NCBI GenBank assembly: GCA_015065205.1
Contig: SVQS01000002.1
Coordinates: 1-40,618, forward strand
Source: Oscillospiraceae bacterium
GTDB lineage: Bacteria > Bacillota > Clostridia > Oscillospirales > CAG-272
Reading direction: 5' to 3'
DNA: 40,618 nt
Below, in pieces: positions 1-40,618 of this stretch (the stretch's first letter is position 1; the number at the start of each line of letters is the position of its first letter). The position numbers and the translations under genes were made by a program. Under the pieces are notes generated by a model. That model ran no database searches. It saw only the letters and a list, made by a program, of their open reading frames with translations, and was not told the origin of the DNA.

Positions 1-165
1 TGTTGATGTTTCGGGGAAACAGGTGAAAGTCCTGTACGAGCCCGTCGCCGTGAGGCACATTTTGTACACTATTCTTACCGAAAGCCGCATTTTGGGAAAG
101 AGCCATTGGAGCGATCCGAGAAGGCTGAGTAGCGTTGTGTCAAGTCGAAATACCCGGCATCTTAT
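1..165 (+). promoter_or_regulatory. Cobalamin (B12) riboswitch aptamer, possibly clipped at the 5' window edge
   Basis: Core strings typical of cobalamin riboswitches: GGGGAAACAGGTGAAAGTCC (13-32), GCCCGTCGCCGTGAGG (40-55), GCCATTGG...GAAGGC (102-125), and a B12-box-like AAGTCGAAATACCCGGC (142-158). It lies directly upstream of a DUF4430-like lipoprotein and an ECF S-component. Confidence 0.8.
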
Positions 166-234
166 AAAACGCTCCAAAATGAACTGCGGGCGCCGGTTCG
201 GAGTAGAAAACAAAATAAAAAGGAGAAAAAAGCA

Positions 235-681
235 ATGAAAATGACACAACCGAAAAAACTGCTGTCGCTCTTCCTTTGCTTGGTGCTGATTGCGGCTATG
301 GCACTTATGGCAACGGCTTGTAACGACATATTCAAAGATTTCTTCCAAAAAGAAGAAACCACAACACCCCAAGAGACAGAAGTTCCTGCCCATAAAAAGA
401 ACTTTACCTTCATTGTAGTTGATAAAGAAGGTAAAGAGACCTCTTTCTTGATCTCTACCGACAAAGCCACCGTCGGAGATGCTTTGGTGGCAGAAGGTTT
501 GATTGAAGGAGAAAAGGGAGCTTATGGCCTGTACGTAAAAAAAGTAAACGGTATTCTTGCCGATTATGATGTGGACCAAACTTATTGGGCTTTTTACATC
601 AATGGTGAATTAGCAATGAGTGGCGTAGATAGCACTCCTGTTGAAGAAGGCGCAACCTATTCGTTTAAGGTGGAAAAGTAA
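235..681 (+). CDS. Lipoprotein with DUF4430 / transcobalamin-like C-terminal domain (putative surface B12-binding protein)
   Basis: AGGAG RBS 9 nt upstream. Signal peptide with lipobox-like MATAC. C-terminal pattern GDALVAEGLIEG...YGLYVKKVNG...WAFYINGE...GATYSFK resembles DUF4430. Under the B12 riboswitch. Confidence 0.7.
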   Translation: MKMTQPKKLLSLFLCLVLIAAMALMATACNDIFKDFFQKEETTTPQETEVPAHKKNFTFIVVDKEGKETSFLISTDKATVGDALVAEGLIEGEKGAYGLYVKKVNGILADYDVDQTYWAFYINGELAMSGVDSTPVEEGATYSFKVEK

Positions 682-1215
682 TTGAGACCGCGTTATCGTT
701 ATAGAAAATTCAAAATTCGCGAAATTACCGTTTTTGCTATGCTTTCGGCGGTTATGTTTGTGTCCAAAGTGGTGATGGAAGGAATCCCAAACGTTCATTT
801 GTTGGGGACCTTAGTAATTGCTTTTACTCTTACATATCGCGCCAAAGCTCTATTTCCCATCTATGGATACGTCTTTGTCAACGGCATTTGGGAAGGATTC
901 AGTCCGTTTGGTTGGCTCCCCGAGTTGTACCTTTGGCTCATTCTTTGGGGGGCGGTAATGCTTTTGCCTAAAAAAATACCCGTTTACATCGCACCCGTAA
1001 TTTATATGCTTATATCAGCTCTTCACGGCCTGTTTTTCGGTGTGCTTTATGCACCCGTATATGCGTTATTTAGCGGAATGGGATGGGAGCGCGTTTGGCT
1101 GTGGGTTTTGGCAGGGCTACCGTTCGATCTAATTCACGGAATCGGAAATTTTATTTTGGGTACGCTTATTGTTCCCATTGCAACTCTCCTCAAAAAGCTC
1201 GATAAAAAAATATGA
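682..1215 (+). CDS. ECF-type transporter substrate-specific (S) component, putative cobalamin-related (CbrT-like)
   Basis: 177 aa, about 5-6 hydrophobic helices. TTG start immediately after the upstream stop. Co-transcribed behind the B12 riboswitch. The substrate assignment is inference from context only. Confidence 0.6.
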   Translation: MRPRYRYRKFKIREITVFAMLSAVMFVSKVVMEGIPNVHLLGTLVIAFTLTYRAKALFPIYGYVFVNGIWEGFSPFGWLPELYLWLILWGAVMLLPKKIPVYIAPVIYMLISALHGLFFGVLYAPVYALFSGMGWERVWLWVLAGLPFDLIHGIGNFILGTLIVPIATLLKKLDKKI

Positions 1216-1221
1216 TTTTTT

Positions 1222-1252
1222 GCAGTGTCACACCGTGTGGCACTGCTTTTTT
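1222..1252 (+). terminator. Rho-independent terminator of the riboswitch operon
   Basis: GCAGTGTCACA-ccg-TGTGGCACTGC stem followed by TTTTTT. Confidence 0.8.
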
Positions 1253-1272
1253 GTAAAAAAATCGGTTTTTGC

Positions 1273-1301
1273 TTGCAATTCCATACAAAGCGTGGTATAA
1301 T
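1273..1301 (+). promoter_or_regulatory. Sigma-A type promoter for pncB
   Basis: TTGCAA (1273-1278), 17 nt spacer, TATAAT (1296-1301) with upstream TG. Confidence 0.6.
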
Positions 1302-1340
1302 AGGTGCAATAAGTTCTACTTTTGAAAGAAGGGAAGAAAA

Positions 1341-2798
1341 ATGAAGGATATTTCAAGAAATTTGACGATGCTTTGTGATTTTTACGAACTCACAATGAGC
1401 AACGGCTATTTTGAATGTGGAATGAAGGACAAGATCGTCTATTTTGATATGTTCTATCGAGATAATCCTGATAATGGCGGTTATGCAATCGTTGCAGGAC
1501 TTGAACAGATAGTTGAATATGTCAACCAACTGCATTTTGACGAAGACGATATTGCTTATCTGCGTAGCAAAAACTGCTTTAGTGAAGAGTTTTTAGAGTT
1601 TTTGCGCACCTTCAAGTTTGAGGGCGATATTTGGGCGATTCCCGAAGGAACCGTTGTTTTCCCCGGAGAACCTCTTTTGATTGTTCGCGGAAAAGCCATT
1701 GAGGCACAGTTTATTGAAACATATCTGTTAATGATGGTCAATCATCAGTCTCTGATTGCAACTAAAGCATCAAGACTCGCGCGTGCCGCAAAGGGTAGAG
1801 CCATTAGCGAGTTCGGTTCCCGTCGCGCACAAGGTGCAGATGCCGCTATTCTTGGTGCACGTGCCGCATATATTGGCGGTTGCGGTGCTACTGCTTGTAC
1901 CATTACAGATGAAGTCTATGGCGTTCCCGCAACGGGTACAATGGCACATTCTTGGGTGCAAATGTTTGATACCGAGTATGAAGCTTTCAAAACCTATTGC
2001 AACATCTATCCCAATTCCTGCACGCTTCTTGTTGATACCTACAGTGTCATTGATTCCGGTGTGCCGAATGCCATTCGTGTATTCGACGAAATTCTCAAGC
2101 CCCGTGGCATTACCAAATGTGCTATCCGCATTGACTCGGGCGATATCACATATCTTTCCAAAAAGGTTCGTAAAATGCTGGACGATGCCGGTTGGACAGA
2201 ATGCAAAATCGTTGTTTCTAACTCGCTTGATGAATATTTGATCCGTGAGCTCATTCGCCAGGGGGCTTGCGTAGATGCTTTTGGCGTTGGTGAACGTCTT
2301 ATTACAGCAAAGAGTGATCCTGTTTTTGGCGGTGTTTACAAGGTTTGCGCTGTTGAAAACGATAAGGGCGAGATTATTCCCAAGATCAAGATCAGCGAAA
2401 ATGTTGGTAAAATTACCACACCGCATTTTAAGAAGATCTATCGTTTGTGTGATAAGGATACAGGAAAGGCAGAGGCAGATCTTATTTGTGTTTGGGATGA
2501 GGTGATTGATGATAGCAAACCATTGGAAATCTTTGATCCACAACACACTTGGAAGCGCAAAATAATGAAGAATTTTACCGCGACCGAATTGCTTGTTCCC
2601 GTGTTTGAAAAGGGAAAACAGGTTTACGAACTTCCCACACTGCAACAGATCCGTCAACATTGTGAGGAAGAGATTGCAGGAATGTGGGACGAAGTTCGCC
2701 GCTTTAGCAACCCGCATAACTATTACGTAGACCTTTCGCAAAAGCTTTGGGATATCAAACACGATATGCTCAAAGCACGCAAGGGACAAAACGAATAA
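1341..2798 (+). CDS. pncB: Nicotinate phosphoribosyltransferase
   Basis: 485 aa. N-terminal LCDFYELTMSNGYF and ATGTMAHSWVQ motifs typical of NAPRTase. GGGAAG RBS. Confidence 0.9.
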   Translation: MKDISRNLTMLCDFYELTMSNGYFECGMKDKIVYFDMFYRDNPDNGGYAIVAGLEQIVEYVNQLHFDEDDIAYLRSKNCFSEEFLEFLRTFKFEGDIWAIPEGTVVFPGEPLLIVRGKAIEAQFIETYLLMMVNHQSLIATKASRLARAAKGRAISEFGSRRAQGADAAILGARAAYIGGCGATACTITDEVYGVPATGTMAHSWVQMFDTEYEAFKTYCNIYPNSCTLLVDTYSVIDSGVPNAIRVFDEILKPRGITKCAIRIDSGDITYLSKKVRKMLDDAGWTECKIVVSNSLDEYLIRELIRQGACVDAFGVGERLITAKSDPVFGGVYKVCAVENDKGEIIPKIKISENVGKITTPHFKKIYRLCDKDTGKAEADLICVWDEVIDDSKPLEIFDPQHTWKRKIMKNFTATELLVPVFEKGKQVYELPTLQQIRQHCEEEIAGMWDEVRRFSNPHNYYVDLSQKLWDIKHDMLKARKGQNE

Positions 2799-2804
2799 AA
2801 TGGT

Positions 2805-2840
2805 ACCCGAAACGTACAATTTTGTGCGTTTCGGGTTTTT
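2805..2840 (+). terminator. Rho-independent terminator after pncB
   Basis: ACCCGAAACG ... CGTTTCGGGT stem followed by TTTT. Confidence 0.8.
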
Positions 2841-2900
2841 CATTGTTACAAAAATGTCGAAGAAAATGGCAAAAAAATTAAAGTTTTTTATAAAATCCTA

Positions 2901-2929
2901 TTGGAATTTATAAATGTATATGTTATAAT
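2901..2929 (+). promoter_or_regulatory. Sigma-A type promoter for cdaA
   Basis: TTGGAA (2901-2906), 17 nt spacer, TATAAT (2924-2929) with TG extension. Confidence 0.55.
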
Positions 2930-2969
2930 AAAAGAGAATATGGTCAAAACAGACTTTTGGAGGCGGAAT

Positions 2970-4016
2970 ATGAATTTTTGGTCAGAGATTTGGGCTCGAA
3001 TCTGTAATTTTTTTATGCAGTACGTAGCACAACCAATTATGAATATGAATGCGCGCGATATTGTCGACGTGCTTCTTTTGGCGCTCATTCTCTATGAGCT
3101 TTTCCGCTTTGTCAAAAACAGACGCGCAGGTCGTGTTACAATTGGTCTTTTGATTGTAATGTTCCTATTGATGCTGGTACAGCTTTTGGATTTGCCTGCG
3201 CTCACCTATATCAGTCGCTTGTTCGGTGCCGCGGCCTTTTTCTGCATTGTTGTTATCTATCAGCCCGAAATTCGTGATGCGCTGGAACGCATAGGGAACT
3301 CTACGTTCCTCAATCCGCGCAGCGATACTATACCGCGCAAACATTTGCCTCTTGCCAAATCCACGTCCGAAGAAATCACCGATGCTGTTTTTGAGATGTC
3401 TGAAAAGAGAGTAGGCGCTCTCATTGTTATGGAAGGTCTTACAAGACTTGGTGACTATATTCAAACCGGTAAAATTATTGATGCTCGTGTTACCTCGCAT
3501 CTTTTGCAAAATATCTTTTACGATAAAGCACCTCTGCACGACGGTGCCGTCGTTATTCGCGATATGCGTATTTGGGCGGCAAGCTGTGTGCTACCTTCCA
3601 GCAATGGAGAATTGGACTTTGGAAGCATGGGCACCCGTCACCGTGCGGCAGTTGGTGTTACCGAAGTGAGTGATGCCTTGGTCATTATCGTATCCGAGGA
3701 AACCGGCGCAGTTTCTCTTGCTCAGGATGGTAAGCTTTTGCGCCATGTCGACAAAGAGACTTTGTACGATGTTTTAATGACCTATCTTGCTGGCAGACTA
3801 TATCTGCGCAAGAAACGCGGTGTTCACGTCAATCCTTTTGACCGCGTTCCGCTCTATCATCGTCAAACAGAAGAGACGAGTGATCTGATGGATATGGGAC
3901 AAATCAGTATTACTGAAGAAGAAAATACCGTTCCTATTCAGGAGGAAGCGGTGGTTGTTGAGGATGATACCGAAGCTCCGACCGATGAAGAAACCGACAA
4001 AGACGATACACTCTAA
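2970..4016 (+). CDS. cdaA: Diadenylate cyclase CdaA (c-di-AMP synthase) with about 75 aa acidic C-terminal extension
   Basis: GGAGG RBS before the ATG at 2970; the ORF-track start 2901 lies inside the promoter. N-terminal TM helices. DAC-domain motifs DGAVVI, GTRHRAAVG, VSEETGAVS. Confidence 0.9.
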   Translation: MNFWSEIWARICNFFMQYVAQPIMNMNARDIVDVLLLALILYELFRFVKNRRAGRVTIGLLIVMFLLMLVQLLDLPALTYISRLFGAAAFFCIVVIYQPEIRDALERIGNSTFLNPRSDTIPRKHLPLAKSTSEEITDAVFEMSEKRVGALIVMEGLTRLGDYIQTGKIIDARVTSHLLQNIFYDKAPLHDGAVVIRDMRIWAASCVLPSSNGELDFGSMGTRHRAAVGVTEVSDALVIIVSEETGAVSLAQDGKLLRHVDKETLYDVLMTYLAGRLYLRKKRGVHVNPFDRVPLYHRQTEETSDLMDMGQISITEEENTVPIQEEAVVVEDDTEAPTDEETDKDDTL

Positions 4017-4049
4017 TTGTTCCAATGAAAGACTGAGGAGGAAAGTACA

Positions 4050-4214
4050 ATGAAAAAGAATGCTGTTGGAAGAATTCTTTATCAAAAGGTCCCCGCAAAG
4101 AGCAGACTTGCATCTTTGCATATTCCTGCACGTATTGTTTGTCTTTTGTTGGCACTTTTGGTTTGGTTAACTGTATCGGCTCTGGGGGCTGATGCTATGG
4201 GATTATCTCTATGA
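4050..4214 (+). CDS. 54-aa single-pass membrane mini-protein in the position normally occupied by cdaR (YbbR-domain regulator)
   Basis: GAGGAGG RBS 9 nt upstream. MKKNAVGRILYQKVPAKSRLASLHIPARIVCLLLALLVWLTVSALGADAMGLSL. The stop overlaps the next start (ATGA). Not in the ORF track because it is under 60 aa. Confidence 0.45.
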   Translation: MKKNAVGRILYQKVPAKSRLASLHIPARIVCLLLALLVWLTVSALGADAMGLSL

Positions 4215-5848
4215 GGAAAACCAAACTCCTTATCGAAAGGATTCGTGTGAGCATTGATAGCTCAGACGAAATGATTGCAGACAAGGCAAAAGAAAAAATG
4301 AAGCGGGCGGGAATTGACACCTCCACGCTTCATTTTCGGCTTTATAAAAAATCCATCGACGCCCGAAACAAAGCGGATATTCGCTTTGAATGTGCTGTTT
4401 TGACAGAGGGAGAGCTTCTAAACAAAGCTTTGGATGAAAAGATACTATCTCGTTGCCAAGCCCGCGTTTTGCACGAGGAAGATCCGACGCTTGTGTTTGG
4501 CAAACAGCCGATGTCTGCCGCACCCGTTGTGGTTGGCATGGGACCTGCCGGACTTTTTGCGGCACTATTATTGGCGCAAAATGGATATGCTCCCATACTG
4601 ATTGACCGCGGCGGCTCGATTGCCGAGCGCGCGGCTGACGTTACCCGTTTTCGCAATGAGGGAATTCTGAATACAGAATCGAACGTTCAATTCGGTGCCG
4701 GTGGTGCAGGAACCTTTTCGGATGGAAAGTTGATTACGCGTATCAACGATTCGCTCTGCAATTATGTGCTCAAATCCTTGGTGGCGTTTGGTGCGCCCGA
4801 GGATATCAAGGTCAAAGCGAAGCCGCATATCGGTACCGATATTTTACGCGTGGTGGTTGATAACATCTTGCACGAGATTGAACGTCTCGGAGGGCGAGTT
4901 ATTTATCATTGCCGAATGGATGGGATTGCGGAGAGCGCTGACAAAACGCTTTCTGTCAAGACCACACAAGGGGATTTATTAGCAGGAGCTCTTCTGTTAG
5001 CTCCCGGACACAGCGCAAGAGATACCTATCGCTATCTTATTGAGCAAAATTATGCTATTGAGGCAAAACCAATGTCCGTAGGTGCTCGTGTGGAACATTT
5101 GCAAGCCGATATTGACCGCGCCCTCTACGGCGACTTTGCGGGGCATCCCAATCTCGGCCCCGCTGAATACGCGCTTTCCGATACCAAAGGGGAACGCGGG
5201 GTTTATACTTTCTGTATGTGCCCCGGTGGTGAGGTCGTAGCAGCAGCTTCCGAGGAGGGCGGATTGGTTGTTAACGGTATGAGTTATCACGCTCGTAACA
5301 ACCCCAATGCAAACGCGGCGGTTGCTGTGTCTGTCAGATGCGAGGACTATGAAAAAGAAAAGGGAAGTGTTCCTCTCGGAGCAATTGCTTTTCAGCGCCG
5401 CATCGAACGTGCTGCTTTTCTTGCGGGTGGCAAGGATTACTGTGCCCCCATAATGACGATGCAAGATTTTCTTGGCGACAGGCATACACATGCTCGTGGG
5501 CGTGTGACACCCTCTTATCGGGATGGTAAGGTCAGAGAGGCGGATTTTGGCCAAGTATTCCCGTCATTTATTACCGATTCTTTACGCTATGGATTCCGTT
5601 CCTTTGGGCAAAAAATAAAGGGCTTTGATGCGCCTGATACAATCCTGACTGCGGCAGAGACGCGTACGTCAGCACCGGTTCGTATTTTACGCAACAAAGA
5701 AACAATGACTGCTGTAGGTCATCCGCTCATTTACCCTTGCGGCGAAGGCGCCGGATATGCCGGCGGTATTACAAGTGCGGCTGTGGACGGTCTGCGCGCA
5801 GCAATGGCGTTGATGTCGACAAAAGCACCTATAAAAGAAAATCAATAA
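4211..5848 (+). CDS. FAD-dependent dehydrogenase (COG2509-like, NAD(FAD)-utilizing)
   Basis: 545 aa. Dinucleotide-binding VVVGMGPAGLFAALLLA. C-terminal GEGAGYAGGI motif typical of this family. Confidence 0.75.
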   Translation: MRKTKLLIERIRVSIDSSDEMIADKAKEKMKRAGIDTSTLHFRLYKKSIDARNKADIRFECAVLTEGELLNKALDEKILSRCQARVLHEEDPTLVFGKQPMSAAPVVVGMGPAGLFAALLLAQNGYAPILIDRGGSIAERAADVTRFRNEGILNTESNVQFGAGGAGTFSDGKLITRINDSLCNYVLKSLVAFGAPEDIKVKAKPHIGTDILRVVVDNILHEIERLGGRVIYHCRMDGIAESADKTLSVKTTQGDLLAGALLLAPGHSARDTYRYLIEQNYAIEAKPMSVGARVEHLQADIDRALYGDFAGHPNLGPAEYALSDTKGERGVYTFCMCPGGEVVAAASEEGGLVVNGMSYHARNNPNANAAVAVSVRCEDYEKEKGSVPLGAIAFQRRIERAAFLAGGKDYCAPIMTMQDFLGDRHTHARGRVTPSYRDGKVREADFGQVFPSFITDSLRYGFRSFGQKIKGFDAPDTILTAAETRTSAPVRILRNKETMTAVGHPLIYPCGEGAGYAGGITSAAVDGLRAAMALMSTKAPIKENQ

Positions 5849-5860
5849 GGAGAAAACGCA

Positions 5861-6301
5861 ATGCAAACAAAGGCAGTGGTTGTTGCAACGCACGGTGAAT
5901 TTGCCACCGTTGAAACAGAACGCAAGTCGGCTTGCGACGGATGTCACAAGGCCGAAAAGGGTGGTTGCTCGGTTTGCTCCCTGATGGGAGGCGAGCGCAA
6001 AATATCAACCAAGGCACTTAATGCTGTTGGGGCAAAAATCGGAGATGCTGTAATCATTGAAAGCAAAACCACGAGAATGCTTTGGTACGGTCTTCTTGTT
6101 TTCATTCTGCCTATCGTAATCGCTTTGCTTGCGTGGGGAGTTGCTTCTCAATTTACCGCTAATATTGCAATCCAAACGATTTCTGCTTTCGCAGGGTTTG
6201 CGTTTTCGCTCTTTGGCGTTGCTCTCTATTCCAAAAAGGTCTTGACGTGCCGTTGTGACGTTGAGATTGTTGAAATTTTGGGAGAAAAAACAGAAAAATA
6301 A
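5861..6301 (+). CDS. RseC/MucC-family (SoxR-reducing system) membrane protein
   Basis: 146 aa. N-terminal beta domain with a Cys cluster (CDGCHK...CSVCS) followed by two TM helices, as in RseC-like proteins. Confidence 0.65.
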   Translation: MQTKAVVVATHGEFATVETERKSACDGCHKAEKGGCSVCSLMGGERKISTKALNAVGAKIGDAVIIESKTTRMLWYGLLVFILPIVIALLAWGVASQFTANIAIQTISAFAGFAFSLFGVALYSKKVLTCRCDVEIVEILGEKTEK

Positions 6302-6376
6302 TTTTTAAGAATTTTAGACGATGATTTGGACGGTAAGTATGCCGATGGATCTTATTGCCCACAGAAAGAGATAGGA

Positions 6377-8578
6377 ATGAAAGAATTAAAAAAGAAAAAG
6401 AAATGGAGTATACGGTATGCTCCCACTGCCGAGAATACGGCCGCTGTCAAGAGACTTGCAGAGCAACTGGGAGTTTCTCTGACAACTGCAAAGTTGCTTT
6501 TTACGCGCGGATTGTGCACGGCAGAGCTGGCAACCGCATTTTTAAAACAGGCAGAAACGAGCTTGCACGATCCCTTTAAGCTCAAAGATATTGAACTCGC
6601 TGTGGAGCGTATTCTTAGAGCACTTGAGAAGGGAGAAAAAATTGCAATTTACGGAGACTATGACGTAGACGGTGTTACCTCCGTCAGCCTCCTTTACACA
6701 TATTTGAGTCGCCTTGGCGCAAATATCGGATATTATATCCCTTGTCGCAGCCGTGAAGGTTACGGTCTTTCCACCTCTGCGATCGATACACTCAAAGACA
6801 AAGGAGTGGAATTGATCATTACGGTCGATACCGGCATTACCGCTATCGAAGAGGTTGCGTATGCTTCGCAGATGGGGATCGATACGGTGGTTACCGACCA
6901 CCACGAGTGTCGTCCTGAGCTTCCCGAGGCTTGTGCGCTTGTCAATCCTCATCGTCCCGACGACGATTATCCGTTCAAGGATCTTGCCGGTGTTGGTGTC
7001 GTATTTAAATTGATTTGTGCGCTTGAAATGACAAGATGTCGCTGTGATGGACGCTCTGAAATTGACGGTGTGAGAGAAATTTGCCGTGAATATGCCGACC
7101 TCGTTGCCATTGGTACGATTGCCGACGTAATGCCCATTGTAGACGAAAACCGTCTGATTGTAGCACTTGGACTTAAGCTGGTAGAAGAAACCAAACGTCC
7201 CGGCTTGCGTGCGTTGATCGATGCCGCATTGGGAAATAAAGTGGGTGATCATAGATTCCCACCTAAAAAAAGAAAGATAAATTCCGGTTTTATCGGTTTC
7301 GTTTTGGCACCGCGCATCAACGCTGCGGGACGCGTCAGCAGTGCATCCATTGCTGTAGAACTCTTGCTTGCAACCGATGAAGACCGTGCCGCGGAGCTTG
7401 CTGAAGAGCTTTGTGCCTTGAACACCACTCGTCAGGTTGAAGAAAATCGCATTGCCACAGAGGTTTATCAAAAGATTGAACAAATGTCGCCCGAGCTTTG
7501 CGACCGCATTATCGTTATCGAGGGGGATACGTGGCAGCAGGGCATTATCGGTATCGTATCCTCACGTATTACCGAAAGATACGGGCTTCCGTCTATTTTG
7601 ATTTCCTTTGACGGCGCTACACGCGGTTATCCGAGCGACGATGACCTTGGAAAAGGATCGGGAAGAAGTATTAAAGGATTAAATCTTGTAGAAGCACTTG
7701 CAAATAGCGAAGAATATCTCGCTCGTTTTGGCGGTCATGAGTTGGCTGCGGGTCTAACCATTCGCCGCGGCAATATCGATGCTTTCCGCAAGCGCATCAA
7801 TCAATACGCACACGAACAACTCACAGAAGATATGCTTTGCATCTCTGTTGATGCCGATTGTGAAGTGCAAATGCAAGAACTGACCCTTGCTTTGGCACAA
7901 GAAATTGATAAATTAGAACCCTTTGGTACATCCAATCCCGTGCCTAATTTTGTTTTGCGTGATGCAACACTTTTGCGTGTTATTCCTATGGGGAACGGCA
8001 AGCATACAAAGCTGATAATTGAAAAAGACGGTATTTCAATGGTTGCCGTTTGGTTTGGAACAGAGTATACAGCGCTTCCGTTTGAGATTGGCGACCGTCT
8101 TGATGTGATGTTTCAGCTCAATATCAACGAGTTCCAAAACGTAACTTCATTACAAATGATCGTGCAGGATATTCAACTTTCTCATTCCTATGAAGATTCC
8201 TTCCGCGATGCGTGGGAGCGTTACGAGGAAATCCGTCTTGGTGCACCTATCACGGCAGAGGAAGATGTTATCCCCACGCGTGATGATATGGCGTGTGTTT
8301 ACACACTTCTGCGCCGCGAGCATCAAATCGGGCATACCTATTTTCCAATTCGGCGTATCCTTTCTATGGTCGCTCAACATGGAACTCCGATTGGATATTA
8401 CAAGCTCAAAACCATTATTCGCATTATGCAGGAGCTCAATATTTGCGAGATTACAGAGCCCCTGAAAGATTGTTTTGTGTTTGATTTTTATTTCAACCCC
8501 ACAAAAACCAGCATTGATAAATCCTCTATCCTCAAAAAGCTGAAGCTTCAGCTTGCCAAAGGAGAGGAACCTCGATAA
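6377..8578 (+). CDS. recJ: Single-stranded-DNA-specific exonuclease RecJ
   Basis: DHH motifs IAIYGDYDVDGVTS, ITVDTG, VTDHH and DHHA1 motif FGGHELAAG. Start chosen at MKELKKK (6377). Confidence 0.9.
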   Translation: MKELKKKKKWSIRYAPTAENTAAVKRLAEQLGVSLTTAKLLFTRGLCTAELATAFLKQAETSLHDPFKLKDIELAVERILRALEKGEKIAIYGDYDVDGVTSVSLLYTYLSRLGANIGYYIPCRSREGYGLSTSAIDTLKDKGVELIITVDTGITAIEEVAYASQMGIDTVVTDHHECRPELPEACALVNPHRPDDDYPFKDLAGVGVVFKLICALEMTRCRCDGRSEIDGVREICREYADLVAIGTIADVMPIVDENRLIVALGLKLVEETKRPGLRALIDAALGNKVGDHRFPPKKRKINSGFIGFVLAPRINAAGRVSSASIAVELLLATDEDRAAELAEELCALNTTRQVEENRIATEVYQKIEQMSPELCDRIIVIEGDTWQQGIIGIVSSRITERYGLPSILISFDGATRGYPSDDDLGKGSGRSIKGLNLVEALANSEEYLARFGGHELAAGLTIRRGNIDAFRKRINQYAHEQLTEDMLCISVDADCEVQMQELTLALAQEIDKLEPFGTSNPVPNFVLRDATLLRVIPMGNGKHTKLIIEKDGISMVAVWFGTEYTALPFEIGDRLDVMFQLNINEFQNVTSLQMIVQDIQLSHSYEDSFRDAWERYEEIRLGAPITAEEDVIPTRDDMACVYTLLRREHQIGHTYFPIRRILSMVAQHGTPIGYYKLKTIIRIMQELNICEITEPLKDCFVFDFYFNPTKTSIDKSSILKKLKLQLAKGEEPR

Positions 8579-8606
8579 AATCCGTTACGCGAAAGGCGGT
8601 GAAGAT

Positions 8607-10829
8607 ATGAACGATACTGTGCACACCGATATTTCAAAATTACTCGGAATGTTACAGGCAACCGAAAAGAAATATGATACTGAGAAAATAACGCTGGCCT
8701 ATGAATACGCAAAAGAACTTCATCAGGGACAATTCCGTGCCAGTGGCGAACCTTATATCTCGCACCCCATTGCCGTAGCCGAAATTGTTGCAGGTTTGGA
8801 ATTGGATACCGATTCCATTTGTGCCGCACTCTTGCACGATGCAGTTGAGGATTGCGCCGAGAAGACAAGTTTGAAAGAAATTGAAAAACAGTTCGGTGCT
8901 CCCGTTGCCATGCTCGTTGACGGTTTGACAAAAATCGTCACTTTGCAGGTGGAAGACAAAGAAGAGGCACATATTGAAACGCTGCGTAAGATGCTTCTTG
9001 CGATGTCACGTGATATTCGTGTTATCTTCATCAAGCTGTGCGATAGACTCCATAACATGAGAACACTCGCTGCCAAGCCGGACCCCAAACGCCGCATGAC
9101 GGCTCTTGAAACGATGCACGTTTATGCGCCCTTGGCGCACCGTCTCGGTATGCAACGCATTAAATTGGAGCTTGAAAACCTCAGCCTGCAATTCCTCGAT
9201 CCTATTGGATATGAGGAGGTTCGTCAGCATATCAACGATAAATATGGCGAAAATCAAAACTTTTTAGAAAAAATTCAGGCAGAAGTTGGCGGACGAATGT
9301 CCGAAAACGAGATTCATTACACCCTTGAGGGACGTATTAAATCCGTTTATTCCATCTACAAAAAAATGTACAATCAAAATAAGTCCTTCGACCAAATCTA
9401 CGATTTTTACGCCCTTCGTATTATCGTAGAAACGGAATTAGAGTGTTATACTGCACTTGGTCTTATTCACGAAATGTACAACTCTATCCCGGGCCGTTTC
9501 AAGGACTATATCTCCACGCCAAAGCCCAATATGTACCGTTCTCTCCATACAACGGTTATCGGGCGTGACGGTATTCCGTTCGAGGTACAGATCCGTACTT
9601 GGGATATGCACCATATTGCAGAATACGGTGTGGCGGCACACTGGAAATACAAATCCGGTGCTTCCTCTAAGGAAGAGCTCGATAAGCGTTTGGAGTGGAT
9701 TGCACGCTTAATTGAAACAGAGGATGAGCAACGCGATCCCGACGAATTTATGAATGCGCTCAAAACCGATATCTTCCACGATGAGGTCTTTGTTTTTACC
9801 CCCAAGGGTGACGTATTCGCTTTGCCGAACGGCTCCAATGTTATCGACTTTGCTTATGCCGTTCACTCAAAGGTGGGGGAGCGTATGATTGGCGGTAAGA
9901 TCAACGGTATGATCGTTCCCATCGATCGCACGCTGAAAAACGGTGAAATCGTTGAAATTCTGACTTCATCTTCCTCTAAGGGCCCAAGCCGCGATTGGCT
10001 TAACATCGTGAAAACCAGTGCCGCTCGTTCAAAGATCCGCGCTTGGTTCAAAAAAGAGAAGAGAAGCGAGAATATTGTTGTTGGTAAATCGGTTGTAGAA
10101 GGAGAAATTAAAAAGTATCGCAAGAACTCTACCGAGGCACAAAGAGAAGAAATCATTACAACCATTAGCGCACACTATGGATTCAATTCTCCCGATGATT
10201 TTTACAATGCTATCGGTTATGGCGGCTTGATGCTTTCCAAGTTTGCCAAACGTTTGCAGAATGAATGTGAAAGAGTTATCAAGCCTGAGGTTGAACCTAC
10301 ACCTGCACCTGAAGCAATTCCGGTTCCCATTACGACCAAACCCAAAAACATCAAATCCGACAGCGGTATCGTTGTGGATGGAGAGATGGGCTGCATGGTC
10401 AAATTTGCAAAATGTTGTAACCCCTTACCCGGTGATTCTGTTATTGGTTTTGTTACCAAGGGCTTTGGCATTTCCATTCATAAATTGGATTGTCCAAACG
10501 TGATTCAAGGCAGAAAAAATACCGAGAACGCAACGCGTTGGAAAGAGGCACATTGGGAAGGTGCTGTTGAAAGCGGACGCAGTAACAGCATCTATGAGGC
10601 TCTTTTGCAGATCTACGTAGATGACCGCATCGGTATGCTTGCTGATATTACCGCGGCACTTGCCGATATGCGCGTGTCTATTTTGCAAATCAACGTAACG
10701 CCGCGTACTGATTCGGCTTACGTTATCAATATGAAGGTCGGATGTCGCAACATCGACCACTACAATTCTATTGTTTCTCGCTTGCGTGGTTTGCAGGGGG
10801 TAGACAATATATTGCGCGGATTTTCTTAA
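8607..10829 (+). CDS. relA: Bifunctional (p)ppGpp synthetase/hydrolase RelA/SpoT (Rel)
   Basis: HD hydrolase (ISHPIAVA, LLHDAVED), synthetase (YRSLHTTV, EVQIRT), TGS (VFTPKGDV) and C-terminal ACT-like region. Confidence 0.92.
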   Translation: MNDTVHTDISKLLGMLQATEKKYDTEKITLAYEYAKELHQGQFRASGEPYISHPIAVAEIVAGLELDTDSICAALLHDAVEDCAEKTSLKEIEKQFGAPVAMLVDGLTKIVTLQVEDKEEAHIETLRKMLLAMSRDIRVIFIKLCDRLHNMRTLAAKPDPKRRMTALETMHVYAPLAHRLGMQRIKLELENLSLQFLDPIGYEEVRQHINDKYGENQNFLEKIQAEVGGRMSENEIHYTLEGRIKSVYSIYKKMYNQNKSFDQIYDFYALRIIVETELECYTALGLIHEMYNSIPGRFKDYISTPKPNMYRSLHTTVIGRDGIPFEVQIRTWDMHHIAEYGVAAHWKYKSGASSKEELDKRLEWIARLIETEDEQRDPDEFMNALKTDIFHDEVFVFTPKGDVFALPNGSNVIDFAYAVHSKVGERMIGGKINGMIVPIDRTLKNGEIVEILTSSSSKGPSRDWLNIVKTSAARSKIRAWFKKEKRSENIVVGKSVVEGEIKKYRKNSTEAQREEIITTISAHYGFNSPDDFYNAIGYGGLMLSKFAKRLQNECERVIKPEVEPTPAPEAIPVPITTKPKNIKSDSGIVVDGEMGCMVKFAKCCNPLPGDSVIGFVTKGFGISIHKLDCPNVIQGRKNTENATRWKEAHWEGAVESGRSNSIYEALLQIYVDDRIGMLADITAALADMRVSILQINVTPRTDSAYVINMKVGCRNIDHYNSIVSRLRGLQGVDNILRGFS

Positions 10830-10849
10830 AAACAAAGGAGTGTTTCCCA

Positions 10850-11308
10850 ATGAGAGCTGTAATTCAACGCGTCACAAGCGCGTCTGTTGAGGTCGACGGT
10901 CAAATTGTCGGCTCCTGCCAAAGAGGATACTTGATTTTGCTCGGGGTTGCCGAGGGAGATAGTGAAATGGATGCCGAATTGCTTTGCCGAAAAATTGCGG
11001 CCCTGCGTATCTTCCGCGACGAAAATGACAAAATGAATCTTTCCATTCGTGATATCGACGGTGAAGCTCTCGTTATTTCACAATTTACACTCCTGGCAAA
11101 TTATCGTCATGGCAACCGCCCTGACTTTTTGGCCTCAGCCAAGCCGGATGAGGCTAACAGACTCTATGAATATTTCAAAGACCTCCTCTCGCGCGAGCTT
11201 CGCCGCGTAGAGTGTGGAGTGTTTGGTGCAGATATGAAAGTGAGTTTAACAAACGACGGCCCCGTAACCATTTGCATGGACAGTGAAGTACTGAAAAAGA
11301 AAAAGTAA
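10850..11308 (+). CDS. dtd: D-aminoacyl-tRNA deacylase
   Basis: MRAVIQRVTSASV..., SQFTLLA, NDGPVTI motifs. AAGGAG RBS. The ORF-track start 10742 overlaps relA and is rejected. Confidence 0.92.
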   Translation: MRAVIQRVTSASVEVDGQIVGSCQRGYLILLGVAEGDSEMDAELLCRKIAALRIFRDENDKMNLSIRDIDGEALVISQFTLLANYRHGNRPDFLASAKPDEANRLYEYFKDLLSRELRRVECGVFGADMKVSLTNDGPVTICMDSEVLKKKK

Positions 11309-11320
11309 GGGAATGCTTTT

Positions 11321-12820
11321 ATGAAACTAATACTTGACGGAAACATCAATTCGTACTATATCCAAACGCTCTGCATGATTTTCTTCCCGGGGGAGAAATT
11401 CGGTGTTGCCGAGCAGCTTGATCCGAATAGTCCCGAGCTCTACATTCGCCTTTGTGAGCACGACGACGGTGTCGAGACCTATGCTCGCATTACTGTAAAC
11501 GGTAAGAGTGCATCCGCGGAGAAGTACTATACCTATTCTGCCGATTACGGCAAGGATAAAACGGTAAAGCTTGCTTGCGGTGCCGTTGTAATTGCCGTTT
11601 GCGGTGAAATTATGGGCTATCGACCTGCGTGGGGAATGCTCACAGGCGTTCGTCCTTCAAAGGTAGCAACCGAACTTTTGCAGGTGGGACTTAGTAAAAC
11701 ACGTGTAAAACGCATTCTTACGGGAGAGTATTTTGTTATTCCCAAAAAGGCTGCTCTCGCAACTGAGGTAGCTCTCAATGAGCAAAAGCTCATTGGAACA
11801 CCGTCTCCCAAGGATTGCAGCGTTTATATCTCTATTCCATTTTGTCCCACAAGATGTTCTTATTGTTCCTTTGTTTCTTATACCTCACCAAAGCTCCTTC
11901 AGCTCATCCCGGAGTATTTAGAGCATCTTCTCTTGGATATGGAGTACACCTTTAAAAAGATAAAAGAACTTGGACTGCGTATTGCCACCGTTTATATTGG
12001 CGGTGGAACACCTACCATTCTCACGGCAGATCAATTACGCGTTCTCCTCTCCAAAATTGCAGAATTGACCGATGTTTCCGCACTTGAAGAGTACACACTT
12101 GAGTCCGGTCGTCCCGATACCATTACGGCAGAGAAGATGGCTGTCGCAAAAGAATACGGGGTTACACGCGTTTGTGTCAATCCGCAGTCGATGAGTGATT
12201 CAGTACTGGAAAACATCGGTCGTTCACACACCGCAGAGGATTTCTTGCGTGCATACGATATCGCTAGAGACTCCGGTATTGCAAATATCAACACCGACCT
12301 AATTGTAGGACTTCCGGGGGATAATTTTAAGACCTTTTCATCAACTTTTGATAAAATTCTCTCGCTTCGTCCCGAGAACATTACCGTACATACCTTCTGC
12401 ATCAAAAAAGCGGCAGAAATTCTACGTCAAGGCAACAATGTTTATTCCTTGCGTGGTGGCGATGCCGGTAAGTGTGTAGATTATTCTCAATTAAAAGCAC
12501 AAGAGGAGAACTATCTGCCATACTATATGTACCGTCAGAAGAACACCGTTGGCAACCTTGAAAACGTAGGATTCTCGCTTGAGGGATGTGAGGGACGCTA
12601 CAATGTTTATATGATGGAAGAGGTACATCCCATTTTTGCCCTTGGCGCAGGTGCTGTCTCCAAAATGGTTGATTATCACCCCAAAAAGGGAGGGAAACCT
12701 GTAATCGAAAGACTTTTTTATCCAAAATATCCTTACGAATATTTGCGTGATGAAAGCACGCAGAATAAGTTATTGGCGATGGAAGAATTCTACACTCGCC
12801 GCGAACTTTTGGATGACTAA
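11321..12820 (+). CDS. hemZ: Radical SAM coproporphyrinogen-dehydrogenase-like protein (HemZ type)
   Basis: 499 aa. CxxxCxxC radical SAM motif CPTRCSYCSF. A long N-terminal extension typical of HemZ, and the relA-dtd-hemZ order common in Firmicutes. Confidence 0.75.
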   Translation: MKLILDGNINSYYIQTLCMIFFPGEKFGVAEQLDPNSPELYIRLCEHDDGVETYARITVNGKSASAEKYYTYSADYGKDKTVKLACGAVVIAVCGEIMGYRPAWGMLTGVRPSKVATELLQVGLSKTRVKRILTGEYFVIPKKAALATEVALNEQKLIGTPSPKDCSVYISIPFCPTRCSYCSFVSYTSPKLLQLIPEYLEHLLLDMEYTFKKIKELGLRIATVYIGGGTPTILTADQLRVLLSKIAELTDVSALEEYTLESGRPDTITAEKMAVAKEYGVTRVCVNPQSMSDSVLENIGRSHTAEDFLRAYDIARDSGIANINTDLIVGLPGDNFKTFSSTFDKILSLRPENITVHTFCIKKAAEILRQGNNVYSLRGGDAGKCVDYSQLKAQEENYLPYYMYRQKNTVGNLENVGFSLEGCEGRYNVYMMEEVHPIFALGAGAVSKMVDYHPKKGGKPVIERLFYPKYPYEYLRDESTQNKLLAMEEFYTRRELLDD

Positions 12821-12838
12821 AAACAAGGAATTATTCTG

Positions 12839-14128
12839 ATGAAAACAATTATTAAAAACGCAACCCTGCTTGCCGAAACAGGATATGGAGAGGGGAATTG
12901 GTGCCTAACCATTGAAGACAAGCGTATTGCAAGCATTACAAAAGAATTGCCCGATACAACGGGGGCTACTGTGATAGATGCCAAGGGAAACTTGCTCATA
13001 CCCGGCTTTTATAACGCACACTGTCATGCCGCTATGACGCTTTTTCGCGGTTACGGAGAGGATTTACCTTTGCAGAGATGGCTTGAAGAGCGCATTTTTC
13101 CTGCCGAGGATCGCTTAAACTATGAAAATGTAACGGTTGCCACCAAACTTGCAATTGCAGAAATGATCAAAGGTGGAATCGTATCTTTCTCAGATATGTA
13201 TATGTTTGAGGATGCAGTAGCCGAAGTGGTGCTCGAAACAGGCATTAAGGCAAATCTATCTCGTGCACTCGTGTCTTTTTCTCCCGATGCTAATATCGCC
13301 ACTGACAACCGTTTCAAAGAAGCGAAAGCACTCGTCGAAAACTATCAAAACGCTGATGATGATCGCGTAAAAGTTGATTTTTCCTTGCATGCAGAATATA
13401 CCAATCTTCCGCACTACATAGCGCAAGTCAGTGAATATACCGCAAAAAACGATTTGCGTATGCACATTCACCTTTCCGAGACCGAAAAGGAACACAACGA
13501 GTGTATTACTCGCCACGAAAAAACACCTGCAAAGTTGTTTTATGATCTGGGCGCTTTCAATACACCCACACTTGCCGCTCATTGCGTTTGGGTGAGTGAC
13601 GAGGACATTGCAATGCTTGCGGAAAAAGGTGTTAGCGTGGTACACAATCCTGTTAGCAACCTCAAACTTGGCAGTGGCGTGATGCCGCTGGGTAAAATGC
13701 TTTCTGCCGGCGTGAACATATGTTTGGGAACAGACGGTGTTGCTTCCAATAACCGCTTGGATATTCTACGCGAAATGCAAACGGCGGCTATTTTGCACAA
13801 GGGTATTTTGCTTGACCCCACCGCTACCACTGCTTCGCAAATGCCAAAGCTTGCCACGCGTAACGGAGCACTTGCACAAGGGCGTGAGGACTGCGGTGAG
13901 ATCCGTATCGGCGCGCGCGCAGATTTGGTGCTGATAGACCGAACATCTATTCATAATATGCCTTGCTTTGATGACTACGCAATGCTTTGCTACAGTGCAG
14001 AGCGCAGTGATGTCCTCATGACAATGGTCGATGGACGCATACTTTACCAAAACGGAACGTATACTCTTATTGATGAAGAACGCCTACGCTATGATGCGCA
14101 AAAGGTGTTTGCTCATTACTTTGATTAA
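12839..14128 (+). CDS. mtaD: Amidohydrolase, 5-methylthioadenosine/S-adenosylhomocysteine deaminase-like
   Basis: 429 aa. HxH metal site (NAHCHAAMT), LHIHLSET, and GTDG...SNN motifs of the MtaD/chlorohydrolase family. Confidence 0.7.
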   Translation: MKTIIKNATLLAETGYGEGNWCLTIEDKRIASITKELPDTTGATVIDAKGNLLIPGFYNAHCHAAMTLFRGYGEDLPLQRWLEERIFPAEDRLNYENVTVATKLAIAEMIKGGIVSFSDMYMFEDAVAEVVLETGIKANLSRALVSFSPDANIATDNRFKEAKALVENYQNADDDRVKVDFSLHAEYTNLPHYIAQVSEYTAKNDLRMHIHLSETEKEHNECITRHEKTPAKLFYDLGAFNTPTLAAHCVWVSDEDIAMLAEKGVSVVHNPVSNLKLGSGVMPLGKMLSAGVNICLGTDGVASNNRLDILREMQTAAILHKGILLDPTATTASQMPKLATRNGALAQGREDCGEIRIGARADLVLIDRTSIHNMPCFDDYAMLCYSAERSDVLMTMVDGRILYQNGTYTLIDEERLRYDAQKVFAHYFD

Positions 14129-14145
14129 CCGTGAGGTAAAGAACA

Positions 14146-15789
14146 ATGAACACAAAGTCGAACACAACCAAAAAAGTCTTCTTTTCGGGAGTTTTACTTT
14201 TGACAGTCTCAACAATTTTGGTCAAGGTTGTCGGCTTGTTTTATAAAATTCCCATGCTCTCGTATCTTGGTTCCGAGGGCATGGGTTATTTTCATTCTGC
14301 TTATGAAATTTACGCTGTTTTTTGTATCATTGCAACAGCGGGACTTCCCGTGGCACTTTCTGTGCTTGTTTCCGCAGCTTTGGCGGAAGGTAAAGAGAGG
14401 GAAGTAGAGCGCATTTGGCAGGTGTCACTTACGCTCTTTGTAATCATTGGTCTTTTGGGAAGTATTTTAATGTGGGCACTTGCGCGTCCCATTTGCAGAT
14501 GGATCAAAAGCGAGGATGCTCTGGGGTGTATTATATCGATCGCACCAACGCTTTTCTTTGTTTGCGTTTCTTCGGCAATTCGAGGATATTTTCAGGGATA
14601 CCAAAAAATGATGCCGACTGCCGTATCGCAATTATTGGAAGCTCTTGGCAAGCTTGTATTTGGTTTGTTGTTTGCGCATATTGCTTTGATACGAGGTGCG
14701 AGTGTACCGCTTCTTGCCGCTGCGGCCGGATGGGGTGTGACAGCAGGAACTGTTCTATCGACACTGTATCTTGTATTGGAAAGATTGCGTTTTCACAGAA
14801 AAAGTAGTGTTGTTAAAGCAGAAATTGATTTACCGCGACGCAGATATTCGGTAGAAAAGAATCTATTGCACATTGCTTTGCCGATCACGCTTGGCTCTTT
14901 TCTTATCAGCCTAACAAAAATAGTTGATATGAGTATGATATTGCGACGTTTGCAAGCCATTGGATATACGTCTGCCGAAGCAAATGAAGCATACGGTAGC
15001 TATACAACGCTTGCGATATCGGTTTTTGCTCTTTTACCAACCCTGCTCAACTCTATCGCTTTACCGCTTATACCGATTTTATCCTCTGCCATAGCAGGAG
15101 GGGATAAGGCAACCGAGCACAAGATGATAGAACTTTCTTATCGCATCAATGCACTCATAGCAATTCCGGCTTCTATTGGCATCACTTTATTTGCCAAACC
15201 GATTCTTTCGCTTTTGTTTGGCGGTCAAATGCAAGCAGTAGAGATAGCCGCGCCTTTGCTTTCATTATTGGGAATATCCGTCTTTCTTTCCTGTATGATA
15301 ACGGCTACAAATTCTGTTTTGCACGCATACAGAGAAGTCAGAAAGCCAATCTACTCTACGCTCGCAGGTGTTGTAACAAAGGGAATTACGGCGTATATTC
15401 TCATTGGAATTCCTGCCATCGGACTTTGGGGTGCCCCTATTAGTAGTTTTTTCTGCAATGCCGTTATCGTGACGCTGAATATGTATTTCGTTAGTAAGTT
15501 TTGCGCCCAAATCGATGTCAAATTACTTTTTGTTTATCCTACACTTCTGGGACTTCTTACAGTTGGAATCGGATACGGAGAGTATTTGTTCCTTTGCAAC
15601 CGTTATGGAGAAAAGGCGTTGACTACACTCATTTCTATGGCAACGGCGGCACTTTTGTATCTTGTTTTGGGATGCTTGTTCGGGTTGATATCGGAAGAAG
15701 ACATTTCTGCGCTTCCAATGGGGAAGAAGATTTGCAGTATTTTGTGGAAATTGCACCTTTTGTCGAGAAATGAATTGGAAAAAACTTAA
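14146..15789 (+). CDS. MOP-superfamily flippase (YabM/SpoVB/MurJ-like polysaccharide or lipid II flippase)
   Basis: 547 aa, about 14 predicted TM segments. It sits upstream of yabO-yabP-yabQ-divIC, as yabM does in Bacillus. Confidence 0.7.
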   Translation: MNTKSNTTKKVFFSGVLLLTVSTILVKVVGLFYKIPMLSYLGSEGMGYFHSAYEIYAVFCIIATAGLPVALSVLVSAALAEGKEREVERIWQVSLTLFVIIGLLGSILMWALARPICRWIKSEDALGCIISIAPTLFFVCVSSAIRGYFQGYQKMMPTAVSQLLEALGKLVFGLLFAHIALIRGASVPLLAAAAGWGVTAGTVLSTLYLVLERLRFHRKSSVVKAEIDLPRRRYSVEKNLLHIALPITLGSFLISLTKIVDMSMILRRLQAIGYTSAEANEAYGSYTTLAISVFALLPTLLNSIALPLIPILSSAIAGGDKATEHKMIELSYRINALIAIPASIGITLFAKPILSLLFGGQMQAVEIAAPLLSLLGISVFLSCMITATNSVLHAYREVRKPIYSTLAGVVTKGITAYILIGIPAIGLWGAPISSFFCNAVIVTLNMYFVSKFCAQIDVKLLFVYPTLLGLLTVGIGYGEYLFLCNRYGEKALTTLISMATAALLYLVLGCLFGLISEEDISALPMGKKICSILWKLHLLSRNELEKT

Positions 15790-15797
15790 AAAAGGAC

Positions 15798-15826
15798 TTG
15801 CAGAAGTGCAAATAATATGATAAAAT
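15798..15826 (+). promoter_or_regulatory. Candidate sigma-A promoter for yabO
   Basis: TTGCAG (15798-15803), 17 nt spacer, TAAAAT (15821-15826). Confidence 0.4.
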
Positions 15827-15859
15827 AATGGTATAAAATTATTATCGAAGGAAAAGACA

Positions 15860-16102
15860 ATGAGACTTGATAAATTTTTGAAGGTTTCGCGCATTATTAA
15901 ACGCCGCACTGTGGCAAACGATGCCTGCGATGCCGAGCACGTAACGGTGAACGGCAGACGCGCTAAAGCGTCCTATGATGTTAAAGAAGGTGACGTTTTG
16001 GAAATCACCTTTGGTCAAAGAACGCTGAAGGTGCGTGTTCTTGATGTCAAGGAGCACGTCGCCAAGGCAGATGCGAGTGCTCTTTACGAGGTCATTTCGT
16101 AA
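15860..16102 (+). CDS. yabO: S4-domain RNA-binding protein (YabO/Hsp15-like)
   Basis: 80 aa. MRLDKFLKVSRIIKRR... S4 motif, and synteny with yabP/yabQ. Confidence 0.8.
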   Translation: MRLDKFLKVSRIIKRRTVANDACDAEHVTVNGRRAKASYDVKEGDVLEITFGQRTLKVRVLDVKEHVAKADASALYEVIS

Positions 16103-16105
16103 CAC

Positions 16106-16134
16106 TCATATTTACGTGTCCTTATGCATACGTT
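16106..16134 (+). promoter_or_regulatory. Sigma-E-type (mother-cell sporulation) promoter upstream of yabP
   Basis: TCATATT (16106-16112), 14 nt spacer, CATACGTT (16127-16134). Compare the Bacillus sigma-E consensus ZHATAXX-14-CATACAHT; yabP-yabQ are sigma-E dependent in B. subtilis. Confidence 0.5.
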
Positions 16135-16164
16135 TATAATAAAACGTTGCAAAGGAGCAAATTT

Positions 16165-16461
16165 ATGAATACCGAGAATAAGCAAATTGAGAATAAATTG
16201 CATTGTCTGACGGTTCGAAACAGACAAGGTGCACAGCTTGAAGGTGTGTTAGGAGTCATACGTTTTGACGAGAACGAGGTTCTCCTCGAAACAGTTTGCG
16301 GAACACTCTCCATTGACGGAGAAGGGCTGCATTTGAGTGAATGGAATGCGGAGCGCGGTTTAGCGGCCCTTGAAGGGCGCGTGGATGCGGTCACTTATTT
16401 TGATAAAAAGCATGATGAAGCCAAAACGCATAGCGGACTCTTTGGAAAGCTGTTAAAATAA
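16165..16461 (+). CDS. yabP: Sporulation protein YabP
   Basis: AAGGAG RBS 8 nt upstream of the ATG at 16165. About 98 aa with LTVRNRQ...LEGV..V..FDENEVLLET..G.L.I.GEGLH pattern. Confidence 0.8.
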   Translation: MNTENKQIENKLHCLTVRNRQGAQLEGVLGVIRFDENEVLLETVCGTLSIDGEGLHLSEWNAERGLAALEGRVDAVTYFDKKHDEAKTHSGLFGKLLK

Positions 16462-16464
16462 CCG

Positions 16465-17100
16465 ATGCAACTCTCTCAATCAGCACTTTTTTATCTTTGT
16501 TGTGCGTCCTTTTTGGCAGGGCTTATGCTATCCCTCTTTTATGATATTCTTTTTTGTACGCGCATTTGGCTGATGCCATCGCAAATTCGTTACAACGTTC
16601 CCGCAATCCAAAAAATACGTGCTTTACGTATCAAAAAGGGAAGTGCAAAAAAAACAAAAGGATTACCCGTAGCGCTTTTCTTTGGGGATGTTCTTTTTTG
16701 CATTGTGAGCGCACTTACACTTATTCTTCTGTTGTATTGGTTGAACAACGGTGCCTTTCGTGCTGCGGCGCCCTTGCTTATGGCGGTAGGTTTTTTTCTG
16801 TGGCATATTAGCGTATCGAAAGGGATTCGCATTGCCTTGCAGTGGGTTGCTTTTGGGTTAGAAACGCTTATTAATACTCTTTGTGCACCCCTCAAACGCC
16901 TATTTGTTTGGATTGCAAGAAAGCACAAGAAAAATGCCCAAATAAGACACATAAAGCGTTGCGAAAAGCAACGAGAAGCTTATACAAAGCAAGAGTTACA
17001 AAACATTGCAAAAGCTGCACAGAGGCTTTTGCCAATTGATGCAAAAAACAGGATGAAGAAAGGAGACGGCCATGCAGGGCAAAACAAAAAAGCAGTTTAG
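16465..17100 (+). CDS. yabQ: Spore cortex biosynthesis protein YabQ
   Basis: 211 aa membrane protein immediately after yabP. Size and position match YabQ. Confidence 0.65.
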   Translation: MQLSQSALFYLCCASFLAGLMLSLFYDILFCTRIWLMPSQIRYNVPAIQKIRALRIKKGSAKKTKGLPVALFFGDVLFCIVSALTLILLLYWLNNGAFRAAAPLLMAVGFFLWHISVSKGIRIALQWVAFGLETLINTLCAPLKRLFVWIARKHKKNAQIRHIKRCEKQREAYTKQELQNIAKAAQRLLPIDAKNRMKKGDGHAGQNKKAV

Positions 17101-17497
17101 CCTGAGCCTTTTAGTGCGTATTTTTCTCGGTCTTTTGGTCATTATCTCCATCTGCATTTTTGCTCGCAGTATCATGCAATACAACGAGCTAAACCGCGAA
17201 GCGCAAGCGCTTGAGGACGCACTTAATGAACTTGGCGAGACCCGTGCGCGTTTAATTGAAGATCTCGGCTCTGCCGATGAGCTCAACCGTATTTTGAACG
17301 ATTATCAAGCCTATAAAGAGCTGATAGAAGCGGATACTGCAACCTCGGATGCTTTGGCAGAATATCAAACACAGTTAGACATTATCCGAGAACTTTTGAA
17401 GTCCTCAAAAAACAAGGATTACATCGTAAGAATTGCAAAGGATGAGTTAAACCTATACTTTGCAGATGAAGAAATTATTTATAACGATATCGACTGA
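17072..17497 (+). CDS. divIC: Septum formation initiator (DivIC/FtsB family)
   Basis: AGGAGA RBS. N-terminal TM helix followed by a coiled coil (NELNREAQALEDALNELGETRARL). Conserved position after yabQ. Confidence 0.6.
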   Translation: MQGKTKKQFSLSLLVRIFLGLLVIISICIFARSIMQYNELNREAQALEDALNELGETRARLIEDLGSADELNRILNDYQAYKELIEADTATSDALAEYQTQLDIIRELLKSSKNKDYIVRIAKDELNLYFADEEIIYNDID

Positions 17498-17509
17498 GAG
17501 TAAATTACT

Positions 17510-17989
17510 ATGGCAGAAAAGAAAAACGAAGGACATAAAATCATAACTCAAAACAAAAAAGCCTGGCACGAATATTTTGTAGAAGAAAAATACGAAGCCG
17601 GCATAGCGTTGGCTGGTACTGAAGTAAAAAGCGTACGTGCAGGAACTGTCAATCTCAAGGATTCCTATTGCTCCTTTGAAGGCGGCGAAATCTTTGTGTT
17701 GGGCATGCATATCAGCCCCTATGAGCACGGCAACATATTTAACACCGATCCGATGCGCAAGAAAAAACTTTTGATGCATCGTAGAGAAATTATGAAGCTG
17801 CAGGGGTTGGTACAGCAAAAAGGATATACCGTTGTACCTCTTGCGCTTTATTTTTCGGGCAGTCACGTCAAGGTAGAGCTTGGTCTTTGCCGAGGAAAAA
17901 AGCTTTATGACAAACGAGAAAGCGATGCAAAGCGTCAGGCCGACCGTGATATTGACAGACTTATGAAAGACAAATCACATCAAGATTAA
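17510..17989 (+). CDS. smpB: SsrA-binding protein SmpB
   Basis: [30 protein letters not shown]..., and a [10 protein letters not shown]... C-terminal basic tail. Confidence 0.93.
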
Positions 17990-17992
17990 ACA

Positions 17993-18030
17993 AAAAAACG
18001 GTATGGATTCAAAACCCATACCGTTTTTTA
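17993..18030. terminator. Bidirectional terminator between smpB and rhaA
   Basis: AAAAAACGGTATGG-loop-CCATACCGTTTTTT. Confidence 0.85.
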
Positions 18031-18033
18031 TGT

Positions 18034-19284
18034 TTATCTCTTGTTTAAAACATCTTTTTCGTAGTCTATTACAGAATTGAACCAACTCTCATCGCCAATA
18101 GTATTTGCACGTGCACAAAGCTCGTTCCAAACATCACCAACGGGGTAAAGCTTAAGTTCTTCTTGCAGCATCAAAAGTTCCGTAAAAGATTGGCTATCTT
18201 GCAGTTCTTTGAGACGGTCTTGCGGCATCAGAAGAGCCGTAAGAAGCGACTTTTGTACCGAGCGCATACCAATGACCCAAGCCGCAATGCGGTTGATAGA
18301 AGCATCAAAATAGTCGGTTGCCAAAATGACACGGTCGAGTGCATTGTTGCGTACGACCTCTTTCATCATTTCCTGCGTCTCATCGTCATATCTTACAACG
18401 TGGTCCGAATCCCAACGCACACCACGCGTAATATGAAGCGCGATTTTGGGATTGAAGCAGAGAAGGGCGGAAATCTTATCGGAAACAACTTCCGTAGGAT
18501 GATAATGTCCGTTGTCCATCAGGGGAACGATACCGCGCGTCATTGCATAAGAGAGGGCAAATTCGGCAGAGCCTGCTGTATAAGACTCCAAACCGATGCC
18601 AAACACCTTTGATTCGAGCGTTACATAAACAAGATTTTTATCGTAACCGCAACCAAGAATTTGGTCAAGAGAATCCATAAAGCGCATACGGGGGCCGAGA
18701 CGGTCAGCGGGAATATCTTTGAATCCATCCGGAATCCAAATGTTCATCAGGCAAGGGAAGCCTGTTTCGCGTGCAAAATATTCCGATATGCGAATACAGG
18801 CGATACCGTGACGAATCCAAAATGCGCGAATTTCTTCATTTGGGTTGGTAAGGGTTCCGTTTTCTGCCAAAGGATGGGAAAAATAGGTGGGATTGAAATC
18901 AAGGCCGATGCCGCGTTCCTTTGCAAAAGCAACCCATTTGGCAAAATGCTCTGGCTTAATGGCGTCACGGTCAGCAATTTTTCCGTCTTCATAAATGCCG
19001 TAGCAAGCATGAACGTTGACCTTATGCTTACCTGGGATGAGGGAGAAGGCCTTGTCGATATCCTGCATCAGCTCGTCGGGGGTATGTGCGGCTCCGGGGT
19101 AGTTACCCGTAGCTTGAATACCGCCGGTCAGCTCACCGGAGTTTTCAAAGCCTTTGACGTCATCGCCTTGCCAGCAGTGCATCGAGATGGGAATATTCAG
19201 CATTTTTTCAATTGCTGCTTCGGTATCAATGCCAATAGCGGCATATCTTTCTTTGGCTATTTGATAAAGTTCCTTTTGTGTCAT
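18034..19284 (-). CDS. rhaA: L-rhamnose isomerase
   Basis: 416 aa. SMHCWQGDDVKGFE and downstream blocks typical of RhaA. AAGGAG RBS. Confidence 0.9.
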   Translation of the reverse strand: MTQKELYQIAKERYAAIGIDTEAAIEKMLNIPISMHCWQGDDVKGFENSGELTGGIQATGNYPGAAHTPDELMQDIDKAFSLIPGKHKVNVHACYGIYEDGKIADRDAIKPEHFAKWVAFAKERGIGLDFNPTYFSHPLAENGTLTNPNEEIRAFWIRHGIACIRISEYFARETGFPCLMNIWIPDGFKDIPADRLGPRMRFMDSLDQILGCGYDKNLVYVTLESKVFGIGLESYTAGSAEFALSYAMTRGIVPLMDNGHYHPTEVVSDKISALLCFNPKIALHITRGVRWDSDHVVRYDDETQEMMKEVVRNNALDRVILATDYFDASINRIAAWVIGMRSVQKSLLTALLMPQDRLKELQDSQSFTELLMLQEELKLYPVGDVWNELCARANTIGDESWFNSVIDYEKDVLNKR

Positions 19285-19294
19285 AATTCACTCC

Positions 19295-20014
19295 TTATTT
19301 CAGTGCGGAATTGTTGAGTGTGCTCGCAGGGTCCTTTGCGCGTTCTTCTACTGTTTTATAACCGGGGTGCTTGCCGGGGAGGCCCATTTTAACGCGCAGA
19401 CCCATCAATTCGTACATTTTTTCTTTGGAGATTTCTTCAATTCTGCCAAGCTCCATAGCGTATTTCATGATCTTTGCGTTGAACTCGACTTCTTCCATTG
19501 TAAAGAAAGCACGGGTAAGCGTATTTCCAACGGTGAGAGCACCGTGATTTTTCAGCATAAATGCATCGTGCTCTTGAATGTAGGGCATCAGTGAGTCGGG
19601 AATTTCCATTGTGGAAGGAGTTGCGTATGCACAAGTGGGAACATCACCAATGGTAAGTACTGCTTCGGGAAGGATGTAGCGGTCAAGCGGAATACCTGCA
19701 ACGGTAAATGCGGTTGCAACAGGCGGGTGTGCGTGAACCACAGCATTTACATCGGGACGCTCGCGAAAAACACGAAGATGCATTTTTATCTCTGAGGAAG
19801 GATTGAGTGTTCCTTCGAGCTTATTTCCTTCTGCGTCGATCTTGATGATCATATCAGGCGTTAAAGAACCTTTGGAAACTCCGGTTGGAGTGCAATAAAA
19901 CTCGTTATCATTGAGTTTAACAGAAATATTGCCATCATTTGCGGCAACAAAGCCGTGGTTATAAAGGCGGTGGCCAACCTCGCAAATTTCTTGTTTGATT
20001 TGTTCTGCAGTCAT
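19295..20014 (-). CDS. Class II aldolase (rhamnulose-1-phosphate / fuculose-phosphate aldolase family)
   Basis: 239 aa from MTAEQIKQE (GGAGA RBS). Metal-binding VVHAHPP motif. Operonic with rhaA, so rhamnulose-1-P aldolase is the likely role (inference). Confidence 0.7.
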   Translation of the reverse strand: MTAEQIKQEICEVGHRLYNHGFVAANDGNISVKLNDNEFYCTPTGVSKGSLTPDMIIKIDAEGNKLEGTLNPSSEIKMHLRVFRERPDVNAVVHAHPPVATAFTVAGIPLDRYILPEAVLTIGDVPTCAYATPSTMEIPDSLMPYIQEHDAFMLKNHGALTVGNTLTRAFFTMEEVEFNAKIMKYAMELGRIEEISKEKMYELMGLRVKMGLPGKHPGYKTVEERAKDPASTLNNSALK

Positions 20015-20048
20015 AGTCGATCTCCTAAACTGAATATTTTCGCCTAAT

Positions 20049-20077
20049 ATTATACTACACTTTCTCCCAAAAGTCAA
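20049..20077 (-). promoter_or_regulatory. Near-consensus sigma-A promoter for the aldolase-rhaA operon
   Basis: On the minus strand: TTGACT (20077-20072), 17 nt spacer, TATAAT (20054-20049). Confidence 0.6.
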
Positions 20078-20149
20078 CACGATAGAGGACTAAAAAAACC
20101 GCAAATTGGGATTGGAAAAAGAAATGAATAAAACGCGAACGAATAAATA

Positions 20150-20224
20150 TGCATATTCAACAAAATATTTTGCTGAATATTGGTAAAAATGCATCTTTAA
20201 AAGTAGATAAAAAAATGTTATAAT
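20150..20224 (+). promoter_or_regulatory. Promoter plus conserved upstream element of paralog 1
   Basis: TTTAAA (20196-20201), 17 nt spacer, TGTTATAAT (-10 at 20219-20224). The 33-nt block 20170-20202 matches 22493-22525 at 31/33. Two TGCAT motifs (20150, 20190) lie exactly 40 bp apart, as upstream of paralog 2. Confidence 0.5.
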
Positions 20225-20260
20225 GTACTTACCATACTTATTTATGAAAGGGGTTTTCTT

Positions 20261-22360
20261 ATGAAAAAGAAACTGACACGCATTTTGGCAGCTCTCTTGA
20301 TTGCCATGATGCTCATTCCCACACTTGCAACCTTCGCAGTAAACGCTGAAGGCGAAACCGGAGAGACCGGAGAAACAGGCGAAACCGGTGAAACCGGAGA
20401 AACCACTGAGACAATTGATATTAGCGACATTGTGAATGTTTACGAGTTGAACAAACTGAATGCTGCTCCTAACACAGAGAAGGTGGCCGGTGCTAAAGAC
20501 AAAGAACCAACCGATGAAGAGGGAATGCTGGCAAGCAAACCATTTACGGTTACAGCTGACGGTGATAGATACATTTATGTCGGCCCCTGTGCCGATCCTG
20601 AAAAGTTTGGTTTGAACGACCTTATCATGTATTGGTACAAAAAGGACGGATCCTACTATGGTGCTAAAGGTATTTACGAATTGAAGGGTGACGTAGCAGA
20701 TGGTGGTAACGTTGTCGACAGATTTGAGGATGGATCGGTCATTTTGAGAATTAAAGTAAATCAAAAATCCTACCAAAAATTTGCTGCTATTAAAGTTCCC
20801 ACCACATATGCTGATTTTATGCTTATAAGCGTTGAGCGCGCCTTTACGGTTGAAGAGTACTATGCATATGCGGATGCACAAGGCTGGGAACTTGGCGGTA
20901 CAGCTTTGCGTCCTCTCGATCCGGTTGTTGAAGACGAAGCGCCCGAAGACTATGAAGGCCTTTGGAATTTCTTCCCGCTTGAAGAAGATTTTGTAGCCCC
21001 CTCCACCCAAAAAGAAGCCACCAATAGGTATAAGATTTCAAAATACATTCCTGTAACTGAGGGTGATATTGTTAGAATTGGTGCAGTTAGTACAAAAGAA
21101 ACACATCACATTATTTACGCCTACAGTGATGAAAAGATTCCCGGCGAAAACACTGAGGGACCTGTTGTTTACGAATACAAAGAAACCCAAAAGTATAAAA
21201 AGGGTGACTATGGTGTGGATTTTGTAGAAAACATTGGCTATGATTGTGCTATTCATTCCTACACCGTTCCAGAGGGTGTTTCCTTTATCAAAGTTGTAGC
21301 TCCCGAAAGCCTTTACGGAAGCGGGGATATTTTAGTAACCAAAAACCAGCCCTTTAATGCTACATCACTTCGTACTGCCCTTGATATTCCCGAGCTTTCT
21401 GCACAAGCAAAAGCACACGATTTCTATGGCAAAACAGCACTCTTTGTAGGTGACTCCATACTTTACGGTGAATATGATACTCCCAATTCCTTCCGTAGTC
21501 CTTATACATCCTTTGCAAGACGTTTTGCTCTTGCTACCGGTTTGATTCCTACCGTTTATTCCGCTAACGGTGCAACCATTGGTAAGGTAGTTGGCAAACC
21601 CAACATTAAGCAAACATCCGACCTCATAAGAACTCTTTCCGCTAAAAAACAGTATGATATGGTTATTTTCCAAGGCGGCATCAACGATGCACGTCAAGGT
21701 CTCGCTGTTGGTGAAATTCTCTCCGTAGATACCGCGCGCGAGATTTTGGCTGAACCTGAACGTTTAGAAACCTTTGCAGGTGGCTTGCAATTGATGTTCT
21801 ACGATGCACTCAACAAATGGACAGAGGCAGAGTTCTACTATATTGCAGACTACAAAGTAACATCTGATGCTGTGAATGGTAAAGACATGAGTACATACTA
21901 TGCACAAGCTAAAGCTCTTTGCGAAATCTACGGTATTCACTACATCGACCTTTACGGTGATACAGCACTCTATACAAGCTTCGACTATAATAACGCCGAA
22001 CTCTTTGCTGACGATAAGTTCACGCCCTTAGCATCTACTTATGATTTGTTGTTCCCGACACTCCTTAGTCTGTTTGATAAATCTTTGAGCGAAGAGTTGA
22101 CCAATCCTTTTGCCGGTACTGATGAACTTGCGCCTCCTCCTGTTGCCGAACCCGAGGGCCTTGATATTGGCATCATTATTGCCATTGTTGCGGCAGGTGT
22201 AGTTGTTCTTGCCGGTGGCGGTTTTGCGCTGTACTGGTTTGTAATCAGAAAGAAAAAGGTAGCAAAACCTGCTAATGTCGAAGCGGAAGCTCCTGCTTCT
22301 GAACCCGAAGCAACAACTACCGAAGAATCCACTTCCGATGAAGTTAAAAAAGACGAATAA
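20261..22360 (+). CDS. Secreted multidomain protein, paralog 1: signal peptide, (GET)6 repeat, two unassigned N-terminal modules, SGNH/GDSL-hydrolase-like domain (His of DxxH replaced by Thr), C-terminal TM anchor and acidic tail
   Basis: Signal peptide ending AVNA/EG. SGNH blocks ALFVGDSILYG, ANGATIGK, FQGGINDA. Block V reads DDKFTP (no His). TM helix IGIIIAIVAAGVVVLAGGGFALYWFVI then RKKK (22166-22258). Clear paralogy with the next two genes. Confidence 0.8.
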   Translation: MKKKLTRILAALLIAMMLIPTLATFAVNAEGETGETGETGETGETGETTETIDISDIVNVYELNKLNAAPNTEKVAGAKDKEPTDEEGMLASKPFTVTADGDRYIYVGPCADPEKFGLNDLIMYWYKKDGSYYGAKGIYELKGDVADGGNVVDRFEDGSVILRIKVNQKSYQKFAAIKVPTTYADFMLISVERAFTVEEYYAYADAQGWELGGTALRPLDPVVEDEAPEDYEGLWNFFPLEEDFVAPSTQKEATNRYKISKYIPVTEGDIVRIGAVSTKETHHIIYAYSDEKIPGENTEGPVVYEYKETQKYKKGDYGVDFVENIGYDCAIHSYTVPEGVSFIKVVAPESLYGSGDILVTKNQPFNATSLRTALDIPELSAQAKAHDFYGKTALFVGDSILYGEYDTPNSFRSPYTSFARRFALATGLIPTVYSANGATIGKVVGKPNIKQTSDLIRTLSAKKQYDMVIFQGGINDARQGLAVGEILSVDTAREILAEPERLETFAGGLQLMFYDALNKWTEAEFYYIADYKVTSDAVNGKDMSTYYAQAKALCEIYGIHYIDLYGDTALYTSFDYNNAELFADDKFTPLASTYDLLFPTLLSLFDKSLSEELTNPFAGTDELAPPPVAEPEGLDIGIIIAIVAAGVVVLAGGGFALYWFVIRKKKVAKPANVEAEAPASEPEATTTEESTSDEVKKDE
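20351..20413 (+). repeat. In-frame 9-bp tandem repeat encoding six GET triplets followed by TET
   Basis: ggcgaaacc ggagagacc ggagaaaca ggcgaaacc ggtgaaacc ggagaaacc actgagaca. Imperfect at synonymous positions. Confidence 0.9.
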
Positions 22361-22371
22361 ATCTTAAACAA

Positions 22372-22412
22372 CAAGGGACGGTAAGACCAAGGTTTTACCG
22401 TCCCTTGTTTTA
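22372..22412 (+). terminator. Rho-independent terminator after paralog 1
   Basis: CAAGGGACGGTAA-loop(gaccaaggtt)-TTACCGTCCCTTG then TTTT. Homologous to the terminator at 26741-26780. Confidence 0.8.
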
Positions 22413-22472
22413 CAACCTCGATTTTCAAAATTCTGATTTTGCTTAGAAAAGGCGAGGGAAGCGTATGCAATG

Positions 22473-22547
22473 TGCATTTTGTTCAAAAAAAGTTGTTGAA
22501 AATTGGTAAAAATGCATCTTTAAAAAAATATGCTAAAGTGTTATAAT
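22473..22547 (+). promoter_or_regulatory. Promoter plus conserved upstream element of paralogs 2-3
   Basis: TTTAAA (22519-22524), 17 nt spacer, TGTTATAAT (-10 at 22542-22547). ATTGGTAAAAATGCATCTTTAAAA (22502-22525) is identical to 20179-20202. TGCAT at 22473 and 22513 (40 bp apart). Confidence 0.5.
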
Positions 22548-22584
22548 GTTTATATATTATTTTCTTGAAGAAAGGGGTTTTCTT

Positions 22585-24669
22585 ATGAAGAAAAAACTGG
22601 CACGCCTGCTGGCTGTTATATTGATTGCTATGATGCTCATTCCCACACTTGCAACTCTTGCAGTAACCGCTGATGAGGGGGCTAACGAAACAATTAACAT
22701 TGACGATATTAAAAATGCTTATACGTTAAGAGCCCTTGACGCCGCCCCCAGCGTGGAAACAAAAGACGGCGAACCAACTTATGAAAAAGGAATGCTGGCA
22801 AGCGATCCCTTTGCGGTTACAAGAGATGGTGATAAATACATTTACGTAGGTCCTTGTCCCGAACCTACAGATGCCAATTACAACAACCTTGTTCTGTATT
22901 GGTACAAAAAGAACGGTGATTACTATGGAGCTAAGAAAATGGGGGAATTACAAGGCGACGTAGCCGATGGCGGTAACATTGTTGATAGATTCCCGGATGG
23001 TTCTGTTATTTTGAGAATTAAGATCTCCAATGCAACCAACCATAAGTTTGCAGCCATCAAAGTTCCCACAACTTTTGCCGATTATATGCTCGTAACCGTT
23101 GAACGGTCCTTCACAAAGGATGATTATTATGCTTATGCCGATGCCCAAGGTTGGGATATCGAAAGCGTAGGTCTTCGCCCCGCAATGGCTGATGAAGCCC
23201 CCGATGACTATGAAGGTCTTTGGAATCTCTTCCCCCGCTTGACCGACCGTGATCCGTTGCTCCGTCAACACCAAAACACTACCTACGTTGACTCCGAGTT
23301 CATTCCCGTTGTCGAAGGTGATGTTATTACGATGGGTGCAATCGATATGAATGCCAATAAAGACATCCTGATTACATACGATGCTAAATTGACCAAGGTA
23401 AAAAGCTACCGGCATACCAATATAAGTTTTGAGCTCGAAGAAGAACTTGAATATGACTTTGGAATCTATTCCTTTATCGTTCCGGAAGGTATTTCTTACA
23501 TCAAAGCATCCGTTCACAGTGGTATCTATAATGATGGAGATATTCTGGTAACCAGAAACCAACCCTTTACAGGTTCAGAACTTCGTGAAGCACTCGAAAT
23601 CGCTGAGCTTTCTGAAGAAGCAAAGACACACGCTTTTTACGGTAAAGAAGCACTCTTTGTGGGTGACTCTATCAGTTATGGTTCTTACGATACACCTCCC
23701 ACGTATCGCAATCCCTCTGCATCTTGGGCAAGACGCTTGGCGCTGACCACTGGTCTTATTCCTACCAATGTTTCTTATCCCGGCGCAAGCGTTGGTAAAA
23801 CCGGCTTGAGCAATGTTAAGTGGGAATATGACCTCTTGAAGTCGGAGCTCGCTTCCGCGAAGAGTTATGATATGATAGTTTTCCACGGTGGCGTTAATGA
23901 TGCACGTCAAAATGTATCTGTTGGCACAGCACTTCCGTCCGACACTGACCGCAAGGTTTTGGTTGAAGAGAACCGTTTGGCTACCTTTGCAGGTGGTTTG
24001 CAGTTGATGTTCCATGACGCTAAAGAAAAGTGGCCTGAGGCTGAATTCTACTTTGTTGCAAACTTTAAGCTGGTTTCCGACAGCGTAAGGGGCAAGGATA
24101 TGAGCGAATACTTTGCTCAAGCAAAGATTCTTTGCGCCGAATACGGTGTTCACTACATCGACCTCTACAACGATGTTGCGCTTTATGAGACCTTTGATTA
24201 TGAGAGTAACGAGTTCCTTCCCGACTTGATTCACCCCGTAAGCACTGCCTACGATATCCTGTTCCCAACAATCCTCCGTTTGTTTAACGAAACTCTTGAG
24301 AACAAGGACGATCCGGTCATTCCTGATACTCCCGAGGTAACTACTCCAGAGGAGACCACTCCTGAGGAAACTCCCCCCGAAGAGACAACTCCAGAGGTAA
24401 CTACTCCTGAAGATACCACTCCCGAAGAAACTACTCCAGAGGAGACCACTCCTGAGGAAACTATCCCGGAAGAAACTACTCCTGAGGAAACTACGACTCC
24501 CGAGGAATCTGCCACTCCGGACACAGATAAAACCCCTGAAGAAGAGGAGCACGTTTGCAAAGAAGTAAGCGGATGGAAAGCTTTTTGGAATAGCATTATG
24601 AATTTCTTCCGCAGATTGTTCGGTCAACCCGAGCTTTGCAAGTGCGGCGAAACTATTATGAAAAAGTAA
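22585..24669 (+). CDS. Secreted multidomain protein, paralog 2: signal peptide, two unassigned N-terminal modules, SGNH/GDSL hydrolase with complete Ser/Gly/Asn/Asp-His blocks, (TPEET)n linker, conserved Cys-flanked amphipathic C-terminal tail
   Basis: Start at MKKKLARLL with the RBS GAAAGGGG shared with paralog 1; the ORF-track start 22546 lies in the -10 box. ALFVGDSISYG, YPGASVGK, FHGGVNDA, PDLIHP (His550 at 24232-24234). Tail CKEVSGWKAFWNSIMNFFRRLFGQPELCKCGETIMKK. Confidence 0.8.
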   Translation: MKKKLARLLAVILIAMMLIPTLATLAVTADEGANETINIDDIKNAYTLRALDAAPSVETKDGEPTYEKGMLASDPFAVTRDGDKYIYVGPCPEPTDANYNNLVLYWYKKNGDYYGAKKMGELQGDVADGGNIVDRFPDGSVILRIKISNATNHKFAAIKVPTTFADYMLVTVERSFTKDDYYAYADAQGWDIESVGLRPAMADEAPDDYEGLWNLFPRLTDRDPLLRQHQNTTYVDSEFIPVVEGDVITMGAIDMNANKDILITYDAKLTKVKSYRHTNISFELEEELEYDFGIYSFIVPEGISYIKASVHSGIYNDGDILVTRNQPFTGSELREALEIAELSEEAKTHAFYGKEALFVGDSISYGSYDTPPTYRNPSASWARRLALTTGLIPTNVSYPGASVGKTGLSNVKWEYDLLKSELASAKSYDMIVFHGGVNDARQNVSVGTALPSDTDRKVLVEENRLATFAGGLQLMFHDAKEKWPEAEFYFVANFKLVSDSVRGKDMSEYFAQAKILCAEYGVHYIDLYNDVALYETFDYESNEFLPDLIHPVSTAYDILFPTILRLFNETLENKDDPVIPDTPEVTTPEETTPEETPPEETTPEVTTPEDTTPEETTPEETTPEETIPEETTPEETTTPEESATPDTDKTPEEEEHVCKEVSGWKAFWNSIMNFFRRLFGQPELCKCGETIMKK
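24322..24549 (+). repeat. In-frame Thr/Pro/Glu-rich pentapeptide repeat linker (TPEET-like units)
   Basis: PDTPEVTTPEETTPEETPPEETTPEVTTPEDTTPEETTPEETTPEETIPEETTPEETTTPEE... Contains a perfect 34-nt direct repeat (24339-24372 and 24429-24462). Confidence 0.9.
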
Positions 24670-24712
24670 TTTTTGGTACACTATATATGATATTTAAGAA
24701 AGGGGATTTCTT

Positions 24713-26725
24713 ATGAGAAAAAATCTTACCCGTGTCCTGTCAGCTTTGCTGATTGCTATGATGCTCATTCCCGCGTTCGCTTCTCTGGCCGTTAGCGCAG
24801 AAGAGGGAACAGGCTCAACAATCGACATCAGTGACATTGAAAATCTCTACAAACTGAAAAAACTTGACGCTGCTCCCAGTATGGAAAAAGTAGCCGGTGC
24901 CAAAGATGGTGAACCTACCGAAGAAAATGGAATGTTGGCAAGCGAATCTTTTGCTGTTACAAGAACTGGTGATAACTATATTTACGTTGGTCCTTGTCCT
25001 GACCCTCGTATTGAAGCGAATTGGAAGGCGCTTGATTTTATCGTTTATTGGTATAACAAAGACGGTAAATACACCGCTCAAAAAAAATTTATGGAGTTAG
25101 GCAATCCTGATTCAAGTGGTACATCCTATCCTAATATCGTTGACGAATTCCCGGATGGATCTGTTATTCTGAAAATTAAAAGCAGTTCCACTTATAAATT
25201 TGCAGCCTTGAAGCTCCCCACAACTTACTCTAATTGTATTCTTGCAACCTCCGAACGTCCTTTTACAGTGGAAGAGTACTATGCATACGCAGATAAAGAA
25301 GGTTGGCCGATTGACGGTACACTGCGCCCCATCCCTCCCGCAACAGCAGATCCGGCTCCCGAAGGTTATGAGGGACTTTGGAATCTCTTCCCGAGATCGG
25401 GTGAATACGATGCAACGCTCACACAACAAAATGCTGTTAATGAGTACCAATTGTCCAAATATATCCCCGTAAGTGAGGGCGACGTCATCACTATGGGTGC
25501 TATCAAATCCAAAGAGACAAGAAGTATTCTGTACACTTACAGTGATGAATTGTTGATTTCTGATTATAGAGAAATCAGACAGTATCAGAGAACCGATTTT
25601 GGTATCAATTTGGTGGAAAACCTTGGAGAGGATTTTGCAATCTATTCATTTGAAATCCCTCAAGGTGTATCGTATGTAAGAGTTCGCACTCGCCTTGGTG
25701 TTTACAATAACGGTGATACTTTTGTTACCAAAAATCAACCTTTTACCGGTGCAGAAATGCGCGCAGCTCTTGCTATCCCCGAGCTTTCCGAGGAAGCAAA
25801 GGCACATCCTTTTTACGGTAAAAAGGCACTCTTTGTAGGTGATTCTATCAGCTACGGTTCGTACGATACACCTTTGGCATATAGTATTCCTTCCACATCC
25901 TTTGCAAGACGTCTTGCTCTTGCTACCGGTCTTATTCCTACCAACATTTCTTACCCGGGAGTAACTGTTGGAAAAACCAAATCGGGCAACGCAGTAACCG
26001 AATACGATTTGTTAAAGACAGTACTTATCACCAAAAAGAGCTACGATATAATCGTTTTCCAAGGTGGCATCAATGATGCTCTTAAAAACGTTCCGGTTGG
26101 CGAAGCACTTGCAGCCGATACTGACCGCAAGGTTTTGCTCGAGAATGATCGTTTGGCTACTTTTGCAGGCGGCTTACAATTGATGTTCCACGATGCAAAA
26201 ATCAAGTGGCAGAATGCTGAACTTTATTACATTGCCAACTACAAGGTAACTGACGCTGCTACAAACGGCAAGGGTATGGCTGAGTATTATGCACAGGCAA
26301 AAGCACTCTGTGAAGCATACGGCGTTCATTACATTGATCTTTACAATGATACTGAACTTTACAAAACATTTGACTATACAAACGCTGAACTCTTTGCAGA
26401 AGATCTCTTTACCCCCACAAGTGCGGCATATGATCTTTTGTTCCCAACGGTTTTACGTTTGTTTAATGAAACGCTCAAGAGCAGTGAAGTTGTCGTTGAG
26501 CAAACCGCTTCCGCAGAGGCCGCCCCCATTCAAACTGCTCCCGTAAAGATGTCCGCAAAGCAACCCGTAGTTGCTGAAGCAAATGGTAATACCGATGAAG
26601 CAAATAATTGCCAAGAAGTTAGCGGTTGGAAAACGTTTTGGAATTCCATTGCAAATTTCTTCCGCAGATTATTCGGCCAATGTGAAATTTGTGTTTGCGG
26701 CGAAGCAATTACAAAAGTAAAATAA
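24713..26725 (+). CDS. Secreted multidomain protein, paralog 3: same architecture, SGNH-like domain with His replaced by Thr, non-repetitive linker, conserved Cys-flanked amphipathic C-terminal tail
   Basis: Only 43 bp after paralog 2 with no terminator, so probably co-transcribed. ALFVGDSISYG, YPGVTVGK, FQGGINDA. Block V reads EDLFTP (Thr at 26411-26413). Tail CQEVSGWKTFWNSIANFFRRLFGQCEICVCGEAITKVK. Confidence 0.8.
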   Translation: MRKNLTRVLSALLIAMMLIPAFASLAVSAEEGTGSTIDISDIENLYKLKKLDAAPSMEKVAGAKDGEPTEENGMLASESFAVTRTGDNYIYVGPCPDPRIEANWKALDFIVYWYNKDGKYTAQKKFMELGNPDSSGTSYPNIVDEFPDGSVILKIKSSSTYKFAALKLPTTYSNCILATSERPFTVEEYYAYADKEGWPIDGTLRPIPPATADPAPEGYEGLWNLFPRSGEYDATLTQQNAVNEYQLSKYIPVSEGDVITMGAIKSKETRSILYTYSDELLISDYREIRQYQRTDFGINLVENLGEDFAIYSFEIPQGVSYVRVRTRLGVYNNGDTFVTKNQPFTGAEMRAALAIPELSEEAKAHPFYGKKALFVGDSISYGSYDTPLAYSIPSTSFARRLALATGLIPTNISYPGVTVGKTKSGNAVTEYDLLKTVLITKKSYDIIVFQGGINDALKNVPVGEALAADTDRKVLLENDRLATFAGGLQLMFHDAKIKWQNAELYYIANYKVTDAATNGKGMAEYYAQAKALCEAYGVHYIDLYNDTELYKTFDYTNAELFAEDLFTPTSAAYDLLFPTVLRLFNETLKSSEVVVEQTASAEAAPIQTAPVKMSAKQPVVAEANGNTDEANNCQEVSGWKTFWNSIANFFRRLFGQCEICVCGEAITKVK

Positions 26726-26740
26726 AGCATAACAATTATA

Positions 26741-26780
26741 AAGAACGGCAAAGCCAAGGTTTTGCCGTTCTTTATTTTTG
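26741..26780 (+). terminator. Rho-independent terminator after paralog 3
   Basis: AAGAACGGCAAA-gccaagg-TTTTGCCGTTCTT then TATTTTT. Confidence 0.85.
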
Positions 26781-26807
26781 AATTAAGAAGGGGAAGTAGT
26801 TAACTAT

Positions 26808-26854
26808 GCTTGCAGAGTGGGTTCGGCGTGCGGGTGCCAATGCAAAAGGTCTGC
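26808..26854 (+). repeat. 47-bp tRNA-Arg-derived minihelix-like element, copy A
   Basis: GCTTGCAGAGTGGGTTCGGCGTGCGGGTGCCAATGCAAAAGGTCTGC. 46/47 identical to copy B, 178 bp downstream. Confidence 0.9.
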
Positions 26855-26985
26855 TAAAAAGCAAATCTTGCTTTTGTCATTATAACGGGAATTTCACCTA
26901 CGGTGAATATATCCTCGTCCTGTGCCTGACAAGCAAGCTTGTCGATCTTCGGACGGGATATGCGAACCCAATTCTGCTGCGCTAC

Positions 26986-27032
26986 GCTTGCAAAGTGGGT
27001 TCGGCGTGCGGGTGCCAATGCAAAAGGTCTGC
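26986..27032 (+). repeat. 47-bp tRNA-Arg-derived minihelix-like element, copy B (also the left arm of the palindrome with the tRNA 3' half)
   Basis: GCTTGCAAAGTGGGTTCGGCGTGCGGGTGCCAATGCAAAAGGTCTGC. It contains GGGTTCG, TGCGGGT-G-CCA and the trailer ATGCAA..GGTCTGC of the adjacent tRNA, but in the opposite orientation. Confidence 0.9.
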
Positions 27033-27052
27033 CCATAAGGCAGACCTTGCAT

Positions 27053-27127
27053 TGGCACCCGCAACGGGAATCGAACCCATAACTACCCCTTAGGAGGGGG
27101 CTATTATATCCATTTAACTATGCAGGC
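27053..27127 (-). tRNA. tRNA-Arg (anticodon CCT), CCA encoded
   Basis: Hand-folded cloverleaf of GCCTGCATAGTTAAATGGATATAATAGCCCCCTCCTAAGGGGTAGTTATGGGTTCGATTCCCGTTGCGGGTGCCA. 7-bp acceptor stem, 4-bp D stem, anticodon stem GCCCC/GGGGT with loop CTCCTAA, T arm ATGGG-TTCGATT-CCCGT, discriminator G. Confidence 0.85.
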
Positions 27128-27171
27128 GTATTTTATTTTGAGCGCAGCAAAAAGGGAAATAGAACATAATA

Positions 27172-27200
27172 ATTATAGCATTTTTTTCTTTAAAAAGCAA
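27172..27200 (-). promoter_or_regulatory. Candidate sigma-A promoter for tRNA-Arg
   Basis: Minus strand TTGCTT (27200-27195), 17 nt spacer, TATAAT (27177-27172) with TG extension. About 40 nt upstream of the tRNA 5' end. Confidence 0.5.
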
Positions 27201-27305
27201 GCCCTTTTACATCAAGATATAGTATTTTTTGCAAGTCGATATAGCCAAAACTAATGCGTTATATTTGTGCAAATCGACCAAATTTCAAAAATGTTAAAAA
27301 AAAGG

Positions 27306-27334
27306 TTGCAAACATATAAAAAATATGTTATTAT
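27306..27334 (+). promoter_or_regulatory. Candidate sigma-A promoter for the DivIVA-domain / XRE gene pair, with a palindromic spacer
   Basis: TTGCAA (27306-27311), 17 nt spacer ACATATAAAAAATATGT (inverted repeat ACATAT/ATATGT), TATTAT (27329-27334). Confidence 0.5.
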
Positions 27335-27399
27335 ATATATGTATAAAAGGGAAACTATGCGTTCCTATAAAATGTATAAGAGATGTGGAGGGTTTCACA

Positions 27400-28002
27400 A
27401 TGGCAGAGATTTCTGTTCAATTCAAAAACAAAATTAACGGCTACGATAAAGTAGAAGTACAAGAGTATGCAAAAGGCATGGAAGCACGCCTTCAAGAAAA
27501 GTCCATGGCTCTCGCTAACGCTGAGCAAAAAATTGAAGAGTTGGAAGCAAGACTGAACAAAATTGTTGGTACTGATTCTTCCATCGAAGAAAAGATCGAG
27601 CTTTACGATAAGCTGATGAAGAAGATGGATGGTGACTACACCAACCTGTTGGCTCCCGCTATTGCTAAGGCAAAGGCTATCGAAGAGAAAGCTCAAGAGG
27701 AGTACAATGTTCGCATCGACCAGGCTCGTTATGCTGCAGAAGGCATCTACACCGAGACTGCAGAGCGCATTACCGGTGTTGTTGATGCCGCTGTTAACAA
27801 CAATATGGATAGAATTTACAACCTCCTCGACGAGTTTATTTATTCCAAAACTCTTCCTGGTCGCGTAAATGCTTTTGTTACAAATTGCAAAGCAATCGCT
27901 GCTAAGGTTAAGCAGGCTCCTGCCAATGCTGCTGCTAAGGTTAAGGCCGCTATCGCCAACAAACTGAACGCTAAAAAAGCTCCCGTAGAGGCTGCTGAAT
28001 AA
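27400..28002 (+). CDS. DivIVA-domain-containing coiled-coil protein
   Basis: GGAGGG RBS. 200 aa. N-terminal FKNKINGYDKVEVQEYAKGME fits the DivIVA signature (F..x..GYd..eVd.fl), followed by a coiled coil and an Ala/Lys-rich tail. Confidence 0.7.
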   Translation: MAEISVQFKNKINGYDKVEVQEYAKGMEARLQEKSMALANAEQKIEELEARLNKIVGTDSSIEEKIELYDKLMKKMDGDYTNLLAPAIAKAKAIEEKAQEEYNVRIDQARYAAEGIYTETAERITGVVDAAVNNNMDRIYNLLDEFIYSKTLPGRVNAFVTNCKAIAAKVKQAPANAAAKVKAAIANKLNAKKAPVEAAE

Positions 28003-28030
28003 TTACAAAAAAAGGGAAGCAAGCAAACCT

Positions 28031-28927
28031 ATGAATATCGGCGAACGTATTCGTGAATTGCGTATCTCCAAGCTTATGACGCAGGCAGATCTTGCCGGAG
28101 ACCGCATCACAAGAAATATGTTAAGCTGTATCGAAAATGGTTCTGCCAATCCTTCGCTTTCTACAATCGTTTACATAGCTGGCCGTCTTGGTGTCCCTGC
28201 AGGCTTCTTGCTTGCCGAGCAAGGGGATGAAATGGCCTATCGTAAAATGAGCAACCTTTCCAACATCAAAAAAGCCTATACAACCGGAGATGTGCAAAGC
28301 TGTAGAAGTCTTTGTCTCTCCGGTTGTCCTGAACCGGATGATGAAATCAGTTTATTGCTTGCGAATTGCGATGCGGGTATTGCCGTAGAGGAGTTTTGGA
28401 GTGGTAAATTGCGTTCTTCATGCCGTTTTTTTGATGAAGCACTTAGCTATGCCGAAAAAACCATTTACTCGACCGATGCCATCGAGGCGGAGATTCGAAT
28501 ATATTTTCGTTATATGGAACGGATCTCACATACGTTGTATTCCGATTTGTTAGACGAAGAAAAGGTGTTAAGCGTAAAAAGCAACACGATTTTGTCACAG
28601 TATTTGGATGCATTATACGCGTTGGACAACAGTGATACGTCGCTTGCCGAGCAACTAATTGAACAATTGGCCAATTTGAGCGAAAATAGCTTCTTTAAGG
28701 CGCATTTGCAAAACAAACTGCTAATTACCGATGGAAACTACAAACAAGCTCAAAAAGCCTTACAACAGCTCCTGCAAGATAGTAATATGCCACTCAACAA
28801 AATTGAGCTTTACACAGTGCTTGAAGATTTGGAAATCTGCTGCCGCGAGAATGAGGATTACAAAAACGCTTATCGCTTTGCCAGCGAAAAGGTAGAATTG
28901 TTAGAACAGCTCTTACAGGAATATTAA
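28031..28927 (+). CDS. XRE-family HTH transcriptional regulator with about 230 aa helical (TPR-like) C-terminal domain
   Basis: IGERIRELRISKLMTQADLAG...ISCIENGSANPSLSTIVYIAGRLGV is a Cro/C1-type HTH. The remaining residues are Leu/Glu/Gln-rich helical. Size (298 aa) and layout resemble RNPP/Rgg-type regulators (inference). Confidence 0.7.
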   Translation: MNIGERIRELRISKLMTQADLAGDRITRNMLSCIENGSANPSLSTIVYIAGRLGVPAGFLLAEQGDEMAYRKMSNLSNIKKAYTTGDVQSCRSLCLSGCPEPDDEISLLLANCDAGIAVEEFWSGKLRSSCRFFDEALSYAEKTIYSTDAIEAEIRIYFRYMERISHTLYSDLLDEEKVLSVKSNTILSQYLDALYALDNSDTSLAEQLIEQLANLSENSFFKAHLQNKLLITDGNYKQAQKALQQLLQDSNMPLNKIELYTVLEDLEICCRENEDYKNAYRFASEKVELLEQLLQEY

Positions 28928-28964
28928 AAGCAATATCACAGTATATGTGATATTGCTTTTTATT
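28927..28964 (+). terminator. Rho-independent terminator after the XRE regulator
   Basis: AAAGCAATATCACA-gtata-TGTGATATTGCTTT then TT. Confidence 0.8.
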
Positions 28965-29084
28965 TGTAGATTAAAATAGTATATCAGAGATCAGAGATAA
29001 GGAATAAACTCAATTCCAAATTTGGTAAGCGAAAATGCGGTAAATAACCGCAAAATACCCATTTCTGCCCGTTTTCCATCCCCT

Positions 29085-29116
29085 CAATTATACAAAATTT
29101 GCATTTTGTATAATTG
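29085..29116. repeat. Perfect 14-bp-arm palindrome in a non-coding region
   Basis: CAATTATACAAAAT-ttgc-ATTTTGTATAATTG. Each strand reads TGTATAAT (extended -10-like). Confidence 0.9.
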
Positions 29117-29452
29117 GAACTGTATCAAAGAGTATTTATATGCCTGCCATATTTAATGTTGGTAAGGGTACCTTCCCCTCGTATTTGCGTAAAAATGTTA
29201 TTTCACTATCAAGAACCATTGTACTTTCAGGAAGATCAAATAGATTCCTTTACCTGGAGATTTGTGGGATAGGCTTTCTCATTTTTTATAAAAAAAGTAA
29301 ACAAGTGTTTTTGTTTTGCTTCTAAACAAAAAGATTTGGTTACTTTCTTGTCTGTAAATCAAGAAACAAAAATAGAGAAGTGCAAATTTCAAAAGTCCCC
29401 TACTCTTCCCTTTTTCATTCAAAAAATTTTTTAACCAATCTTTCTTTTTATA

Positions 29453-29481
29453 TTGCATTCTGACAAAAATCGTGCTATAAT
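29453..29481 (+). promoter_or_regulatory. Sigma-A promoter for the 144-aa gene
   Basis: TTGCAT (29453-29458), 17 nt spacer, TATAAT (29476-29481) with TG extension. Confidence 0.6.
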
Positions 29482-29521
29482 AATAATGTAGTTTTACTGA
29501 ATTTTTTTGGAGGAACATATT

Positions 29522-29956
29522 ATGGCTATTAAAATGAGAGTTCTTTACAATTCCGCAAAGCCGAAGATCAAAAATATTGCAAATGACATCAAAGCGCACT
29601 ATGAGCTTGGTGTCAATGCTGTTGACGTAATTCCGCCTGCATATTCTTGCGACAAAGAAAGAGTTGTTATTATGATTCTTTCTGCCAAGGGTGCACATCT
29701 TGACGATTCCCTGCGTCTCTTCTGCCAAGAGCTTACAAAAGCTCGTGCACAGAACATCGCATTGATGATTGACGGCAACGAAGCTGCTGCAAATGCTATA
29801 AAAGAGGTTATTGCAAACGTTGCACAAAACAATGCCGTTTACGACGAGGTTCTGTACATCAAGGGTGGACTTCCCATTATTGGTGGGGCTCTCAAGCCTG
29901 AAGAACGCACCGCAATTATCGAGTGGGTCGACCGTGTAATTGCAAATTTGAAATAA
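29522..29956 (+). CDS. Hypothetical 144-aa cytoplasmic protein (possibly flavodoxin-like fold without the canonical FMN phosphate loop)
   Basis: GGAGG RBS 8 nt upstream of the ATG at 29522. An alternating beta/alpha pattern is suggested (MRVLYNS...VVIMILSAKG...NIALMIDGN). No motif I can name with certainty. Confidence 0.5.
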   Translation: MAIKMRVLYNSAKPKIKNIANDIKAHYELGVNAVDVIPPAYSCDKERVVIMILSAKGAHLDDSLRLFCQELTKARAQNIALMIDGNEAAANAIKEVIANVAQNNAVYDEVLYIKGGLPIIGGALKPEERTAIIEWVDRVIANLK

Positions 29957-29961
29957 AACAC

Positions 29962-29996
29962 AAGGAGATGCTTCATACGAAGCATCTCCTTTTTTG
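29962..29996. terminator. Bidirectional terminator between the 144-aa gene and potD
   Basis: AAGGAGATGCTTC-atac-GAAGCATCTCCTT then TTTTT. Confidence 0.85.
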
Positions 29997-29997
29997 T

Positions 29998-31236
29998 TTA
30001 ATCGTAAAGCCTTGCCCAACGGCGTTTTTTGATCAGCTGATAAACGCCGATTGCAGCAAGAACAACGAGAATGACACCGCAACCGATATAAATACCATTG
30101 CCAATGCTACTTTTTGCCTTGAGTTGTTCCCAAAGCACATTTTGCATAGCCAAACCTTCGGGGGAAAGATTTAGGTATGCTTGAGACGGAACATCCTCTG
30201 CCTGATTATATAGAATATCAATCGCATATTCGCCCATTTCATCCTGATATTCAGGATCTTCAACAACGGTTGTTACGGGAGATGCATAATAGGTATAGAG
30301 CGCATTCGCCATAGCAATATCATGTCGGCACATAAAATTGATATAGTGATGTGCTAACTCGTAATTTTCTGCATTCTTTGGAATGCACATAGCATCAATA
30401 TAGCTGTTCGTTCCCTCTTGCGGATAGAAGAAAGCGAGATCTTCATTATCTTCGTACATAGAGAGATAGTCGCCGGCATAGTACGCTGCTATCGCAGCAG
30501 ATCCACTTTGCATTTTGTTAAAAATCTCATCCATTACATATCCTTGAACAATCTTTTTTTGCTCCAAGAGTTCGTCAAGAGCCAGTCTCCACTTTTCTTC
30601 GTCTTCGTCATTAACGTCAAGGCCGAGCTTGTATTGAGCCGTTCCAAATGCATCGCGGCTGTTATTGAATTGCAGGATGTCGCCTTTGTATTGCTCATCC
30701 CACATCAAATCCCAGCTGCCGATTTGTTCATCGTTTTCGTCAACGATGGATGTGTTGTAAATGATACCGATCATGCCGTAAAAATACGGTACAGAATACA
30801 ACTCATCCGAGTCATCTTCGTAATAAATGTTCTCGCCCTTAAAATCATCGTCAATATACTGATAATTCGGTATCATGTCGAGATTTAGCGGCTGAAGCAT
30901 CTCCTCTTCAACCATACGCTCAATCATATAATCAGAAGGAATGATGACATCGTACTTGGTCGAACCGCTGCTTACCTTTGCATACATACTTTCGTTGCTG
31001 GCAAAGGTGGAATAGTTGACTTCAACGGTAATCCCCAGTTCCTCTTTGCAGTATCTTTCAAATTCTTTGTTGACGTCTTCACTGCCTTCTGAGCCGTCGG
31101 AGATATACTCACCCCAGTTATAAACATAAAGTGTGAGTACCTCCTCTTCCTTATCACAGGAAGTAAATACGGTTGTTGCGCAAAGAGATACAAGGAAACA
31201 AAGCACGAGGAGTCGTGAAATGTGTTTTTTCATCAT
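29998..31236 (-). CDS. potD: Spermidine/putrescine ABC transporter substrate-binding lipoprotein with an extra C-terminal TM helix
   Basis: Lipobox VFTSC. PotD-like body (YVYNWGEYI..., VIIPSDYM). C-terminal GIYIGCGVILVVLAAIGVYQLIKKRRW hydrophobic segment. Confidence 0.85.
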   Translation of the reverse strand: MMKKHISRLLVLCFLVSLCATTVFTSCDKEEEVLTLYVYNWGEYISDGSEGSEDVNKEFERYCKEELGITVEVNYSTFASNESMYAKVSSGSTKYDVIIPSDYMIERMVEEEMLQPLNLDMIPNYQYIDDDFKGENIYYEDDSDELYSVPYFYGMIGIIYNTSIVDENDEQIGSWDLMWDEQYKGDILQFNNSRDAFGTAQYKLGLDVNDEDEEKWRLALDELLEQKKIVQGYVMDEIFNKMQSGSAAIAAYYAGDYLSMYEDNEDLAFFYPQEGTNSYIDAMCIPKNAENYELAHHYINFMCRHDIAMANALYTYYASPVTTVVEDPEYQDEMGEYAIDILYNQAEDVPSQAYLNLSPEGLAMQNVLWEQLKAKSSIGNGIYIGCGVILVVLAAIGVYQLIKKRRWARLYD

Positions 31237-32069
31237 CTTACGCCTCCCTTCAATGCTTTATGCGCCTTTTTACGTGCGCGACGCTCACCCATAGAACCTG
31301 CTACGTTAACGGCGATCAGCAACAGAAGAATTGCCAAAATCATAATGGAACAAAGTGCATACATGCTAAACTTGACCTCATGTGCCGTTTGCGTGTAGAT
31401 GTAAAGAGGAAGTGTTTTGAAGTCGGGAGAGCTAACAAAGTGACTGATAACGAAGTCGTCGAGTGAAAGCGTGAAGCTCATCATCAAACCGGAAAGGATG
31501 CCCGGCATAATGGATGGCAATTCTACGCGGAAAAAGGTTTGCATCGGTGTGCAACCAAGATCAAGCGCCGCCTCGGTTAAGTTTCTGTCCATTTGACGGA
31601 ACTTTGGGAGCACCTGCAGAATAACGTAAGGCAGGTTGAACGTGGTGTGTGCAATGAGCATCGTCCAAAAACCGAGCGAACTTTTGGCACCAATCGCCGC
31701 GCCTACGCCAACAAACAACAGCATCATCGAAACACCGGTTACGATATCGGGGTTCATCATCGGAATATTTGCAACTGATTCCAGTGTTTGACGGTAGTAG
31801 CGATTCTTTGCACGCGAAATACCAAGAGCCGCAAGGGTTCCTATGGTTGTGGCGATCAAAGACGAGCTAACAGCCAAAATAAGTGAGTTTTTCAAGGCAG
31901 TCAGTGCCTCATCATTATCATCAAAAAGTTCTATGTACCAATTCAGCGTAAAGGTGCTAAAATGACTCAGGTTTCCCGATTCGTTAAACGAAAACAGAAT
32001 AACGACGAGAATTGGCGCATAGAGGATCAAAAAGATCAGGCCAATGTAGAATTTAGAGAGAAACTTCAT
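31233..32069 (-). CDS. potC: Spermidine/putrescine ABC transporter permease
   Basis: 278 aa, 6 TM. EAA-loop LTEAALDLGCTPMQTFFRVELP. Overlapping stop/start with neighbours. Confidence 0.85.
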   Translation of the reverse strand: MKFLSKFYIGLIFLILYAPILVVILFSFNESGNLSHFSTFTLNWYIELFDDNDEALTALKNSLILAVSSSLIATTIGTLAALGISRAKNRYYRQTLESVANIPMMNPDIVTGVSMMLLFVGVGAAIGAKSSLGFWTMLIAHTTFNLPYVILQVLPKFRQMDRNLTEAALDLGCTPMQTFFRVELPSIMPGILSGLMMSFTLSLDDFVISHFVSSPDFKTLPLYIYTQTAHEVKFSMYALCSIMILAILLLLIAVNVAGSMGERRARKKAHKALKGGVR

Positions 32070-32887
32070 ACGATAATGTCCTCCCCACTGTCTGAAAATT
32101 TATTCATAATAGCAAGAGAGATCAAAATCAAGATCATCATCACAAGAGAAATGGCTGCACCGGTATGATAAGTCACAGCATTTTGGAACTGACGCTCGAT
32201 GGTATCACCCAAAAGGTCGAATACACCACCGCCCAGCTTTTGGGAAATGTAGAAGGTACTGATAGACGGTACAAAGACCATCGTAATACCCGAAATAACA
32301 CCGGGCATTGTCAAGGGCAGAATGACACGCCAAAGTGTTTTGCGGTTGTTACAGCCAAGGTCAGCCGCCGCCTCAAGATAACGCACGTCAAGCTTGTTCA
32401 TAGAGGTAAAAATCGGCAGAACCATATAAGGCAAAAAGTCGTAAATCATACCCAAAATAACTGCGCCTTCAGTTCCGATAAAGGTTAGCTTTTCAAAACC
32501 GAGCCGTGTCAAAAGGCCACTTACAAGCCCACCATTATCGAGGAGCGCCATCAAGGAATATGTACGGATCAAAAGGCTGATCCACATAGGAAGCATCAAC
32601 AAAACCGTCAGAACATTGCGCGTTCTTTCGGACATTCTCGACATGCAGTAAGCCAAGGGGTAGCCGATAAGCAAGCAAATAACAGTTGCAATGAGCGCAA
32701 ATCCCAAAGACATAATAAAGGTGTGCGAATAGGAGGAAAGAGAGAGAATGTTCTCAAATGTAAACTTCCCTTCCTGATCCGTGAACGCAAAATACAGCAC
32801 CACGAGCAAAGGACCGACAATGAAGATCGAAGCCCAAAAAACATACGGCGCCGTTGCTATGTGCTCAAAAAAGGATTTCTTTTTCAT
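32066..32887 (-). CDS. potB: Spermidine/putrescine ABC transporter permease
   Basis: 273 aa. EAA-loop [22 protein letters not shown]. Confidence 0.85.
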
Positions 32888-34011
32888 TCTTCGTCTATCT
32901 CCTCCGTGGCGTCAGAAAGCTTATCCAGCTCGTCGCTGAAAGAAGAATAATCGCCGAACATACCCGAAAATTCGGATTTCTTCATAATATGGAAAGCATC
33001 GGGATCAATAGAAAGACCAATAGTCTCTCCTTCTGCCACAAAGTCTGTGGTTTGTATCATCCACTTAAAGCCTTCAACATCTACGATAATTTCATAGTGC
33101 ACGCCCTTGAATGTGACGCCTGTAACAAGACCGCAGAGCATTCCCTTTTCTTTGGAAACAACGTCGACATCTTCAGGGCGAATAACCACGTCAACGGGTT
33201 CATTTGTATCAAAGCCACCATCAACGCAATCGAAGGTATGTCCTGCAAGCTTTACACGGTAATCCGCAAGCATAACTCCGTCAACAATATTGGATTCACC
33301 GATAAAATCGGCAACAAATGCGTTTATGGGTTCGTTGTAAATATCGGTAGGCGTACCGATCTGCTGAATCTTTCCGTGTGCCATAACCACGACAGTATCA
33401 GACATAGAAAGAGCCTCTTCTTGATCGTGGGTTACGTAAATGAAGGTAATGCCGGTTTGATGTTGAATGTTCTTCAACTCGTTCTGCATATCCTTGCGGA
33501 GTTTAAGGTCAAGTGCTGCCAACGGCTCATCTAAAAGGAGCACCTTGGGCTGATTAACAAGCGCACGTGCAATGGCAACGCGCTGTTGCTGTCCACCTGA
33601 TAAGGTGTTTACCTTGCGACGTTCAAAGCCGCGCAGGTTTACAAGAGCCAGCATCTCTTTGACCTTTTCTTTGATTTGCGCATCGGAACATTTTTGAATG
33701 CGCAGACCGAAAGCGATGTTGTCAAATACGTTTAAGTGAGGAAAAAGCGCATATCGTTGAAATACGGTGTTGACTTGTCTTTGATACGGCGGGATATCAT
33801 TGATACGCTTGCCATCAAAGAATACGTCGCCTTCATCGGGTGTTTCAAAACCGCCGATGATGCGAAGAGTGGTCGTCTTGCCGCATCCCGAGGGACCCAA
33901 CAGAGTAATAAATTCCTTGTTATGAATCTCCAGGTTGATGTGGTCGAGAACGGTTTCTCCGTCAAAAGACTTGGAAATACCGTTCAGCCGGATTAGCACG
34001 TTTTTGTTCAT
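32884..34011 (-). CDS. potA: Spermidine/putrescine ABC transporter ATPase
   Basis: Start at [11 protein letters not shown] with an AAGGAG RBS; the ORF-track 34200 start is rejected. Walker [10 protein letters not shown], signature [15 protein letters not shown], Walker B LLLDEP, and a C-terminal TOBE-like domain. Confidence 0.9.
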
Positions 34012-34149
34012 TCCGCATAAATACTCCTTTTTGAAAAAAATACTCATGGAACAAAACGGACACCTCTGTCCGCTGCCGGCACAACTTTTTAACGGCTGAA
34101 AAATAAAAAGGTGTTTTGCCGGCACTCTGACCATAAACTTATAAATAAC

Positions 34150-34178
34150 ATTGTAACAGATATTCGACAAAATTGCAA
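34150..34178 (-). promoter_or_regulatory. Sigma-A promoter for potABCD
   Basis: Minus strand TTGCAA (34178-34173), 17 nt spacer, TACAAT (34155-34150). Leaves a leader of about 135 nt. Confidence 0.55.
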
Positions 34179-34225
34179 TACCTTTACAAAAATAAATCAA
34201 AATATTTCGCTATTCGATAGCATTT

Positions 34226-35173
34226 TTAGTCTACTCGGCATCTATTTTTACGGGTATAAAAGGAAATGACGTTTTCCTTAATCTCCCCAAGCAAACGAAC
34301 ACGGGTTTCATATCCTCCCCAAGCCATATGCGGCGTGAGAAGAACATTTGGTAAATGCTTGATTTTATTGAACGGATGTTCTGCATCAAATGGCTCTTTA
34401 GAATAGACATCAACGCCCAAGGCGCCAATGCGCTCTTTCAAAATTGCATCGGCAAGTGCCGCCTCATCGGCAACGGCACCGCGCGCTACGTTGATAACCA
34501 CAGCATCTTTTTTTAACATTGCAATGTGTTCTTTATCAAGCAGATTTCTTGTTTCGTCATTGAGAGGTACGTGCAAAGATAAAATGTCGGATTTTTGACA
34601 GATGGTATTAAAATCAACACATTCTGTGTCCTCGATGGGTGTACGCTTATAGACCAATACACGGCATCCCATAGCTTCGGCAACACGCGCTACCTGTTTG
34701 CCGATATTGCCATAACCAACAATGCCCCAGGTTTTGCCGGCAATCTCATGATAAACAGGCGACAGACGATTTGCAAGCCCGTTTTGGGTATATTCACCAC
34801 TGCGAACAAACTCGGTGTATTCATTAAGGTGCGTGTAAAGCGAGAGCGCCATAGAAAGCGTCAGTTGTGCTACACTTTGTGTGGAATATCCAATCACATT
34901 ACATACACCAATACCTGCCTTGCGACAGTAATCAAGGTCAACGTTATCAAATCCGGTTGCAGCAAGGCAAATCAATTTCAGCTTGCTCGCCTTTGGCAGA
35001 TTTGAGGCATTTAACTTGAGCTTGTTAATAACCACAACATCTGCCCCTTGTATATGCTCTTCAAATTCTATCTCGCTCGTGGTAGGATAAACAACTATTT
35101 CTCCGATTTCTTCAAAGCTTTCATATGTCAAGTCGTCACCGATGGTGGCGGCATCCAAAAAAACGATCTTCAT
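34226..35173 (-). CDS. D-isomer-specific 2-hydroxyacid dehydrogenase (glycerate dehydrogenase/hydroxypyruvate reductase-like)
   Basis: GGGAGGG RBS. NAD site GIVGYGNIGKQVA. VINVARG and LTPHMAW catalytic-region motifs. Confidence 0.85.
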   Translation of the reverse strand: MKIVFLDAATIGDDLTYESFEEIGEIVVYPTTSEIEFEEHIQGADVVVINKLKLNASNLPKASKLKLICLAATGFDNVDLDYCRKAGIGVCNVIGYSTQSVAQLTLSMALSLYTHLNEYTEFVRSGEYTQNGLANRLSPVYHEIAGKTWGIVGYGNIGKQVARVAEAMGCRVLVYKRTPIEDTECVDFNTICQKSDILSLHVPLNDETRNLLDKEHIAMLKKDAVVINVARGAVADEAALADAILKERIGALGVDVYSKEPFDAEHPFNKIKHLPNVLLTPHMAWGGYETRVRLLGEIKENVISFYTRKNRCRVD

Positions 35174-35270
35174 TCTTGTCCCTCCCAATAATTATCATCT
35201 AATATTATACATAAAAAATGTAGATTCGTCAATAAAAATACTACATTTCATAATAATTTGCAAAAAAGAC

Positions 35271-35299
35271 TTGAAAAAAAGCACAATATCATATATAAT
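35271..35299 (+). promoter_or_regulatory. Sigma-A promoter for ireB-ribF
   Basis: TTGAAA (35271-35276), 17 nt spacer, TATAAT (35294-35299). Confidence 0.6.
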
Positions 35300-35341
35300 A
35301 TTAAGTGAGATGAGTTTTTTCAAAACAAGGAGGATGTTTTT

Positions 35342-35587
35342 ATGAATTCCGAAAAACAGGTCCCCGTCCTGGCGGATGAAGCTGTGGATTCGCGCGCTGT
35401 TCTCAAAGAGGTTTATGAAGCCTTGAGTGAGAAAGGTTACAATCCCATTGGACAGATTGTGGGATATCTGCTTTCCGAAGACCCCACCTATATCACCAAC
35501 ACAAACAATGCCCGCGCCCTAATTCGCAAGATTGACCGCGACGAATTGATGTGTGAATTGGTAAAATGCTACCTCGAATTGGATTGA
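35342..35587 (+). CDS. ireB: IreB-family regulatory phosphoprotein (UPF0297/YrzL)
   Basis: 81 aa. [50 protein letters not shown] is characteristic. Confidence 0.85.
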
Positions 35588-35589
35588 GT

Positions 35590-36522
35590 ATGCCCTCGGT
35601 CAGATATATCTCTCTTCAAACCGAAAAATCAAGTAAAATTTCCGAGGCGAACATTCTTTGCCTCGGAAATTTTGACGGAGTTCATTTTGCTCATCGTACA
35701 CTTTTACGCAAAGCAAAAGAATTACAAGCTCAAAAGATGCCAAACACACGTGTTGGTGTATTTTGTTTTGAAACACTCTCAACCGATTTTTTATCAAAAA
35801 ATCCCCCCAAGCATCTAACAACACTTGACCAAAAGCTGAAATACTTTGCCGATGAAGACATGGACTTTGCATACATTGCCGATTTTTCCTCTTTGCAAGG
35901 CCTTTCCCCAGAAGGATTTATAAAAGATGTTCTCATAGGTCAATGCGCCTGCAAAGCGGTTGTGTGCGGCTACAATTACCGTTTCGGCAAGGGCGGTGCG
36001 GGAACTTATCAGCTTATACAGGAATTGTTTCCATCCAACTGCGTAATTGTCGTTCCGCCTGTTTATAAGGATGGTGACACCGTCAGTTCTACGCGTATTC
36101 GAGAGTTTTTAAAGCGTGGAAAAGTCAAAGAAGCCAATGCCCTTTTGACAGTTCCCTTTTCGATCACCGCGCCCGTAGAACACGGCAAAGGCCTTGGGCG
36201 TCATCTCGGTGCCCCTACCTTCAATCAGACACCACCGACCGAAATCTTGATACCCGCGCGCGGCGTTTATCTGACTCGCTGTACCGTTGACAACAAAGAT
36301 TATTACGGATTGACCAATATCGGTACACATCCAACAGTTGATGTGGATGCTGCACTCAATTTAGAGACGCACTTGTTTGATTTTGAAGGAGAACTATATC
36401 AAAAAGACTTGCGCGTTGAGTTTTTGGATTATATTCGCCCCGAAGTATGCTTTGATAGCAAGGAAACTTTGCAAAAGCAGATACAACAAGATATCAAAAC
36501 CGTAAAAGAACGGCTACAATAA
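35590..36522 (+). CDS. ribF: Bifunctional riboflavin kinase / FMN adenylyltransferase
   Basis: GNFDGVHFAH nucleotidyltransferase motif. C-terminal kinase motifs GLGRHLGAPTFN and THLFDFEGELY. The start could alternatively be 35566. Confidence 0.85.
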   Translation: MPSVRYISLQTEKSSKISEANILCLGNFDGVHFAHRTLLRKAKELQAQKMPNTRVGVFCFETLSTDFLSKNPPKHLTTLDQKLKYFADEDMDFAYIADFSSLQGLSPEGFIKDVLIGQCACKAVVCGYNYRFGKGGAGTYQLIQELFPSNCVIVVPPVYKDGDTVSSTRIREFLKRGKVKEANALLTVPFSITAPVEHGKGLGRHLGAPTFNQTPPTEILIPARGVYLTRCTVDNKDYYGLTNIGTHPTVDVDAALNLETHLFDFEGELYQKDLRVEFLDYIRPEVCFDSKETLQKQIQQDIKTVKERLQ

Positions 36523-36541
36523 AAGAAAGGAGAAGAAGAAA

Positions 36542-37921
36542 ATGAACAAAAATGCCATCTTACGCATCGTTTGCTTGCTTTCATCTCTTCTCCTTTTGTT
36601 ATGCGCACTTCCCTTTTCATCATCCGCAGCAGAGATAACGCCACCATCTACGGAAGAAGCCACGGCAGTCTATTTGAAGCATTTGGAAAGTGACCTTTTG
36701 GTATGCTCAAAAAGTGAAAACTTTGTGCTTGGTGCAGGTTCTACCGTAAAGATCATGTCAGGACTTTTGTTTTGCGAAAGATTGAGTACACATACACAAG
36801 AGTCCATTGCCATCACCGAAGAGCTTTATGCGGCTGTTCCCAAAAACCACGGACGCAGTCTTAAGTTAGTAGTTGGTGAAGTTGTAACGATTGAACAACT
36901 CTTATGGGCTGCTATTTGCGGCAGTTATAATGATGCGTTTTATGTTTTGGCAACGCTTACATCCGGTTCGCTGGAAGCGTTTAAGGAAGAAATGAATGCA
37001 CGCGCCACGGATATGGGACTTGTAAATACCGTTTTTGAGGATGTTACAGGTATTATTGACGGTTCACGTACAACCGCTGCAGAAATGGCTCAAATTGCTC
37101 TTTTTGCCTATCAAAACCCATATTACATGGCAATTTGCAGTGAGAGGTCCTTTTATTTTTCATCTACCGAAAAATCTCAAACATTATATAACAATAACAA
37201 ATTGGTCTCTCCGGATCAAGATCAAAAATATTACAACAAAAAATGCTTTGGCATGAATGCCGGAAGCACAACCCGTGATGGTAACTGCGTTGTTACCATA
37301 GCGAAACAGAATGATCAAACCTACGTTTGCGTGGTGATGGGCGGCAAAGAAATCGATGGCATTGAGTTCGGTTATCGAGTTGCCAATCGTGTTGTGGATT
37401 GGGTGTTTAACGCTTATACATATATGCAAATTCTAACCCCCGACACCAAAATTTGCTCACTTGACGTTACCGTTTCAGATACCGCATCCTCCGTTGACGT
37501 TATTGTAAAGGATGAATTGTATGCATATCTTCCAAAAGGACTCGAAATCGGAAAAGACATCATTTACAGTATTCGCCTGACAGAAACAGAATTGGAAGCC
37601 CCCGTCGAAAAAGACCAATTCGTTGGGTATGTTGCGGTTTTGTATGATGGAAATGTACTCGGCTCTGCCTCATTATATACTGCCGGTGAAGCCTCGCGCA
37701 GTCCTATCGGAAGCGGTCTTGGTGCTATTCGCTCTTGGCTTGAAAACCGTGCCGTAATCGCCGGGATCGTTTTCTTTGTTGTCGGTACAGCGGCTTATAT
37801 CATTGTTGAATATATCTTGCAACGCAAGCGTCACAACCGTTGGAATCGTTATTTCAGCAATAAGGTCGAGCTCCCCGACTATATGAGAACACCATCAAAA
37901 CAAAAAAAGGATAAAAAGTAG
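36542..37921 (+). CDS. Serine-type D-Ala-D-Ala carboxypeptidase-like (PBP5/DacB family) protein with C-terminal TM anchor; KTG box degenerate
   Basis: Signal peptide. SxxK = STVK (GAGSTVKIMSG). SxN = SYN (GSYNDAF). The position of KTG reads NAG (GMNAGST, 37256-37264). C-terminal helix VIAGIVFFVVGTAAYIIVEYIL. Confidence 0.75.
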   Translation: MNKNAILRIVCLLSSLLLLLCALPFSSSAAEITPPSTEEATAVYLKHLESDLLVCSKSENFVLGAGSTVKIMSGLLFCERLSTHTQESIAITEELYAAVPKNHGRSLKLVVGEVVTIEQLLWAAICGSYNDAFYVLATLTSGSLEAFKEEMNARATDMGLVNTVFEDVTGIIDGSRTTAAEMAQIALFAYQNPYYMAICSERSFYFSSTEKSQTLYNNNKLVSPDQDQKYYNKKCFGMNAGSTTRDGNCVVTIAKQNDQTYVCVVMGGKEIDGIEFGYRVANRVVDWVFNAYTYMQILTPDTKICSLDVTVSDTASSVDVIVKDELYAYLPKGLEIGKDIIYSIRLTETELEAPVEKDQFVGYVAVLYDGNVLGSASLYTAGEASRSPIGSGLGAIRSWLENRAVIAGIVFFVVGTAAYIIVEYILQRKRHNRWNRYFSNKVELPDYMRTPSKQKKDKK

Positions 37922-37930
37922 GAGGGTTTT

Positions 37931-39046
37931 ATGCTGCCTGAATATATGCTTACCTACCCAACCGTTTTCGCAGTTGGAAGCAATTACAACATCTTTGTAC
38001 CTTTTGATGCCGAGGTCATTATGTGGGTAAAGATTGGGGACAAGGTATACTATGATGACTGCAATGGTATACTGCGTTCCAATACCAATATGCATAAGGT
38101 TGAGCTCCCTATGAGCGTGCTTGATGAAGCAGGCGAGTATACGGTAGTTTACAAAAAGATGATCGAACGCAAGCCTTACTTCCCTACCAGCGAGCCCGAA
38201 CGCAAACTGACGGTCTATTTCAAATCTGTTCCCGCTACGGGTGATATCAACATCTATCATATTGCAGATGCACACAACCTTGTAGCGGAACCGGTTGCGG
38301 CAGGACGTTTTTTGGGGGATAATCTCGATTTGCTCATCCTCAATGGGGATATTCCAAACCACAGTGGTGATATCAAGAATTTCAATGCAATATGTGAGAT
38401 TGCCTCGGGTATTACCAAAGGTCAGTGCCCGGTTGTCTTTGCACGCGGCAATCACGATACGCGCGGTATTCACGCCGAAGATATGCCAAATTACATCCCT
38501 ACAATGAATGGTAGAACCTATTACAGCTTCCGTGTAGGATGTGTTTGGGGACTTTTGCTTGATTGTGGCGAAGATAAGAGAGACACAAACAACGAATACG
38601 GTGGAACGATTTGTTTTCATTCATTCAGACTTCGTGAGGGGGAATATATTCAACAAATCATTGAGGATGCCGAGCGCGAATATGCCGCAGACGGCGTCAC
38701 TCACAAATTGGTAATTTCACATATTCCTTTTACACATATTAATGAGCCCCCTTTTGATATTGAACAAGAGCTCTATGCTGAGTGGACACGATTGATGCGC
38801 GAATACATCAAGCCAGACCTGCTTCTCTACGGGCACTATCATTGTGTGGAAATTGTAAAACCCGGTGACCGCTTTGATAGTCATGGACAACCTTGCAATG
38901 CAATTATCGGTTCAAAGCCCATCTTTGATAAAGAAAACGGAAACTCTTTTATCGGCTGTGCCCTAACCCTTATGGAAAACGGCAAAAAGCGAGTTGTTTT
39001 CAACGATGATAAAGGCGTTATTCATACCGACGAGATTATCGATTAA
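37931..39046 (+). CDS. Metallophosphoesterase (calcineurin-like)
   Basis: IADAHN, LNGDIPNH, ARGNHD and GHYHC motifs. Confidence 0.75.
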   Translation: MLPEYMLTYPTVFAVGSNYNIFVPFDAEVIMWVKIGDKVYYDDCNGILRSNTNMHKVELPMSVLDEAGEYTVVYKKMIERKPYFPTSEPERKLTVYFKSVPATGDINIYHIADAHNLVAEPVAAGRFLGDNLDLLILNGDIPNHSGDIKNFNAICEIASGITKGQCPVVFARGNHDTRGIHAEDMPNYIPTMNGRTYYSFRVGCVWGLLLDCGEDKRDTNNEYGGTICFHSFRLREGEYIQQIIEDAEREYAADGVTHKLVISHIPFTHINEPPFDIEQELYAEWTRLMREYIKPDLLLYGHYHCVEIVKPGDRFDSHGQPCNAIIGSKPIFDKENGNSFIGCALTLMENGKKRVVFNDDKGVIHTDEIID

Positions 39047-39072
39047 GAAGATATTTAAAGTGAGATATTATT

Positions 39073-39999
39073 ATGACCGAAACAACACGCGAAATATTTA
39101 AAAAGTATCAAGTAAGAAAGAATAAAAAGCAAAAAAGAGCGTTTATCGAATACGTAAATCACCTTGCAAGCAAATGGGGATATTCTGCTCGCGTTGAAAA
39201 AGGAATGTTTGGTGCACGAAACATTCTAATTGGCGATATTTCAAAAGCAAAGGTCATCTACACTGCACACTACGATACTTGCCCTGTTCTTCCCTTTCCA
39301 AACTTCATCACTCCCAAGTGCATTGCACTCTATCTTCTTTATCAGGTGGGTATCATATTTGGGATCTTCGCCGCAGTTGCTATCTGCATCGGCATTTTGG
39401 CGTTTCTTGCCGAAGCCTTGAATCTTGGTACAGATTTTACTTTCTGGATAACAGAGCTTGCCTATTTGGGATTACTTTTTCTCCTGCTTGCAGGGCCTGC
39501 CAACAAGCATACGGCAAACGATAATACCTCAGGCGTTACTCTTTTGATCGACATTATGCGCGACCTTCCCGAAGAAGAACGCGATGCAGTAGCGTTTGTA
39601 TTCTTTGATTTGGAAGAGATGGGACTTTTTGGTTCAATGTCTTTTGCGCGCAAGCATAAACGCGAAATAAAAGATAAATTACTTCTCAATTTCGACTGTG
39701 TTTCTGATGGCGAAAATATGCTGTTTGCACTCCGTAAAAAAGCCAAAAAATATCAAACCGCTATTGAGACTGCTTTTCAAGCAAAGGGCTGCTTTAAAGT
39801 GGACGTAGCGCACAAAGGTGTTTTTTATCCCTCCGATCAAATGCAATTTCCTTGCGGTGTCGGCGTTGCCGCGTTGCGCTCCACCAAAGGGGGATTGCTC
39901 TATATGAATCGCATTCACACGCGCCGCGATGTCATTTACTGCGAAGAAAATATCGATTTTTTGAAAATCGGTGCTCTTGAATTGCCAAAATTGATTTAA
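39073..39999 (+). CDS. M28-family zinc peptidase with membrane segments inserted in the catalytic domain
   Basis: Metal-ligand motifs AHYDT, NDNTSGV, FFDLEEMGLFGS. A hydrophobic insert of about 70 aa lies between the first two. Confidence 0.7.
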   Translation: MTETTREIFKKYQVRKNKKQKRAFIEYVNHLASKWGYSARVEKGMFGARNILIGDISKAKVIYTAHYDTCPVLPFPNFITPKCIALYLLYQVGIIFGIFAAVAICIGILAFLAEALNLGTDFTFWITELAYLGLLFLLLAGPANKHTANDNTSGVTLLIDIMRDLPEEERDAVAFVFFDLEEMGLFGSMSFARKHKREIKDKLLLNFDCVSDGENMLFALRKKAKKYQTAIETAFQAKGCFKVDVAHKGVFYPSDQMQFPCGVGVAALRSTKGGLLYMNRIHTRRDVIYCEENIDFLKIGALELPKLI

Positions 40000-40002
40000 C
40001 AT

Positions 40003-40040
40003 AAAAATCCGATACAGAATTTTATCTGTATCGGATTTTT
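40003..40040. terminator. Bidirectional terminator between the M28 peptidase gene and icd
   Basis: AAAATCCGATACAG-aattttat-CTGTATCGGATTTT. Confidence 0.85.
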
Positions 40041-40044
40041 AATA

Positions 40045-40618
40045 TCACAGTTTCTTTTCAAGATTTTTGCGAATCGCCTTGATAAAATCAATGGAATTGA
40101 CGACTTGCGTCTTTGTGCCCTCAACCACAAGACCCACAAGATCCTTTGTCATAATGCCTTGATTGAGTGTGTCTATACAAGCTTCTTCCAATTTATCGGC
40201 AAAGGCTACAAGTTCGGGTAGCTCGTCAAGCTCACCTCTCTTGCGAAGCGCACCTGTCCAAGCATAAATCGTTGCCATGGGGTTGGTAGAGGTATCCTCT
40301 CCTTTAAGATAGCGGTAATAGTGGCGAGTAACAGTGCCGTGTGCGGCTTCGTACTCGTATTTTCCGTCGGGAGATACGAGAACCGAGGTCATCATTGCAA
40401 GAGAACCAAACGCGGTGGAAACCATATCGCTCATTACGTCGCCATCGTAGTTTTTGCAAGCCCAAATAAAGCCACCCTCGCTGCGAATAACACGCGCTAC
40501 TGCATCATCAATGAGTGTATAGAAATATTCGATGCCTGCCGCTTCAAAGGCTTCCTTGTAATCGTTATCATAGATTTCTTGGAAAATGAGCTTAAAGGTT
40601 TGGTCGTATTGTTTAGAG
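40045..40618 (-). CDS. icd: NADP-dependent isocitrate dehydrogenase (eukaryotic-like subfamily II), C-terminal part; continues beyond the window
   Basis: The frame is open to the window edge. ...[15 protein letters not shown]...[11 protein letters not shown]...[13 protein letters not shown]... Confidence 0.85.

Follow-up and report, generated by a model that had tools for sequence, protein, structure and literature searches.

Three consecutive genes in the window (the whole 40,618-nucleotide stretch analysed) encode paralogous exported proteins in which twin N-terminal modules precede an SGNH hydrolase domain, and the middle gene, g2, is the sole paralog with a complete SGNH catalytic set (Table 1). 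We lean, with modest confidence, toward reading the products as surface glycan-binding scaffolds: g2 would be an active O-acetylesterase and g1 and g3 pseudo-esterases, the array pairing capture with deacetylation.

Table 1. Positions of the array genes and their features, with the basis of each assignment
Feature	Coordinates	Strand	Description	Basis
g1 promoter/5' region	20146..20257	+	-35 TTTAAA 20196-20201; TG-extended -10 TATAAT 20219-20224; RBS GAAAGGGG at about 20247	consensus scan; direct repeat with g2 promoter
g1	20261..22360	+	699 aa; His-less (Thr) SGNH paralog with C-terminal transmembrane anchor	ORF; alignment; Pfam PF13472 41 bits; clade assignment
g1 Sec-type signal peptide	20261..20347	+	MKKKLTRILAALLIAMMLIPTLATFAVNA/E; conserved across the family	inspection
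(GET)n repeat	20350..20412	+	in-frame, 9-nt; just past g1 signal peptide	repeat search; alignment
g1 module 1	20447..20881	+	beta-sandwich, aa 63-207	mapped from g3 AlphaFold2 model; family alignment
g1 module 2	21008..21382	+	beta-sandwich, aa 250-374	AlphaFold2 models; module homology
g1 SGNH domain	21419..22093	+	aa 387-611; Ser399, Asn475, Asp585; His to Thr588 (codon 22022-22024)	
g1 transmembrane helix	22166..22246	+	aa 636-662	hydropathy scan
g1 intrinsic terminator	22370..22409	+	18-bp stem then U run	-30.4 kcal/mol, z -7.4
g2-g3 unit promoter/5' region	22469..22580	+	-35 22519-22524; TG-extended -10 22542-22547	consensus scan; repeat search
g2	22585..24669	+	694 aa; complete SGNH catalytic set; tail B	ORF; alignment; Pfam PF13472 59.7 bits; clade assignment
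g2 module 1	22726..23148	+	aa 48-188	module homology; mapping
g2 module 2	23263..23595	+	aa 227-337	mapping
g2 SGNH domain	23632..24303	+	aa 350-573; Ser362, Asn438, Asp547, His550 (codon 24232-24234)	
g2 Pro/Thr/Glu-rich linker	24307..24534	+	TPEET repeats, 15-nt period	repeat search; alignment
g2 tail B	24544..24666	+	EEHVC-EVS-[GWKAFWNSIMNFFRRLFG]-QPELCKCGETIMKK; amphipathic helix 24571-24624	
g3	24713..26725	+	670 aa; His-less (Thr) SGNH paralog with tail B	ORF; alignment; Pfam PF13472 52.2 bits
g3 module 1	24854..25300	+	aa 48-196	AlphaFold2 model, pLDDT 93.2
g3 module 2	25424..25771	+	aa 238-353	AlphaFold2 model, pLDDT 92.8; Foldseek vs BFVD
g3 SGNH domain	25808..26482	+	aa 366-590; Ser378, Asn454, Asp564; His to Thr567 (codon 26411-26413)	
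g3 tail B	26597..26722	+	four-Cys variant (C633, C657, C660, C662); helix 26624-26677	
g3 intrinsic terminator	26738..26775	+	homologous to g1 terminator	-27.9 kcal/mol, z -9.4

The three genes form an old, conserved array

The initial annotation had described three same-strand homologous genes, and we recovered them at the same positions. The alignment runs the full length of the proteins and has about 270 invariant columns; the other two paralogs are 55% and 58% identical to g1. Every shared string quoted earlier was found in the alignment; the likeness is far above chance. The proposed architecture of signal peptide, twin unassigned modules, SGNH domain, linker, and anchor held for all three, and no characterised family matched over the full length.

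The control elements are repeated as well. The promoter regions of g1 and of the g2-g3 unit match at 71% as a direct repeat (20146-20257 versus 22469-22580), both with TTTAAA-17-TATAAT and an extended TG, and the terminators match at 77% (22373-22411 versus 26740-26778), as expected if a whole promoter-gene-terminator cassette had been duplicated. An identical ribosome-binding site, GAAAGGGG(T/A)TTTCTTATG, precedes 20261, 22585, and 24713. A longer g2 reading frame starting at 22546 is spurious because it runs into the -10 box. The start of g3 lies 43 nt downstream of the end of g2, and we found no hairpin in that spacer; since the gap is short and lacks a terminator, g2 and g3 are probably co-transcribed.

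Upstream, on the - strand, lie RhaA and a class II aldolase; downstream is tRNA-Arg(CCT) at 27053-27127, also on the - strand. The array thus sits between a rhamnose pair and a tRNA, as had been noted. The other neighbors in the window include smpB, an ABC transporter, a MurJ-like gene, YabP/YabQ, and DivIC.

Is this a loose accessory location, as had been supposed? The locus argues otherwise. The position smpB-(rhaA-rhaD)-array is conserved among related organisms, in which the array holds 1 to 4 copies, and the order g1-like (Thr, transmembrane anchor), g2-like (His), g3-like (Thr, tail B) recurs in three metagenome contigs (L031, L033, and L052). This conservation rules out a recent strain-specific duplication. 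The array is old and its paralogs anciently diverged. In distant lineages, two-module-only proteins without an SGNH domain are mixed with two-module-plus-SGNH genes.

The family had also been called diversifying. In the sense of positive selection, that description is not borne out: against the closest strain, dN/dS is 0.06-0.23 in every domain and 0.16-0.21 over the whole gene, and the SGNH domains give 0.20 (g1), 0.06 (g2), and 0.06 (g3). These ratios indicate purifying selection on all three genes. As a side observation, five of the six syntenic MAG contigs stop just past the first copy, apparently because the repeated paralogs interrupt assembly here.

The proteins are predicted to be exported and held by exchangeable anchors

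Read from the sequence, the signal peptides end in AVNA/E (g1), AVTA/D (g2), and AVSA/E (g3). None of the three has a lipobox Cys there, the first Cys falling at aa 110, 91, and 95, and we rejected the possibility that these are lipoproteins. Sortase anchoring through an LPXTG or PPxTG signal was likewise rejected: g1-g3 contain no LPxTG or NPxTG motif and gave no NCBIfam sorting-signal match. A type I dockerin was found by Pfam only in distant relatives (P0110, P0112, and P0115) and in none of g1-g3, which are thus not dockerin-bearing cellulosomal esterases.

In g1, the transmembrane helix has a mean hydrophobicity of 0.93 and a hydrophobic moment of 0.10; RKKK comes next, then an acidic tail of about 33 aa that is predicted to be cytoplasmic. 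The C terminus of g2 and g3, which we call tail B, has the core WxxFWNxIxNFFRRLFG and a hydrophobic moment of 0.63-0.66 (0.63 in g2), compared with a mean of 0.26 for shuffled sequences, 0.15-0.2% of which reach the tail B value. In the tail alignment, a conserved H/C-x-C ... C-x-C-G cluster flanks the helix on both sides. This Cys cluster resembles a split copy of the HxYDxxCDxxCxxCG repeats that lie upstream of tail B in other proteins.

Helices of this kind are familiar elsewhere. The membrane-targeting sequence of Escherichia coli MinD is GFLKRLFGG, and PBP5 and PBP6 carry a C-terminal helix. Like the MinD, PBP5, and CoxG-type anchors, tail B is predicted to form a strongly amphipathic C-terminal helix with a basic face, and it shares an FxRRLFG ending with the MinD sequence and many CoxG C termini. 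[quoted passage not shown] An S8 subtilase also carries full tail B, and a Pel9A-like protein and an Ig-like surface protein each terminate in the NFFRRLFG helix but lack the CxCG. We infer that tail B binds membrane. Unlike the MinD and CoxG-type anchors, however, it is carried by Sec-exported proteins and bracketed by a Cys/His cluster; being on exported proteins, it would bind the outer leaflet. The signal peptides and anchors together suggest a surface topology for g1-g3.

The anchors had been called exchangeable, and the tree agrees. In a neighbor-joining tree there are several switches between transmembrane anchor and tail B within clades, and the g2 ortholog in L033 has a transmembrane anchor in place of tail B. 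The distant two-module-only paralogs end in P[PV]TGD, a hydrophobic segment, and KKREN; more distant relatives carry PPxTG-like signals, GCG-plus-transmembrane tails, dockerins, or SLH domains.

The twin modules belong to an uncatalogued family with relatives in phage proteins and AraC regulators

The first ~340 aa of the proteins have no Pfam or NCBIfam match at E<=1, in line with the earlier failure to assign them. The two modules had been suspected of distant relationship from shared start and end motifs. When their profiles were aligned with hhalign, the probability was 93.6% (E = 2e-7; 94 columns; 23% identity), and the alignment recovered both the S-x-x-[FI]-x-V..GD start and the QPFT end; control alignments to the SGNH domain gave 0.2-0.3%. 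We conclude that modules 1 and 2 are, judged by profile, true distant duplicates. Module 2 is the most divergent domain among the paralogs (35-47% identity).

The g3 models predict a beta-sandwich for each module. No solved carbohydrate-binding module matched significantly (best Foldseek PDB hit, E = 0.04, TM<0.4). Structurally, the modules come closest to domains found in virion and tail proteins of phages: a search of BFVD matched g3 module 2 to phage minor-tail and SGNH proteins, with a superposition at an rmsd of 3.2 A (E = 1.8e-5; probability, 1.0). Phage virion and tail SGNH esterases (phrog_5240 "tail fiber protein," phrog_11541, and phiCP34O gp13) share the order beta-sandwich then SGNH, and PHROG matches extend over module 2 plus SGNH (phrog_5240, E = 2e-17; phrog_11541, E = 7e-19 and 6e-15). 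The array proteins differ from them in having Sec signal peptides and membrane anchors and in lying among housekeeping genes. Window proteins are at most 23% identical to real phage genes, a search of IMG/VR with module patterns found no relatives, and the 40-kb window contains no phage genes, its content being smpB, rhaA, rhaD, tRNA-Arg, the ABC transporter, and other housekeeping genes. We accordingly set aside the possibility that the array is encoded within a phage or prophage structural module.

The module is rare, with 127 clusters among 1.84e9 representatives, and often occurs as 2-9 repeats per protein. Among 66 module proteins scanned with Pfam, 49 have an SGNH domain and 7 a dockerin; occasional partners are CBM9, CBM35, Laminin_G_3, and SLH. 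The module is also the N-terminal domain of AraC regulators that adjoin dockerin-type relatives (36-43 bits), and AraC-type matches reached E of about 1e-6 in the 1.84e9-protein search. We infer that the modules are ligand-binding domains, with glycan the most likely ligand.

Perhaps the target, instead of glycan from the diet or the host, is the bacterial envelope, the organism's own or its neighbors'? The array, akin to phage virion esterases, would then serve in wall remodelling or in competition, acting on O-acetylated peptidoglycan, wall polysaccharides, or teichoic acids. The phage tail, virion, and SGNH proteins nearest to the modules, by structure and by PHROG, come from Gram-positive hosts. 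In Clostridium phage phiCP34O, gp13 is a 455-aa structural-module esterase with a related SGNH domain (47.8 bits), and the PDB group cited for SGNH domains of phage tails (PMC12115436) is also the closest one here (3dc7 and 7bxd). The MurJ-like, YabP/YabQ, and DivIC neighbors are envelope or sporulation genes. However, the dockerins and occasional CBM9 and CBM35 on distant relatives fit plant-polysaccharide degradation by ruminant-gut Clostridia, one relative lies inside a rhamnose-utilisation cluster, and the array itself abuts rhaA-rhaD. AraC sensors that bear the module imply, on the model of catabolic regulons, a small ligand that can be imported, and the long stalks are directed outward. 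We consider an envelope target rather unlikely, though glycan and envelope targets are not mutually exclusive.

Only g2 retains the block V histidine

The predicted SGNH/GDSL domain is present in all three proteins, each ~225-aa domain scoring above the cut-off of 32.9 bits for Lipase_GDSL_2 (PF13472). The block I nucleophile Ser (FVGDSI) and the block III oxyanion Asn (GGINDA/GGVNDA in the GxND motif) are present throughout. Block V DxxH occurs in g2 alone (DLIH, aa 547-550), which completes its Ser-Gly-Asn-Asp-His set; g1 reads DKFT (aa 585-588) and g3 DLFT (aa 564-567), with no His anywhere in the block V segment of either. We checked this assignment by alignment to the DGLH block of PDB 7bxd, a Collinsella aerofaciens GDSL-like protein to which blocks I (GDS), III (GGxND), and V (DxxH) align. 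Because they lack the block V His, g1 and g3 are by sequence members of the SGNH fold and not canonical catalytic members. The three paralogs are therefore not equal as esterases; the guarded earlier reading, a cell-surface esterase or binding-protein family, is supported.

The Thr is shared by 30 of 102 relatives, which form one old clade in the neighbor-joining tree. Within this clade, Ser is kept in 30/30 and Asn in 25/30. The ratio of SGNH to N-terminal divergence is 0.78, compared with 0.49 in the His clade; the domain remains conserved yet is relatively relaxed. Ser retention, together with the low g3 SGNH dN/dS, means that residual or altered catalysis may persist. Most likely, g1 and g3 are non-catalytic or strongly impaired.

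Could all three nonetheless be active esterases, isoenzymes of differing substrate specificity, with catalysis in the Thr clade proceeding by an altered route? The base might, for example, be assisted by water or substrate, or come from another loop or module. The clade keeps the Ser and, in nearly all members, the GDS, ND, and DxxT Asp residues; the block V Thr is invariant (30/30), suggesting a selected role over decay; and the SGNH domains remain under purifying selection. Non-canonical SGNH active sites exist, and CE20 reportedly has, to go by a paper's title, a water-mediated catalytic triad. However, among the 30 clade sequences no conserved His, Lys, or Glu has been gained in compensation, the oxyanion-hole Asn is lost in 5/30 members versus 1/72 in the His clade, and the relative constraint on the SGNH domain is relaxed. 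In a tested SGNH lipase, His-to-Ala kills activity (PMC10779480). Distant arrays hold paralogs with no SGNH domain at all, which suggests that non-catalytic members are part of the system's logic. An active Thr clade therefore strikes us as unlikely.

A third reading, which we regard as very improbable, makes the proteins lipid-directed GDSL enzymes (lipases, lysophospholipases, or others) with the modules as structural spacers: the Pfam name "GDSL-like lipase/acylhydrolase" and the annotation of a phage relative as a lysophospholipase L1-related esterase point that way, but neither name is specific, the accompanying domains are dockerin, CBM, and SLH, and a module that is conserved, repeated, and reused as a regulator sensor is a poor fit to an inert spacer.

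A carbohydrate esterase with a dual-use active site offers a precedent

The closest solved SGNH members, found with a 63-sequence profile against the PDB, are 7bxd (E = 2e-8), 4m8k, and 3dc7, remote and uncharacterised GDSL-like proteins. No CAZy esterase of solved structure closely matched the SGNH domain. In architecture, g1-g3 recall the CE2 family: CtCE2 of Clostridium thermocellum joins an N-terminal beta-sandwich to an SGNH-fold esterase whose active site can double as a non-catalytic binding site for carbohydrate, namely cellulose (PMC2661963). Both belong to polysaccharide-degrading Clostridia, and relatives of the array carry dockerins. The differences are that g1-g3 have two modules compared with one in CE2 and are predicted to be membrane anchored, and that CtCE2 keeps its His, whereas a binding-only state in g1 and g3 would have been reached through His loss. 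Membership of CE2 by sequence was rejected: neither CE2_N nor any other Pfam family matched the modules, and no CE2 structure was among the PDB profile matches at E<=1.

We propose the following for the favored scaffold reading. In an uncultured Clostridia bacterium of the herbivore gut, the three proteins would be exported by Sec and held by their C termini at the outer face of the cytoplasmic membrane, g1 by its transmembrane helix and g2 and g3 by the amphipathic helix and His/Cys cluster of tail B. A Pro/Thr/Glu-rich stalk would hold the two modules and the SGNH domain away from the membrane. The modules, of a domain family common to phage virion esterases and to AraC sensors beside related genes, would bind ligand, most likely glycan. 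As a working esterase, g2 would most likely remove O-acetyl groups from polysaccharide, while in g1 and g3 the modules and the remnant active-site pocket would bind the same class of substrate. With an esterase in g2 and binders in g1 and g3, the array would couple substrate capture to deacetylation.

Implications

Surface-anchored SGNH esterases with accessory binding modules are already familiar in polysaccharide-degrading Firmicutes. Three elements here are uncatalogued: a well-folding beta-sandwich module (pLDDT about 93) that has no Pfam, NCBIfam, or PDB relative and links surface proteins, phage virion esterases, and AraC sensors; a probable pseudo-esterase clade, old and selected, kept beside a predicted active paralog; and a portable C-terminal anchor that combines an amphipathic helix with a Cys cluster.

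Three separate claims follow, which we hold only tentatively and find somewhat doubtful. If true, the module would be an uncatalogued ligand-binding family common to Gram-positive surface proteins, phage virion esterases, and AraC sensors. The arrays would represent a recurrent coupling of a catalytic O-acetylesterase to dead paralogs, whether His-to-Thr or SGNH-less, that serve as dedicated substrate-capture lectins. Tail B would add a new class to the anchors of Sec-exported Gram-positive proteins, with an amphipathic helix set into a Cys/His (possibly zinc) knuckle that descends from a Cys-rich extracellular repeat.

This biology is limited to uncultured gut Clostridia. Automatic annotation labels all three proteins "SGNH/GDSL hydrolase," and esterases would accordingly be over-counted in rumen and hind-gut metagenomes. 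The Thr clade would be a natural, testable example of an SGNH-fold enzyme turning into a lectin.

The SGNH array and its predicted transcription

The initial annotation described a tandem array of surface proteins encoded by three homologous same-strand genes, and this finding is real, largely as described. The three ORFs (g1, g2 and g3 in the table) exist and can be aligned over their whole length, with g2 55% and g3 58% identical to g1; every shared string that had been quoted was found in this alignment. An alternative start for g2 at 22546 was rejected as spurious, since it falls within the -10 box and the ribosome-binding site precedes 22585. One identical ribosome-binding site lies upstream of all three start codons. 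In Pfam, the proteins matched Lipase_GDSL_2 alone, in the C-terminal half (41, 59.7 and 52.2 bits for g1, g2 and g3; cut-off, 32.9 bits). The first ~340 aa and the tails had no match in Pfam or NCBIfam.

Coordinates of the array, its surroundings and related loci
Feature	Contig	Coordinates	Strand	Remark
Upstream region, g1	Window	20146-20257
g1	Window	20261-22360	+	ORF, 699 aa
GET repeats in g1	Window	20350-20412		9-nt unit
Hairpin after g1	Window	22370-22409
Upstream region, g2	Window	22469-22580
g2	Window	22585-24669	+	ORF, 694 aa
TPEET repeats in g2	Window	24328-24524		15-nt unit
g3	Window	24713-26725	+	ORF, 670 aa
g3 module 1	Window	24854-25300		dS 0.44
g3 SGNH	Window	25808-26482		dS 0.06
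Hairpin after g3	Window	26738-26775
Direct repeat, first copy	Window	26804-26861		58 nt
Direct repeat, second copy	Window	26982-27039		58 nt
tRNA-Arg(CCT)	Window	27053-27127	-
XRE-type protein	Window	28031-28927	+	298 aa
S8 subtilase	L001	25-4291		>1,400 aa
Tandem array	L013	2941-11509
XRE-type homolog	L025	8748-9638
DUF1963 gene	L031	4539-5438
DUF1963 gene	L052	2367-3266
Fourth family gene	L052	12184-14553		789 aa
Stand-alone tail B ORF	L055	489-746
Stand-alone tail B ORF	L056	6001-6243
AraC regulator	L057	8716-9849	-	divergent from P0110
AraC regulator	L059	684-1838	-	divergent from P0115
Rhamnose cluster	L059	4626-12347

The regions upstream of g1 and g2 are 71% identical and have in common a TTTAAA, a 17-nt spacer and a TG-extended TATAAT. 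The hairpins that follow g1 (-30.4 kcal/mol, z -7.4) and g3 (-27.9 kcal/mol, z -9.4) are 77% identical to each other. Since g2 and g3 are separated by just 43 nt without a hairpin, it is plausible from this layout that the array forms two transcription units, g1 by itself and g2-g3 jointly. Rfam matched the tRNA alone in this region. In-frame tandem repeats occur in the linker regions of g1 and g2.

The flanks were also as annotated: to one side, - strand genes for RhaA and a class II aldolase, and to the other, tRNA-Arg. In two related contigs, L031 and L052, a DUF1963 gene stands between smpB and rhaA; the window lacks it (smpB ends at 17989, rhaA starts at 18034). An XRE-type protein (HTH_3/HTH_19) is encoded 1.3 kb 3' of the array. 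It is a candidate array regulator because a homolog (36% identity), in a sheep-colon MAG, is encoded directly upstream of a family gene.

Loss of the catalytic His in g1 and g3

The domain of g1-g3 is a member of the SGNH superfamily, but g1 and g3 lack its block V His. In the family alignment of 102 sequences, block V reads DLIH in g2, DKFT in g1 and DLFT in g3, and His is absent throughout this segment of g1 and g3. We consider block V to be correctly identified because the family consensus aligns with the DGLH block of 7bxd, the closest solved relative (E 2e-8); a single-sequence SGNH query returned 0 matches in the PDB. Among the 102 relatives, the residue is His in 72 and Thr in 30, and a neighbour-joining tree unites the Thr proteins in one monophyletic clade.

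Thr-clade proteins all keep the nucleophile Ser (30/30). The oxyanion Asn is lost in 5 of the 30, compared with 1 of the 72 His proteins, and the 30 members have gained no clade-specific conserved basic or acidic substitute for His. Their SGNH domain is still conserved (mean pairwise identity, 68%). The ratio of SGNH to N-terminal divergence is 0.78 in the Thr clade and 0.49 in the His clade, and SGNH constraint is thus relatively relaxed in the former. In an SGNH lipase, changing the equivalent His to Ala abolished activity (PMC10779480). From the His and Asn losses, the lack of a substitute residue, the relaxed SGNH domain and this mutant, we read g2 as the catalytic member of the array and g1 and g3 as probable pseudo-esterases whose fold is functional and selected. 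CtCE2 provides a precedent for an esterase active site that binds (PMC2661963). The CE2 esterases have a like architecture, beta-sandwich plus SGNH, but membership in CE2 is without support by sequence.

The N-terminal modules

From the same 102-sequence alignment, we derived profiles of residues 36-218 (module 1) and residues 219-352 (module 2) and compared them by hhalign. The two modules matched at 93.6% probability (E 2e-7, 94 columns), whereas in the control each module matched the SGNH domain at 0.2-0.3%. From this contrast we conclude that the twin modules are an ancient internal duplication. AlphaFold2 gave confident models: residues 30-355 of g3 fold into two beta-sandwiches with a short helix closing each (pLDDT 93.2), and module 2 alone gave pLDDT 92.8. 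When both models were searched against the PDB with Foldseek, nothing significant was found (best E 3.6e-3 and 0.04, TM<0.4). The weak matches were generic beta-sandwiches: gingipain adhesin, the DeCLIC N-terminal domain, PA14/Flo adhesins and several CBMs. A module 2 sequence profile had 0 matches at E<=10 among all PDB sequences.

The module 2 profile matched only 127 clusters among 1.84 billion representative proteins, often with 2-9 copies per protein. A Pfam scan of 66 module proteins found the SGNH domain in 49, dockerin in 7, and SLH, CBM9, CBM35 and Laminin_G_3 in single cases; no Pfam family spans the module itself in these proteins.

Several of the profile matches were AraC-type regulators. 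The module forms the N-terminal domain of two AraC proteins, each divergently encoded from a dockerin-bearing distant relative (P0110 or P0115). With the module 2 profile these domains reach 36-43 bits, and with that of module 1 they reach 20-29 bits; no score was obtained for a conventional cupin-type AraC at the L059 locus. Such apparent re-use as a cytoplasmic sensor beside an enzyme gene provides the strongest argument at hand for binding of a defined ligand by the module; from context, this ligand is probably a sugar or oligosaccharide.

Exchangeable C-terminal anchors

On the basis of Pfam, NCBIfam and sequence inspection, we rejected sortase, lipoprotein or dockerin anchoring of g1-g3. 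At the C-terminus of the g1 protein, a hydrophobic helix of 27 residues precedes RKKK and an acidic tail; this is here the TM anchor. The g2 and g3 proteins share tail B, with the consensus E-E-H-x-C-x-E-V-S-G-W-K-A-F-W-N-x-I-x-N-F-F-R-R-L-F-G-Q-P-E-L-C-x-C-G-E, of which C, NFFR, LFG, E, C, C and G are invariant. Members without the His have one extra Cys, so there are usually four potential ligands. The strongly amphipathic central helix has a hydrophobic moment of 0.63-0.66 at a mean hydrophobicity of ~0.1, a value reached by only 0.15-0.2% of shuffles. HxYDxxCDxxCxxCG repeats stand upstream of tail B in both the fourth L052 gene and the L001 subtilase. Tail B has the look of a single repeat of this kind interrupted by the amphipathic helix, and metal binding by the repeats and tail B is possible.

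The family tree shows repeated swaps between TM anchor and tail B, which also occur between orthologs. Tail B is portable: the full form makes up the C-terminus of the subtilase, and the NFFRRLFG helix, here without CxCG, is the last element of two other proteins, a Pel9A-like beta-helix protein and one that is Ig-like and surface-located. Its ending is similar to the membrane-targeting sequence of E. coli MinD, GFLKRLFGG. A tail B profile found nothing but 5 short fragments among 5.8e9 proteins. A metagenome scan with NFFR[RK]LFG returned mainly CoxG tails and no additional full tail B. Many CoxG proteins share the NFFRRLFG ending, and CoxG is reported to be membrane-anchored via its C-terminus (PMC13525633).

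Seventeen loci were returned (L035-L049, metagenome contigs from JGI soil and freshwater samples), and 12 of them have NFFRRLFG at 1-14 residues from the stop codon. The full-length proteins resemble CoxG/SRPBCC (Pfam-confirmed in L035), with a low-complexity linker and then a hydrophobic stretch ahead of the octapeptide. It appears that NFFRRLFG is an ending of C-terminal membrane anchors and that it is widespread. Stand-alone ORFs of 80-85 aa, with a Pro/Glu-rich linker and tail B and without a signal peptide, adjoin the same 617-aa gene in two MAGs (L055 and L056); they may represent either remnants or small peptides with an anchor.

Age and conservation of the array

Could the array be a recent strain-specific duplication? 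We rejected this, since every window paralog has orthologs in other samples that are closer than its home paralogs and the genes keep one order elsewhere: g1-like (Thr, TM anchor), g2-like (His) and g3-like (Thr, tail B). Identities to g1, g2 and g3 are 68, 75 and 82% at L031, which has a fourth copy; 64, 78 and 72% at L033, where the g2 ortholog has a TM anchor; and 79, 82 and 95% at L052, which has a fourth gene. A more distant relative, L009, keeps the smpB-rhaA-rhaD synteny with one His/TM copy only. Five of the six syntenic MAG contigs end at most a few hundred bases past the first copy; short-read assemblies are probably interrupted by the paralogs. The relatives are without exception from "Eubacteriales/Clostridia bacterium" MAGs, and the gut of sheep, goat, yak, cattle and deer is the source of several.

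Between the window and L052, dN/dS is 0.21 for g1, 0.16 for g2 and 0.17 for g3, and 0.06-0.23 per domain. We therefore conclude that the genes are under purifying selection, with no gene-wide positive selection. The L052 ortholog of g1 is one residue shorter (698 aa). Because dS is very uneven along the genes, as within g3 (see the table) and with a value of 1.36 in g2 module 2, and the flanking DNA is 88-92% identical, the comparison suggests recombination or gene conversion between strains or paralogs.

Two 58-nt direct repeats, 91% identical, lie beside tRNA-Arg. Their core, GGGTTCGGCGTGCGGGTGCCA, is like a tRNA 3' end on the opposite strand, and the second copy forms a long hairpin with the 3' end of the real tRNA. 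These repeats may mark a junction of gene gain or loss, because closely related L052 has its fourth family gene there, between the g3 terminator and the repeat region.

More distant loci (L010-L028) hold tandem arrays of up to six separate genes, L013 among them; they had been candidates for giant multi-module proteins, and resolved as tandem genes. In these arrays, ~360-aa two-module proteins without SGNH alternate with two-module+SGNH proteins. The former have P[PV]TGD, then a hydrophobic segment, then KKREN at the C-terminus, and we take the P[PV]TGD ending to resemble a PPxTG-type sortase signal like that of Clostridioides difficile SrtB substrates. In the SGNH-bearing proteins this place is taken by GCG, followed by a TM helix and KKKD. 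Because the arrays mix both kinds of gene, non-catalytic binding paralogs beside catalytic ones appear to be a recurrent feature of the family.

Candidate targets of the array

Plant or dietary glycans are one candidate target. In favor of it are the dockerin-bearing relatives, the CBMs that occur occasionally, the AraC sensors, a habitat in the herbivore gut, and the nearby rhamnose genes in the window and at L059.

Bacterial envelope polymers are the other candidate, and kinship with phage virion esterases speaks for them. A Foldseek search of predicted viral structures (BFVD) with the module 2 model gave eight matches at E<1e-3, mostly minor tail and SGNH/GDSL proteins of phages; the best had E 1.8e-5, probability 1.0 and rmsd 3.2 A over 103 columns. 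The phrog_11541 profile alignment spans module 2 and SGNH, and that of phrog_5240 ("tail fiber protein") covers the SGNH part. By sequence, the sole real phage match was gp13 of Clostridium phage phiCP34O, a 455-aa esterase adjoining the coat gene; the top BFVD match has an identical length and may be this protein. A tblastn search of 50,697 phage genomes yielded a single weak match, and an IMG/VR scan with module patterns found no relatives. Phage virion esterases are the nearest kin of the module+SGNH unit. Unlike them, the window locus is not phage-borne: housekeeping flanks, even GC content and the lack of an integrase led us to reject prophage or mobile-element cargo.

A firm functional tie to rhamnose catabolism was rejected. 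The window rhaA-rhaD genes are an orphan pair within a housekeeping region, L007 and L033 have no such pair between smpB and their array, and just one distant relative sits in a rha cluster. This relative, P0115, adjoins genes for Fe-ADH, class II aldolase, RhaA, FGGY kinase and AraC, which echoes the window rhaA-rhaD. The rhamnose link is weak and no more than a lead.

We propose that g1-g3 would be exported and C-terminally tethered, held off the membrane by Pro/Thr/Glu-rich stalks, with two ligand-binding beta-sandwiches and an SGNH pocket presented outward. The g2 protein would strip ester groups, most likely O-acetyl, from a polymer, and g1 and g3 would bind without turnover. The distant mixed arrays support this reading of the window array as capture plus enzyme. 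Neither the module family nor tail B nor the His-to-Thr clade is catalogued so far, and each merits follow-up.

Follow-up and report, generated by a model that had tools for sequence, protein, structure and literature searches.

The proteins encoded by two adjacent genes in the window (the whole 40,618-nucleotide stretch analysed here, from Oscillospiraceae bacterium, GCA_015065205.1 SVQS01000002.1) end in a short His/Cys-flanked tail, which is an unnamed C-terminal module; uncultured gut Clostridia carry it on hundreds of different enzymes that they secrete. The tail may well be a metal-stapled in-plane membrane anchor that holds these enzymes at the cell surface, and we infer metal binding, membrane association and surface retention on its part.

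The two genes belong to a set of three tandem paralogs (P1, P2 and P3; Table 1), each encoding a signal peptide, a beta-rich N-domain and an SGNH/GDSL domain. The P2 start listed is the one that agrees with the paralogs and with the database entry; the mechanical ORF begins at 22546. The promoter-like site upstream of P1 recurs upstream of P2 (22519–22547), in both cases as a consensus match only. P1 has a classical TM anchor instead of the tail, as the original prediction had it: the TM helix IGIIIAIVAAGVVVLAGGGFALYWFVI is followed by RKKK and then by an acidic end. The window holds no tails besides the P2 and P3 copies.

Table 1. Coordinates of the paralogs, their C-terminal elements and the flanking signals in the window
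Feature	Position	Strand	Basis
Promoter-like site TTTAAA-17-TG-TATAAT upstream of P1	20196..20224	+	consensus match only
P1, secreted SGNH esterase-like protein, 699 aa, TM-anchor C-terminus	20261..22360	+	ORF; PF13472 match
P1 TM helix (22166-22246) and RKKK stop-transfer cluster (22247-22258), counterpart of the tail	22166..22258	+	KD19 2.6, muH 0.21
P2, secreted SGNH esterase-like protein, 694 aa from paralog-matching start	22585..24669	+	ORF, domain match; database entry P0021
P2 linker, 84 aa, acidic TPEET-type repeats	24298..24549	+	family linkers E/T/P-rich
P2 tail module HVCKEVSGWKAFWNSIMNFFRRLFGQPELCKCGETIMKK; candidate ligands His 24550, Cys 24556, Cys 24637, Cys 24643	24550..24666	+	
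P2 amphipathic helix GWKAFWNSIMNFFRRLF	24571..24621	+	AF2 helix; muH 0.63; Wimley-White interfacial dG -5.55 kcal/mol
P3, secreted SGNH esterase-like protein, 670 aa	24713..26725	+	ORF, domain match, AF2
P3 linker, unique, 42 aa, Ala/Val/Gln-rich, predicted disordered	26477..26602	+	pLDDT 25-42, residues 592-636
P3 tail module NNCQEVSGWKTFWNSIANFFRRLFGQCEICVCGEAITKVK; Asn in place of His, fourth Cys gained	26603..26722	+	
P3 amphipathic helix GWKTFWNSIANFFRRLF	26624..26674	+	AF2 helix 638-654, pLDDT about 80; muH 0.66; Wimley-White dG -5.18
P3 C-terminal ligand cluster CEICVCG; extra Cys at 26681	26681..26701	+	
Terminator-like hairpin, 17-bp stem, directly 3' of P3	26738..26775	+	

Translation of 24556–24669 and 26609–26725 gave both of the predicted tails, each followed by a stop codon. 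The P2 module begins at a conserved His two codons 5' of the first conserved Cys (C1), where the tail had earlier been taken to start. The P2 and P3 tails are 78% identical (29/37 residues) and the enzyme bodies 61%; the linkers between them, TPEET repeats in one protein and an Ala/Val/Gln-rich segment in the other, are unrelated, as proposed, and could not be aligned. At the DNA level the tails are 77% identical, and their 35 codons differ by seven synonymous and eight non-synonymous changes, which indicates that the duplication is old, not recent, and that purifying selection has acted on the copies.

We searched a 45-position profile of the tail against 1.84 billion proteins. The search yielded 110 clusters (50% identity) at E ≤ 1e-3, with a best E-value of 1.8e-24, and thus the tail is not confined to the two window genes. 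The match ends no more than 5 residues from the C-terminus in 94/109 cases, and a signal-peptide-like N-terminus was recognised by a simple heuristic in 159/168 full-length carriers. The hosts are uncultured gut or rumen Clostridia throughout (Eubacteriales/Oscillospiraceae-type MAGs). The passengers, a varied set of extracellular domains, include SGNH esterases, Endonuclease I, GH95, rhamnosidases, a BNR sialidase-like protein and BspA-LRR proteins. As the original prediction held, the tail is a self-standing module: its many passengers are unrelated, and three different ones occur within a single MAG (JAZSFM01: Endonuclease I, BNR sialidase-like [BNR/F5-8C] and SGNH proteins); another MAG (JAZOMJ01) carries it on SGNH and Endonuclease I proteins. 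No other known anchor (for example SLH, dockerin, LPXTG or CWB2) was found in the carriers examined.

A chance likeness between the two window tails, or an artefact of recent duplication or gene conversion limited to the two genes, has nothing in its favour beyond the adjacency of P2 and P3 and is vanishingly improbable. The synonymous differences between the copies and the recovery of the same tail sequence in independent faecal metagenomes count against it, and it is refuted by the hundreds of independent occurrences of the tail, with E-values reaching the value given above.

The original prediction had not recognised the tail as any named sorting signal, and no curated C-terminal model matched it in the collections searched. 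Neither Pfam-A 2025 nor NCBIfam 20.0 (including its CTERM models) matched the window tails at E ≤ 1, and PF00404 (dockerin) matched neither P1–P3 nor the tails. The best NCBIfam match to 88 diverse tails, an unrelated bacteriocin-like peptide, had an E-value of 0.0015. Of the 52 Pfam families matched in 45 full-length carriers, the 25 most frequent left the tail uncovered. Searches of the PDB gave 0 matches with Foldseek and a best E-value of 1.2 with a profile, and we found no description covering the tail in the literature. In function the tail would belong to a known kind; as a family it appears new and undescribed.

The tail can be divided into an N-side, a helix and a C-side. His-x(1-2)-Cys and 4–6 further residues lead into a 17-residue amphipathic aromatic/basic helix, which closes with a near-invariant N-F-F-R-x-L-F-G; exactly four residues separate this from Cys-x-Cys-Gly, and 1–9 residues remain to the C-terminus. 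The conserved bracketing Cys of the original prediction (C1, C28 and C30) proved invariant or nearly so among 88 diverse tails: C1, like the Gly and the first Cys of C-x-C, never varies, and the His and the second Cys of C-x-C are at least 90% conserved. Among 142 non-redundant tails, 127 have the His at -2/-3 of C1 and 113 contain exactly four Cys/His. The gap between Gly and C-x-C is 4 residues in 137/137 tails in which C1 could be located. All ten tails with C1 but no such His, P3 included, contain an extra Cys or His. The P3 module has four Cys and no His (His replaced by Asn, Pro by Cys), and its additional Cys compensates for the lost His. The upstream His and this ligand swap had escaped the original prediction. 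Four conserved Cys/His at fixed spacing, with compensated ligand loss, are the marks of a structural Zn(Cys/His)4 site; the canonical zinc-knuckle spacing C-x2-C was not found in the tail, which has H-x1-2-C and C-x-C pairs. As a point against metal binding, the four Cys of P3, with no His, could instead form two disulfides.

The core helix is strongly amphipathic, aromatic and basic, in agreement with the original prediction. AF2 predicted this helix both in a model of the tail alone, of only moderate confidence (pLDDT 72, pTM 0.47), and in a model of the full protein (helix pLDDT about 80), in which a linker with pLDDT of 25–42 lies between helix and body. The hydrophobic moments listed in Table 1, at <H> of about 0.1, exceed those of 98.6–99.6% of shuffles, and the family mean muH is 0.67. 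On the Wimley-White interfacial scale no other segment of the mature protein is as favourable as this helix, in P2 and P3 alike, and its values come close to that of the P1 TM helix (-5.65 kcal/mol). The maximum KD19 of the tails (0.28/0.72) lies far below that of the TM helix, and the tail helix is much too polar to cross a membrane. It shows the traits expected of an in-plane anchor of the PBP5 type, whose terminal helix of about 18 residues combines a high hydrophobic moment with a low mean hydrophobicity and is favoured energetically at the interface. The hydrophobic residues at helix positions 3, 6, 7, 10, 13, 14 and 17 also form a heptad-like a/d/e pattern, which would suit a self-associating or regulatory element, either a Phe/Trp-zipper oligomer or a fold-back onto the passenger, with no role in localisation. 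The unrelated passengers and long disordered linkers argue against an intramolecular role, and such an element would leave the alternation described below unexplained in both families that display it; we consider it very improbable.

The tail stands in the place of a classical TM anchor, as had been proposed from P1, in the SGNH family and in the unrelated Endonuclease I family. SGNH proteins end in the tail in 44 cases and in a TM helix, mostly with a KKK cluster, in 64; on an NJ tree of the SGNH catalytic region, at least 14 switches from one ending to the other have to be assumed. The linkers are E/T/P-rich in both groups, and their median length is 51 aa in front of the tail and 48 aa in front of the TM helix. 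The best 120 Endonuclease I family members comprise at least 86 tails and about 17–19 TM helices with KKK; Cys-less C-terminal amphipathic helices also occur (e.g. KKGFFARIWDGIVNFFKNLFGKKKN). Some of these Cys-less helices are acidic, and an acidic helix is unusual for binding to an anionic membrane.

The same C-terminal slot carries a dockerin (PF00404) only in distant SGNH relatives (P0110–P0112 and P0115, within P0110–P0115), indicating that it can also hold a protein-docking module. A metal-folded tail could act as a small interaction domain that plugs the enzyme onto a specific surface receptor or wall polymer, much as dockerin fits into cohesin, without binding lipid. Besides the dockerins, this is consistent with a fold that, as in dockerin, appears to depend on metal, with the strong conservation of N-F-F-R-x-L-F-G, C-x-C-G and their spacings over many genera and passengers, and with the passengers themselves, CAZymes and adhesin-like proteins of the kinds carried by clostridial docking systems. 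However, the closest alternation partner of the tail is the TM anchor and not dockerin, the linker lengths match those of the TM-anchored paralogs, the Cys-less helices fill the same slot, and the interfacial free energy of the helix is very favourable. No candidate receptor was found, and the neighbourhoods of 19 tail loci share no gene beyond the synteny of orthologous loci. We regard docking as unlikely, though it is the strongest of the alternatives.

A further alternative is a processed sorting signal in the manner of LPXTG/sortase: a housekeeping enzyme devoted to the tail would recognise it and might cleave it or modify it at a Cys. The extreme C-terminal position on signal-peptide proteins, the several unrelated carriers per genome, the invariant Cys and the low-complexity linker all fit, and these traits have been listed as typical of small C-terminal sorting domains (bioRxiv 10.1101/2023.06.07.544157). 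Yet the tripartite architecture is absent, since the tail has no hydrophobic TM segment. A basic cluster at the terminus does not seem to be conserved across the broad family: KKK-type ends occur in SGNH and Endonuclease I subgroups, and most other tails stop 1–4 residues past C-x-C-G with no such cluster. Conservation peaks in the last 20 residues, the portion that a sorting enzyme would discard. None of the curated CTERM models matches, and no sorting-enzyme gene adjoins the tail-bearing genes in the local neighbourhoods. A processed signal thus seems improbable.

Of the three options offered by the original prediction (in-plane membrane anchor, metal or disulfide knot, recognition tag), we therefore favour the in-plane anchor combined with a metal clasp over the tag. 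In the mechanism we propose, the four His/Cys ligands would together coordinate a single metal ion, Zn2+ being the most likely, and metal binding would fold the flanks of the tail back onto the helix. The clasped helix would rest at the outer-leaflet interface of the cytoplasmic membrane, where its Trp/Phe face would dip into the lipid and its Arg/Lys residues would contact anionic head groups, and the enzyme would be tethered beneath the wall through the disordered acidic Pro/Thr/Glu linker. The tail would thereby do the job of the TM helix and KKK anchor in P1 and many relatives. A precedent is Escherichia coli PBP5, in which a C-terminal amphipathic helix holds the enzyme on the periplasmic face of the membrane (PMC2909392).

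Two features of the tail sit less easily with an anchor. N, F, F and G of the helix-closing motif are near-invariant across genera, more so than a purely lipid-binding helix usually needs; contact with a specific protein partner, or simply packing within a mini-fold, could also account for this. Packing of the hydrophobic face on the metal-binding flanks would likewise leave less of it for lipid.

More tentatively, the tail could represent a new mode of Gram-positive surface display, in which an extracellular Zn(His/Cys3)-stapled amphipathic helix retains dozens of enzymes per cell without sortase, TM segment or wall-binding domain; we think this possible but doubtful. With extracellular thiolate ligands, such an anchor would work only in anoxic, zinc-replete conditions. 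If so, oxygen exposure or zinc sequestration by the host could release or inactivate the surface enzyme set of strict gut anaerobes.

The tail resembles four known systems in part. Like structural zinc knuckles and ribbons, it has four conserved Cys/His in two pairs around a short secondary-structure element, and His and Cys interchange as ligands; it differs from them in its H-x1-2-C and C-x-C pairs, in the long amphipathic helix between the pairs and in being extracellular, and no PDB relative of the tail was found by sequence or fold. Like dockerin (PF00404), it is a short, probably metal-dependent C-terminal module of clostridial carbohydrate-active enzymes. Dockerin comprises ~70 aa with duplicated Ca2+-binding loops and has a known cohesin partner, whereas the tail comprises ~40 aa with one helix and a putative His/Cys3 site, and the two have no sequence similarity.

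The MYXO-CTERM, CGP-CTERM and Synerg-CTERM signals contain Cys and go with CPBP-type proteases; we know of no cognate sorting enzyme for the tail. An invariant Cys preceded by a low-complexity linker is common to the tail and the Cys-containing CTERM signals. With tripartite signals in general (LPXTG/sortase, MYXO-CTERM, CGP-CTERM, Synerg-CTERM, JDVT-CTERM; Haft 2023, bioRxiv 10.1101/2023.06.07.544157) the tail shares the extreme C-terminal place and many unrelated secreted carriers per genome, but it lacks the hydrophobic TM segment and apparently a conserved terminal Arg/Lys cluster, and is conserved to the very end of the protein.

The anchors of low-molecular-weight penicillin-binding proteins such as E. 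coli PBP5 and PBP6 (PMC2909392) differ from the tail in that they lack His/Cys ligands and a conserved sequence motif, have not spread as a module over unrelated passengers, and belong to a Gram-negative periplasm. The likeness lies in a Sec-exported enzyme at the outer face of the cytoplasmic membrane and in the terminal amphipathic helix, which has ~18 residues, is too polar to cross the bilayer and is functionally interchangeable with a TM anchor, the membrane binding of the tail being predicted.

Translation of the window reproduced both of the C-terminal tails read earlier from the sequence, with a stop codon directly after each. They close the second and third of three tandem paralogs (P1, P2 and P3), each of which has a signal peptide, a β-rich N-terminal region and an SGNH/GDSL domain (PF13472). 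AF2 gave a confident model of the P3 body, and its Foldseek neighbours are SGNH carbohydrate esterases, CE2 and acetyl-xylan esterases among them. P1 ends instead, as the original prediction had it, in a transmembrane (TM) helix, followed by RKKK and an acidic stretch. The linkers of P2 and P3 cannot be aligned, and their tails are 78% identical (bodies, 61%). Over 35 codons the tail DNAs show seven synonymous and eight non-synonymous codon differences, which indicates that the two copies are old and under purifying selection.

Positions of the paralogs, their parts and neighbouring features in the window
Feature	Position	Strand	Remarks
Radical-SAM gene	11321-12820
L-rhamnose isomerase (RhaA) and class II aldolase	18034-20080	-	Immediately upstream of the paralogs, divergent
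Promoter-like extended -10 site ahead of P1	20196-20224		TTTAAA-17-TG-TATAAT
P1	20261-22360	+	ORF, first of three tandem paralogs
(GET)n repeat GETGETGETGETGETGETTET	20348-20400		P1 residues 30-47, directly after signal peptide
TM helix of P1	22166-22246
Promoter-like extended -10 site ahead of P2	22519-22547		Identical to the site ahead of P1
P2	22585-24669	+	Start fits the paralogs and database entry P0021; mechanical ORF start 22546
P2 tail, as translated	24556-24669
P2 stop to P3 start	24670-24712		43 bp
P3	24713-26725	+	ORF, third of three tandem paralogs
P3 tail, as translated	26609-26725
Hairpin	26738-26775
Higher metagenome depth	26786-27000		About 10-fold, adjoining the tRNA gene
tRNA gene	27056-27127	-	Rfam 57.6 bits

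A syntenic locus (L001, positions 10001-11920 in MAG GCA_052833805.1) holds one SGNH gene, TM-anchored, between the aldolase/RhaA pair and an HTH gene; flanks common to both loci include radical SAM, amidohydrolase, MurJ-like, YabP/YabQ, SmpB, RhaA, aldolase and HTH genes. From this single TM-anchored copy it follows that the three copies in the window arose by local tandem expansion, in which both types of anchor were sampled. The region recurs in independent metagenomes of faecal and gut origin, in which the unitigs that span the P2 tail are identical. Contigs from several metagenomes link homologous positions of different paralogs (20437 to 24920, 20474 to 24967, 21354 to 25787 and 23136 to 25838), leaving out about 2.7-4.5 kb; these could reflect strain-level copy-number variation by inter-paralog recombination, or assembler collapse.

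The same promoter-like site precedes P1 and P2. A promoter scan of the short gap between P2 and P3 found no promoter-like site, so these two genes are possibly co-transcribed, and their transcript may end at the hairpin. The (GET)n repeat of P1 is absent from P2 and P3, and a tRNA gene lies shortly 3' of the array, beside a stretch of raised metagenome depth. The RhaA and aldolase genes adjoin the paralogs, and several other tail carriers are rhamnosidases; the SGNH enzymes may deacetylate rhamnose-containing glycans, for example rhamnogalacturonan.

Full-length P3 has 118 homologues, every one metagenome- or MAG-derived: the same tail closes 44 of them and a TM helix 64, the helix mostly with a KKK cluster after it. 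A profile of 24 tails (A1; 45 positions) searched against 1.84 billion representative proteins matched 110 clusters at E<=1e-3, of which 26 reached E<=1e-10, placing the tail well beyond the two genes in which it was noticed. The match ends within five residues of the C-terminus in 94 of 109 cases, and in another 12 a short extension follows. Carriers range from fragments to 2306 aa, and 159 of 168 full-length carriers have a signal-peptide-like N-terminus by a heuristic. Their Pfam domains include BspA-type LRR, Endonuclease I, F5/8 type C, GH95, alpha-L-rhamnosidase, CBM26/35, Lipase_3, transglutaminase-like, GLUG, and BNR with F5/8 type C; the names given to them by their sources are generic (such as 'endonuclease' or 'glycoside hydrolase N-terminal domain-containing protein').

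We also scanned one genome per species with a pattern derived from A1, the 88-sequence alignment (A3) being too diverse for pattern derivation. Tail-bearing ORFs were found at 19 of 28 loci, all in uncultured Eubacteriales, Oscillospiraceae, Acutalibacteraceae or 'Clostridia' MAGs of faecal, sheep or roe-deer origin. One MAG joins the tail to three unrelated passengers, bearing out the proposal that it is an independent module. A single-protein scan of genome contigs gave no relatives, and phage and plasmid collections searched by tblastn contained no match to the tail. The 44-aa tail by itself also drew a blank in a word-index search, an outcome of the limits of that index and no sign that relatives are absent. 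Immediately ahead of the tail, many carriers (e.g. database entries P0141, P0152, P0175 and P0121) have repeated Cys modules of the type ...ALGH...PKTC.xCG.TEGEKLP..., another unannotated Cys-containing element, presumably extracellular.

Replacement of a TM anchor by the tail, proposed from P1, holds more widely, since both states alternate in the SGNH family and in the unrelated Endonuclease I family. An NJ tree built from the catalytic region of the SGNH proteins requires at least 14 switches between the two states, against a mean of 32 for randomised states. Measured from the end of the catalytic domain, the linker has a median length of 51 aa in tail-bearing members (n=39) and 48 aa in TM-anchored ones (n=46), and is E/T/P-rich in both. 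In the Endonuclease I family, 76 of the best 120 homologues of database protein P0125 satisfy a strict tail regex and at least 10 others are recognisable tail variants; about 17-19 end in TM+KKK and a few in Cys-less amphipathic helices. Among the Endonuclease I relatives P0282, P0303, P0316, P0319 and P0321, some have C-terminal amphipathic helices devoid of Cys and His, e.g. KKGFFARIWDGIVNFFKNLFGKKKN, and others have acidic ones, e.g. SFMDVIMNLIETIMNAINNLIESISGMFS. These ends suggest that C-terminal helix anchors form a broader class in these bacteria.

The consensus of the 88 tails in A3 is E-x-(D/N)-H-x-x-C-x(4-7)-[FW]-W-N-A-I-x-N-F-F-R-x-L-F-G-x-P-E-x-C-x-C-G-E-x(1-5). The bracketing Cys residues are conserved as predicted: the first (C1) and the first Cys of C-x-C are invariant, as is Gly, and the second Cys of C-x-C, the His, N, F, F and the helix-ending G are at least 90% conserved. 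Among 142 non-redundant tails, the His lies at -2 or -3 from C1 in 127, C1 is 14-16 residues from the conserved Asn, and exactly four Cys/His are present in 113. Four residues separate the helix-ending Gly from C-x-C in all 137 tails with a locatable C1. Such unusually strict conservation of particular residues favours the main rival reading, a dockerin-like docking module, and so does the presence of dockerins at this slot in distant relatives. No SLH, dockerin, LPXTG or CWB2 domain was found among the Pfam families listed for the carriers or in 13 carriers scanned individually (seven clusters and six MAG loci).

All ten tails that have C1 and lack the His carry an extra Cys or His. In the P3 tail, His is replaced by Asn and the Pro after the helix by Cys (GQCEICVCG), which keeps four ligands; the same swap occurs in P0001, the closest relative of P3 in the search, and P0003 has a further Cys. 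From this recurrent compensation we infer a four-coordinate metal site, with Zn2+ as the simplest candidate. In all-Cys variants, two disulfides may form instead. Divergent tails (P0212, P0221-P0227; loci L021-L023) carry more ligands, as C-x-C-x-C-H ... C-x-C-G-x-x-H or H-x-C-H ... C-x-C-G-x-A-H-Y/W, and could hold a second metal site. In a subgroup (P0164, P0173, P0174, P0195, P0204, P0213 and P0225) the tail runs about 13-20 residues past C-x-C-G as a second short charged, amphipathic segment (...CVCGDKVLEEDYTEFKKIFKENRK).

AF2 models the tail as one helix, G-W-K-...-R-L(-F), with a small beta-bridge around C-x-C-G (pLDDT 72 for the isolated tail, about 80 within full-length P3, where a linker of pLDDT 25-42 separates it from the body). 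The core is amphipathic, as anticipated, with a hydrophobic moment (muH, 18 residues) of 0.63 in P2 and 0.66 in P3 at <H> of about 0.1; 1.35% and 0.35% of shuffles, respectively, reach these values. The family mean is 0.67, and the P1 TM helix has muH 0.21 and <H> 0.55. Of all 18-residue segments in the mature protein, the helix scores best on the Wimley-White interfacial scale (-5.55 and -5.18 kcal/mol), level with the P1 TM helix (-5.65). Its Kyte-Doolittle means over 19 residues, 0.28 and 0.72, are much lower than those of a TM helix. By these measures the tail helix is interface-seeking, not membrane-spanning. The low means also count against the alternative that the tail is a tripartite sorting signal, in which a TM segment is the defining part (bioRxiv 10.1101/2023.06.07.544157). 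No candidate enzyme was found among the neighbouring genes. Neighbour clustering of the 19 tail loci recovered only synteny of orthologous loci, with no shared partner or enzyme. The radical-SAM gene of the window was rejected as a Cys-modifying enzyme because it is syntenic in the genome whose lone SGNH copy is TM-anchored.

Helix-only lookalikes from Cytophagaceae, Myxococcales and Actinomycetes (L019, L024, L026-L028, P0211), which have no Cys, were not counted as members. P0211 (residues 359-381), like L019 and L024 from Cytophagaceae MAGs, has an internal, non-terminal segment WWSRFWKSIVNFFRRLFGMSEL very similar to the helix and free of Cys and His, which may be convergent or unrelated.

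The P2 and P3 tails match nothing in Pfam or NCBIfam at E<=1, and hence no curated C-terminal model. The 88 diverse tails gave nothing significant in NCBIfam; weak matches to SpoVM, PSM-epsilon and bacteriocin-like peptides (E 0.0015-0.02) were dismissed as noise arising from amphipathic-helix composition. Foldseek of the 47-residue tail model against PDB returned 0 matches, and the best match of the tail profile to PDB sequences was noise (E = 1.2). The literal motif strings are absent from the searchable literature, and keyword searches returned only general reviews, the work on PBP5 and the CTERM preprint by Haft. Surface retention by a C-terminal module is a known functional kind; the tail family and its helix-plus-His/Cys3 architecture appear undescribed.

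Which glycan-degrading enzymes, nucleases and adhesins a gut bacterium keeps and which it shares is settled by surface display. Known Gram-positive anchors are sortase/LPXTG, SLH, CWB2, dockerin and lipobox, and to our knowledge they leave many large secreted proteins of uncultured gut and rumen clostridia without a predicted location. Among these the tail flags a coherent, easily recognised set, including esterases, GH95 fucosidases, rhamnosidases, a sialidase-like protein, Endonuclease I and BspA-LRR proteins. The module itself is firmly based, can be converted directly to an annotation HMM and is relevant to the large uncultured fraction of gut microbiomes.

The best-supported reading is a metal-clasped amphipathic helix that would retain secreted enzymes at the cell surface. 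The helix would be clasped by a metal through the His/Cys ligands and would hold the enzyme under the wall, on the external face of the cytoplasmic membrane; the acidic Pro/Thr-rich linker would be the spacer. It is established that the tail is modular and terminal and alternates with TM anchors, that its ligands are conserved and their loss compensated, and that its helix is amphipathic; metal binding, lipid binding and retention are what we infer. If confirmed, such an anchor would be a new class among bacterial anchoring mechanisms, would provide a compact 40-residue display tag for anaerobes, and would suggest that surface enzyme retention is linked to redox or zinc status. Tripartite sorting signals differ from the tail in the TM segment that defines them (bioRxiv 10.1101/2023.06.07.544157). 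In function, the closest precedent is PBP5, whose C-terminal amphipathic anchor the tail would resemble (PMC2909392).
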